Positions 1 to 64,000 of a stretch of 64,000 nt of DNA are shown here, one piece after another. Numbering within the stretch: position 1 is the stretch's first letter; each line of letters begins with the position of its first letter. Both the position numbers and the translations under genes were made by a program. The notes beneath the pieces are model-generated. The model was given only the letters and a program-made list of their open reading frames with translations, ran no database searches and was not told the origin of the DNA. The DNA is from Octopus sinensis (lineage: Eukaryota): NCBI RefSeq assembly GCF_006345805.1, contig NC_043000.1:138694001-138758000 (forward strand). The letters are read 5' to 3'.

Positions 1-178
1 TGGTGTGTTTATGTCCCCGTTACTTAATGGTTCGGCAAAAGAGACTGATAGAATAAGTACTGGGCTTACAAAAGAATAAGTCCCAGGGTCGAGTTGCTCG
101 ACTAAAGGCGGTGCTCCAGCATGGCCGCAGTCAAATGACTGAAACAAGTAAAAGAGTGAAAGAGAGAGTAAGAGTAAA
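1..178 (+). mobile_element. SINE family A, 3' half (cut by window edge)
   Basis: Matches the 3' half of the family A copies elsewhere in the window and ends in the (GAGTAAAA)-type tail. Confidence 0.9.
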
Positions 179-1829
179 ATACTAGAATAATATTTGAACT
201 CAAAACATATGATCTATTAATCTAGTTCCTTATCCACTGATCCACTGCAGCAAGGAATCACATAATTGAATGCATTGAATGTTTTCTGCAGAATTTATAA
301 AAAGCAAGAAATAAAGGAAAGAAATATTAATTGTGGAATGGTTCTATTCACAGACATAACAATGTATTAACATTTGTATTTTCAAAGGGCTGAATCTATT
401 TTGGAAATTACTCAGAAAAAAATTATGAACCAGCATATATTTCTAATATAAGATCAATTTCATACAATGGATAGAAAGCTATACCTTTAAGATGCAAAGG
501 TTTAAAAGAAAGTAATACAAAATTCCATTTCGTTTTACAACATTAATGAAAAATGGAGATAGCATACATAACAGTATTCAGAAGGAAGCCATCGTAGATT
601 TATAAATTATCTATATTAAGCTGCAAGACAACAGCCAATGCAAAACATGATTTCATCATAAGATTATACTTCACATATTAGATTTTAATCAAAGAAATTG
701 TAAAAGAAGAAATAACTGAAAAAAAGTACTAAAGTATGATAGGGTGATTAGAAAGATATGAGAACCCTAATTCTGGTTTGTAATAAAAATTAAATTTATT
801 TCTGTCAAACTAAACTGAATACAATTTCTTTTTAAAAAAAAAAGTGATTTAGACATTTGAATTTGATCTTTACATGCATTATCTCTTACTGAATTGGTTT
901 CAATGTTACATGATGTATGCTATGTCATGCATATATATATATATATATATGTATACATACGTACTTCTAATATACAGATAAAATTTTATTAAAAATTTTG
1001 TCAGTGGCCAGCATATGAAAAATACCTTTTAAGGTGAAAATTTTAATACAATTATAAATAAGGGGCAAAAAGAAAAATTTTCTTTGCCAATATACTAAAA
1101 AACAGATGCTAAATCATCTAACCACATAAAATATTTTCACTTATATTATTACACCATATATATATATATATATATATAAATATTTATATATTAGAAGGTT
1201 TGGAGATGATGCATAGGTATTATATATTAGAAGAAATAAGGTACTAAAAAATCTGGATGGTTTTATAGTTACAGATTTTTTTAATATGTCACATGTTTTT
1301 ATAAACCATACATTAACGCTTGCATCCACTCTAGTGGATTCTTCAGATTGAATTTTTGAGAAAATTCATCTCTTTTTATAGTATTATATATATATATATA
1401 TATAATATATATATATATATTATATATATATATATTCATTCATTTGTTTATTATACACACATGTATACACTCACATACACAAACACACACACACATACAC
1501 ACGTTAATAAAGATATTTTATATTCTAAACATTTACATCCTTCGTATATGTCATTCTCATATATGTAGTTCTATTGTGTACCATTATAAAAATGCATGAG
1601 TACCTGTGCATGTGAATGCCAAGCATGAATATGTGTTCTGTTATAACCGGAATGAAATTCGGAATATCCTGGACATTAGTTGGAAGAAATTAATTTGCAT
1701 AGTCAATGAACAATCTGTAGCAATATATAAATATATAATTAAAGAAACTGAATAGAATTTGTTGATTGATATTCAAGTTTGAAAGTTTTGCATATTATTT
1801 ATATATTACAAAGTAATATACAAGGTAAA

Positions 1830-2143
1830 GGGGCTCCTAAAGGAGTCTCAGGGAGTAGAATCCCTGCCTTTCTGAGCTAGTTTTCTCCTACATTTGTTAA
1901 AAATTGTGGTCGAGGCCTAGGTCTCATGACCACTCATGTCTAGAAACTGAGGTTGGGGGTAAGCAAGAGCATGCTCCCTGTAGAAAATTCAGCCCCCAAA
2001 AAGCCTCATGATAGCAAAAGAGAATGGGCATCAGCCAGCCCAAAGGTTGGGGTGGGCTACACCTGCCTACCTTGGTTGCTATGGCATTGAGGTAGATCCG
2101 GCGACCTCTGTTATCGGGGACAAAATCCCAATTTAAATACTGA

Positions 2144-2176
<33 letters not shown>
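1830..2176 (+). mobile_element. Unclassified non-LTR retroelement 3' end with (GAT)n tail
   Basis: GC-richer segment (gggggtaagcaagagcatgctccctgtag...) ending in a (GAT)n run at about 2145-2176. The left boundary is approximate. Confidence 0.45.
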
Positions 2177-2712
2177 GGAACATGTGCTGCATTACTATTT
2201 GTACCAGAAGTATACACACAGCTAAATACCAAGTTGGAGATGGGTCAATTATTTTACTGAAGTGATAAGGATGTCACAGCCACAACAAAATGCTTGTAAA
2301 AAGAACTATAACATTTAAAGTTTTCCATTCTGGTCAAGTACCATACTTCATTTCATTAAGCATTTTGAAGAAATAAAACATTATAAAAGTTATTATTTAA
2401 CTGTAAATTCTTGACTAAAAAGAGAGCAGAATCCGTAATATCAGTGGAGATTGAAATAAGGTTATGAAGAAAATTCACTTGAGAAATCCAAGCTCCTTGG
2501 TCATTTCCCTCATTGCACAAATTCCACAAAGAGAGTACTGCAGGAATTCCAGAATGTGGGTACCACAAGACGTTTAAATTATATTGGCACTGCAATATCA
2601 CCAGTGTTGGTCTTATTTGATCCTTGTGTGTATATGCATATGTGTGCATGTGTGTGTGTATGTGTATGTGTGTGCGCGTGTGTGTGTGTAATATCTGTGT
2701 ATATAAAATATA

Positions 2713-3082
2713 AACAAGAGCACTCAGAGAGCACAAACCTCCACCGAGGCAAAACCAACGTCTTTTCAACGATTAGCTGGAGATGATTTTTAAGATGTGA
2801 ATATCTGAAATAAACTTGACTGCCCTCACAAATGAGAATACTAAAGATAAACCTGACCACTCTCAAAAATTAAGTAAAAAATCAGAAAAAATAATTCAGA
2901 ATTCTTGTCCGGTTCCAGATCGATCCCAAAATCTAATCAGTTCATACCAGTCATGAGACCAAACATCCCTGAAAGTTTCATTTTAATCCATCTAGCGGTT
3001 CTTGAGATTTCTTGTCCATGGATAAGCAAACAAACAAATGCGACTGAAAACAATACCTCTGCTTTCGTGGAGGCAGAGGTAA
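2713..3082 (-). mobile_element. Helentron-associated non-autonomous element (HINE/DINE-like)
   Basis: Palindrome acctctgc-N10-gcagaggt at one end, related acctccaccgaggc subterminal repeat plus gcactcagagagc hairpin at the other, short caaa microsatellite inside. Confidence 0.7.
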
Positions 3083-3198
3083 AAAGAGGCACATGTAATG
3101 TAATTGATGCATCATCTAAAGAAGCTTTGAGATGTTTGTTGACCTTTGTGTGAAGAATTATGACAACCCAACCTACAGATTTATCAATATTGCATAGT

Positions 3199-3627
3199 CT
3201 GGTTCTTGGTCTCAAGCATTTGTCTTATGAAGAAAGGCTGAAGACACTCGACCTTTATTCTCTAGAAAAACGTGACGCCGTGGTGATCTCATTCTTGCTC
3301 ACAACATCATAAGCGGAAGAGGTAACCTCGTGAAAGAGCTGTTCTTCACTGCTGCTCCAGAACGTCGGCTGCGGGGTCACTCCGAAAAGCTCTATCTGCG
3401 ACGATTTCATCTCAATCGAAGGAGAGGGGCTTTCTCCGTCTGGGTTGCGGATCCGTGGAATAAGCTGCCGGACGAGATAGTGAAGATGCCGACGACCGCT
3501 CGGTTCAAAGTCTCTCTTGACCACAAGTGGCCTGAACTCTTTACATGAACACCACCCTGTACATAACTCTATGTCCCCCTACATGGCCTTGCTTTTTGCT
3601 TTTTGAGCCAAATAATTAACTAACTAA
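3199..3627 (+). mobile_element. CR1-type LINE 3' fragment (ORF2 C-terminus, one frameshift, 3' UTR)
   Basis: Translates LVLGLKHLSYEERLKTLDLYSLEKR/RRGDLILAHNII...RLRGHSEKL...RRGAFSVWVADPWNKLPDEIV...FKVSLDHKW (stop at 3548); short (TAAC)n tail. Confidence 0.9.
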
Positions 3628-3903
3628 GATGAGTTCTGCATGCTTTAGTTATGGAGATGGACAGGGATCACAGTTAAGTTCCCAAGTTGATTTATTCGAA
3701 GCGGGCAGAGTCTGAATATGCATGATATATAAGCTGCATTATTTACTGGAGCAATACAAGCAGACTTTTGTTTTAGGTCTGTTGTGAGAAATTAATGATA
3801 CCACCTGGGATGTAGATTGACAGCTGCTTTGAAGTTTTGGCTTACTAGACAACCAAACAGACTATTATGCCAGGAATTTGAAGTAACTTTCAATTTATCT
3901 ACT

Positions 3904-4120
3904 TACTCTTTTACTATTTTATTTGTTTCAGACATTTAACTGTGGCCATGCTGGTGCACCGCCTTTAGTCGAGTAAATCGACCCCGGGACTTATTCTTTG
4001 TAAGCCCCGTACTTATTCTATTGGTCTCTTTTGCCGAACCGCTAAGTGACGGGGACATAAACACACCAGCATCGGTTGTCAAGCAATGCTAGGGGGACAA
4101 ACACAGACACACAAACACAT

Positions 4121-4179
<59 letters not shown>

Positions 4180-4337
4180 TACGACAGGCTTCTTTCAGTT
4201 TCCATCTACCAAATCCACTTACAAAGCATTGGTTGGCACCGGGGCTATAGCAGAAGACACTTGCCCAAGATGCCACGCAGTGGGACTGAACCTAGAACCA
4301 TGTGGTTGGTTAGCAAGCTACTTACCACACAGCCACT
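3904..4337 (-). mobile_element. SINE family A, full length
   Basis: tRNA-like head with A box tggctgtgtgg and B box ggttcagtccc, central (TA)/(TG) microsatellite, GAGTAAAA tail. Confidence 0.9.
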
Positions 4338-4375
4338 TGTTAAGAGAGAATAAATATGATTCATTTTTGTCACAA

Positions 4376-5385
4376 TAGGTGCAGGCATGGCTATATGGTA
4401 AGATGCTTGCTTCCCAACCACATGCTTCCAGGTTCAGTCCCACAGCATGACACTTTGGGTAAGTGTATTCTACTATAGCCTTGGCCAACCAAAGCCTTGT
4501 AAGTGGATTTGGTGGAGGGAAACTGAAAGAAGCCCATCGTATATAATATAATATAGGCACAGGAGTGGCTGTGTGGTAAGTAGCTTGCTTACCAACCACA
4601 TGGTTCTTAGTTCAGTCCCACTGCATGGCACCTTGGATAAGTGTCTTCTACTATAGCCTTGGGCTGACCAAAGCCTTGTGAGTGGATTTGGTAGACAGAA
4701 ACTGAAAGAAGCCTGTCGTATATATGTATATATATATATATTATATATATATATATATATATACACTTGCGTCAGAAATTAATTAGCACTTCTCAAATTT
4801 CTACATTAAATAGGTTAAATCAATTAACCTATGAGCTGTTCAAAACGTCTTACGCGATGAGAAAACTTAGTATGGTGTGATTTCGGTCCTTGCGAGGCGC
4901 TACCTAAATCTATTAAACAAAGGAAGATTTGTCTGCATCCGCACTCCAATTTGTTGCACTGCTATGTCAACATCATAAGGCTGTAGACTCTCAAACTGCT
5001 CTGCAAACAAAGTTACGTCATCGTTCTGCACAACAGTGAACTCGCAACAAAGCAATAGTTCGAGATATGGCCACTAGGTGACAGCACATACCTTGAGTGA
5101 AGAGCAAATCAAGGGTGCTAATTAATTTCTGACGGTAGTGTATATATATATGTACGAGTGTATATGTTTGTGTGTCTGTGTTTGTCCCTCCAACATTGCT
5201 TGACAATCAATGGTGATGTGTTTACGTCCCTATACCTTAATGGTTCAACAAAAGAATTTGATAGAATAAGTACTGGGCTTACAAAGAATAAGTCCTGGGG
5301 TCGATTTGCTCAACTAAAGGTGGTGCTGCAGCATGGCCGCAGTCAAATGACTGAAACAAGTAAAAGAGAAAAGAGAAAGAGAAAA
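4376..5385 (+). mobile_element. Nested SINE family A copies: older head 4376-4545, younger head from 4555, 3' half 5141-5385
   Basis: Two consecutive heads; the second copy is split in its (TA)n centre by a MITE. Confidence 0.85.
4764..5140. mobile_element. Tc1/mariner-type MITE
   Basis: 26-bp TIRs cacttgcgtcagaaattaattagcac / gtgctaattaatttctgacggtagtg (2 mismatches), TA on both sides. Confidence 0.85.
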
Positions 5386-5685
5386 TGATGCGTATACAAC
5401 ATATGCCTTGAAGATAGGTATGCTACATATGTCTTGAAGAAACCCTGGAAATAATTACATCCAGGGAAAACATGATAAATAGATACTCTGAGATGGTCAT
5501 CCCCAGTAAACATAGGAACAAAATATCATTCATGGAATCTTTAAAAAAATATATTGAAACGAAGTAACAAATTACAGAACAGTGAAGGAAGCAAAATAAC
5601 TAAATGGATACACCAATGTTTAAGATGATACACTCTATAACAAAAGAAACAGTGAAAAAGTCACCATAAGAGGGTTGTATTAATT

Positions 5686-5882
5686 CAGTGGTTTTCAACC
5701 AGGGTTCCGCGGAACCTTAGGGCTCGGCAAGAAGTTACAAAACTGCTAAAATCGGCAGTTATTTTTAAGTCTCCTGTGCAGATATGTGTGCATAAGACTA
5801 TTAAATTATTGCACAGGGGTTCCTCGAGCCAGTGGAATGTTTCCTTGGGGTTCCGCTCCAGCAAAATGTTTGAAAAGCACTG
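5686..5882. mobile_element. hAT (Charlie-like) MITE
   Basis: TIRs cagtggttttcaacc / tgtttgaaaagcactg; 8-bp TSD tattaatt / tattgatt. Confidence 0.85.
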
Positions 5883-6068
5883 TATTGATTAATTCAGTCA
5901 ACAAACTCCATTGTATAACAGCTGATCACATGTTGGGTTCAGAATTTATTGAGGAGAGTTAAGTCTTGAATGAAACTGAACAAAGAAAAGTACCACCATC
6001 CTTAAAATTTGCAGAACGAATGAACATTCTTAAAATTTGCAGAATGAATAGCAAATAAATCTAATACC

Positions 6069-6296
6069 TATTTCTTTATTACCCACAAGGGGCTAAACAT
6101 AGAGGGGACAAACAAGGACAGACATAGGTATTAAGTCGATTACATCGACCCCAGTGCGGAACTGGTACTTAATTTATCGACCACGAAAGGATGAAAGGCA
6201 AAGTCAACATCGGCGGAATTTGAACTCACAATGTAACGACAGACGAAATACCGCTAAGCATTTCATCCGGCGTGCTAACGTTTCTGCCAGCTCGCC
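6069..6296 (-). mobile_element. SINE family B, full length
   Basis: tRNA-like head (B box gagttcaaattcc), core gactttgcctttcatcctttc..gtcgataaattaagtaccag; TSD gcaaataaatctaatacc at 6051-6068 and 6297-6314. Confidence 0.9.
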
Positions 6297-6686
6297 GCAA
6301 ATAAATCTAATACCACCACACACACTTCCATCCCCATATTACTACCATTCTTTCCTCTACTCCCATCACCTGCCTCTCCTCACCAAGTACATGTAGAAAT
6401 ACCCACATAGCTAGATTGGCCTTCATGCAGGCAAGAAGGGATAAACATCCCTCTGTGATTCATCCAATAACAGAGTATTACCTCATGAAATGAATCAGTG
6501 ATGATGATCAGCTGGATGCCCACGGATAATGCAAACTATACTATAATCATTCCAAGGATACAGACTCTGATGTGAAAGTCATTTGATTTGTGGAAATGCA
6601 CGTAGCCATGCATTAAATATTTATAAATTCCATCCTAGAATTATTATTTTAATGATATATATATATATATATGTGTGTGTGTGTTT

Positions 6687-7000
6687 GGACGCACAATGGA
6701 CCAGTGGTTAAGGCGTTGTGAGTGTTTATTGAGAGAAAACACCTAAAGCTTCACGAGGCTCTGGCAGTGGGTGGAGGTGAACCCTGCTGTACTCTTTCTC
6801 CACAACTTTCTCTCATTCTTTCTTCCTTTTACTGTTGCACCTGTCACACTCTGTGTCACGCCGAATCTCTCTGAGAACTACGTTAAGGGTACACGTGTCT
6901 GTGGAGTGCTCAGCCACATGCATGTTAATTTCACGAGCAGGCTGTTCCATTGATCAGATCAACTGGAACCCTCGTCGTCGTAACCGACGGAGAGCCACAA
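6687..7000 (+). mobile_element. SINE family C with internally deleted head, tail type 1
   Basis: Core gtgagtgtttattgag.gaaaacacctaaagct.cacgaggct shared with the copies at 53.0, 55.4, 60.1 and 61.0 kb. Confidence 0.8.
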
Positions 7001-7413
7001 TATATATATGTGTGTATGTATATATATATGAACACACAAATGTTTAAGATAACACACACTATATCAATAGAAACAGTGAAAAAGTCACTACAAGAGGGTG
7101 ACTTTTAACTTTTAACCTGCTAATTCTCTATACTACCTTCAAAAGAAAAATGATTACCTAACTTCCATGTGCTCTATATTAACCCTGAAGAAGTCCTATT
7201 ACCACATAGTTAAAATATAGTAACTTTCTTGGCATTAAACCAAATGCTTCAAAATTTCCATCAACAAGATGATAGGACTGCAGCATATATGTAGATTCCT
7301 TATTTAATTTTAATTTATTTTTTGAGCTTTCAACCAGTAATCAATTTATTTGTACTCTATGTTTTTTTAAAAATTGTCATCTTTTTGTAACATACAAATA
7401 AATTATTAAATAC

Positions 7414-7456
7414 ATCCATTTCTTCTCCATTTTCTTCTTGTTTTCCGCCAATAATC
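7414..7456 (-). CDS. Candidate 43-nt purine-rich exon; one frame reads IIGGKQEENGEEMD (PDZ-like, tentative)
   Basis: Acceptor gatatatgttcag|, donor |gtattt, GAA-rich. All three frames are open and no partner exon was found. Confidence 0.2.
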
Positions 7457-7574
7457 CTGAACATATATCAATGACTTTCGCATTATACGATTGGGATTAA
7501 ACCAGTGGAATATCTTGGATTATATAATCCCTAATCAGGATATGACTTCCTTAAATTAACTATATATATATTTA

Positions 7575-7800
7575 TGTCTGTATCTGTGTTTGCCCTTCCC
7601 CCTGCAGTAGCTTGATAACCAATGTTGGTTTGTTTACGTCCCCATAACTTAGAGACTAGGCAAAAAAGAGACCAACAGCATAAGTACAAACAATAAGTCC
7701 TTTTGTTGAGTTCTTTGACTAAAGCCTTTTAAGGTGGTGCTCCAGCATGGCCACAGTCAACTGACTGGAACAGGCAAAAAGAATGAAAAAAAGAAAAAGA
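7575..7800 (+). mobile_element. Diverged SINE family A, 3' half
   Basis: Degenerate match ending ggtgctccagcatggccacagtcaactgactggaac. Confidence 0.7.
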
Positions 7801-8003
7801 ATAATCAGGAAGTAGGAAGAGAGCCTCACACTGCAAGTGTTGTCTGAGTGTATGTAACAGAGTGAACTCTGCTAAAGGCATCTCAAGACTGACTGAATTT
7901 GAACTCAGAACGCAAAGACCTAAAACAAACACCACAAGATATTCGGTTGGATGTTTGCAATATTCCACCAACCTGCCATGTGTGGATTGGTACTTTTTCA
8001 ACA

Positions 8004-8422
8004 CTTATTTCTTTATTGCCCACAAGGAGCTACACACAGAGGGGACAAACAAGGACAGACAAATGGATTAAGTCGATTGTTTCAACCCTCAGGGCATAAC
8101 TGGTAGTTATTTAATTGACCCCGAAAGGATGAAAGGCAAAGTCGACCTCGGCAGGATTTGAACTCAGAACGTTGTGGCAGCCGAAATACCTATTTCTTTA
8201 CTACCCACAAGGGGCAAAACACAGAGATGACAAACAAGGACAGACAAACGGATTAAGTCGATTACATCAACCCCAGTGCGTAACTGGTGCATAATTCATT
8301 GACCCCGAAAGGTTGAAAGGCAAAGTCGACCTCGGTGGAATTTGAACTCAGAACGTAATGGCAGATGAAATACCGCTAAGCATTTCGTCCTGTGTGCTAA
8401 CATTTCTGCTAGCTCACCACCT
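8004..8422 (-). mobile_element. SINE family B tandem dimer, flanked by older tRNA-head relics (about 7860-7980 and 8425-8550)
   Basis: Two consecutive bodies joined at gaaatacc|tatttcttta (about 8184-8200). Confidence 0.85.
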
Positions 8423-9270
8423 TCTTCTGCCAGCTCGGCAGAGATGGAAAGATTGACCTTGATGGATTTGAACTGAGAGAATAGAGAGCTGAAACAAAGA
8501 GCATGAAGAATTTCATCCTATTATCTTACCACTCTGCTGCCAGTTTGCTACTTTGAACTAAACGTAATCAAAAGATATAATTTCTAAATAAATGCAACAG
8601 TACTGAAATAACAGCTATTTGCCATTAAATATAAAAAATAACAATATCCCAGTATCTGTTTAACAAGTAAGAATTACTCATATTAACAGAGAGCAAACAG
8701 AAAAATCGTAGTTATTTAGAAGCATATTTTTCCAAAGCAGCATTCTTCAATTAGTTTGAAAACCATTTTGTATCAGACACTAAATCATGTTGTACTGGTG
8801 TAGAGATTCCAAGTGACATCCAGATAAAGTTAATTCTTGGTAATTGTGTTGCTCACGTGAACATGTTGTTTCTTATCACAAGTTACATATATTTCCTCAA
8901 ATAGCTGTATGCCTTTGATCTAGCGAATGGATCAAGGAATATGAAAGTCAGTCAGGTTAACCTATAAGAATAAATTCATGCATAGAATGTTCACAGAATT
9001 CAACAACGGTATTAGTATAAAGCCAATTTGAAAAGATGTAATATCAGAGATGCAACGTGGATTGCATCTAAAGCCAGTGACTGGGTTGATAAAGTAGAAT
9101 GATAGATAATCTATTGATAGCATGCTTATTCAATAATACGATGATAATGATGATGGTGATCGTAATTTTAGTGGTGGTGATGGTGATGGTGATGATGGAG
9201 AGCAGGGAGTGAAGATAGCCACATCAATACTGATTTAACACCAAAGTCAACAAAACGCTGTATCCATTAT

Positions 9271-9702
<432 letters not shown>

Positions 9703-10668
9703 GCAATTTCATAGATGTTGCTGCTAAAACCACGATGCCAACAATGACAACATTGATGATGATGATGATCATAACGGTGGTTGTGTTGCTGGTGAAGGAG
9801 GTAGAGGAGGAAAAGGAGAAAATGGAAGATGAACCAGATATCAATTGAAGAAAATTGTTAACGACATTCACTAAAGGGTTTTCAGGCCTTATAGATCAGC
9901 AGTTGACGTTAGCTATAGTAAAAAGATATTAAGATATTCATAAGGATTCTCCATTTAACCTCCAAGGTCATTTGTCACTTTGCAACGAATGAAACTGAAG
10001 ACAATAAAAATTTAAATAATGATAATGGTGATGATAATGATGATGATGATGATGACAAAAATGAAGTAAAGTCAGTGCTGGATAGAAGACAAGTATTTTT
10101 ACTGAAAACTGACGCAAAATTCATTTTGTGAAGTTCAAGTATGTTTTATGAATAAAATGCATGCACAGATACATAAATGATCTCATATATTTATACTTTA
10201 ACCTGATGGTGCTTTGTTTTACTTGGAAGCAATACTACTGTATTGCACTGTTTATTAAGTTTTTCTTTGTAAACGTTTTCACTGTTCTCAATCTGTTAAC
10301 AACCAGGCATTCAGAAGAGTATACTGGCACTGATGTAGCAATATTCAAAATTTTGTCTAAGTGAATCTAGCTAAAGAGAACTAATCAAATTTATGTTAAC
10401 AAACGTAATTTGCAGAGTTCGAAACCTAGGTCCTAGATTATCCACATCTGGATTGTACATTTAATTAATTTAATTAATGTTTTTCCTACAGGTAAGATGA
10501 AATTTTTGAAAGTATAATGACACAGATCATGTCATATAGCCAGCTGGAGACAATGTCGCCTGGGGATAAATTACAGCAACATTCGTCCTAAACCAGGACT
10601 GCCATGTTATGTTGGCAAACAATCTTTACTACAAAATTTTTTATGTTTGCCACCCACAAACATCTTTG

Positions 10669-10717
<49 letters not shown>

Positions 10718-10803
10718 TGAGTCTTTACTATAATGTCATATATTATTGACCGCTACTTCCAGTAAATATTGGTGGATTGTTGTATCACTATTCTATATAT
10801 ATA

Positions 10804-10936
10804 GTTGAAATTTACAGAAAAACAAAAGACGAAGACAGGTGCATGAGCACTAAGCATGTGTATTAGTTTGACACTTGGGAAAGTGAGAAAGTCTTTTACG
10901 TTTTGAGCTTATGCTCTTCAATAGAAGAGCATAGGC
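10804..10936 (-). mobile_element. Penelope-like terminal repeat fragment with decayed hammerhead-like motif
   Basis: Homologous to 45055-45266 and 62080-62266 (acaaaagacgaagacagg...); minus strand reads ctattgaa-gagc-ataa-gctc-aaaacgt. Confidence 0.55.
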
Positions 10937-11455
10937 AAAATATTTTGTAATGCTCATAAAGTTAAATCACCACTTTCATACATAGTGTAATCATCAGATT
11001 TCCCATGTGTTTAACTGATAGTTGAGTTCTTGACAACTTTACTACCTCTTAGAACGCTCCGGCAAGCTGAATTTTTAGAATACCCTTTTGACAATTCTGC
11101 ATACATCTTAAGCACTGATATTCTATAAGTTGTTTATATTTATATGCTAGAAATACTTTTTAATCCACATCATTAACTGGTTGTTATATTATTGCTGTTA
11201 TTTCTATTCAGAACAGGTTTGAACCTTTTAACAAAAATAAACAAGTTACAGAATATCGATACACCTGGAAAACAATGATGTTTAAGTGCATGCAGATTGG
11301 TCAAAAAGGTGCTCTAAAACTACAGCTGGTTAGAGCATTCTAAGAGGTACTAAAGTTGTCAAGAACTCAACTGTCAGTTAAACACATTTGAAATCTGATG
11401 ATGACTCTTTGTATGAAAGCAATAATTTAACTTTATGAGCATTACAAAATATTTT
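10937..11455. repeat. Old foldback (long inverted repeat) element
   Basis: Arms 10937-11113 and 11281-11455 are roughly 80% complementary, with a further inner arm gatattctataagttgtttat / ataaacaagttacagaatatc. Confidence 0.8.
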
Positions 11456-11584
11456 TTAATGTTAAAACCGTGAAAACCAGACTATGTTTTAATTTAATTC
11501 AACTGATATATATGTATGTCACATGTACACACATACATACACACACACACTACATATACATACAAGCACACTCACATACTTCAA

Positions 11585-12068
11585 ACTACCAGTAGCTTTC
11601 TACTGGCCATTCTCCTATGCACATGTGTAGGTAGACACACAACAGGCAGCCACTCCTACCAAAATTTCTACTATAAATTCTTCCTATGACCTTAAACTTT
11701 ACTAAGCCCAACCATAGACACACACGTGCTATCATTACACACACACACACACAGAGACCTGCGTGCATGCATATACCCACACATACACACACATACCTCC
11801 TTCTCTTGCACTTTCCTGTCTTTGAAAGAACTTTTTCTTCACCCATTCCCTTTCGATCATTTCAATATGTGACTGCGTGTGTATTGTTGGCGATTTTCTT
11901 TCTCCGTCTTCCTTTCTTTGGACTTTTTCTATATTTCTGACGAAGAGCTCCACTCAAAACATGAAATCCTCTTTCTTTTCTTTCCTTTCCTGAGTGTCCA
12001 ATAACACTGTACTTATTCCACATCCTCGCATTGTTGCTTTTTCTTACTTGTTCTTGTTTGGATCGACT
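11585..12068 (+). mobile_element. Penelope-like repeat with decayed minimal hammerhead at 11934-11967
   Basis: Homologous to 17545-17836; reads ttt-CTGACGA-a-gag-ctcca-ctc-aaaac. Confidence 0.55.
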
Positions 12069-12079
12069 GTGTGTGTGTG

Positions 12080-12135
<56 letters not shown>

Positions 12136-12144
12136 CAGATAGAC

Positions 12145-12190
<46 letters not shown>

Positions 12191-12214
12191 ATAGATAGAC
12201 AGACAGATAGATAG
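12080..12214. repeat. (GATA)n/(GACA) tetranucleotide microsatellite
   Basis: Direct inspection. Confidence 0.97.
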
Positions 12215-14085
12215 GTATGTGCTTACTTCTGTAAATATTGCTCTTTCTGTAACAGTTTGTGAAGTCTTTCTCATCTTTAATAAAATAGTATATATGCACA
12301 AACATTGCATGTGCACACACATGTATATATGCTACATATATATGTATGTGTGTGGCAGTGTATGTATGCATCAGGCAATACATAAATCATTGATTGATTT
12401 AACAAAGCTCTATGCTTAAGCTGTTAAATGAACTGGCAAAAATACATGGATGCAAAACTTGCTTCTGGTAGAGAATATCCCATTATTTGTCCCTGTTTTT
12501 GTCTGAGATATCTACTAGTTTTGTATCATGAAAGAGTTTGGTAACAACAAAAAGTAGATGATGTTAGGAAATTTTTAGTTTTTAATTGATTTTGGTACCA
12601 AAGCACAGTCTTAAAGTTAGGGTGCTTGATCACTAACATTACTGTGACCATTTTTTAAATATTTTCTTTGACACCAGTTATTCTTTTTCCTTGATAAATC
12701 CCCTAATTTTGATTACTCTGTAAAATAGTCGATGTTAAGCAGTGTTTCAAGTTATAAAAATCGAACCAAAAAGTGAAAAATACAGGCAGAATATAGTCTG
12801 TCAATGCATCTCAGAGAGAAGTGGAATCAAATAAGAAGTGACTGAAACCATGACCACGACAACCTGACCACCTTATGTTTGCATGGAAAGTGAATGTAAA
12901 ATGATGATGATGAGGGTCTTTATGCTTCTCTTTAGAATGATTAACATGAGAAAGGACAGCTACCAAATATAAGGACAAAATTTTCTGAACTTATCATCTA
13001 ATCAAATGATACAGCAAAATAGCGGTACATGACATGTTTTTGGAAAACTTTCGTCGAAATAAAAAAAATCAGTCCTTCCCAAAATTAAGGGAACCCTTTT
13101 CATGTCAATCATTTTTCAAAATAAACAAAATTGCTTTCTCTGAAGATTATACATCACTCTGTGAGTGGGTATCAACAAAAGAGCAATTTCTAGTGTAGAA
13201 TAAAATTTCTCAAACTAATAGAATGACAAAAAAAAAAGAAGAAAAATGATAACGGAAGGGAAAAAACAAAAATAGCAGCAGGTGTATCTGAAAACTTTGG
13301 CAATTTCTTTCTACTGGTAATTAGATGGCAAGATTGTAACAGAAAGTAAACAATTGCAGAGGCTGTGAAGTAAATACAGAATTGATAGCAAAGACATTTT
13401 GTTTGATACTAATTACTATGAATTTCGGTTACTGCTCTGTGTTGACAGGAAACTGTAAATAGTAAAACATGCTGGACACACTTCTATATTAACAGTGACT
13501 TACACGAGACAATAGATGCAATGAAAGGCACACACACATATATATATATATATACATATAGGCATCCACACGCTGATTCAGAAAGAAAATAAAAACAAAA
13601 TGTGAAGCAAAAAAAAAGAAGAAAAAGCAGTCCTAAGATTTGTGTAAATAGAAAGGAGAAAACTGTCTGTGTGTGCTGATCACAATAATATAAGCTTGGA
13701 CAAGTTTTTGTAGAAACAGACTGATGTCTTCATTGCTACAAAACCATCATATCGCGTGACTTAGCAGGTCAGAGCAACACTAATATAATGGCTAATCAAA
13801 TTAAGAATACAAGTGAAAGAAGATGTACAAAAACATTCATATAATTCTAGCAAATTAAAAGGAAAAACACTGAGACATTTCTAAAACATCACTGTTCAAA
13901 TATAAAACTTGTGTAAAGACCAATTCTCTTTAAAAGAATATATTGTTCTAGCTTTAGGCTGAAATTGAAAGTATTCAGATATTAGCAGTTCTTTGAAGTG
14001 TTTGTAATAGTTCTAAATAATAAATGGGTGTTAAACAATACATTCCAAATAATACAATGTTTAATATTGGGATGCTTCCACTCAC

Positions 14086-14114
14086 CAAAATCTGTGGACA
14101 TTTTTATGAAGGAA
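14086..14114 (-). other. Candidate 29-nt microexon
   Basis: Acceptor ctgattctttccttcttag| and donor ttttg|gtgagt both match consensus well; no linked exon identified. Confidence 0.25.
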
Positions 14115-15761
14115 CTAAGAAGGAAAGAATCAGATAAGTTTGCATTGTTTTCTTATACAAAAGGATATAAAAAAAATTCTAAACTCTTAATATTTCAAAG
14201 ACTAAAGGTATTCTGTTAAAAATAACCTTAAACAACAAATATTACAAATATATAATATTCATCTGAAAGAACATCCATTCTCATGAACAATACAGATTGT
14301 ACCTTCAAAAAATATTCAAAACAGCTATTTAAAATTTCAGCTTAAGCAATGCTAAGTTTAGACATAATTTATAGCTTCTAACCTCATTAATATAATCGAG
14401 GACTTATTTCTATAAGGTAATGCCACAGACATAAACAAATAGGGAGGGATCAAATATTATATTCCTTTATATTTATGGATAATATTTAATACAGATGCAG
14501 TAGTATTGTTAGGCACCAGGTCATTGAGCTACAAACAAAGAGTTATGATATTTATAGAATACAATTCTACCAATAAAAAAAAACAAAAGTGAATATGATA
14601 GTACTTGTGTTTTAGATTATCATGTCGCTTCCACAATAAATTTTCTAGCTTAACACACAATATCCAACCAAGTTATTTGCCAAACAAGTACAAACTCTGT
14701 GGTTTTATAATCTACAGAAAACTGTTCTGTTGTCATATGTAAGGACACTATAGGTAATACACAGGAAAGAAAAAAGGTATAAAATCTACTGTAAATTAGA
14801 TTTCTATTTGACAGCCAAAACGTAGGAAATTCTTTTAGATTTTATGTTAAAACAAATGAAGATTTTTAAAGGATATTCTTGTATTAAAGCATTCTGCCAA
14901 ATTTCTATCAAATGTTCAATATCTTGTCATAATTTATACACCTCTTCAGTCTGACAGAAAATGGACTATTCTTTGAATTCTCTCAGGATATACTGAAGGG
15001 AAATAATATGAAGTACTTTACTGATGCATGCAGCACAACACTTGCACAGAATCAAGAGTTATTATTGTAAAGAGGTTCCAATATCATATACTAGTTTTAC
15101 ATCTTAAAGTGATAACATTTGAATGGCAGTATAAAATGAAAGCTGGAATCAGTAGTTTTATCCTCCATGGACACTAGGATAGAAAGTATATTTTTATTTC
15201 AGCAAAATAACAACATCCTATCATGACCAATTTAACTTAAACTAGTAAAAGATCTTTAAAATATTTTATACTTCTGTAAAATTTTTTAATTTTCTACCTA
15301 AAATAGCTGCAGTTACTTGGGGCAAAATTTTGAAATATTTAGAGAGAAATGAAATGCATGCATTTTGATAAATATGCACTGTGAACTAGTGAGATGAAAT
15401 ATTTCAAAAAATTCTACGAGTGAGTGGATATTGTGGAATAGATTATAGTATGTAATTGAAAAATTAGTATGGACACACATTGTAGGAATAGAGAATTTGC
15501 AATGGTAGATTTGAGTGGTCAAAAAAGGGATAGGAAAAAAGAAAAGGTATCATAAGACCAGATTATTTACTAAAGCATATAAGTGTATGTAAGACTCAAA
15601 GCCAGTAAGAGAGTTTCTACACAGACATTTAGCTGCAATAACATGTAGCTAAGTCTCCCATAAACCATACCCTACTATCTTGAAGAAAAGCTGAAGTTGG
15701 TACTTTACTCTTCTTTGATTTTGATAATACATAGATGTATGAAACATTTCCTTACTATCAT

Positions 15762-16173
15762 ACTCTTTACTCTTTTACTCTTTTGCTTGTTTCAGTCATT
15801 TGACTGCGGCCATGCTGGAGCACCACCTTTAATCGAGCAACTCGACCCCGGGACTTATTCTTTGTAAGCCCAGTACTTATTCCCTCGGTCTCTTTTGCCA
15901 AACCGCTAAGTAACGGGGACATAAACACACCAGCATCGGTTGTCAAGCAATGCTAGGGGGACAAACACAGATACACAAACACACACACATACATATATGT
16001 ACATATATACGACAGGCTTCTTTCAGTTTCCGTCTACCAAATCCACTCACAAGGCTTTGGTTGGCCCAAGGCTATAGTAGAAGACACTTGCCCAAGGTGC
16101 CACGCAGTGGGACCGAACCCGGAACCATCTCGCTGGTAAAGAAGCTACTTACCACACAGCCACTCCTGTGCCT
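15762..16173 (-). mobile_element. SINE family A, full length
   Basis: Head, core, microsatellite and tail all present. Confidence 0.9.
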
Positions 16174-16603
16174 ATATATATATATGTTTATCTTGGTCAC
16201 ATAAAAAAAAAACTGGTCTATTTAAAATGGTGTTATGTGTATAATCTCAATATACTTTATTATTAATATGCCTAGATGTTAGCAGAAGGTTAAATATTTA
16301 ATTACTGAATAAACTTTAGTTTTTAGATATCTAAAGTGATTTTGACAATCTCTTTCAGTATTTAGATAGTGTTTGTATAACGATTCTGCATTTCATGATG
16401 TGGATTTGTTAGGGATCTTCTGTGAGGGTGATCAATTTACTTACTGCTACTATGAAACCTATTTAAAAACACATTGGACTCTTAAACATTGCAGCAGCTT
16501 AGGGTAAGAGCAGATTTTGAGCCATACATTTAAAACACAGATTTAGCCATAAACACAGATTTAGCCATAAACAGAATGCTGAATGAATACTGCCTAATAG
16601 ATG

Positions 16604-16726
<123 letters not shown>

Positions 16727-17544
16727 GGTTAATCAGAGAAGGAGCATAGCCATCATTTATTTCTGACTCACAGAGTACTGTAGGTTAATGTCAGCAGCAA
16801 ATGTACAACCGAGAAGTGAATTCCAGTGAAGTTGCAATTATGAAAAAGAAATGGTTGGTTAACATCATTTGAACAGAGTCTAGGAGAATGAAACAATGAT
16901 GGTAGCAAGAGAAATGTAGGTATCTGGTAAGACAAGGTGGTCAGGTTAGGAAGCTATCTAATTCTGAAAACCAAAATTAATTTAAAAGAAATAGAAGAGA
17001 CACAAAAAAATAACAAATATATGTATGAAACAATGGCTGAAACATTTTGATGAGTGAGATTTTATGGTCTAGAATGCTTGTGTATTTTATGACATTATAA
17101 TTCGAGATATATAGAAATATTTGAATGATTGCTTGTAGAGAGTCGGCACCTGTTCAAGCTTGAAGTATTTTCTGGACTTAAGGATGAAAATTTTATTCTT
17201 ATTTCATAAGAATAAATCACTGAGATAATCTAAGATTGAAAGGCAAAAGTATTAGGAATGCCTATTGCAAACTTCATTTTGTTCTTTTACTGGGATTTTA
17301 ACTTTGTTCATGACCAAAAACAAGAAATAGCATTGAAAAATTATATTACTGAAGTGAAATATTTCCCAGCAGCACTTAGTATTATTAATATTGTTAGCAC
17401 TTAGGTGCAGGTATGGCTGTGTGGTTAAGAAGTTCACTTTACAAACACATAATTTCAGAATCAGTCCCACCAGGTGACATATTGGGCAAAAATCTTTCTG
17501 CTCTTGTTTAGAATTTGTGTGTGTGTGTGTGTACATATACATAC

Positions 17545-17836
17545 ACACACACATACCTCCTTCTCCTGCACTCTCCTGTCTTTGAAAGAGCTTTTTCGTC
17601 ACCCATTCCCTTCCTGTCAGTCGATATGTGATGCGTGTGTATCGTTCGTGATTTTTTTTACTCTGTCTTCCCTTCCTTGGATCTTTCCTTTTTCTATGTT
17701 TCTGACAAAGAGCTCCGCTCAAAACGTTAAATCCTCCTTCTTTCTTTCCTTTCCTGAGCGTCCAATAACACTATACTTGTTCCCCGTCCTCGTGTTGTTG
17801 TGTTTTCTCTTTGTGTTTTCATGTTTGGATTAACTT
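17545..17836 (+). mobile_element. Penelope-like repeat with decayed minimal hammerhead at 17699-17731
   Basis: Reads ttt-CTGACAA-a-gagc-tcc-gctc-aaaa-cg-tt-aaa; second copy of the 11.8 kb family. Confidence 0.55.
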
Positions 17837-17929
17837 TACATACATTCATACAGACATAGTATCACTCAGGCAGCACCTGCTAAACACCAACAGCAAAAAT
17901 AAATATATAAATGCAGTACTGAAAAGTGA

Positions 17930-19200
17930 AGTGAGCAACATTGTATGAGTTGGCAGTGAGCTCCTCAAGAAGCACTCTCTTCATGATGATCTCCTATACA
18001 CCTACAAAACAGCTGGGCTCTCTTACCTCAGAGAAGATCTGGATGGAAAGTACTCAACATACAAAAAAAAAAAAAGGCTATGCATATGTATATTTTCCAG
18101 AAGCTTGAAGAAGAAAGCAGAATTGACATGAAGCTCAGCCACTCTTAGACACAAAACCACTACATCATATCAGACTTTGAGGGCTATGTGACTGCAATCC
18201 AGGAACAGGAAATTTCCATAAACCACCTGGTGAAAAATAAGAGAGAGTGACACTCTTGTAATCCCAAGGTGTAACTGCATGTGTAGGCTATGTCATGTTT
18301 CTGTGGAAGACATCATGCATGTGATTAGCAGCTGTCCTTAAATGTCGTCATGGTACTACCTCCCTATGTGGTACAATGTTGTTAAAACAATGTACAAAGC
18401 CATCCGCAAAAAAAAAAAAAAAAAAACTGACGTGAAATTAACTTAGAAAATGCCTCTCTTATGGAATACATTCATAAACACCAACTTAAGGAATACTGGT
18501 GGAATATTCCCATCAAAACTTCATTGAAATGTAAATATAAGGCACAGGAGTGGCTGTGTGGTAAGTAGCTTGCTTACCAACCACATGGTTCCGGGTTCAT
18601 TCCCACTGTGTGGCACCTTGGGCAAGTGTCTTCTACTATAGCCTCGGGCCGACCAAAGCCTTGTGAGTGGATTTGGTAGATGGAAACTGGAAGAAGCCCG
18701 TCGTATATATGTATATATATATATGTGTATGTATGTATATGTATGTGTGTCTGTGTTTGTACCCCCACCATTGCTTGACAACCGATGGTGGTGTGTTTAC
18801 GTCCCATAACTTAGCGGTTAAGCAAAAGAGACTGATAGAATAAAAACTAGGCTTACAAAGAATAAGTCCTGGGGTCGAGTTACTCGACTAGAAGGCGGTG
18901 CTCCAGCATGGCCGCAGTCAAATGACTGAAACAAGTAAAAGAGTAAAGAGTATAACAGACTGAATATTGTTGTTTTGGACTGAATATTGTTGTTTTTCTA
19001 TTTCCAGACTATCAATTCATATACATATCAATAATAATTGGAGCACTAGGCTTTGTTAGTAAATGTTTAAAGGAGAATCTGGATGAACTGGGATTTCCAG
19101 AAAAAGAAATTGACTGGCTAATCTGTACTTTACAAGTTCAATCTGTGAGTGGGATAGTAAAAATATGCAAGACTTCATTTTCAAGTTCCAAATGTGAATG
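17930..19200 (+). mobile_element. Degenerate R4/Dong-like (RLE-type) non-LTR retrotransposon C-terminal fragment, split by a SINE
   Basis: Reads FEGYVTAIQEQEI...CRLCHVSVEDIMHVISSC (CCHC knuckle)...EYWWNIPIKTSLKCKY, then after the SINE IIGALGFVSKCLKENLDELGF...QVQSVSGIVKICK. Confidence 0.75.
18540..18950 (+). mobile_element. SINE family A, full length
   Basis: Head, core and tail present. Confidence 0.9.
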
Positions 19201-19585
19201 TGTCTGTGTTAACTACATCCCAAAGATGGAGCCTTGTATCTTTGTTGGAAACCAGCTCCCTCCTCAATGGAAGATTTATAACAATTAAAATATACAAGTG
19301 ACATACATACATAAGTACATATGTGATAAGTTGTTTCTGGAACCTGAATACTATGTGGTAACACTGTCATTGAAAAGTATTTCCTTCAACGAAATATACA
19401 CTACTTTTAAGTTCATTCATGTGGCTATGAATTGCTTTAATACTTCTACAATATTTAAATCAATAACTGATTAAACAATTATCATTTAGCTGTAAGGATC
19501 AATAACCTATCAGTTATAAAAGGTTAATTCTGCCTTTTCTAGTTATAACTTCAGTAAATATAATTTCTAAAATAACTTTTTTCCC

Positions 19586-19617
<32 letters not shown>

Positions 19618-19632
19618 TTATTTGTATGTATA

Positions 19633-19680
<48 letters not shown>

Positions 19681-19788
19681 TTATTTGTATGTATATATAT
19701 GTGTGTGTGTATATATATATATATATATTATTTATTTGTATGTATATATATGTATATATATATATATTATTTGTATGTATATATATGT

Positions 19789-19819
<31 letters not shown>

Positions 19820-19881
19820 GTATATATACATATATATACATACAAATAAATAAATATATATATATATATATATACAAACAA

Positions 19882-19914
<33 letters not shown>

Positions 19915-19940
19915 ATATATTTTATTTGTATGTATATATA

Positions 19941-19984
<44 letters not shown>

Positions 19985-20053
19985 TGTATATATATATATA
20001 TTATTTATTTATTTGTATGTATATATATGTATATATATATATATATATGTATA

Positions 20054-20101
<48 letters not shown>
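19586..20101. repeat. Complex (TA)-rich VNTR, unit about 55-65 bp with tatttatttgtatg marker, containing an inverted segment
   Basis: Marker repeated about 6 times on +; reverse-complement marker at about 19829-19885. Confidence 0.9.
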
Positions 20102-20105
<4 letters not shown>

Positions 20106-20548
20106 ATAAATTAAATAGGAAGATTCAATTGACAATCTAACAATTTATTTATATTATAATATAACATAATATACTATGAATATAAAATAATATAACATCA
20201 AAAATTATTAAAATACCAAAAAGACAACAATTTTTTTTTGATGGACATACATTATTTGATTTATAAACAATTCATATCCATGTATATAAGTCTCTTCAGG
20301 GTTTTGGTTCAAAAGACTGACGAAATTCCCTGTGAAAAGACAGCTAGATTGCAAACAATTTGATTCAAATACCTATGTTCAGAGGCATGAGTGTTAACTT
20401 TTAATTTGTATTATGCCCCTATTTCTGTGGTATTCAACTGACGTACCAGTGAATTAGATGTTTTACACACCTCTTTAAAGGAATTTCTTTCCTTAATTTG
20501 TTACTTTAATATTTGTAGATATATATGTGTTTGTGTGTGTATGTGTGC

Positions 20549-20597
<49 letters not shown>

Positions 20598-20605
20598 GTA
20601 TATAT

Positions 20606-20993
20606 ACTCTTTTCTTTTACTTGTTTCAGTCATTTGACTGTGGCCATGCTGGAGCACCGCCTTTAGACGAGCAAATCGACCCCGGGACTTATTCTTTGTA
20701 GGCCCAGTACTTATTGTATCGGTCTCTTTTGCCGTAAACACACCAGCATCGGTTGTCAAGCAATGCTAGGGGGACAATCACAGACACACAAGCACACACA
20801 CACATACATATATATATATATACATATATACGACAGGCTTCTTTCAGTTTCCGTCTACCAAATCCACTCACAAGGCATTGGTCGGCCCGGGGCTATAGCA
20901 GAAGACACTTGCCCAAGATGCCACGCAATGGGACTGAACCCGGAACCATGTGGTTGGTAAGCAAGCTACTTACCACACAGCCACTCCTGCGCC

Positions 20994-20994
<1 letters not shown>
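20606..20994 (-). mobile_element. SINE family A with small internal deletion
   Basis: Head to tail present; lacks the aaccgctaagtgacggggac segment. Confidence 0.9.
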
Positions 20995-21019
<25 letters not shown>

Positions 21020-21024
<5 letters not shown>

Positions 21025-21212
21025 AATCTAAAAAAGAAGAACAAGCACAAAAAACACAACACAAGTATGTGGTACATGTAAAATATTAGCGGATGCTCAG
21101 GGAAGGAAAGAAAGATGGTTTAACATTTCGAGCAGATGCTCTTCTTTGGAAACAGGAAAGTCCAATAGAAGGGAAGATGGAGGAAGAAAATCACTAATGA
21201 TTCACATCTGGT
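21020..21212 (-). mobile_element. Diverged Penelope-like repeat fragment
   Basis: Minus strand retains gagc-atct-gctc-gaaa-tg-tt-aaa; homologous to the 11.8/17.6 kb family. Confidence 0.5.
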
Positions 21213-21699
21213 TTGCTACATTAATCTGCTTATTTTATGTTACTACTGTTTAACTCCAACAGAGCCTCTGCCAGCTGGTTATCAGTGCAATCTGCACCTG
21301 GTATATATTGCCAGCAGGGGAGTAAACCCCTACTATCTTCTAGCAAATGATGGCATCACCAGACCGAATGGTTTTGGGTTATTAGAACCCATCTTTAATG
21401 GTGAACACCCAATCACTAGAGATGGCAGGAATTCACTTCAGCTTGCACTATTTAGAAAACTAAGTGACAATCAGTCGCTGTACGTGCAACAAACAAGGTA
21501 GTTAGTTAGAAAATAAGATATGAAAGTAACCATATCAAAGTTGTTCCAACAACTTCTAGTTTATTAATCAATTTTTATATCTGGCTAATCTGTTTACATT
21601 GCATCTCTCTTGGACCCTAAAAGAGGACTTATGGCTATTTAGCCTGGTTTTGTAGGAGCTCACTATTGCTCTAACATAGTACTTTGCATGCATCCCTTC

Positions 21700-22244
21700 A
21701 CATGATGCCTCCATCCATCTTCCCCACACAGCTTCACACTCAGCATGGAGGCCTACATCAAGTGCCTGGAGGAAGCAGTGCTGCCCTGGGTCAAAAGGGT
21801 GGCTGCTGAAAAACCGTATCCCCGACAACAGGATTCTGCATCATGCCACACAAGCAGGAAAACCCAGTCATGACTGTCAGACAATTTCTGCAACCACATC
21901 ATACCTAACATATGGCCACCTAACGCCTCAAACTGCAATGCCCTTCATTAAGTATCGGGCACAGTTGAGTGAAAGACCAACAAAACTCCTCTTAACACCA
22001 AAGATGAACTGAAAGCAAGGATTATGGCAGCACTCACAAGCTTAAACGAGGAGACCATCCAGAAGAGTTGCAGGAGATTCCGAAGTTGTTTGGAGGCCAT
22101 GGTGGAAGCCAATGGCAATTTTATTGAATAAATTTATTATTTAGTATTTCAAGATACTTTCATGTAATTTTGCTAAATACACCTATTAAAATGAGATGTC
22201 AGTGTCATTTCCATAATTTAGACAATAGTTTATTCATCGTACCC

Positions 22245-22246
<2 letters not shown>
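21700..22246 (+). mobile_element. maT/DD37D-type (Tc1/mariner superfamily) transposase relic with 3' TIR
   Basis: Reads EAYIKCLEEAVLPWVKRVAA...QQDSASCHTSRKTQS*LSDNF...IWPPN...DELKARIMAA...FRSCLEAMVEANGNFIE* (stop 22131); ends in ...tcatcgtaccctg. Confidence 0.85.
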
Positions 22247-22293
<47 letters not shown>

Positions 22294-22741
22294 ATAGTAA
22301 ATAAAGTAATAAAAATAAATTATTATTACCAGTGACTGGTAATAATAATTTATTTTTATTACCCTATTTACTATGTTTAAATATTGCTCGATAAATTTGC
22401 TCGTAAATTTTTTACCGGCATCCTCTCTGTCACCGGGTATGATTTGCGTCTGCGCACTGGTATGAAAAGTTAGGCTATACAGATCGTTAGATTTGCACAT
22501 GCTTCTAACGTACTTCTAACGTAATCTTGGATTACAAAGGCTTCCTGCTGATGATTCTGGCCTTGGCAGATAAATTCTATTCATTTGCTAAAAAAAAGAT
22601 GAAACCGCGGTACAGGATTAGCTGAGTTGGTAAACGTTTTTGATTTTCATTCCATTTCATGAATTTATCCCCTTTTTGTGTATCTAGCACTCGCTTCTTT
22701 ATTTGGAAGCCCTTTAATGTATACATATAAATATATATATA

Positions 22742-22852
22742 AAGTTAATCCAAACATGAAAGCACAAAAAAACACAACAACGCGAGGACGTGGAACAAAT
22801 ATAGTATTATTGGATGCTTAGGAAAGAAGGAAAGAAGGAGGGTTTAACGTTT
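22742..22852 (-). mobile_element. Penelope-like repeat fragment truncated inside the hammerhead motif
   Basis: Minus strand begins aaacgttaaaccctccttc directly after (TA)n. Confidence 0.55.
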
Positions 22853-23882
22853 ATATATATATATGTATATATATATATGCACAGCAAAATTTAGATTCAA
22901 ATGAATATGGTACTTAAGTTAGTACCATATTCTTTGTCTATATATCTACCTTCTCTATAATGTTATCACTCAATATGAAAATTATGTATTAATGGAAAAC
23001 CTCTATTAATGGCTGATGAGTGCATTTTAAAACTGTTGTAATACTTACAATATTTAATAAAATGATGTAGTGCGAAATGCTCGTACCAAATTACCGAAGT
23101 TATTCTTGTTGCTTATTTTGATTATATATATATGTGTATATATATGTATATATATATATATATATATATGGGGTACAGTCTCTGAAAATTTGACAATGGG
23201 ATTTGCTTATAAATTTTTTCTTATATATGTGCAACTTCTTGTTGTTACTGAAAAAGTGTAGGAGGATGTAACTAAATCATTTATGAACAAACTTTATTTT
23301 TGTTTTTTTTGTTTGCTTTCCCTATATGCTCACTATGATCTACTTAGCTATGAATACATTAGGAGAAACTTTAAATATATGAGCCCTCATTATGACTTTC
23401 TCTTTAGATATCGTTATCATCATGATGATCATCATCATTGTTTAACATCCATTTCCCATGCTGGCATGGAACACAATATGAATAAATATAAGCTTCTAAC
23501 TGCTGGATATTTGTCATACAATTTTAATTTAAATCACACTGCATGATTTTATATATCCATATGTTTGTGTTTGTGCACAGGAATTTAGTGTGTACATCTG
23601 TGTCTACTTAATTGATATTGCTTGATATTTGTAAATGAGTATCACCATCATACAACCAGTGTTCACCTTCTGTGAAAACAACAAAGCATGAGGAAATATT
23701 TATATGCTTGGAAACATGTGAGGACTAGAACACAGCATGGGCAACTAGATATAGAAAATCTATCCTAACGAATTCCATTTGGCCCAAGCTTGATTATATT
23801 AATGTTGATGTTGATACATTTATTGAAATACATTCATAAAAGGATATTAGCTGACACCAAATTCACCAACAGAAATATTTGT

Positions 23883-24069
23883 AAGGTGGTGAGCTGTCAG
23901 AAACGTTAGCATGTTCAAATTCCACCGAGGTCAACTTTGCCTTTCATCCTTTCGAGGTCGATAAATTAAGTACCAGTTACACACTGGGGTTGATGTAATC
24001 GACTTAATCCCTTTGTCTGTCCTTGTTTGTCCACTCTACGTTTAACCCCTTGTGGGTAATAAAGAAATA
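23883..24069 (+). mobile_element. SINE family B with deletion in the head
   Basis: 12-bp TSD agaaatatttgt at 23871-23882 and 24070-24081. Confidence 0.9.
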
Positions 24070-25746
24070 AGAAATATTTGTTGAAAAACATATATTGAAA
24101 CTTATTGTGAAATAATTTTCAAAGCAACTTATTTTAATTTAAAAATGATAATAAAAAATTACATTTTAAAGGAAATATTTTTCATTATTTTGAGTAATCT
24201 TGTATACAGTTGTGTGTGTTTATTATGCATTCATGTCCAACTTATTAAATATTTGAATGTTCTAACTTCTTTAGTAATAATAATACCTATAATTGCTCAT
24301 AACAACCATAATGATTTCCAACAGAGACACACAATTGCAATCACTGTGAGTAGGTTATAGTCAATTAGACATACCCAATAATTATTGGTACTTATTGTAC
24401 TGTCCTATAAAACGTGATAGGTAGAGTTGACTATGGCTGAATTTGATTGTAAATGCTAAAGGAATAAAACAGGGTGCCGCAAGTTATTTTGATCTGTGCT
24501 CATTGGATACATTGTTATGCCACTTATCACCCCAATAATGATTATTCTTACATAGGCACAAGATCAGAATGATTCAATGGACCCTAGTATTTGGCTAGTA
24601 CTCAAATAGACGGGTTCTTTACTGATTATGTGTCTGGAAAATTTGTCTCAAGAACACTAATGATTCTGCAATATGAATGGTTAGATTTTATCACAAAATA
24701 TTTTCTTAAATCTGATGCCAAACTGGGTAGATTATGTGTAATCTATTAGCACTAACTCGCATATTAACAACTTTTAAATGTTAGAAGTCTAAAATATTCC
24801 AGGCATTAATTCAATTATCAATAAATTTTTGCATTGTTTTATATATACACACAGACAGACACACATACAAAAACACTGTAACTAGGTATAAAATCTTGCA
24901 CCCTCTCTGTCATATCACCATCTTTCTTCTCTCTCTCTTTTCTCTGTCTGAGTAAGTCATGTTTCTCTTCTAATGCAAGACACCTTTCTATGCCGTGATA
25001 CTCCTCCCCACAGTTGAGGGATTTTGTCTTGCAAGTTACCTAGTGACCACACTGCTGCATAAAAAAACACCCAGTACAATCTGTAAATTGGTTGAAATTA
25101 GGAACAGAATCCAGCCAGAGAAACCATGCCAAAATATACAGCAGAGCTTGATGCAGTCTTCTGATTTGCCACTCTCTGTCAAACTTGATCACCAACAGTG
25201 CCTCCTTTCACAATACTGACCCGTGTCACCCTTCACTTTTCCCTCCGATACATACACCGTTTCTATTACTATTCATCTCCTCCTCCCTCTCCCCACCTTA
25301 TATTTCTAATTGATTCTTGCTCTTCCTTTAACTCTCTACCCTTCCTCCCGAAGCTACTTACATCCTCCATCTCCCTGCCCTTTACTCCTCTCTTCCTCTT
25401 TTTCCATTCAACCTTTAAATCTCTTACACTATGATGTAAACTGCTATTTGCCAATTTTCTTCCTGACATACGAAGTTGGTATTATGATAATGTCTCTATG
25501 TGACCATCAACTGGTTACACACATTCTATTTACTAATTAAAAAATGACAGCTATTGCATAATTCACAGTCGTTGAATTACAAAACATTTTATTCTTCACA
25601 TAATTTCCAGTATATTTTATACACCTATTAAAAACATATTTGTCAGTATATATATATAAATATCTATATGCTTGTATATATGTGTTTATCTTCTTAATGT
25701 ACATAGTTTTTGTAATTAAATATATCCCTATATATCTCTATATGTA

Positions 25747-26660
25747 TCATCATCATCATCTTTTAATGTCTATTTTCCATGTTGGCATGAGTTGGACAGC
25801 TTGATTGTGGTCTGGGGAGCCGGGGGGTCACCAGGCTCCAGTCTGATCTGGCAGTGTTTCTACAGCTGGATGCCCTTCCTAACGCCAACCACTCTAAGAG
25901 TGTAGTGGGTACTTTTTATGTGCCACTGGCACAGGAACCAGTTAGGTGGACTTGGCATTGATCATATTTGGATGGTGCTTTTTATGCGCCACCAGCACAA
26001 CAGTCAGTCAGTGGGTACAAGCATTGGCTATATTTAGATGGTGCATTTTATGTGCTACTGGCATGGGAGCCAGTTAGGTGGACTGGCTCCCATACCGGTG
26101 GCACATATATATATGTATGTATGTATGACATGTATGTTCGGATGGTGCTTTTACATACCACTGGCACGGGAGCCAGTTAGGTGGACTGGCTCCCATACCG
26201 GTGGCACATATATATGTATGTATGACATGTATGTTCGGATGGTGCTTTTACATACCACTGGCATGGGAGCCAGTTAGGTGGACTGGCTCCCATACCGGTG
26301 GCACATATATATATGTATGTATGTATGACATGTATGTTCGGATGGTGCTTTTACATACCACTGGCACGGGAGCCAGTTAGGTGGACTGGCTCCCATACCG
26401 GTGGCACATATATATGTATGTATGACATGTATGTTCGGATGGTGCTTTTACATACCACTGGCATGGGAGCCAGTTAGGTGGACTGGCTCCCATACCGGTG
26501 GCACATATATATGTATGTATGACATGTATGTTCGGATGGTGCTTTTACATACCACTGGCACGGGAGCCAGTCAGGAGGCACTGGCTACAGCTACAATATT
26601 GGTTTTACTTTACTCAACAGGTCTTCTCAAGCATATCGTATTGCCTGATGCATCAGGATA
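25747..26660 (-). mobile_element. RTE LINE 3' UTR fragment containing an expanded tandem array
   Basis: Begins (CAT)n-tttaatgtctattttccatg on +; homologous to 46994-47577. Confidence 0.8.
26037..26571. repeat. Tandem array of 5.4 hairpin-containing units (97-104 bp)
   Basis: Unit starts at 26037, 26141, 26238, 26341, 26438 and 26535; each full unit has gggagccagt-taggtgg-actggctccc. Confidence 0.95.
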
Positions 26661-26769
26661 TTCCTATATATATATATATATCCCTATATATGTTTGTGTG
26701 TGGGTGAGGGTGTGTATATTTATGTATCTATATTTACATAGATCAAGGCTAATCTTGTTTATCTGCATC

Positions 26770-26839
<70 letters not shown>

Positions 26840-27229
26840 TATATATATAAATATATGTGTGCAAATTATTTATATATACACACACACACATGTAGTGGCG
26901 GTTTTTTTGACTATTTATTAAAATTTTATGTATTGATTAAGTCTTTCCTTGTTTGTTTTGCAAAATAGTGGTTTTGTCTCTAATAATATTTTATATATAT
27001 ATATATATATTTATATATGTATGTATGTATGAATCTGTTTATGTATGTATATATGTATGTGTGTGCACATTCTGATACAAATATATATCCCGCTATTGTT
27101 CGAGGAGAGGATTAGTTGAAATTTGAAAAGATAAATTACACAGACTATCAGAAGCTACAATAAATGTCTCAAATAGTGATTTGGATTTCGGTAAGCTACT
27201 TAAGGCTGCTTTTCTTTTAAAGAGAAGAT

Positions 27230-27266
<37 letters not shown>

Positions 27267-27726
27267 GATTTGTATCATAACAATTTAAAATCTGATTTTG
27301 TTTCTTTAGAGATACCATAATTTGATGGATTCTAGATTATCACTGTGTTTTTTTTAAAAGGGGCCAAATACTGCCAAAATTGTTAAATTTATTTTCTTTG
27401 CAACAAGAAATACACCAATATATGCGAAATTCTGTTTTGTAAATTTGCAGTCCAAAAATTTCTTTTGAATTAAGCTCTTTATCAGATAGATTCTCACTCA
27501 GTAATCAATACTTCAAGATTCAGACAGAACCTCCAGAGAATATAGAGCAATCCTATTAGTAACACAAGATTAGACTGTAGCAGAATCCTGATTGTTGCTG
27601 CAATACTGTTAAAGATAACAAAAACATGAGAGAATTTCCATAAACTTTTTTATATCTGTAGGTAATCTTTTATAACACAGCTTTATGTCGCTTTTTTTGT
27701 ATGTTTTTTTTTGTTTTTTCTTACAG

Positions 27727-28013
27727 CTTATTTTTGCTGCTCTCACATATTCATCTAGATGATGTTTTAGGTTTCTTAAATGATATAGACGATGTGAATT
27801 GGATTCACAGATGGACTCTGAATTATTTTGCAGGTTTCATATATATCTATTTATAATATGATGACATAGAATTATATAAGAAGATGAACACTCTAACTAT
27901 TTGGCTCATTAGTGATGATTCATATTAATTTTCAGATTTTCTATTTACTTCGTTTCTTATTTTACTAAATTATAATTTTCTTTTAAAGTATAATGGTTTT
28001 GATTTATTAGGAT
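27727..28013 (+). CDS. Candidate coding exons 27727-27833 and 27936-28013 of an unidentified spliced gene
   Basis: Strong acceptor (T-tract)cttacag| and donor gat|gtaagt. Each exon has a single open frame and the phases join: LFLLLSHIHLDDVLGFLNDIDDVNWIHRWTLNYFA-D-FLFTSFLILLNYNFLLKYNGFDLLG. No homolog recognised. Confidence 0.3.
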
Positions 28014-28312
28014 GTAAGTCTGACACAAACATAAGAATACATCTGTCTGTTAGCAATAATTGAACAGGTGGTTATATTCACACCTGCACACTATGAGGGT
28101 CTCTATACCAATGAGACGTTCTTGATATGGCCATTCAACCTGACAGAAATAACAGCTAGGTCTCACTCAAATTGTATTCTACCATTTTTATAAAATAACA
28201 CATCAGATAATGACATGGTCATTATTAGTATGCTTTCGGTCATAGACAGCCATGTTTGACCATGGTTAGCATGAAGTTATATAAAAAAAAAAATTGATTC
28301 TGTATGCAGCTT

Positions 28313-28508
28313 ACACACACAGACACACACACACATTCACACAGACACACACACACATGCATGTGCACATGCATACACACATGCACACACAAACACAAAC
28401 ACAAATATACACACACAAACACACAAACACACACACACAAACACACAAACACACACACACAAACACACAAACACACACACAATCACTCACACGCACACAC
28501 ACACACAT
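28313..28508. repeat. Compound (CA)n/(CAAA) microsatellite
   Basis: Direct inspection. Confidence 0.9.
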
Positions 28509-28555
28509 TCGTTTCATATTCATGAATATAAACATTAATAAAACTAAGGTCAAAA

Positions 28556-29100
28556 CATCATCATTATCATCATCATCGTTTAACGTCCACTTTCCATGCT
28601 AGCATGGGTTGGATGATTTGACTGAGGTCTGGTGAACCAGATAGCTGCACCAGGCTCCAATCTTGATCTGGCAGAGTTTCTATAGCTGGATGCCCTTCCT
28701 AACGCCAACCACTCCGTGAGTGTAGTGGATGCTTTTATGTGCCACCAGCACGAGGGCCAGTCATGTGGTAGTGGCAACAGCCATGTTCAAATGGTGTTTT
28801 TTACATGCCACCTGCACAGGAGCCAGTCCAGCGGCACTGGCTATGACCTCGCTCAAATGTTTTTTCACGTGCCAGTAAGGTGATGCTGATAACAATCACA
28901 CTCGAATGGTGCTTTTTACGTGCCACTAGCACGGATGCCAGTCATCGAATTTGATTTCGATTTCACTTGCCTCAACAGGTCTTCGCAAGCAGAGTTTAGT
29001 GTCCAATGAAGGAAAGATATGCATAAGTGGGCTGGTTACACCCCTGGCATAGGCCACGAGGTTATGGTCTCACTTGAGCTTGCCAGGTCTTCACAAAACA
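28556..29100 (-). mobile_element. RTE LINE 3' end (last ORF2 codons plus full 3' UTR)
   Basis: Homologous to 46994-47600. Confidence 0.85.
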
Positions 29101-29426
29101 TGCATGAATTTTTGTACAGAAGACTTGTATTTTATGATAGCCTTTTAGGAGTTGCAGTGGTGAGTATAAGCTAACCAGTTGAACTTTGATAAATTTTTCT
29201 TGGTTCTGTGAGTCATGTTCTTGATCTTCATGGCTGCAATGCAGCTGCATGTGATCTTGTATAAAGCATCTGGTGTTCTGGCCTTTGGTTGTGTGAAAAA
29301 GATGAGAAAACTCATACTTAAATGTATACTTCTGATCACCTTCTTAGATGTCTCAAAGTACAATCATTGCCAGAATTTGCTGGCATAAAACCAATAAGTC
29401 CCTGATTAGTTATCAGAATTGAAGTG

Positions 29427-29836
29427 ACAGGAGTGGCTGTGTGGTAAGTAGCTTGCTTACCAACCACATGGTTCCGGGTTCAGTCCCACTGCGTGGCATC
29501 TTGAGCAAGTGTCTTCTGCTATAGCCCTGGGCCGACCAATGCCTTGTGAGTGGATTTGGTAGACGGAAACTGAAAGAAGCCTGTCGTATATGTGTATATA
29601 TGTATATATGTATGTGTGTGTGTTTGTGTGTCTGTGTTTGTCCCCCTAGCATTGCTTGACAACTGATGCTGGTGTGTTTACGTCTCCGTCACTTAGCAGT
29701 TTGGCAAAAGAGACCGATAGAATAAGTACTGGGCTTACAAAGAATAAGTCCCGGGGTCGATTTGCATGACTAAAAGGTGGTGCTCCAGCATGGCCGCAGT
29801 CAAATGACTGAAACAAGTAAAAGAGTAAAAGAGAGA
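29427..29836 (+). mobile_element. SINE family A
   Basis: Head, core and tail present. Confidence 0.9.
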
Positions 29837-30177
29837 GACATACAAGTTAGGGGTTGGGGCAGCTTGGTGATATGAGCAAGCATGGTTGGTAGCCATGATT
29901 AAGTATTGCTCAGTTAATCCAAAATTTGCTGAGACCGTAGATAATGGTAGATTTGTAAAAGTTGAGTTTCTAAAGGAGGAATGGATTAAGGATACTTGTA
30001 ATGATTATATGTTAATTTGGAATATGTTTGGGGTGATGATATTAATTTTTGAAGAGAATTCAGGATTGCAAAGAATCCACTTCTGCGTCAGCAACTTCAA
30101 TTAGTGATTTGTAAGAAAACAAAGAATTTATGAATAATGAAGTCACCAAGGTTAATGAGTTTATGAACGAATTTTTT

Positions 30178-30273
30178 GTGTGGCATCTTGGGCAAGTGTC
30201 TTCTGCTATAGCCTCGGGCCGACCAAAGCCTTGTGTGTGGATTTGGTAGACGGAAACTGAAAGAAGCCTGTCA

Positions 30274-30318
<45 letters not shown>

Positions 30319-30696
30319 GGTGAGTTCGATTTGTTTTGCTCCGCCTCTGTTCTGTTTTTGTTTTTTCCAACGGATTTCCTATTTCTTTCTGAAGAGAAAG
30401 ACACAATATGGTCTCATTATTCAATCGGATTTTGGTAAATTGTGCCTTTCGAAACATGTGTAGAATGAAATAAAACGATTTCTGTTCAATCTTCGTCCAG
30501 CTCCATTTCTTCAATTCACCAATAATATTTTAATTTCAATTATTTTAATTTCAATTATCCGCACCAACGCACGGTTGCAACACCATATGGTTGTACCTCC
30601 AACCGTGCTGTTTTCTGCTGTGATTTTTGCTACCAAGGTATCGGTTAAACTTTTGATTAATCTGCTACAAGATTATTCATCTTTCTATTTCACATA

Positions 30697-30733
<37 letters not shown>

Positions 30734-30950
30734 CATATGTTTGTGTGTCTGTGTTTGTCCCTCTAGCATTGCTTGACAACTGATGCTGGTGTGTTTACGT
30801 CCCCGTCACTTAGCGGTTCGGCAAAAGATACTGATAGAATAAGTATTGGGCTTACAAAGAATAAGTCCCGGGGTCGATTTGCTCGACTAAAGGCGGTGCT
30901 CCAGCATGGCCGCAGTCAAATGACTGAAACAAGTAAAAGAGAAAGTAAAA
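30178..30950 (+). mobile_element. 5'-truncated SINE family A split by a 380-bp insertion (30316-30695) in its (TA)n centre
   Basis: Core at 30178-30315; 3' half at about 30696-30950. Confidence 0.85.
30381..30471 (+). ncRNA. Type I hammerhead ribozyme with canonical core, inside a Penelope-like insertion
   Basis: Stem I atttcttt/gaatgaaat; CTGAAGA at 30389-30395; stem II gaaag-a-cacaat/attgtg-c-ctttc; GAAA at 30451-30454; short stem III ac-atgt-gt; GUA cleavage triplet ending at 30462. Confidence 0.8.
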
Positions 30951-31307
30951 GAGAAACTGTCAGAAGAAGCAGATGATGAAGCAGCTGTGAGTGGAAGGAG
31001 AATTTCAGGAGAGCAGTAAATAAAGACAGTAAATTAATTTTTTGAGGAACATGGAAAAGAGACTTTAAGACAGACTAACAGGAAATCTTTATTACTTATT
31101 TTGATGTGACAGAGATGAGAGGCAAAAGGCTTCGATAATTAATATTTTAAAGTTACTTTATCATTTATTTATATATTTAGTAATACTTTGTGAATCTTCA
31201 GGATGTTTTTGGTAGTTTAATCAAAAGTGTCTTCTGTTCTCTGGAGATTGAATATTAAGGACATTAATTTGCTTAATTGAGGTAGATCCATGATTTACTT
31301 TGGGTTC

Positions 31308-31510
31308 ATCATCATCATCGTTTAACATCCGCTTTCCATGCTAGCATGTGTTGGATGGTTCAACTGGGGTCTGGGAAGCCCAAAGGCTGCACCAGGCCCA
31401 GTCTAATCTGGCAGTGTTTCTACAGCTGGATGCCCTTCCTAACACCAACCACTCCATGAGTGTAGTAGGTGCTTTTTATGTGCCACTGACACAGGTGCCA
31501 GACGAGGCTC
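31308..31510 (-). mobile_element. RTE LINE 3' UTR fragment
   Basis: (CAT)n-cgtttaacatccgctttccatgctagcatg...ggatgcccttcctaac. Confidence 0.85.
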
Positions 31511-31529
31511 TATTATATATATAATGGGG

Positions 31530-31821
31530 TCCATATCCCTTCCACAGATGTTGGCCACAAGTTTGCATGCCTTCAAGTGGAGCACCACACATCTTGTTGT
31601 CATGCATTCTGAGCTACTGACCATATTGTGTTTTTCTCCCTCATATGCCATTTCAGTCTTTGTGAATTTAAGTGCTGACTTTCCCTGCACAGCAATCCTT
31701 CCATGATAGCTAATACCCTCTGCATTATTTTGCTCCCTAGCCAGAGTGATTTGATTTGACATGGTGTGGCCATCAGTGAGCACTACCAATTTTGGGAACC
31801 ATAAATGAGAGCTGTGTAATA
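31530..31821 (-). other. Unexplained open reading frame, possibly a decayed Gypsy-type integrase relic
   Basis: GC-richer island with about 97 open codons: ...WFPKLVVLTDGHT...GISYHGRIAVQGKSALKF...; weak resemblance to integrase FPxxxxSDNG...YH...AVQTFKSALK and to vWA VVLTDG. Confidence 0.25.
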
Positions 31822-32051
31822 GTTAGAGACTAGTACTCCAATCCACACCTGAATGAGGCTGGCATGTTTGCAAAAGTACAACTTCATTTGTTCTATAGCA
31901 AGCACCACACCTGTTGTTTAACAAATATTAAAGGAGGAAAATTTTTGTGCTTAACTAATCCTGAAAATATCTGTAGAATATATTTATCATAAGCCTATAC
32001 TTCAAACCACACATCTATGATGCTTTAGCTACTGTTATATATATATTCCAG

Positions 32052-32810
32052 CTGATTTTATGAACTATTTAGATTTACAAATGTCTATGACTGTAAGGTT
32101 TTAATGTAAAACACTTACTTACTGCTAGTTAAGAATTATATTTTTGCTGAGATTAATAATAATCTTTATCATGTCTTTTGTATTTCCATACATTATTGTC
32201 TTAAATTCTTCCACCCCACTGCAATATCTAATATTTTCTGCCTTATTTTAGCATTATACATTTAATTAAAGTAAATGAAATTACACTATCTACTTCTGTA
32301 TAAACAATTTTCAAAGTGAAATGCTGATTAATTGCAAGAAAAGAAAATAAGTGACATTGATAAGATTTCAAATTGAACTTTTAAAACATATGTGATTTCA
32401 TTCAGTCTCTTCATTTTGAGCAAAGCAATTGTATTGGTAAAAAATATATATATTTTAATTAAAAACTAATGTTAAATAACTATATTGATTATTTTAAAGG
32501 TTTCACCTCTTTATCTCCATTCATGTAACATATTTTGTAGACTACTTCAGAAAAGACTTTAAAATTGAAGACAATTCACCATCCTATTCTTCAAATATCT
32601 TGAAAAGAATTGTATGTGGAGGTGGAAGGATATAATTTCATAAGAATTCTGAAAGAAAATAATTATTCATTTACTTTTGGAAAATAGGAGATTCTATTGT
32701 TTAGTGATAGTCTGTTTTAATTTATAGTTGTTTATATCTTTGGAAATGATAAGTCATGTTTTCTTCATTTATTTACAGACCAATTATCCTCACATTGAAT
32801 ATATTTGAAG
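32052..32810 (+). CDS. Candidate small exons 32052-32092, 32406-32436, 32541-32611 and 32779-32810 (stop at 32806-32808)
   Basis: AG/GT-bounded and phase-consistent with the 27.7-28.0 kb exons: S-DFMNYLDLQMSMT|SLHFEQSNCI-D-YFRKDFKIEDNSPSYSSNILKRI|TNYPHIEYI*. No homolog recognised. Confidence 0.3.
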
Positions 32811-34245
32811 GTATGTAATCATTCAAAAATGTATTTATTCTGTGACTTTAGCACAATGTCCATTTATTAGTAATACTGAAGATGTTTTTAATTAGATTTT
32901 AAGCCTGGAATATTTTCGATGATTTTAGGAGACAAGAGTGCATGGTTAATAAGTTTGCTGTGTAAGAATTTGATTCCAGACTCAATTCCACTCCATGACT
33001 CTTAATATAGTCTTGAGCTGACCAATAACTTGTGAGTGGAATTCAGTCGATGGAATTGAGCAGAAGTTCGATCAAAATAGTGGTTTTGTCTCAAATAATA
33101 TTTTATATATATATATATATATATACATACATATATGCATATATTATGGCTGCCCCCTTGTTATCGAGTATGGCCATTGCACGAAGCTTAACTGTTACTG
33201 GTGCTGTGATCGAATGTGACTTTTTTTAGCCCAGCTAAAGATCTACAATGTCTTGTACAAAATTGGCAACTAAGACCTTTACTGGTAATAGCCAGCTGTA
33301 GTTGTAACTGGGCTTCATGTACTTTTGCATGCCGTTTAAGTCCACCTGCCGAATTACACTCTCTTCCACATGCCCGACAGATATGATTAGTATGGTGTGT
33401 TGCACCACCCCCAGTGGCCAAGTTGTCACTCATCTGTCTCGTTTTATGACGACGAAGATGACTCATGAGTCCAGCTTTACTGAGGCAGGGTCTTGCACAG
33501 ACATTGCATGACAGAATCAAAGGAAGACCCTTCCCTTCTGGAAGTGTAACAGCGATGCCCTTCCTGACATCCCTCCTTACTTTCTCATGTGCAACTCGAG
33601 ATTTCTCAAACGTGGCTGTCCCCTCATTCACAATCCTTCTCCACCTGCTACGATCAATAGCTATGCCTATTGATCGTAGCAGATATACGTACACACATTC
33701 ATACATACACACATATCTTTTTAACAATTTTGCATTAATAGTTTTATCATTAGAGTTCTCATTAAGGTGGCAAGCTGGCAGATTTGTTATTGTGGTAGGT
33801 AAAATGCATAGTGGTATTTCGTCTGGCTTTACATTCTGGAACCAAATACTGCTGAAGTCGACTTTGCCTTCTATCCTTCTGGGGTCAATAAAATAAACAT
33901 CAGTTGCTCACTGGGGTCGATGTAATCGACATTTTGCAATAAATTTAATTCAACAATTCAACATTCTTACACAGCAAACTTATTAACCATGCACTCTTGT
34001 CTCCTAAAAATCATCGAACATATTCCAGGCTTAAAATCTAATTAAAAACATCTTCAGTATTACTAATAAATGGACATTGTGCTAAAGTCACAGAATAAAT
34101 ACATTTTTGAATGATTACATACCTTCAAATATATTCAATGTGAGGATAATTGGTCTGTAAATAAATGAAGAAAACATGACTTATCATTTCCAAAGATATA
34201 AACAACTATAAATTAAAACAGACTATCACTAAACAATAGAATCTC
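32688..34245. repeat. Near-perfect inverted duplication, arms 32688-32969 and 33963-34245
   Basis: 282/283-bp arms; I counted one substitution and one 1-bp indel. Confidence 0.95.
33145..33672 (-). mobile_element. RTE-clade LINE 3' fragment with three C2H2 zinc fingers (second RTE type)
   Basis: DRSRWRRIVNEGTATFE...CNVCARPCLSKAGLMSHLRRH...CRACGRECNSAGGLKRHAKVH...CQFCTRHCRSLAGLK(frameshift)SHIRSQH; tail tggccatactcgataac. Confidence 0.85.
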
Positions 34246-34285
34246 TCAAAATTACTGGTCTTGTGCCAAAATTTGAATATTATTG
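33765..34285 (+). mobile_element. SINE family B variant interrupted at 33931-34245 by the inverted duplication
   Basis: Head and core run to gtcgatgtaatcgac (33930); a probable tail caaaattactggtcttgtgccaaaatttgaa resumes at about 34246. The tail assignment is from recalled consensus. Confidence 0.65.
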
Positions 34286-34519
34286 GAGTTCTACTTTTTA
34301 ATATATTCTCTCCTAAGGAAGGGCATCATAGTTTTTGCTTGAAGCATTGGGATATTATTAACTGAAATAAGGTAGAAAGCTTCACAAAATGTGAAAGAAA
34401 GAATTAAGAATTTATCAATTCCTTATATTTTGGGTGATGCATCCACATTCAGAGGCTTGCCTTAACTATACTTGGACAACCACTAATATTCAATACTTTT
34501 TTGACTGCTGTTCTTTTTA

Positions 34520-34722
34520 TTAGGCTGGTGCATAATTTTTGTGGCTTTTTTGCAATAAATTTAATTCAACAAAAAATTTAAACAAAATGCCAAGCATTAA
34601 TTGAAGTATATGGTGATTATGTTCCGGAATAATCATTCAAAGGTATTTCCGTAACACGTTGTTATAGTTTCTGCTGAATAAAACTTACTGAAAAAAAGTA
34701 CAATAATTATGCACCAACCAAA
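34520..34722. mobile_element. Mariner-derived MITE (MADE1-like TIR)
   Basis: ttaggctggtgcataatt / aattatgcaccaaccaaa with TA on both sides. Confidence 0.8.
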
Positions 34723-34909
34723 TAGATGGGTGAACCACCTGAAATATAAAACATTATAAAATTACTAATTCTTTCTTAGTATTGTAAAAAGTTCCCTATT
34801 TTACTATATTATATTTTGTGTATATATATAAAATATATATATATATATATATATATTTATACACACACACATCATCATCATCCTCATTGTCATCGTCGTT
34901 TAAAGTCTG

Positions 34910-34948
<39 letters not shown>

Positions 34949-34997
34949 CAGAATTTAGTATGGTTTTAGCCATACAATTTCAAAGTATGGTGATTAA

Positions 34998-35318
34998 AAT
35001 CAAAATAAGCAACAAGGATATCCAGAGGTAATGCAGTATAACTGTTTCATGCAACTCCATTTAATTGAACAATGCAGTCATTACATCAATTCAAAATGCA
35101 GAGCAATCCTCAGCTGCAAAAAGACACAGAATTTAATTATATTAGAACAGATGGACACATCAGTATAATTATACCTAAAATGTTGTCTCTGTCTTTGTGC
35201 AGCTGAGGATTGGTCTGCATTTTTAATTTATGTAATGATTGCATTGTTCAATTAAATGGAGTTGCATGCAACGATCGTACTGTATTACCTATGGTAATCC
35301 TTGTTGCTTATTTTGATT
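34998..35318. repeat. Foldback element with about 130-bp inverted arms (partial end also at about 23102-23123)
   Basis: Arms 34998-35130 and 35188-35318 (aatcaaaataagcaacaagga.../...tccttgttgcttattttgatt). Confidence 0.85.
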
Positions 35319-35320
35319 AT

Positions 35321-35353
<33 letters not shown>

Positions 35354-35451
35354 GTTAATAAATTTTAGGGTAGCAAAAAATTCTAGAAAAATTCTCCACT
35401 ACCAGCGGTCAAGTGAGAAAGAAAAGATAGTTAATAGACTATATAATATAC

Positions 35452-35733
35452 ATTCAAATATATGAGGAATGGCCATAATAGGACATTCGACTCACTAGAA
35501 AGAGCAGCCAAACTCCAAACCACTAATAGTTGTAATTCTGAAATGGAAAGAGAAATAAAAACTTTACCCTCTCCTTTCTGGACTATGCATAGTTTCGGCA
35601 GTCTTTAGTAAATAAATTAATTAAATTTATTTCTCTTTCCATTTCAGAATTACAACTATTAGTGGTTTGGGGTTTGGCTGCTCTTTTTAGTGAGTCGAAT
35701 GTCCTATTATGGCCATTCCTTATATATTTGAAT
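35452..35733. repeat. Near-perfect hairpin, 108-bp arms with 66-bp loop
   Basis: Arms 35452-35559 and 35626-35733; 3 differences. Confidence 0.92.
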
Positions 35734-37201
35734 ATATATATATATATTGGCCATTCCTTATATATTTGAATATATATATATATTCATAAACCACAATGTG
35801 TTCACTCTGCAAATATTAATATCTGGCCTGAACAATTATACCAGCTTTGTACCATTGTACCATTATGAAAACAATCTGTAACATTCAGAATTATGCTTAC
35901 ATTGCTAAAGAGTAGTTTTATACCATTCACCATTTGCAGCTTGAAAGGAAGGGTTTTAAGGAAGATAAAACTCCTCTGTTAGATTCTTGTTCAAAGCATT
36001 GCAAGACTTTTGCCTTAACTATAGGGTTAAATTTCACAGAAAATTATCTACATATCTATTAAATAGGGCATGCCGGGAATGATCAGTCCGAGATGTATCG
36101 TTAATGGTAAATGTTTTTGATTTTCACTCTCGATAAATTTATCTATAAATTTATCCCTTTTTTTGTGCCCCTAGCACTTGGCATCCTTATTTAGGAGCCC
36201 TTAATTATATTTCTATATGAATAATATTTTTCTGTATGAATAATATTTTGTCTAATGACTAATTCGTCTTTTGTGCTGGGCCACTGGTAGTAATCTATAT
36301 TATTACCCTTTGTTTATATCTATTAAATATATGGATATAATTCTGTGTATTTATTTATGGTATTTACATTCTTCTGGCTGGAAAAGTAACCATTTCTTTC
36401 GTCTTCCATCAATATTGTACTCACTTTGTCGACAGCAAGAGAAAGGAAACAACAACAAGAATGTTTAACTGTAAAGCTATATCATGTATGAGTATTATTT
36501 ACCATTGTAAGAAGTAGGCAGGTGGCATATAAGTGATGAATGCTATCTTAAACTTCAGTCAAATGATGGAGAGAAATAATAATTGTATCAGTGTGTCTTC
36601 AGAATGAGTACATAAAAAGTGAAACCTTTAATAATATCAAGAACACTTCGATGAGGAGCAGGTACAGAAATCATAAGATAAGTTCAAGAACATAATCTTC
36701 AAAAGATGCTTTTGTATTGATAAACTAAAATGGTGTTGGTTTTGTTTGGCTTCAGGTCATCTTCCATTGACGAGACCAATGATCAAAGATATTCCAGCTG
36801 TTACCATGTAACCATACTATTCTCATTCTCAAATGTAAAACTACATCATTCAACATGTTATTTTATTTTTTAAGACTTGGATATTAAGAACATTTCAAAG
36901 CTATTTTTGTCAATTTAATCAACCACAGTGAAGGTGATCATAATTGATTTGTTCCAGCACTCTATGTTGTCATGTATGAGTCAAAGAGTTAGTTAGAGGA
37001 TATTTTAACTTAAGGTAGAAAGAATGGTTGTTCAGGAACGATTGGTCTTGTTTATATAGATTTAGTTTTAATTTAACCTCCTATTTTATTTCCTTGCTCT
37101 CAGTTCTTCTGTCTGCATCTGATAACTAAATTATAGTAAAATTAACCCAAAGATGATATTCGTATTCCATAATTCAAATATCTAAGTGATATCTAAGTGA
37201 T

Positions 37202-37610
37202 AGGTGCAGGAGTGGTTGTGTGGTAAGTAGCTTGCTAACCACCCACATGGTTCCGGGTTCAGTCCCACTGTGTGGCATCTTGGGCAAGTGTCTTCTGCTA
37301 TAGCCTCGGGCCGACCAATGCCTTGTGAGTGGATTTGGTAGACGGAAACTGAAAGAAGCCTGTCGTATATATGTATATATATATATGTATGTGTGTGTGT
37401 GTTTGTGTGTCTGTGTTTGTCCCCCTAGCATTGCTTGACAACCGATGCTGGTGTGTTTACGTCCCCGTCACTTAGCGGTTCGGCAAAATAGACCGATAGA
37501 ATAAGTACTGGGCTTACAAAGAATAAGTCCTGTGGTCGATTTGCTCGACTAAAGGCTGTGCTCCAGCATGGCCACAGTCAAATGACTGAAACAATTAAAA
37601 GAAAGAATGA
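37202..37610 (+). mobile_element. SINE family A, full length
   Basis: Head, core and tail present. Confidence 0.9.
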
Positions 37611-38140
37611 GAGAGATATATATTGTAATATTAAGAAATTTTTCTCACATTCCACTGGAAGTAAGTAAGAGTTATATCCATTACAATTGGATACTTTGAT
37701 CTTATCAAAAATTTTAGGATATTGAAAATCAATTTAGGGGATTGTATGTGAAGTTTAAATTTAAGCCAAACAGGTATTTTCTGCATGCTAGGTTGACCTG
37801 CTACAAAATAGCAGCTAAATATCCTCAAATCACTTCCAACCATTTTATAGGAAATATGTTTTGGTCTTAGACACATCAGACACTATGTCTAAATTACAGA
37901 TATCATAGTGAAAGCTGAAATTATTTGGTGCATATGTGTTCTGGGTGAGGATTAATCCAGTACTAAATTGCCACAAGATATGTAGTAAGTATCGTGATGC
38001 CATATTACTTTAGCATTCATTTTAATCATGATCTGAATAAAATGAATGAAATTGTCTATTGCTAAAAGCAGAGTCAACTCTACTTTATGATCAAAGATGT
38101 ACCAGCTGCAGTGAGTAAATTATAATTTTTTTATATCTAA

Positions 38141-38645
38141 CTAGCAGTATCGCCCGGCATTGCTCGGGCTTGTAAGGGAAATAACTATATAAGCATTTTT
38201 AGAGAGTTACTTCCCTTATAGATGCCAATTCGGGCTTTCTTAGCCATTTCTGTTTTGGTGTCTTCAAGCCATGAAGTCGTTGTTCTAAAAGAACGCTGGT
38301 CTCCTTGACAACACTTTACGACGTTGATTTCCTTACACTCCCTTCCCCACAGCTTCACGAGGGAGGGAAGAAGGGGGAGAAGCAAACAGGTGCAGGTGTG
38401 ACCATGGACGCCAACTCCACCGCCATCGACACACGAAAAATTATGCATTAAAATGGAATAAAAAATGATGTTAAATTATTTTTAAAATCGTAGACTCATC
38501 GTAGACGCGCGCAGACGGGCTCGATATTAATCACGACTATAAGATACCCGAATTTGGTTAAACTGCACCGCAAAATGTGGGAGTAGTTAGGAATCTAAAT
38601 CGATGGGGACAGACACTCACTCAACTACAGTTTTATATATAGAGA
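38141..38645 (-). mobile_element. Non-autonomous Helitron
   Basis: Minus strand runs 5'-TC...CTAG-3' between host A and T, with subterminal hairpin cccgagcaatgccggg. Confidence 0.85.
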
Positions 38646-39043
38646 TATGTCCTTCACTAATGTATAATTTGATGGAATCTAACAGCTATTTCCTGCAAGT
38701 TAGAAAACCATATAACGGTTCCTGTATTGGATCAGTGAAGCAAACTGTCTTGTAAAAACAAGTGTTTGTGTATGTTTATACCTTTTTGAACAGCAGCTTG
38801 TGCTATCTGATACATCTAATGTGATACATGTACCTTGTGCAACTAAATTGGAATTACGCATGTACTGATTCCATTTACAATAGAGATGTCTTTGGAACAG
38901 ATATCACAGTGAACCAGAAATGATGTTTTGTCTACCCCTTTTAAGAACTCTATGCTTGTAGATTGCAAAGTAGGCACTGACAAAGCATTGTGATAATATA
39001 AACAGGAGTATTATAAACAAAGGTTTTCTTAAGAGCACTTTAG

Positions 39044-39219
39044 CCCTTTAGTGTTTGCATTATTCTGCCAAAATTAATGCTTTTTCATCCACATTGTTTT
39101 GAACTAATCATGCATTATCTTGGTGCCATGAGATTTTGATGAGGTAGCTGTTAATTTTTAAAATGATATTGTAGGGTTGGTGTGAGAGACCAGATCTGGC
39201 CAGTTTAAATGCTAAAGGG
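39044..39219. mobile_element. piggyBac-like MITE
   Basis: ttag|ccctttag...ctaaaggg|ttaa. Confidence 0.65.
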
Positions 39220-39592
39220 TTAAATACATTGTAATCCTTTGGAAATGTTCTGTATTATTAATTCATGTAGAGCAGCATCACTTCCACTTCTGAGAAATGC
39301 TATATAGTAGAGTATATGAGCCTGAGAATAAAGTGTAGAGTTAAGAACTTGGCTGACCAATATGTTTGGGAAGGATTGCTTTAGACATTATTCAAGACAA
39401 GCTAAAAACTTGTTACAGGGAGTTTCTTTTTATTAATTAACCTTAGTCAGTTTTGCTTGAGGAGAACTATAATGTGGTGGGAACCATTCGAATGTTTTAG
39501 GCCAGGTAATAGGTCTGCTAACTTTGATGGCTTAATCTTGTGGCCACTTTGCCATTGAAAGTAAGTCATAACCATTATAACTTTATAACAGA

Positions 39593-39981
39593 CTAGCAGT
39601 ATCGCCCGGCGTTGCTCGGGTTTGTAAGGGAAATAACTATATAAGCATTTTTAGAGAGTTATAGCCAAAAAGTAGCAAAAAAATGCATTAAAAATGGAAA
39701 AAAAATTATGGTAAATTTTTTTTAAATCGTTGACTCATCGTAGACATTTTTAGAGAGTTACTTCCCTTATATAATAGCGAAAAAATGCATTAAAAATGGA
39801 AAAAATGATGGTAAATTTTTTTTTTAATCGTAGACTCCTCGTAGATGCACGCAGAAGGGCTCGATATGAATCACGACTATAAGATACCCGGTTTTGGTTA
39901 AACTGCACCGCAAAATGTGGGAGTAGTTAGGAATCTAAATTGTAGGAGACAAACACACAACCTTACTTTTATATATAAAGA
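39593..39981 (-). mobile_element. Non-autonomous Helitron, same family as 38141-38645
   Basis: Same termini and hairpin; internal duplication of about 100 bp. Confidence 0.85.
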
Positions 39982-40947
39982 TGTCTTTACATCTACATTG
40001 TAAATTATGTTTCCATTTTAAATGTTGATGCCTGAAGGACAAAAAGAAAACTCAACCTCAATGAAAGCAAATCATGAAGTAACATAAATACAACAATAAC
40101 CAGACATTTTCTCAACTGTTTCACAAATTCTATCGTTCTCTGTCCTACTAAAAAATAATATTCATTGTTTCAAAACCCACCACAAAATTCCATTGATTGT
40201 ATAAGAGATGCCAACTATTTCACAGTAAAATTAAAAGTGTACAGGCAGGAATTGAAACAATGTCTTGATACACATCCAAAACAAGAGATGACTAAACATA
40301 TCTAAGATTGAATAGGTTTCTAACGGAATTGTTTATATTAGTAATATTTAAATTATATGAATGTTCCTATGATTTCTTAAAGGTTTTTTTTTTTACTGAA
40401 TATGTATGTAAAATCTAGTTATATTAAACAGGATATATACTTCTTATATGATATTTGACATTAAGATAGATAATTTGGAAGAATCGTATTCATATTAATA
40501 AGGATATTAGTTGCAATTATCTGTAAGGAAATGTCAAATTATACGACATTACAATTAGTTCTAGGGTGAAAAACTGTAACAAATGACATACAGATGTGCT
40601 GTATTTAAATGTTACATGAAAATAACAGATGAATTATTTATACTGTTTATTTGTACAAGGCAAGAAGAATTCATTTAGAAACATATAATAATCTTGCTGC
40701 CGAAAACACTAAACCTTATTGGAAATACGAATACTGAATGAAGTATGAGTTCTCCAAAGACTGCTTAAATCAAACAGTTCTCAAATCATTTTAAAAGCTA
40801 TGTGTCACAAACCCAAATGGTTAATAATCTGTTTCCATTATCTAAGTCATGCATTTAACTGTATTATGACACCAGCAGTTTCATTACATGGCAGTGTCAT
40901 ACAATGGAAGATATGCATTCATATGACTAGAAAAATATCACATTAAT

Positions 40948-41275
40948 CATCATCATCGTTTAACGTTCGCTTTCCATGCTAGCATGGGTTGGACGATTTG
41001 ACTGAGGACTGGCGAACCAGATGGCTGCACCAGGCTCCAATCTGATCTGGCAGAGTTTCTACAGCTGGATGCCCTTCCTGATGCTGACCACTCTGAGAGT
41101 GTAGTGGGTGCTTTTACGTGCCTTGGAGGGCAGTCAAGCACTACTGGCAATGGCCATCTTCAAATGATGATTTTACGTGCCACCTGCACAGGAGCCAGTC
41201 CAGTGGCACTGGCAACGACCTTGCTTGACTGTTTTTTTGCATGCCACTGGCACAAGTGCCAATACTGGTAACAAG
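40948..41275 (-). mobile_element. RTE LINE 3' UTR fragment
   Basis: (CAT)n tail plus VNTR units. Confidence 0.85.
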
Positions 41276-41585
41276 AGTATTGAGGAAATAAATGTGTAAG
41301 ATGTGTGTGTGTGTGTGTATGTGTGTGCATATGTGTGTATGTCTAAGTGTGTGATTATGCTTTCCAATGGCTTCCACACAGTTTCTATGTACAAAATTTC
41401 ACTCACTGCTTTAGTGAATCAAAGACTCTTTTACAAGAAAACTGTCCAAGGTGTCATGCAGCAGGATTGCAAAGCCAACTTTTCCACATAGCCATGTTAT
41501 ACCAATATCTATGTTTACTTAGATTTCCCTCCTATGCACAATTACCCATTCCTCTTATACCTTTTTCTCCTAGCTTACATTACAT

Positions 41586-41998
41586 TCTCTTTTACTCTTT
41601 TACTTGTTTCAGTCATTTTGACTGCAGCCATGCTGGAGCACCACCTTTAATCGAGCAACTTGACCCCGGGACTTATTCTTTGTAAGCCCAGTACTTATTC
41701 TATCGGTCTCTTTTGCCGAACTGCTAAGTGACGGGGGACATAAACACACCAGCATCGGTTGTCAAGCGATGCTAGGGGGCCAAACACAAACACACAAACA
41801 TACACACACACACATATATATATATACATATATACGACAGGCTTCTTTCAGTTTTCGTCTACCAAATCCACTTACAAGGCTTTGGTCGGCCTGAGGCTAT
41901 AGTAGAAGACACTTGCCCAAGATGCCACACAGTGGGACTGAACCCGGAACCATGTGGTTCGTAAGCAAGCTACTTACCACATAGCCACTCCTGCGCCT
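41586..41998 (-). mobile_element. SINE family A, full length
   Basis: Head, core and tail present. Confidence 0.9.
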
Positions 41999-42289
41999 AT
42001 TGGTCAACATTATTTTTGGTGCCAAGAAACAAAACACGTTTTTTTTAGCTAATTTGATGGGGCAGATTCCAAAAATGACCTTAGTTTTTCATGGTTAGCT
42101 ACCGTTTTTGCTATACTGAAATTGCTCATTTTAGGAAAAAAAAATCAATTTATAATCTTGGCTGATCACAAAACTTAGTTAAAAATGGTAGTAGAAATCA
42201 GCATAATGACTCTTTCTGTCTTTTGCTATTGACAGTTTTGCTAGGCTTACGTCGATGCCTTTTGATTTAAGGCTTTGCTACAACAATTA

Positions 42290-43330
42290 AAATATTATCT
42301 TTAAGCTTCAACAGATCCAATTAAGTGAACTAAGTCATTCACATGCAGTATTTCTCTGCTCTCTCCTGTTTAGAATAGTTCTCCAGGCTGTAGCAAAAGA
42401 CTTGGTATGGCCTGGAGAACCATTGTAAACAGGAGGGAGCAGAGAACCAAGCCCCGATGAACACCTATCTAAATACAAGAATTCTTCAGTAGACATCCTA
42501 TTAACTATCACTTAAGATAATTTTTGAATATGGTTTTCATAGCTCAAACGACTATTCATCTACACATAGTTTTCTTGGTGGCCATCAGACTACTGAGCAA
42601 GGTACTCAATGAAAGGCCTTCTCTAAGTTGACAGAATCTAAACACATGTTTCTTTATTACCCGCAAGGGGATAAACATAGAGGGGACAAACAAGGACAGA
42701 CAAACGGATCAAGTCGATTATATCGACCCCAGTGCATAACTGGTACTTAATTTATCGACCCTGAAAGGATGAAAGGCAAAGTCGACCTCGACAGAATCTA
42801 AACATAGTGAAGTGTTCTATACTAAGAACTTATGTAGATGTGTAACTCAGAAATGAACATTTTTATTACCTCCATCCTGGTACAAATCAACTAGATTTTG
42901 TAGAACTTTCTGTTACATTCCGAATTTGGCCAATCCCTTTGATGCTTCAGGAACTACTTCCTTCAAGAGTATCTCCTTCGCTCTTGCAGAAGTTAACAAT
43001 ATTACTGCACTGTTGAGGATGAAACCACCCTGCAATTCCAAAGAAGAAATCTCTATCTGATTCTTCGAAAGGCAATAAACTGCAGCCAAATTTTTCTCAA
43101 ATACTACATTTCTGTCAAATATTGTTGAATATACAAGGTAAGCTAAAGTTGAATATAATATACCACGAAAGACTGCAAAAGTTCATGGCAAGAAAACAGG
43201 TCAAATGTTATGACACAAGTTGAAATATTTATCGTAACATGTTTGAATGAAATCAGAGAATGACAATAGTTATGAATCTGCTTCAAGTTGAATCTAAAGA
43301 ACCTATAAAGGTATCTTACAAAGTCTTTAG
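42290..43330 (-). mobile_element. Highly decayed RTE reverse transcriptase relic
   Basis: Mosaic frames give SNIVNFCKSEGDTLE (cf. IIVNCYKGKGDAL), FVPG and VNLEKAFH*VP, with many stops. Boundaries are approximate. Confidence 0.7.
42645..42789 (-). mobile_element. 5'-truncated SINE family B inserted in the RT relic
   Basis: 15-bp TSD gacagaatctaaaca at 42630-42644 and 42790-42804. Confidence 0.9.
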
Positions 43331-44242
43331 AATACTTAAACATATACTACTAAGCAACAACATTTACAAAATTACCTATTTACAGGAAAATATACTGAAT
43401 ACCAACAACAATGCTAAAAACAAGAAGTATTGACATTATTTCTAAACCTAACATCGCAGGTCCACATAGAATATATTATTGTTTCATACACAAGAATAAA
43501 GTTTGTCAACATGACACAAAGCTCTAAAATTTCTGCAATAAAATAGAAATGGCATAAAAAACACCTTTATGGAACAAAAATATTTTATCATCTCTCAAGA
43601 CATTCTTATAAACCATAATTCAGGAAACATTTTTATTATGAGAAAGGAAGACAACGATCATCATGCATTATACTGAAATCAAACACAATAGATCCTTTCA
43701 AAATGGATGTGATTGAATATCATGCATAAAAGCAGGCATATGTGTGATATGAGTGCATGTGCACACATACACACACACACACAAATATATATATATATGT
43801 ATATAAAGTTCCATAATGGTAAGATCAACAAAAAGTACACTCTGTCTGAGAGATAAATATTATTTAATAGACACAATATATGTTTTTATGTGCTACTATT
43901 AGTGTCATGCGCTGAGAGCATGCTAAACAGTATTCTTTCAGCCTTATATTCGATAGTCTAAAGGGAAATAACTCTAATCTTCCTTTATACTTCTTTCTGA
44001 TTTCCTTTTTATTTTCATTTTTTCAACCTTCCATCTTTTACGTCTACTTCTTTGTCACCTTTCCTTGCTTTTTCTCTCATCTTATCATCCCTTTTTTTGT
44101 CCACTATGTCATGCAGGCAGTGTCTGATGATTGTGTTAGAACACCAGACATGTTAAAACACCGTTTGGCATGCTCTCAGCACATGAAACTAATAGAAGCA
44201 CATAAACAGATATAGTGTGTTTATTAAGCAATATATATATAT

Positions 44243-44283
<41 letters not shown>

Positions 44284-44829
44284 TAACAATAAAGAAAGCA
44301 CAGATAAAAATACAAAATAACGTAAAAACAATCATAACAAAACCAGGACGTCAGGACAAGCGTCTTTCGACAGGACGAGTTGAGTATAGGGCTGGCTGTG
44401 GTAAAAATGCCTGAAGGCAAACGGAGCCCCAACACATACGTGTGGTCAAGCCAACTACTTGATGCGAAAGGCAGTAGTAGCTAGCTGGTCACATGAGCAC
44501 AAAAAGGAGGAAGGGACAGATGAAGAGAGAAGCAGGAGAGGGAAAGGGACAGGTCAAGTGGGGTATAAGGTCTGAGAGGCAGAGAAATGTGGGAGAGGAG
44601 GACGGAGGAAGAGAGAAAAGAAAGAAGGGGAACAAGGGAGGAGAAGAAAAAGAGGGAAAGAGACAGAACAAGGGGAGTGAAAAGGGTGAAGGCAGAGAAA
44701 AGTAGGAGAGGGGGGAAAAAGAGACAGATGTAGAGTCGTAACAATGTTAGAGAGTAATATACTTACAGTATAGGGTTAAAGGGTAGGGTACGTAGCCGCC
44801 ATGTATACGTAAAAACATATAATATATAT

Positions 44830-44879
<50 letters not shown>

Positions 44880-44880
44880 C

Positions 44881-44913
<33 letters not shown>

Positions 44914-44933
44914 ATAATATGTATATATATTTT

Positions 44934-44992
<59 letters not shown>

Positions 44993-44993
44993 T

Positions 44994-45034
<41 letters not shown>

Positions 45035-45054
45035 TATATATAATATATATATAC

Positions 45055-45264
45055 AATCGCCATGTTGATTCGTTAGCTACTGCACGCATTTTTTTTCTCT
45101 CCTTCTTTCTGTTTTTTTTTTCTCTGTGTATCTTTCTGTTGAAGAGCGTAGGCTCGAAACGTTAAAGACTTGTTTTATTTATATTTCCTGAGCGCCATAC
45201 TAATACAATTGTTCGTTTGTTTTCACCTGCCTTCGTCTTTTGTTTATTTTCATAAAGCTTCCCG

Positions 45265-45266
<2 letters not shown>
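45055..45266 (+). mobile_element. Penelope-like terminal repeat with variant minimal hammerhead at 45131-45168
   Basis: tcttt-CTGTTGA-a-gagc-gtag-gctc-GAAA-cg-tt-aaaga, flanked by (TA)n. Confidence 0.6.
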
Positions 45267-45312
<46 letters not shown>

Positions 45313-45954
45313 ATATATATATATGTTATATGTTATGTGTATGTACATGGGAGGGTGGATATGCATGTATGTGTTTGTGGGTGTATGTGAGTGCATTTAT
45401 TGTGTATGTCCCTATTGCTAGAATAGGTATTGCTAAGAGCATTTTTAAGCCAGCCCGTCAAGTTCAACCTTCGCATATTCGCCGTGTCAGGCCGAAAAAC
45501 GAAATGTTTCCAAGATAAGAAAATCTTTCTAATCTAATTCATCCCGTAATCTGTACCAGTAATATTCTCATGCAAATTTGTCTGATCTCTAGTGGTTAAG
45601 CTGTTTATTATTATTAGTATTAGTATTATCCCTTTGACCCCCAGTCGACAATTTGCAGCCCGTCAAGTTCAACCTTCGCATATTCCCGGTGCACCCGCCC
45701 TTGCCCACCCCCACCACCAATACCGGATATCTCTATATTTTTGCTCCATCTATACCGGATGTCGCTTCTCCCACCACCATTATAGGTGTCTACTCTTCGA
45801 ACCCCCCTCTTCAATACGCTATTTCACCATGCATTACCCCTCTCATGATATCCTACGTTCTACTTGTCTAGAACCTGTCATCATTTCTCCGAACACCCCT
45901 CCCCACTGGTGTTCCCCTATATTTCTGCACCCTCCCCCCACATAAAAAGCACCA

Positions 45955-46252
45955 TCCGAACGTGGCCGATGCCAGCACCACCCCGACTGGCTTCTGTGCA
46001 GGTGGCACATAAAAAGCACCAACTGACCGTGGCCGATGCCAGACCCCTCTGGCACCTGTGCAGGTGGCACGTAAAAAGCACCCACTACACTCGCGGAGTG
46101 GTTGGCGTTAGGAAGGGCATCCAGCTGTAGAAACACTGCCAGACCAGACTGGAGCCTGGGGCAGCCCCTGGCTCCCCAGACCCCGGTCGAAACCGTCCAA
46201 CCCGTGCTAGCGCGGAAAACGGACGTTAAACGATGATGATGATGATGATGAT
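45955..46252 (+). mobile_element. RTE LINE 3' UTR fragment
   Basis: Two VNTR units, gttggcgttaggaagggcatccagc, (GAT)n tail. Confidence 0.9.
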
Positions 46253-46775
46253 ATATCAGAAATGACAGACATAAATGAAAAGAAAACAGCACTGCACAAG
46301 AAAGGCAAACTTTCAAATTAAAAACAAGGAACACTAAGCACATTGATGTTATAAAAATATTAACCACCAGCAATTCTGCTGACCATCAAACCAGGTTACA
46401 CAGTACAACTACAACACTTTAACATTCTCAATGACTGCTGGTTTTCCAATATTCCAATTAGCAAAAGCAGCAACAATATTGCACAGATAATTTCCCTTTG
46501 CATCTTCAATAATCTTCACAATCACATACTTGTACATCACCAAACTAATGACAAAAACGCATCTCATAACCACCTTCTACTCCCCACACTTAGTAACTAC
46601 ACTCACTTGACAAACAATACCCTAACTTTCTTACTGCATCCTTAAGGTACTTACATATCAATGAAGAAAGTAAAAGCACCATTCTTCAAAAATATACAAT
46701 GGCAAGAGTTCCACCATGAAACAGGATCAAGTCTTTCAGAATTCAATAAACACATAATCACTAACACAAACATTT

Positions 46776-48577
46776 ACTCTTTTACTCTTTTACTTGTTTC
46801 AGTCCTTTGACTGCGGCCATGCTGGAGCACCGCCTTTAATCGAGCAACTCGACCCCGGGACTTATTCTTTTGTAAGCCCAGTACTTATTCTATCGGTCTC
46901 TTTTGCCGAACCGCTAAGTAACGGGGACATAAACACACCAGCATCGGTTGTCAAGCAATGCTAGGGGGACTAACACAGACACACAAACACACACACACAC
47001 ATATCATCATCATCATCATCATCATCGTTTAACGTCCGCTTTCCATGCTAGCATGGGTTGGACGGTTCAACTGGGGTCTGGCAAGCCCGAAGGCTGTACC
47101 AGGCCCAGTCTGATCTAGCAGTGTTTCTACAGCTGGATGCCCTTCCTAACGCCAACCACTCCGAGAGTGTAGTGGGTGATTTTATGTGCCACCGACACAG
47201 GTGCCAGACGAGGCTGGCAGACGGCCACGCTCGGATGGTGTTTTCTTATGTGTCACCGACACAAGTGCCAGACGAGGCTGGCGGACGGCCACGCTCGGAT
47301 GGTGTTTGTTACGTGCCCTCAGCACGGAGGCCAGTCATTGCGGTACTGGCTACGGTCACATTCAGATGGTTTTCTTATGTGCCACCGGCACTGGTACCAC
47401 AAGGATACAAATTCCATTGATGTTCATCTATTTTGATTTGGTTCGATTTGATTTGATTTGATTTGATTTGATTCGATTCTCACTTGCCTCAACAGGTCTT
47501 CACAAGTGTTACAAGAAGGAAGGTATGCACAGGTGGACTGACTACGTCCCAGGTAGGGGCCACGGGTTATGGCTTCACTAGTCTTGCCTGGTCTTCTCAC
47601 GCACAGCATACTTCCATAGGTCTCGGTCTCTAGTCATTTCCATGGTGAGACCTAACATCCGAAGGTCGTGCTTCACCACCTCGTCCCAGGTTTTCCTGGG
47701 TCTACCTCTTCCACGGGTTCCCTCAACTGCTAGGGATTGGCACTTTCTCACACACCTATCTTCATCCATTCTCGCCACATGACCATACCAGCGCAATCGT
47801 CTCTCTTGCACACCACAACTGATGCTTCTTAGGTACAACATTTCTCTCAAGGTACTAACGCTCTGTCGAGTAAGTACACTGACATTACACATCCATCGGA
47901 GCATACTGGCTTCGTTCCTCACGAGCTTACGCATGTCCTCAGCAGTCACGGCCCATGTTTCACTGCCATGTAGCATAGCTGTTCGTACACATGCATCATA
48001 CAGTCTGCCTTTTACTCTGAGCGAGAGGCCTTTAGTCACCAGCAGAGGTAAGAGCTCCCTAAACTTTGCCCAGGCTATTCTTATTCTAGCAGTTACACTT
48101 TCAGTGCACCCCCCCCCACTACTGACTTGGTCACCTAGATAGCGGAAGCTATCAACTACTTCTAGTTTTTCCCCCCGGAAAGTGAGGAAGTTGTTTTCTG
48201 CAGATTTTCGGAGGTCAATGCTCCAGAGCATCTGCCACATACAAAAACTATCTTCCCAGTTAGCCTACCTTTGACATTGCTGCACCTCTTATGTGTCCAT
48301 AGCTTACACTGGGTACATCTTATAGAGTTTCTACCTACACCTTTTCTACAGATCGAGCAGGGCCATCTTCCTGAGGATATTTGTGGATTGTCTACCTTTC
48401 TACTATACATATATACAACGGGCTTCTTTCAGTTTCGTCTACCAAATCCACTCACAAGGCATTGGTTGGCCCGAGGCTATAGCAGAAGACACTTGCCCAA
48501 GGTGCCACGCAGTGGGACTGAACTCGGAACCATGTGATTGGTAAACAAGCTACTTACCACACAGCCACTCCTGTGCC
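46776..48577 (-). mobile_element. SINE family A split by an RTE insertion (halves 46776-46992 and 48403-48577)
   Basis: The 3' half and 5' half flank the RTE exactly at the central microsatellite. Confidence 0.85.
46994..48402 (-). mobile_element. Young 5'-truncated RTE LINE: ORF2 C-terminal part with PHD-like Cys finger, one frameshift, full 3' UTR and (GAT)n tail
   Basis: RWPCSICRKGVGRNSIRCTQCKLWTHKRC...CGRC / EVVDSFRYLGDQV...YDACVRTAMLHGSETW...RRLRWYGHVARM...RGRGRPRKTW (ORFs 48162-48410 and 47578-48240). Confidence 0.95.
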
Positions 48578-48789
48578 ATTTCATTATATAGATTCAACAA
48601 AATAATTATGGTTGCAGTTAAATATAAATCTCATAAAACATCATAAAAAATGCAACCGCAATTACACACCAGAAATAGCAAACTCACCTCAACTAGAGCC
48701 CACCTCAAATACAATACACTGAAACCATACACAGCTAAAACTAAACTCCTCAAGATATTAATAAACATATAAATAATAAATAACATATC

Positions 48790-49246
48790 GACTGGCCTCC
48801 CTGCCGGTGGCATGTAAAAAGCACCATCCGATTGTGGCCATTGCCAGCCTCGCCTGGCCCCCATGCCAGTGGCATGTAAAAAGCACCATCCGATTGCGGC
48901 CATTGCCAGCCCCGCCTAGCCTCCCTGCCGGTGGCACGTAAAAAGCACCATCCGATTGTAGCCATTGCCAGCCTCACCTGGCCCCCGTGCCAGTGGCACG
49001 TAAAAAGCACCATCCGACCGTGGCCGTTTGCCAGCCCACTCTGGCACCTGTGCTGGTGGCACGTAAAATGCACCCACTACACTCACGGAGTGGTTGGCGT
49101 TAGGAAGGGCATCCAGCCGTAGAAACATTGCCAGATCAGACTGGGTCTGGTGCAGCCTTCTGGCTTCCCAGACCCCAGTTGAACCATCCAACCCATGCCA
49201 GCATGGAAAGCGGACGCTAAATGATGATGATGATGATGATGATGAT
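48790..49246 (+). mobile_element. RTE LINE 3' UTR fragment with about four 60-bp VNTR units
   Basis: Repeated ggtggcacgtaaaaagcaccatccga; (GAT)n tail. Confidence 0.9.
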
Positions 49247-49329
49247 ATGTTAATGCATGGAAGATTCAATATATATACTTACACATACACACATACACAC
49301 ACACACTTTGGCTGTAGTAGTGAATGGGA

Positions 49330-50378
49330 CTCTCTCCAAGAAGACAGTAAGAGGAAGTGGTGTGCTTTAGGGATCTGTCTTGGGGTTGCTGCTATTTATG
49401 ATAACTCTTTCAGACATGCCATCATTTACACAAACAGCTACCCTTACTAGCTATGCTGATGATACAAAATTAATATGAATTGTCTTTTGTATGCATTATT
49501 TGCATTGTATATAGATATTTATAAACATGTACACATGCATATATGTATTCTTTTATTCATTATTCTTTTACCTGTTTCAGGTATTTGACTATGGCCATGC
49601 TGGAACACCACCTTGAAGGATTTCAGTCAAACAAATAGACCCCAGGACATATATTTTTAAAACCTAGTTTTTGAACAAAAAAACCTAGATGTCATTTATA
49701 GACGGGCTGAAGGAAACAACATGCAATTTAATGCATGAAAACTCTAAGCCTTCTGCTATCTGCTAGTTTGCACTAACATGCCCCATCTACGATCATTTAG
49801 ACCAAAAGGAGAGCCAATCCCAGAGTCAAACACAGTGCCTGATCTGAGGATTGGTATGAGCAATGACATCTTGCTTTATGTATATATCACCACGATGGTG
49901 GCAACGTGCAGGTGAATGGCTGGATAGATTCTGAGAACTTTCTGAACAAAGCACCAAGAAACTGGTGGACATTTAGCTTTGGCTACCATGACTATTGCAC
50001 GCAACTATGGTCACTCCCACAGTGTCAAATTATTACAGGAACTTGAGGCAGTTTGGCAAAACTAAACTAGGAACAAAATTTCAATGGAACAACTAAGCTA
50101 CTGGAGCAAAGACTGGAAAGGTATGTAATGATAGACCTGTGGATATTCCTAGCAGAGTTGGCATCAAACTTTGTCATCAAGGCTTATACCAGCCCTCAAA
50201 CTGGACGCCATTGCACAGTTAAAAATGTCCCACCTATCACATTTAGGTACTGCAATGGCTTGGGATTCAAAAGCCCACATCTACTTAATATCTTGCCAAA
50301 ACATCTGAGAATATTCATAAAGTAGGGGTAGATATTTTCGAGAAACAACTTGACCACTTACTGACGAAGGTCCCAGAA
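49330..50378 (+). mobile_element. Decayed CR1-like LINE ORF2 relic, interrupted by a SINE A fragment at about 49550-49650
   Basis: Reads ATLTSYADDTKL, AEGNNMQFN, PKGEPIPES and RYCNGLGFKSPHLLNILPKHLR. Confidence 0.7.
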
Positions 50379-50394
50379 AATGAAAGAAGCCTGT

Positions 50395-50434
<40 letters not shown>

Positions 50435-50552
50435 TTATAAAATGAGAATGCCTTTACTGATATGTAATGGTGTAATAAAATAATGTTTGGGTATCATCTA
50501 ATAGTTGATGTTTTATTGATTTAAGTATGTTTCTCCATTTTCTAATTTTGTA

Positions 50553-50584
<32 letters not shown>

Positions 50585-50592
<8 letters not shown>

Positions 50593-50810
50593 ATGTGTCT
50601 TTGTGTCTGTGTTTGTCCTTCCCCCACTACATAACATAGTGTTGGTGTGTTTACATCCTCGTAACTTACCAGTTCAGCAAAAGACCCACAGAATAAGCAC
50701 TAAGCTTTAAAAATATATGTCTGGGGTCTATTTGTTTGACTAAAATCCTTCAAGGTGGTGCTCCAGCATGGCCACAGTCAAATGACCGAAACAGGTAAAA
50801 GAATAATGAA
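50585..50810 (+). mobile_element. Diverged SINE family A, 3' half
   Basis: ggtggtgctccagcatggccacagtcaaatgaccgaaac. Confidence 0.7.
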
Positions 50811-53027
50811 TAAAAGAATACATATATGCATGTGTACATGTTTATAAATATCTATATACAATGCAAATAATGCATACAAAAGACATTGTTTATATAAAAT
50901 TTTGTCTATATAGGTTAACAGCACTCCATCCAGTGTCCCGAGTCCTTCTAGTCTATGATTAGTTCTCAGCTCTACAATAATGACTCTTGACAACTACTTA
51001 GACACTCCATTTAATGAATTATATCAATATTTTATTATCTTTTCTCTTATATGATACACTCATTTGACAGCTTGCATTGTGTTTCTCTGTCTTTTTCTGA
51101 ATACTTTCATTTTCCTTGTGAAGATTGTATAGTTAATATTAAATAAATATTAGCGTTAATTGAAAACCAACTGCACACTTATGTATGTATATATATATAT
51201 ATCTATATATATATAGATATATATATATATAAATATATGACTCGTCCCACATACATGCTCACATGAAAATATTCATATATATGTACATGCATTCACATAA
51301 AAACATATACATGCTCACATACCCACAGAGAAAAATATATAAACATATGTCTACACATGTATATATATACACATATATACATACACACACACATATATAT
51401 ATATATACACACACATATATACATATATATGTATAGATGGAGGTTTAAGAAGAAAGCAAGTGGCAAATGGCAAAGAGCTGAACTAAAGACGACGAGTAAA
51501 CACAATTAATGATCAAAGAGACCCTTAAGAAAACAACATCAAATAATTAGATCCTAATTAAAGAACAAATATTAAAAAAAAAATGAAAAGGATATATAAA
51601 CATATTAATCAACAAATAAATCAAATAATTTTCATGAGCCACTTGTGCAAAAAAATATGAAGAAGTTTTATAGCGAAGAAATTCTCCTTAATAATTGATA
51701 GTTACATGAGTGGTTTCTTTTGAAGTCTGAAGTGGGGATTTGGTAGTAGGTTTTTAACATGTTAACTGTAGCTGATATTTTGGGTATTACACAGTTGGAT
51801 TAGCACATATTTCAATGCGTGACTGACGATGAAGCTTATAAAGATTGTGTGCTATTTATAATGTTGAGACATAGAGAGAACAATGACTTTTATTATAGTG
51901 CTAATGACAAACCCATGGATATCATAGGTTTAAAAATTGTGAGAGGCAAGATTTTCTGTTAATAAAAGCATCTGTTATTAGCCAACAGTAATTTGCAACA
52001 CAGATGGATAGACAATATAATACAGAGGTAAAAAATTGTAGTTATTTGATACATGATACTATTTTTCCCTGCTAAATAAAATAAAAAAAGTTGAGCACAC
52101 AAACAGTATTCAGTAATCCTTAAAGATTTAAAAAAATTGTTTCTATAATCAAGAAAAAAAACCAAGGGTTACTGAAGACATTTTGTAATTTACCAAAGAC
52201 AATTTAGATTTTAGAGCGATCCTTTTTAATGTGAGATTGTTTTCTTTTTTCAGTTTTGATAATGACAATAATTGTCAAAGCTGGCGATTTTGTGATTGCT
52301 TCTATCAAGAACCAAATTTTGATAGAACTTAACAAAATATAATGGAAAATAATAGAAATGGAATAATCTATCCACATCAGTCATTAGCTGTTGATACACT
52401 ACATCCTTCAAAATTTCCATGCTTCCTGAAATCTGCCAAGCGTAGATCTGATGGCCTTTTATTTTATCTTCTTAGTTGTAGTGCACCTGAACACTGTATA
52501 GAAAAATGTCTTTCATATATATAAAACAATGAGAGAAAATAATAACATAACACTCAGTAATGATTCAGTGCTTTACTTATTTATGGTGACAATTTGATAT
52601 CTTAAACTTGGAACAATAAAGACATATAATGAGCCATTAAGCCTTCAGCTACAAGATCAACATCCTATCAACATAAATACTTACTTTGAATAAGAAATGA
52701 TTCACACTGCAACAGCCAATCCAGTTCTTGCTAGCTGGGAAAGCTAATGATGATGATGATGGTGATGAGGGTGGTGCTGGTGTTGTTGTTGTTGGTGGTG
52801 GTGATGATGATGATGACAGTTCTAAATTATATACAAATATTATTGTTGAAGTTAACCACTCTTGTGCTACTTCAAGTTTTACATGCAAAAACAAGATATA
52901 TTATCTGAGGAACACTTCTTATTTTAAATACGATAACAAGGAAATTAAAGATACTTCAAAAAATATATTTTAAACCATGTGTATGAGATAGAAAACAATA
53001 TGGATATATGAAGCAAATCTGTTGTAT

Positions 53028-53345
53028 TTTTATTTTTATTTATGCACCCTTTTCAAGCCTAGCTAGGTTCATGGGCCCGGTTTCCTGGTTTCTGTGGCGT
53101 AAGTGTTCCCCACAGCTGGACAAGACACCAGTCCATTGCAGTGTTATTCACGAAACAGGAAGAAAGGGAGAGAGAAAGTTGGGGCAAAAGAGTACAACAG
53201 GGGTTGCCACTACCCCCTGCCAGAGCCTCGTGGAGCTTTAGGTGTTTTCGTTCAATAAACACACACAACACCTGGTCTGGGAATTGAAACCATGATCCTC
53301 CGACCGCGTGTCTGCTGCGCTAACCACTGGGCCATTGCACCTCCA
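53028..53345 (-). mobile_element. SINE family C, tail type 2
   Basis: 14-bp TSD caaatctgttgtat at 53014-53027 and 53346-53359. Confidence 0.88.
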
Positions 53346-53614
53346 CAAATCTGTTGTATAGACAGAACCAAATCATATATCGCCATGACTTATTACATGA
53401 TACTAATGTCAGTGTTATTGACTAATATTTACTGTACAACACTTTTGCATTACATAATTTATTTGGTGATAAAAAAAGTAACACTGAACATGTTGTCTTT
53501 ATGTAGTGTGTGTAGGGCAGTAAATCTTTACACTGGGATTCTCAACTACTTTTTGCCTATGAACTCCCTTGATTCCTATTTTAAAAATAGTTTGTATTAT
53601 ATTTTTGTAATTAA

Positions 53615-54085
53615 ATCATCATCATCATCATCATCACTTAACACCCGCTTTCCATGCTAACATGGGTAGGACGATTTGACTGAGGACTAGCGAACCAGAT
53701 GGCTGCACCAGGCTCCAATCTGATCAGGCAGAGTTTCTACGGCTGGATGCCCTTCCTAATGCCAATCACTCCGAGAGTGTAGTGGGTGCTTTTACGTTCC
53801 ACTGGCACAAGGGCCAGTCTGGCGGTACTGGCAATGGCCACACTCAAATGGTGTTTTTTACGTGCCACCTGCACAGGAGTCAGTCCAGCGGCACTGGCAA
53901 CGACCTCACTCAAATGTTTTGTTCATGTGCCACTGGCACAAGTGCCAGTAAGGCAATACTGGTAATGATCATGCTCAAATGGTACCTCTTATGTGCCACC
54001 GGCATGGAAGCCAGACTGCTGCTTTGGCAGTGAACCCGCTCAGATGGAGCTGTTTGCAGTCCACTGGCATAGGTGCCAGTCATCG
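53615..54085 (-). mobile_element. RTE LINE 3' UTR fragment
   Basis: (CAT)n tail and about four VNTR units. Confidence 0.85.
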
Positions 54086-54979
54086 AATTTAGTTCAATAA
54101 CAATTCATTAAAAAAAAAGAAACCTGTTAAAGTATTTTGTAAATTGTGGAAGCACATAAGCTTTAATTACAAAATCTTATATGGACCTCCACCATGGACC
54201 ATGTGAACCTCCATAGGCTATATGGACCCTGGTTGAGAGCCACTATTAGCAGAACCCATTTGAATCCAAAGTTTACTTTGAGAAAAATTGAGCCTAATTA
54301 CCCATATGAAGTTAATAAAACATACATTATATTTGCAGTACGGTAACACTATTTACAGTCAAGATCTCTACTACTCAGTAATATGAATTTGCAGGATGGT
54401 TGAATGAATATGTTTCTTATTCTTGGACTTAGAGAGCAATGCTGCTGACTGAGAACACGATAAATTGCTGTTCTTTTCATTGATTGTCCAGCTTGTTAGT
54501 TTGGTCAACTGAAGTTACCTAGATAAAAAGTTGCAGACAAAAGAACGTCCTAATTTGCAAGAGAATGAAAGCATTTTGGTATGTATCTTGGATAGAGTGT
54601 TGAACAGTGGTTATTCATCTGTGTTTTAATACCCACTTGGGCGTTTTTTGAGCTTACAAGAGACATAAAATAACAAAGAGGTACTATGAAAGTCTGAGGT
54701 GTTAATTGGAGGTCGTAATTTTTCTTAGAAATTAAATGCTTAGCCCATGTACAATATAAAATTTCTTAGGAATAAACTGTGACTGGGCCATACTGTTATC
54801 ATTAATCAGAAATATGAATAATGATGCATTAAGGTTCAATATGATTTCATTATATAAATCATTAACCTCTTTAGTAATTTCCATAAAAATTTAATGTAAA
54901 CAGCACTAGTCTATGCAAAGTTCTTAAAGAGGTTTGTGTTTGAATAAGAAAAATTGAGATTATAAGCAAAAGTAAGCAT

Positions 54980-55380
54980 AGGCACAGGAGTGGCTGTGTG
55001 GTAAGTAGCTTGCTTACCAACCACATGGTTGTGGGTTCAGTCCCACTGCATGGCACCTTGTCTTCTACTATAGCCTCGGGCCGACCAAAGCCTTGTGAGT
55101 GGATTTGGTAATGGAAGCTGAAAAAAGTCCGTCGTATATATGTGTATATATATGTATGTGTGTATATATTTGTGTGTCTGTGTTTGTCTCCCCAACATCG
55201 CTTGACAACTGATGGTGGTGTGTTTACGTCCCCCGTAACTTAGCGGTTCGGCAAAAGAGACCGATAGAATAAGTACTAGGCTTACAAAGAATAAGTCCTG
55301 GGGTCGATTTGCTTGATTAAAGGCGGTGCTCCAGCATGGTCACAGTCAAATGACTGAAACAAGTAAAGGAGTAAAAGGAG
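54980..55380 (+). mobile_element. SINE family A, full length
   Basis: Head, core and tail present. Confidence 0.9.
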
Positions 55381-55443
55381 TATAATACAGATTATGTTTG
55401 CTTTGAAAAATATGGGGGGGGGCACTGGTGCAATGCTTATGAT

Positions 55444-55748
55444 TTGTTTGTTCCTTCTTGAGCCATGCCTGGCTCATAAGGGCCGGTTTCCTGGTTCCCT
55501 TGGCGTATAGCTTCCCCACCTGGACGGGATGCCAGTCCATCATAGGTGAGCTGCAAGATGCAGGAGGAAAGAGTGAGAGAAAATTGTGGCGAAAGAGTCA
55601 GCAGAAGTTCGCCATTATCTTCTGCCGGAGCCGCGTGGAGCTTAGGTATTTCGCTCATAAACACACACGTCGCCCGGTCTGAGATTCGAACCCATGATCC
55701 CTCGACCACAAGTCCGCTGCTCTAACCATTAGGCCACGTGCCTCCACT
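55444..55748 (-). mobile_element. SINE family C, tail type 3
   Basis: 12-bp TSD aatgcttatgat at 55432-55443 and 55749-55760. Confidence 0.88.
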
Positions 55749-56623
55749 AATGCTTATGATGAAATGGGGATACTGAACTATAAAAGTCTGAGAGTGACTG
55801 CTGTTGAGGATTTGGCTGCTATTGCTCTTAGATGATTCTAAAATTAGAATTTAAAAGTACAATTTAAAACAAATTTCAATGTGTTTTTATTTAACTAAGC
55901 ATAATCTCAGAGAAGTGTTTACCATTTTTATTCCCAGTGTGCTAATTAGATGTATTTCAGTTGGCTAGAGTAAAATTAGGATTACTCTCTTAATTAGAAT
56001 TTGGTTTCTTAATTAAGATTTATGGACCTCTCATAGAAATTTGTATCATTAGTGTTACATACATAGTAATATTGCTTGATAGGGTATTCTGATAATGTAT
56101 TTCATGTTTTCTCTAATCCATCGATACAATTTCTAATTTTACTTTATCCTCTGCAGCTAAGATTTTACTTTAACCATTTTTGTTACCATATTTCTGTCGA
56201 CATACATTATCTTTGTTTCAATCAGCTTTAAAAATAATGAAAAAGTTTGGCAAAATAACTTGGTCTTTGTTAAGCTAGAGTTTAGAACATAAATTAACAT
56301 GAAATACTGATAAAATGTTTGAATTTTGATCACTTTAAAATACAGAGGTTATATCACAGAATAATGGACTTCACAGGCAGGCTGGCATTTTGAAAGTACA
56401 GAAATTGTTATGAAATACTGTTTTACTGAAAAATGGTCTTCTTACATCTAATTACTCAATTTATTAATATGATTTCATTCTCAAGTCTCAACTAATTGAA
56501 TTCATTAGAAAATATTGTTGTGTTTATTTTTTAATTTCGTCCTGAAAAGATCAAAAAAATATTTTTGAATAAAGCTTAATCTGAACTCAAAATCTAGATG
56601 GACAAAATAAGATGCAATCACTA

Positions 56624-57024
56624 TACTCTTTTACTTGTTTCAGTCATTTGACTGTGGCCATGCTGGAGCACCACCTTTAGTCGAGCAAATCGACCCTGGG
56701 ACTTATTGTTTGTAAGCCCAGTACTTATTCTATCGGTCTCTTTTGCCGAACCGCTAAGTGACGGGGACGTAAACACACCAGCATCAGTTGTCAAGCAATG
56801 CTAGAGGGACAAACACAGACACACAATCATCACACACACATACACATGTATACATATATACGACAGGCTTCTTTCAGTTTCCGTCTACCAAATCCACTCA
56901 CAAGGCATTGGTCGGCCCGGGGCTATAGCAGAAGACACTTGCCCAAGATGCCACGCAGTGGGACTGAACCCGGAACCATGTGGTTGGTTAGCAAGCTACT
57001 TACCACACAGCCACTCCTGCACCT
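56624..57024 (-). mobile_element. SINE family A, full length
   Basis: Head, core and tail present. Confidence 0.9.
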
Positions 57025-57786
57025 ATATATAATATATATAATACCCTCAATTTTTTTCCATGCTAGCATGGGTATGTCTTTGCATGTACATAATTATTTT
57101 GAGAATAATACTTTAGATTTCGAAGCAGTTGGACTTGTTCTGATTTATAGAATTTACTTTATAAATCATTCAGCATGAGCTGGAGTCATTCTGCTTAATT
57201 TTTACATGTGTCTCATAATGTTTAATGAAATAGTTTTCTAAATTAATCAACAGCATTCCTACTTTGTTGCTATAGCAGCAGTTCTACTTAGTAGTTCTGT
57301 TTTTTTCTTTTTTATATGAAAGTTCATTTAAATCTTAACTCACATGTAATGAAATGCAATGCGAGTTTACATTGATGATGGTGGCAGAGGGAAACTAAGT
57401 TAGTGGAGTGACAGTGAGCGACAGTCAGAGACGTTCAATGCAGGTAAAATGTAGTCAAAGGTTTTAATCTGAAGTCGTTGAACAACTTTGTATCATAAAT
57501 AATATTTACTTTAACAAATTCACACATACACCATCATCATCGTTGTCATCATTGTCATCATCATCATCATTTAATGTCTGTTTTCCATGCTGACATGAGT
57601 TCTCTGTTGTTTTTCAAACTATTGTTCAAGTAACATTCATATATAAACAAACATACATACATATGTATGTATATACATATATATATATAAGTCCATTTTC
57701 CATTCTTGCTTACCATGAATGAACTCTTATTATTTTTCCAGCTAGACGATGACACATTTACGCACACATGCATATACACATATGCG

Positions 57787-57822
<36 letters not shown>

Positions 57823-57939
57823 TACTTCTCTCAGTTTCTATCGACTAAATCAACTCATGAAACTTTGGTCAGCCCAGGGCTATACATATATACATATATA
57901 CACACATATACATATGTATGTATGTATGTATGTATCTAT

Positions 57940-58230
57940 AAAACCAATCAAACTGCCATGTAAAAAGCATTGGTGTGAGTGATGGTTCCACATAAAAACC
58001 ATTGGTGCTGGTGCTATGTAAAAACCACTGGTGATGTATAAAGCACCCAGTACCATCTGAAAAGTGGTTGGTATTAGGAAGGACATCCAACTGTAGAAAT
58101 GAAACCAAAACTGACTATGGAACCGGGTGTGGCCTCTAGCCGTGCCAGTTCTTGTCAATCTGTCCAACCCATGCCAGCATGGAAAAAAGATGTTAAATGA
58201 TGAAGATGTTGATGATGGTGATGATGATGA
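57940..58230 (+). mobile_element. Diverged RTE 3' UTR fragment
   Basis: ggttggtattaggaaggacatcc...ccaacccatgccagcatgg...(GAT)n. Confidence 0.75.
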
Positions 58231-58294
58231 TATATGCATGCTTGTGTGTGTGTGTGTGTAGCTGTATGGTAAGAACTTGGCTGCTCAACTCCTC

Positions 58295-58570
58295 TATAGC
58301 CCAGGGCTGACCAAAGTCTCATGAGTAGATTTAGTCGATAGAAACTGAGAGAAGTATGTTGTTTATACACCTGTGTGTGCCTTTGGGCCTGTGTTTGTAC
58401 ATCACCTGACATGGTTTGTTTACATCCCCATATGTTGGCAGTTTGGCAAAAGACACTGATAGAATAATTACCAGGTTCAGGATCAAAAGAATAAGTACTG
58501 GGATCAGTTCATTCAACAAAACCCCTATATTTCATGGATGTAGTCTAATGATTGAAACAAGAAAAGATAA
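58295..58570 (+). mobile_element. Old SINE family A-related copy
   Basis: Diverged core and 3' half. Confidence 0.6.
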
Positions 58571-58576
58571 AAGGTA

Positions 58577-59110
58577 TGTTAGGTCAACCGAAAGTTCATA
58601 GGCTGACCAAGATACTCTCAAGTAATGTGTCCAAACGAGGTTGATTCTTCAACATAGTCCCCCTTGCAATCAATACATATCTTTCATTGGTGTTGCAATG
58701 CTTGAATCCCATTGTTAAATAAGCTTTCATCCTGATTGTTAAAGATGTCATCAACAGCAGATATGACATTGTCATCACTGTAGTACAGGTTCCCAGCTAA
58801 GTGCTTTTTCATGTTTGGGGAACAGCTGATAATCAGATGGGGCCAAGTCAGGAGAATAGGGAGGGTGATCAACCATTTCAAAGACACAGTCACACACTGC
58901 AGCCATTGAAACCAAGGACTTGTGTGCTGGAGCTTTGTGCTCAGGAAACAAGAGCCCTTTCCTCAGTTTTTCTGGGCTTTTGATCTTGATAGCCTTTCAT
59001 AACTGCCTCAGCAAGTTGGTATAGTACTCTCCCTTATTAATGTTGCCCTTTTGAAGATAGGCAGAATATTCTCAACTTTCACAGGAGCATTTAAAGGAGT
59101 GATGCCAGAC
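58577..59110 (-). mobile_element. Mariner (DD34D-type) transposase relic with TIR
   Basis: GEYYTNLLRQL...KAPAHKSLVSMAAV...DHPPYSPDLAPSDYQLFPNMKKHLAG...GIQALQHQ*...KGDYVE; TIR-like aaagttcataggctgacc. Confidence 0.88.
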
Positions 59111-59137
59111 CTGTGAAATCTTGCATGCATTAATTTG

Positions 59138-59186
<49 letters not shown>

Positions 59187-59248
59187 CCCATGCTAGCATG
59201 GAAAGCGGACGTTAAACGATGATGATGATGATGATGATATATATATAT

Positions 59249-59336
<88 letters not shown>

Positions 59337-59745
59337 AGGTGCAGGAGTGGCTGTGTGGTAAGTAGCTTGTTTACCAACCACATGGTTCCGGGTTCAGTCC
59401 CACTGCGTGGTTACCTTGGGCAAGTGTCTTCTACTATAGCCTCGGGCCGACCAAAGCTTTGTGAGTGGATTTGGTAGACGGAAACTGAAAGAAGCCTGTC
59501 GCATATATGTATATATATATGCGTGTGTGTGTTTGTGTTTGTCCCCCTAGCATTGCTTGACAACCGATGCTGGTGTGTTTATGTCCCCGTTACTTAGCGG
59601 TTCGGCACAAGAGACCGATAGAATAAGTACTGGGCTTACAAAAAGAATAAGTCCCGGGGTCGAGTTGCTCGATTAAAGGCGGTGCTCCAGCATGGCCACA
59701 GTCAAATGACTGAAACAAGTAAAAGAGTCAAGAGTAAAAGAGTAC
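59337..59745 (+). mobile_element. SINE family A, full length
   Basis: Head, core and tail present. Confidence 0.9.
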
Positions 59746-60108
59746 ATATGTATGAAGTATTGCTGGAATAATACCCGGACAATCACTGTCCTTTATACCA
59801 ATACTTATTTTGTAAAAATGCCATGAAAATAAATAAAACACCCATGCTGGTGCCACATATCAAGCACTGGGGCTAGTGCCATATAGAAAACACCCAGTAC
59901 ATGCTGTAAAGTGGTTGGCATTAGGAATGGAATCTAGCTGTAGAAACCATCTCAAAGCAGACAATTGGAGCCTGGTGCAGTCTTTTAGCTTGCTAGTTCC
60001 TGCCAAACTATCCAACCCATGGCAGCAATGGAAAACAGATGTTTATATATATACAAATACGCACACACACACACACACACTTTTTTTATACATATGCATA
60101 CATATATG

Positions 60109-60415
60109 TCACTCACTGTGACCGACCAGGCTATCAGATGTTGCTACACATCGCTGGTCACAATGCGCTTAGCATTGTTTTAGCCTTTAAATGATGCCAT
60201 CTCGCTGGCTAAGCGAGCAGGCCAACAAACGAAAGAGTGAGAGAAAGTTGTGGCGAAAGATTACAGCAGGGATCGCCACCACCCCCTGCCGGAGCCTCGT
60301 GGAGCTTTAGGTGTTTTCGCTCAATAAACACTCACAACGCCCGGTCTGGGAATCGAAACCGCGATCCTACGACCGCGAGTTCGCTGCCCTAACCACTGGA
60401 CCATTGTGCTTCCAC
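60109..60415 (-). mobile_element. SINE family C, tail type 4
   Basis: Intact tRNA-like head (tggtccagtggttagggcagcg...ggtttcgattcc); tail unrelated to the other C copies. Confidence 0.85.
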
Positions 60416-61025
60416 ATAAATGTATATATATATATAAACCATAAAAGTCAGGAGGTATGAGAGACGAATATATATTTATTTAAACAAGAGACATCCTTAG
60501 GTTTATGACGGTTTCCCAACCTTCTTCATGTCGTATTAATTTCAGTATGGAAGAAATTATGCTTACATGTTTGCATAAATATGTTTGCTCTGCTTCATAC
60601 AATGAAATTGCATATTCAGAAATCAATGGAAATAAAGAAAGCTAGCTCATGAAATCACCAGAATATTGTGGTTACACCACTAATCGACTGAATATGTATA
60701 TATGTGTGTTTGTATGTGTGTGTGTATGTGTGTTTATCTTACTGTCTCCTTATCTGACATCAGACAGTAGTTTTAAGCGAGTACCGCTGTCATGTGATAG
60801 GTGTTCTTTTTTTTCCTATCTTCCATGAAATCATGTCTCGGTATGGTGAAATATTATCTTACTTTTAAGTAGGTAAAGGTTGGCAACAGAAATGGCAGCT
60901 AACTGTACAAAACCTGTCTAGTCAATGTGAGCATGGAAAAGTGAATGTTTCATATGTATATTCCATGGATGATATTCTTAATTAAGATGTTGCAACCACA
61001 TCTGATTGTTGTAAGGCTTCAATTG

Positions 61026-61330
61026 AAATGAATGAATGTTTGTTCCTTCTCGAACCATGCCTGGCTCATAAGAGCCGGTTTCCCGGTTTCCTTGGCATAT
61101 AGGTTCCCCACCTGGACAGGACGCCGGTCCATCACAAGATGCAGGAGGAAAGAGTGAGAGAAAGTTGTGGCAAAAGAGTCAGCAGATGTTCACCATTACC
61201 TTCTGCCGGAGCCATGTGGAGTTTAGGTGTTTCACACATAAACACACACATCACCCGGTCTGAGATTCAAACCCACGATCCCTCAACCACGAGTCCGTTG
61301 CTCTAACCACTAGGCCATGTGCCTCCACTA
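61026..61330 (-). mobile_element. SINE family C, tail type 3
   Basis: 13-bp TSD aaggcttcaattg / aaggtttcaattg. Confidence 0.85.
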
Positions 61331-62079
61331 AAGGTTTCAATTGGGCATTTATGTACAAATATTTACTCAATTACTGATATTTATCAATGATTTCTTCCAT
61401 TGTTTTGATGCACTGTACTTTATCATTAATAAAACTGCTGGCATTTTGATGACATGGGTATACTTAATTATATTTCCATAAGATATTTTAAGGAGAGAAA
61501 TGAACTTTGTTGGAGTAATATACAGACAATCACAGTCTTTCACATCAATATTTACTTTTTGAAAATACCCTAAAAAAAATAAATAAACCGCCTGCGTTGG
61601 AGCCACATATAAACACTGAGACTGGTGCCACAAATAAAGCACTGGGGCTAGTGCCATGTAGGAAGCACCCAGTACACTCTGTAAAGTGATTGGCACTAGG
61701 TAGGGTGTCCAGCCATAGAAGCAATGTCAAAACAGACAACTGGAGCCTGGTGCAGCTTCCTGGATTTGCAGCTCTTGTCAAACCATCCAACTTGTGCTAA
61801 CAGGGAGAACGAAGATGATCATGATATTTGTTTGTCTGCAGCCACTTTTCCGTGGCTTCTTGGTCTTAAATGAACATAATTGAGATATCTATACAACTTG
61901 ATGCTCTTCTTGTCACTAACACTTTGTCGTTTTCAAGTAAGTGGCATCTTGGTAACAGAAGTAACAAAAACATTATTCTTAGTGACTGTCATAAAACACA
62001 CATAAAAACACTCTGATACCCAGACACCCACATATACAGATCTATAAGTATATAAATATATGTGTATTACATATATATA

Positions 62080-62266
62080 GGGAAAGTTTACAAAAAAAAA
62101 ACAAAAGACGAAGACAGGTGGTGTAGAAAACAAACAGATGTATTAGTATAACGCTCAGGAATAGAAAAAGTCTTTTACGTTTCGAGCCTATAGAAAGGGA
62201 CACAGAAAAAACAAGGAGAGAAGAAAATGTGTGTAGTGGCTAAAGATCTATCATAACAAGGTCTAG
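62080..62266 (-). mobile_element. Penelope-like terminal repeat; hammerhead core partly deleted
   Basis: Homologous to 45055-45266; retains ggctcgaaacgtaaaagac; flanked by (TA)n. Confidence 0.6.
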
Positions 62267-62282
62267 TTATATATATATATAG

Positions 62283-63621
62283 CAAAGTTTAGTTAACCTA
62301 GCAAAAACCAAAGTCTTAGTAAGTAGGAAAGTAGACAAATCACAAATCCCCTCAGGTAGATGGCCCTGCTTAATCTGTAGGAAAGGCATAGGTAGAAATT
62401 CATTAAGATGTACCCAGTGTAAACTATCGACACATAAGAGGTGCAGGAATATCAGAAGAAGGTTAACAAGGAAACTAGTTTTTGAGTGCTGAAGGTGTGC
62501 CAGTAGAGTTAACACTAAAAATTTACAGAAAATAGATAACATCAAATGCCAGGGGGTAAAACTAGAAGTAGTTGATAGCTTCTGTTATCTAGGTGACCAA
62601 GTCAGTTGTGGAGGTGGATGCTCTGAGAACATAGATGCAAGAATAAGAATTGGTTAGGCAAAGTTCTGAGAGCTCCAACCACTTTTGGTAATGAAGAGTC
62701 TCTTACACAGAGTGAAAGGTAGATAGTATGATGCCTGTATAGGAATAGCCATGCTACACAGCAGTGAAACATAGGCTGTGAAGGCTGAGGATGTGTGTAG
62801 GCTTGAAAGAAATGAAGCTAATATGCTCTGCTGGATGTGCAATGTCAGTGTGCAGGCATGACAGAATGTAAATTTCTTGAGAGAAAAGTTGGGCATAAGG
62901 GGCATAAGATGTGGTGTACAAGAGAGACGATTGTATTGATATGATCATGTGATGCATATGGATGTTGACAGCTGTGTGAAGAAATGCCGGTCTCTACCAG
63001 TGAAAGGAAGCTGTGAAAGAGGGACACCCAGGAAGACATAGGATGTGGTGGTGAAGCATGATCTTTGAACACTGGGTCTCACGGAGCAATGACTAGTGAG
63101 CAAGACATTTGGTGATATGCTGCATTTGCAAAGACCTTCAAGACAAGTGAAATCATAGTTGTTGCTGTCGTTGGTGTCACATAGCTGGCATCTATGCTGG
63201 TGGCATGTAAAAAGTACCTTTTGAGTGCTGGGCCTCAATGAGGCATTGACAAATGACCGAGATGGTTGGCAATATGCTGTGCTTGAGAAGAGCCATCAAG
63301 CTGGGTGAAATCGTAATTGTGACAGATATTGGCACATAAGTAACATAATCGCCTATTAAGTTGACATTTTCACATCATACATATTAATAAGAATCTCTAC
63401 GCTCCTATATCTATTCATCGAATGCATGCTCTTTCTTTGTTCACACACATTATACATCACACAGGTAAAAGCACCCATTATGCTCTCAGAGCGGTTGGCA
63501 TTAGGAAGGGCATCCAACTGTAGAAACCATGCCAAATCAGACTGGAATCTGGTGCAGCCCCTCAGCATATTAATCCTTTCCAAACCGTCCAACCCATGCC
63601 AGCATGGACAGCGGATGTTAA

Positions 63622-63684
<63 letters not shown>
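62283..63684 (+). mobile_element. Older, decayed 5'-truncated RTE LINE, same family as 46994-48402
   Basis: VNLAKTKVLVSRKVDK...WPCLICRKGIGRNSLRCTQCK..., many stops; 3' UTR and (GAT)n at 63623-63684. Confidence 0.9.
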
Positions 63685-64000
63685 TGTGTGTGTACATATA
63701 ATGAGAGAGAGAGAAAGAAAAAGGTAGTAATATATATACAAAGAAAGATAATTAGATTGATATCTTTACATTGCAGAATTTGGAAAAAAAAATTTTGAGA
63801 ACAGGTGAATTGATGCTGAGTTAGAAGTGTAAAGATTTCTCTAATATAATCTGGTATTTACCTTAATTGATTTAGGCATTTTTTTGGTGTTCCCTTGGAA
63901 GACTACATGAAAGAAGATAACACCATTTCTGCATGAAACCTATATACACAAATACACGCTCACACATTGATTTGTTTATGTGATGTGTGATGTGTGTGAA

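What the first reader, a model, noticed from the sequence alone, without database searches (positions are those of the whole stretch)
32688..34245. Inverted templated duplication creates a near-perfect antisense copy of a candidate exon and both splice sites
Seen in sequence: 32688-32969 is repeated in reverse at 33963-34245 (about 99% identical). The duplicated segment contains the acceptor tract, the 32-nt exon candidate 32779-32810 (antisense copy at 34123-34154) and its gtatgt donor. Established: long intramolecular dsRNA is an ADAR substrate, coleoid cephalopods edit RNA extensively, and intronic complementary sequences can mask splice sites. Inference: a recent birth of an editing-complementary or exon-skipping element. 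A 282-bp stem with a 1-kb loop would cover the exon, its branch region and the stop codon.
Basis: partly seen in the sequence, partly recalled or inferred. Interest (0 to 1): 0.7.

Follow-up and report, generated by a model that had tools for sequence, protein, structure and literature searches.

The report
Recent inverted duplication in octopus DNA
A 282-base stretch of non-coding, repeat-rich octopus DNA was recently copied backwards about 1 kb away, most likely by error-prone break repair; nothing shows it contains an exon or has a function, so it is a real but ordinary structural mutation.

Summary
32688-32969 and 33963-34245 are reverse complements with one mismatch and one 1-nt indel, 993 nt apart. 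They are the most similar of 246 repeat pairs in the window. The arms are not transposon ends. The left arm is 239 nt of single-copy DNA plus the first 43-47 nt of an old SINE that continues unbroken into the spacer. The right arm carries only that SINE head, inverted. It abuts a 3'-truncated second SINE, a 25-nt exact copy of a MITE segment 590 bp downstream, and a 6-nt stutter. There is no target-site duplication. This fits a recent break-repair event: either a templated inverted insertion or a micro-inversion with a staggered break. An assembly artefact cannot be excluded without reads. The exon reading is unsupported. Equally good acceptor/donor/open-frame combinations occur 2-3 times per strand here and 2.35 times in shuffles. 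No non-repeated ORF of at least 45 aa in the window, and no arm reading-frame segment of at least 18 aa, matches any protein in a 5.8-billion-protein database. About 20 other inverted-repeat pairs lie in the same 64 kb. If transcribed, the locus would fold into a 282-bp dsRNA, a generic ADAR/Dicer substrate. Transcription could not be tested.

The parts
32688..32969 (+). Left arm of the inverted duplication (homology continues weakly to 32973)
   Evidence: It has no other copy in the window or in 34 kb of O. vulgaris DNA. A weak 59.6% match to L001 is noise: 17 of 100 shuffles do as well.
32688..32926 (+). Single-copy, non-coding part of the left arm. It is contiguous with a 1.2-kb non-repeated block starting at 31510.
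   Evidence: no protein match for arm reading-frame segments of at least 18 aa
32779..32810 (+).
   Evidence: such pairs occur 2 (+) and 3 (-) times in the window vs 2.35 in shuffles; the frames read TNYPHIEYI*, PIILTLNIFE, QLSSH*IYLK
32927..33158 (+). Old tRNA-like SINE copy ('SINE2'). Its 5' end lies inside the left arm and its body runs on into the spacer, including its (TA)n stretch at 33095-33147.
   Evidence: family alignment. A family profile gives one nhmmer hit at 32927-33158, E 7.3e-13, with high posterior probability across 32969|32970.
33142..33724 (-). Fragment of an interspersed repeat carrying an ORF with C2H2-like zinc fingers (33188-33727, 179 aa), probably the tail of a retroelement
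   Evidence: 84-91% identical to L001 9704-10330. P0001 of O. vulgaris is 87% identical over 29% of the ORF. The Pfam zf-C2H2_4 hit is below cutoff. 'Retroelement' is my inference.
33764..33932 (+). Second SINE ('SINE1'): 5' end intact, about 65 nt of the family's 3' end missing, which marks a breakpoint at about 33930
   Evidence: alignment with six other copies. nhmmer matches profile positions 8-176 of 273, E 1.7e-36. The missing 3' part is not found anywhere in 32000-35000.
33932..33956 (+). 25-nt piece, 100% identical to 34548-34572 (an internal segment of the neighbouring MITE)
   Evidence: (D7)
33957..33962 (+). 6-nt filler TTCAAC, a direct repeat of the TTCAAC that ends two bases (AA) upstream
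   Evidence: read directly from the junction printout
33963..34245 (-). Right arm: reverse-complement copy of the left arm, including only the first 43-47 nt of that specific SINE2 copy
   Evidence: The SINE-head part is 100% complementary to the left copy (I3), although that SINE is only about 65-70% like its family consensus.
34521..34726 (.). TA-flanked palindromic MITE-like element (ends TTAGGCTGGTGCATAAT... / ...ATTATGCACCAACCAAA), which holds the sequence matched by the 25-nt piece at 34548-34572
   Evidence: The resemblance to mariner-type MITE ends is from memory and was not tested.

Best explanation
This is a recent, local inverted duplication made by faulty repair or replication, lying in repeat-rich non-coding octopus DNA with no demonstrable function. 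A segment of about 283-288 bp (239 nt of single-copy DNA plus the head of an old SINE) now exists twice in opposite orientation, 1 kb apart. Two known routes give exactly this picture. (a) Templated insertion or template switching: a broken or stalled 3' end near 33930 copied 25 nt from the MITE about 590 bp downstream, stuttered by 6 nt, copied about 285 nt of the opposite strand about 1 kb upstream, and was then rejoined at 34246. In this case the left arm is the parent. (b) A 1.3-kb micro-inversion in which one break was staggered by about 282 nt and filled in. This leaves the staggered stretch at both ends in inverted orientation, with short filler at the new junction 33930-33962. Shown: the structure, the youth of the copy, the single-copy nature of the arms, the SINE running through the left inner junction, the patchwork at the right inner junction, and the absence of a target-site duplication. 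Inferred: the repair mechanism, and neutrality. If a transcript crosses both arms, it would fold into a 282-bp near-perfect dsRNA and be edited by ADAR or diced, as any such hairpin would be. That would be a by-product, not evidence of a role.
For: Arms are 98.96-99.3% identical and are the most similar repeat pair in the window. The arms have no further copy in the window or in L001. A SINE family profile matches 32927-33158 as one hit running through the arm/spacer boundary. The arm end is therefore an arbitrary point inside an older element, as expected for a duplication breakpoint and not for a transposon terminus. The right arm holds the same diverged SINE head at 100% identity (I3), so it is a copy of this locus and not a separate SINE insertion. 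The right inner junction is a patchwork: SINE1 lacks about 65 nt of its 3' end, followed by 1 nt, a 25-nt exact copy of 34548-34572, and a 6-nt stutter. The 10 bases outside the two arms (TGGAAAATAG / TCAAAATTAC) agree at only 6 of 10 positions, so there is no target-site duplication (flanks). Both mechanisms are documented: template switching creates reverse-complement copies and hairpins (PMC5453318, PMC8794818, PMC10710096), and staggered breaks leave inverted duplications of non-repetitive sequence at inversion breakpoints (PMC1885836).
Against: No reads, second assembly or sister-species locus could be obtained, so an assembly artefact is not excluded and routes (a) and (b) cannot be told apart. 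The 25-nt match could instead be the remnant of an independent MITE copy. Microhomology at the junctions cannot be judged without the ancestral sequence. High arm identity could also reflect gene conversion between older arms rather than youth. Uniqueness of the arms was tested against only about 98 kb of octopus DNA.
Confidence: 0.72

Rival explanations
1. Assembly artefact: the second, inverted arm was created by a chimeric read or a mis-join and does not exist in the animal.
For: Only one assembly was seen. One of the two differences between the arms is a homopolymer-length change (T4/T5), typical of long-read error. The region is full of repeats that confuse assemblers (43% of the window is repeated within 98 kb).
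Against: Foldback chimeras of long reads give palindromes with no spacer or only an adapter-sized one, not a 993-nt non-palindromic spacer. The arm ends lie in sequence that is unique or uniquely diverged (an old SINE copy about 65-70% like its consensus), so no shared k-mer is available for a mis-join. The window has no gaps. The arms also differ by a true substitution.
Confidence: 0.13
2. One reading: a newborn editing-complementary or exon-masking element. The right arm pairs in the pre-mRNA with a real 32-nt exon and its splice sites, causing ADAR editing or exon skipping.
For: If transcribed on one strand, the stem would form: 281 of 282 arm bases pair and the arm duplex energy is -453.8 kcal/mol. 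[quoted passage not shown]
Against: Nothing marks 32779-32810 as an exon. Equally good acceptor/donor/open-frame pairs occur at the shuffled-sequence rate, and two of its three frames hit a stop. No non-repeated ORF of at least 45 aa anywhere in the window, and no arm reading-frame segment of at least 18 aa, matches any known protein. There are no Rfam or tRNA hits. The arm is otherwise AT-rich single-copy DNA ending in a SINE head.
Confidence: 0.03
3. A DNA transposon or foldback element with 282-bp terminal inverted repeats, spanning 32688-34245.
For: It has long inverted ends around a 1-kb interior, and the neighbourhood holds three MITE-like palindromes.
Against: There is no target-site duplication (6 of 10 flanking bases agree). 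The inner 43-47 nt of the 'terminal repeat' is the head of a SINE that continues into the interior on the left side only. The interior is a mosaic of truncated unrelated repeats. No other copy was found in 98 kb.
Confidence: 0.02
4. The duplication is real and also produces a long hairpin RNA that is processed, either hyper-edited by ADAR or diced into endo-siRNAs as in Drosophila hpRNA genes (my knowledge of that system). It would have some effect on the host transcript or on a target elsewhere. This concerns function and is compatible with the best explanation of origin.
For: The hairpin is strong, and the literature links such structures to hyper-editing in octopus (PMC5625713).
Against: There is no evidence of transcription. 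The arm shows no similarity to any protein-coding sequence that could be a target. About 20 other inverted-repeat pairs lie in the same 64 kb, so it would be one dsRNA source among many.
Confidence: 0.07

Closest known systems
Template-switch mutations and FoSTeS/MMBIR-type templated insertions (Ripley model; four-point model, PMC5453318; hairpin and miRNA birth, PMC8794818, PMC10710096)
   Same: A reverse-complement copy of nearby sequence is written into the DNA. This creates a perfect inverted repeat de novo that would give an RNA hairpin. The junction carries further short, locally templated pieces.
   Different: From my reading of that work, the short-range events it describes involve tens of bases and adjacent sites. 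PMC5453318 states explicitly that its model does not attempt long-range or multiple successive switches. Here the copy is about 285 nt, lies 1 kb from its source, and needs at least two switches. It therefore sits between the short events and the kb-to-Mb FoSTeS/MMBIR rearrangements.
Inverted duplications at inversion breakpoints from staggered breaks (Drosophila, PMC1885836)
   Same: Ancestrally unique, non-repetitive sequence is duplicated in inverted orientation at the two ends of a segment, with no transposon involved. The two arms plus spacer have exactly that layout.
   Different: The segment here would be a 1.3-kb micro-inversion rather than a chromosomal inversion. Inversion of the spacer cannot be shown without an outgroup.
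Neighbouring inverted SINE/Alu pairs as ADAR hyper-editing substrates (PMC5625713)
   Same: If transcribed, it would form a long, nearly perfect intramolecular dsRNA within 2 kb, the class of structure in which hyper-editing concentrates. Octopus is one of the two most hyper-edited species in that survey.
   Different: The arms are not two independent repeat insertions. They are one mostly single-copy segment duplicated in place, and at 99% they are far more perfect than the SINE pairs in this window (66-93%).
Intronic editing-complementary sequences, for example at the GluA2 Q/R site (my knowledge)
   Same: An intronic inverted copy pairs with an exon and its splice site.
   Different: Known examples pair with a proven, conserved exon through a short imperfect stem. 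Here no exon is supported, the stem is 282 bp, and conservation is unknown.
Drosophila hpRNA (hairpin endo-siRNA) genes (my knowledge)
   Same: These are young inverted duplications with arms of a few hundred bp that fold into long hairpins.
   Different: hpRNA arms derive from, and target, protein-coding genes and yield abundant siRNAs. This arm has no coding similarity, and small RNAs could not be examined.

Membership tests
Break-repair / template-switch inverted duplication | A reverse-complement copy of nearby, otherwise unique sequence | tested here: met
   99% inverted copy 1 kb away, and no other copy in 98 kb
Break-repair / template-switch inverted duplication | Copy boundaries fall at arbitrary points, with one copy retained in its original context | tested here: met
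   an old SINE runs through the left inner boundary, and the right arm carries only its first 43-47 nt
Break-repair / template-switch inverted duplication | New junctions show filler, stutter, microhomology or extra templated snippets, and no target-site duplication | tested here: inconclusive
   a truncated SINE, a 25-nt exact local copy and a 6-nt stutter at 33930-33962, with no target-site duplication. Without the ancestral sequence, microhomology and the origin of the 25-mer remain inferred.
Break-repair / template-switch inverted duplication | Absent from the ancestral or orthologous allele | not testable with these tools
   No cephalopod genome can be searched by DNA. The protein route gave only a paralogous O. 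vulgaris locus, and two further look-ups found nothing.
TIR DNA transposon / foldback element | Target-site duplication flanking the terminal repeats | tested here: not met
   The flanks TGGAAAATAG / TCAAAATTAC agree at 6 of 10 positions, and no shorter exact duplication lies at the ends.
TIR DNA transposon / foldback element | Terminal repeats belong to the element and are found in multiple genomic copies | tested here: not met
   The inner part of the arm is a SINE head that continues into the interior on one side only. No other copy was seen in 98 kb, though that sample is small.
Editing-complementary / exon-masking intronic hairpin | The paired partner is a genuine exon | tested here: not met
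   the motif occurs at chance frequency and one frame of three is open; no protein match. A micro-exon cannot be formally excluded without RNA data.
Editing-complementary / exon-masking intronic hairpin | Both arms transcribed on one RNA, with A-to-G editing or altered splicing observed | not testable with these tools
   No RNA-seq access
hpRNA / endo-siRNA locus | A long, near-perfect hairpin | tested here: met
   281 of 282 arm bases paired, MFE -709.6 kcal/mol for 1558 nt
hpRNA / endo-siRNA locus | Arms homologous to a target gene; siRNAs produced | tested here: not met
   no arm reading-frame segment of at least 18 aa matches any protein. siRNA production is not testable.
Inverted SINE pair (Alu-like dsRNA source) | The two arms are independent insertions of one repeat family | tested here: not met
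   239 of 282 nt are single-copy. The SINE part is identical between the arms although the SINE itself is old.

The most novel reading that the evidence does not exclude
A few-hundred-bp template switch or micro-inversion has just created, from junk DNA, a transcribed perfect 282-bp hairpin in an octopus intron or non-coding RNA. The hairpin is hyper-edited or diced and is polymorphic in the population. This would be a snapshot of the first step in the de novo birth of a structured RNA locus, in the animal group with the most active RNA editing.
Probability: 0.05. Interest if true: 0.55.

Novelty: new member of a known kind. Interest (0 to 1): 0.2.

Why it matters
On its own it matters little. 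It is one more small structural mutation in a genome region that is at least 43% repeats. Its value is as a clean example. The old SINE crossing one junction and the patchwork at the other make the origin of a long, perfect inverted repeat readable from the sequence alone. It also shows how single-copy DNA, not only transposon pairs, can become a dsRNA-forming locus. If population or RNA data later show that it is polymorphic and transcribed, it could serve as a natural test of what a brand-new 282-bp dsRNA does in an octopus transcript. The claim that it regulates an exon should not be carried forward.

Tried and rejected
1. Transposon with long terminal repeats. Rejected: no target-site duplication, a SINE crosses the left inner boundary, and the interior is a mosaic.
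2. Arms as members of a repeat family. There is no second copy in the window or in L001. The one weak hit (59.6% over 203 nt) is matched by 17 of 100 shuffled arms.
3. Coding exons. Two composite protein searches covered all non-repeated ORFs of at least 45 aa in the window plus the arm-region reading-frame segments of at least 18 aa. Both found nothing. Pfam on the spacer ORF and on other repeat-derived ORFs gave only sub-threshold hits. One chance match (E 0.079) of a LINE-like ORF to a toxin-subunit family was disregarded as noise.
4. Structured RNA genes. No tRNA and no Rfam family reached threshold in the window.
5. Finding the same locus elsewhere. The spacer ORF led only to a paralogous repeat copy in O. 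vulgaris. Exact look-ups of two window ORFs found nothing. A 28-mer from the arm has no match in metagenome contigs.
6. Looking for the missing 3' end of SINE1 next to the right arm, which would have favoured the insertion route over the inversion route. It was not found.
7. LINE 3' transduction or twin priming as the source of the copy. Considered and dropped, because the right arm is not accompanied by the LINE-like fragment or by the intervening sequence.

Full report
**Observation.** The repeat finder reports two inverted-repeat blocks offset by one base: 32688-32926 with 34007-34245, and 32923-32969 with 33963-34009. I aligned 32688-32969 globally against the reverse complement of 33963-34245. 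The result is 282 vs 283 nt with one substitution (32914 T; partner 34019 C on the + strand) and one length difference in a T/A run. BLAST carries the match to 32973/33958 (288 columns, 98.96%, E 7e-143). The spacer is 993 nt and the window contains no N. Of 246 repeat pairs of at least 100 nt in the window, this pair is the most similar. The next best is 95.7% and the median is 86%.

**Organism and setting.** The spacer ORF finds a single protein, an unnamed Octopus vulgaris model that is 87% identical over part of the ORF. The O. vulgaris locus encoding it (L001, OX597815.1 around 81.02 Mb) shares SINEs and other repeats with the window at 70-92% identity. The window is therefore octopod DNA. 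At least 43% of it has another copy within only 98 kb of sampled sequence. It holds long microsatellites and tandem arrays, and it has no tRNA or Rfam match.

**What the arms are.** Neither arm has any further copy in the window or in L001. One weak hit is noise, since 17 of 100 shuffled arms do as well.

The key result came from aligning the abundant tRNA-like SINE family whose copies match 32993-33110. The family's 5' end (GGCACAGGAGTGG...) aligns to 32927, which lies inside the left arm. A profile built from ten other copies matches 32927-33158 as one hit (E 7.3e-13). That hit has high posterior probability straight across the arm/spacer boundary at 32969|32970.

The left arm is therefore 239 nt of single-copy DNA plus the first 43-47 nt of an old SINE, about 65-70% like its consensus, which continues into the spacer. 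The right arm contains only that head, inverted, and it is 100% complementary to the left copy (I3). It is thus a copy of this particular locus and not a second SINE insertion. An arm that ends at an arbitrary point inside an older element is what a duplication breakpoint looks like, not a transposon terminus. The ten bases outside the two arms agree at only 6 of 10 positions, so there is no target-site duplication (flanks).

**The spacer and the right inner junction.** After the SINE body and its (TA)n, the spacer holds three things.
- A minus-strand fragment of an interspersed repeat (33142-33724). It is 84-91% identical to L001 9704-10330. Its ORF has C2H2-like fingers that score below the Pfam cutoffs.
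- A second SINE (33764-33932). Its 5' end is intact but it lacks about 65 nt of the family's 3' end. Retrotransposition does not truncate a SINE at its 3' end, so 33930 is a breakpoint.
- A junction patch: one base, then 25 nt identical to 34548-34572, then TTCAAC, which repeats the TTCAAC that ends two bases (AA) upstream, and then the right arm.

The 25-nt match lies inside a TA-flanked MITE-like palindrome at 34521-34726.

**Mechanism.** Two documented routes fit the structure.
- (a) Replicative template switching, or polymerase-driven templated insertion at a break. This would give a short direct copy from 590 bp downstream, a stutter, then about 285 nt copied from the opposite strand 1 kb upstream, followed by rejoining at 34246. 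Template switching is known to write reverse-complement copies and create hairpins (PMC5453318, PMC8794818, PMC10710096). The modelled events are short-range single switch-and-return events, and PMC5453318 does not attempt long-range or multiple successive switches.
- (b) A 1.3-kb micro-inversion with one break staggered by about 282 nt and filled in. This leaves inverted duplications of unique sequence at both ends, as proposed for 17 of 29 Drosophila inversions (PMC1885836).

In (a) the new junctions are the right inner and right outer ones. In (b) they are the left outer and right inner ones. SINE continuity across the left inner junction and the patchwork at the right inner junction fit both routes. 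I looked for the missing SINE1 3' end beside the right arm, which would have favoured (a), and did not find it. Only an outgroup can decide between them.

The arms differ by 0.35% in substitutions. The event is therefore recent, or else the arms are kept alike by gene conversion.

**Artefact.** I cannot exclude a mis-assembly without reads. Several points argue against it:
- the spacer is long and is not palindromic;
- the arm ends lie in unique or uniquely diverged sequence;
- the contig has no gaps;
- the arms differ by a true substitution.
I put this rival at about 0.13.

**The exon and editing reading.** The motif cag|ACC...AAG|gtatgt at 32779-32810 is real. I counted acceptor/donor pairs of the same quality, 15-300 nt apart, with at least one open frame. 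There are 2 on the + strand and 3 on the - strand of the window, against a mean of 2.35 (range 0-5) in block-shuffled sequence. Only one frame of the candidate is open.

Two composite queries covered every non-repeated ORF of at least 45 aa in the whole window plus the arm-region (32600-33000) reading-frame segments of at least 18 aa. Neither found a protein at E<=0.01 among 5.8 billion proteins. These results give no evidence for coding exons anywhere in these 64 kb, although they cannot exclude a micro-exon.

As RNA, 32688-34245 would fold with 281 of 282 left-arm bases paired to the right arm (MFE -709.6 kcal/mol). Octopus has a very high rate of hyper-editing in such structures (PMC5625713). 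So the statement 'if transcribed it would be an ADAR substrate' is sound. It applies equally, though less perfectly, to about 20 other inverted-repeat pairs in this window.

**Verdict.** This is a genuine, young inverted duplication of ordinary non-coding DNA made by break repair. It is a new instance of a known kind of mutation, with no supported function. The exon, splice-masking and editing-element half does not. Interest is low (0.2).

Noticed in passing
window 34521-34726, 34995-35321, 35440-35746: Three MITE-like palindromic elements lie within 1.5 kb to the right of the feature, with self-complementarity of 68%, 81-88% and 84%. The first is TA-flanked, with ends resembling mariner-type MITEs (from memory). 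The last about 35 nt of the third are repeated in tandem at 35741-35775.
   Followed up: partly
whole window: About 20 distinct inverted-repeat pairs of at least 80 nt lie within 3 kb of each other (66-93% identity). Most are pairs of the two SINE families, so potential dsRNA-forming structures occur roughly every 3 kb.
   Followed up: partly
window 26037-26586; 45939-46086, 47182-47307, 48788-49074, 53790-53949: There is a tandem array with units of 97/200 nt (5.5 copies, 93-96%). Related 62-67-nt tandem units lie in a GC-richer block (44-47% GC) around a LINE-like ORF at 47578-48240(-). These may be the internal tandem repeats of one retroelement family.
   Followed up: no
window 9271-9702 and 19586-20101: Two very long microsatellites are present: (TGA) x 144 and (AT) x 261. 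The first produces spurious poly-D, poly-I and poly-M ORFs of up to 192 aa.
   Followed up: no
L001 10001-24102 (O. vulgaris OX597815.1): The annotated 104-aa gene model P0001 ('---NA---') spans 14 kb and begins in the same zinc-finger-bearing repeat family as the spacer ORF. It is probably a repeat-derived gene model. A nuclear-receptor gene (zf-C4 + Hormone_recep) lies 3 kb downstream on the other strand.
   Followed up: no
window 22284-22384 and 42352-42446: Two short self-complementary palindromes (101 nt at 93%, and 95 nt at 82%) are not associated with an identified repeat family.
   Followed up: no
window 33645-33682: A 38-nt palindrome (89%), 'ctacgatcaatagctatgcctattgatcgtag', sits inside the zinc-finger repeat fragment at the point where similarity to the L001 copy weakens.
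   Followed up: no
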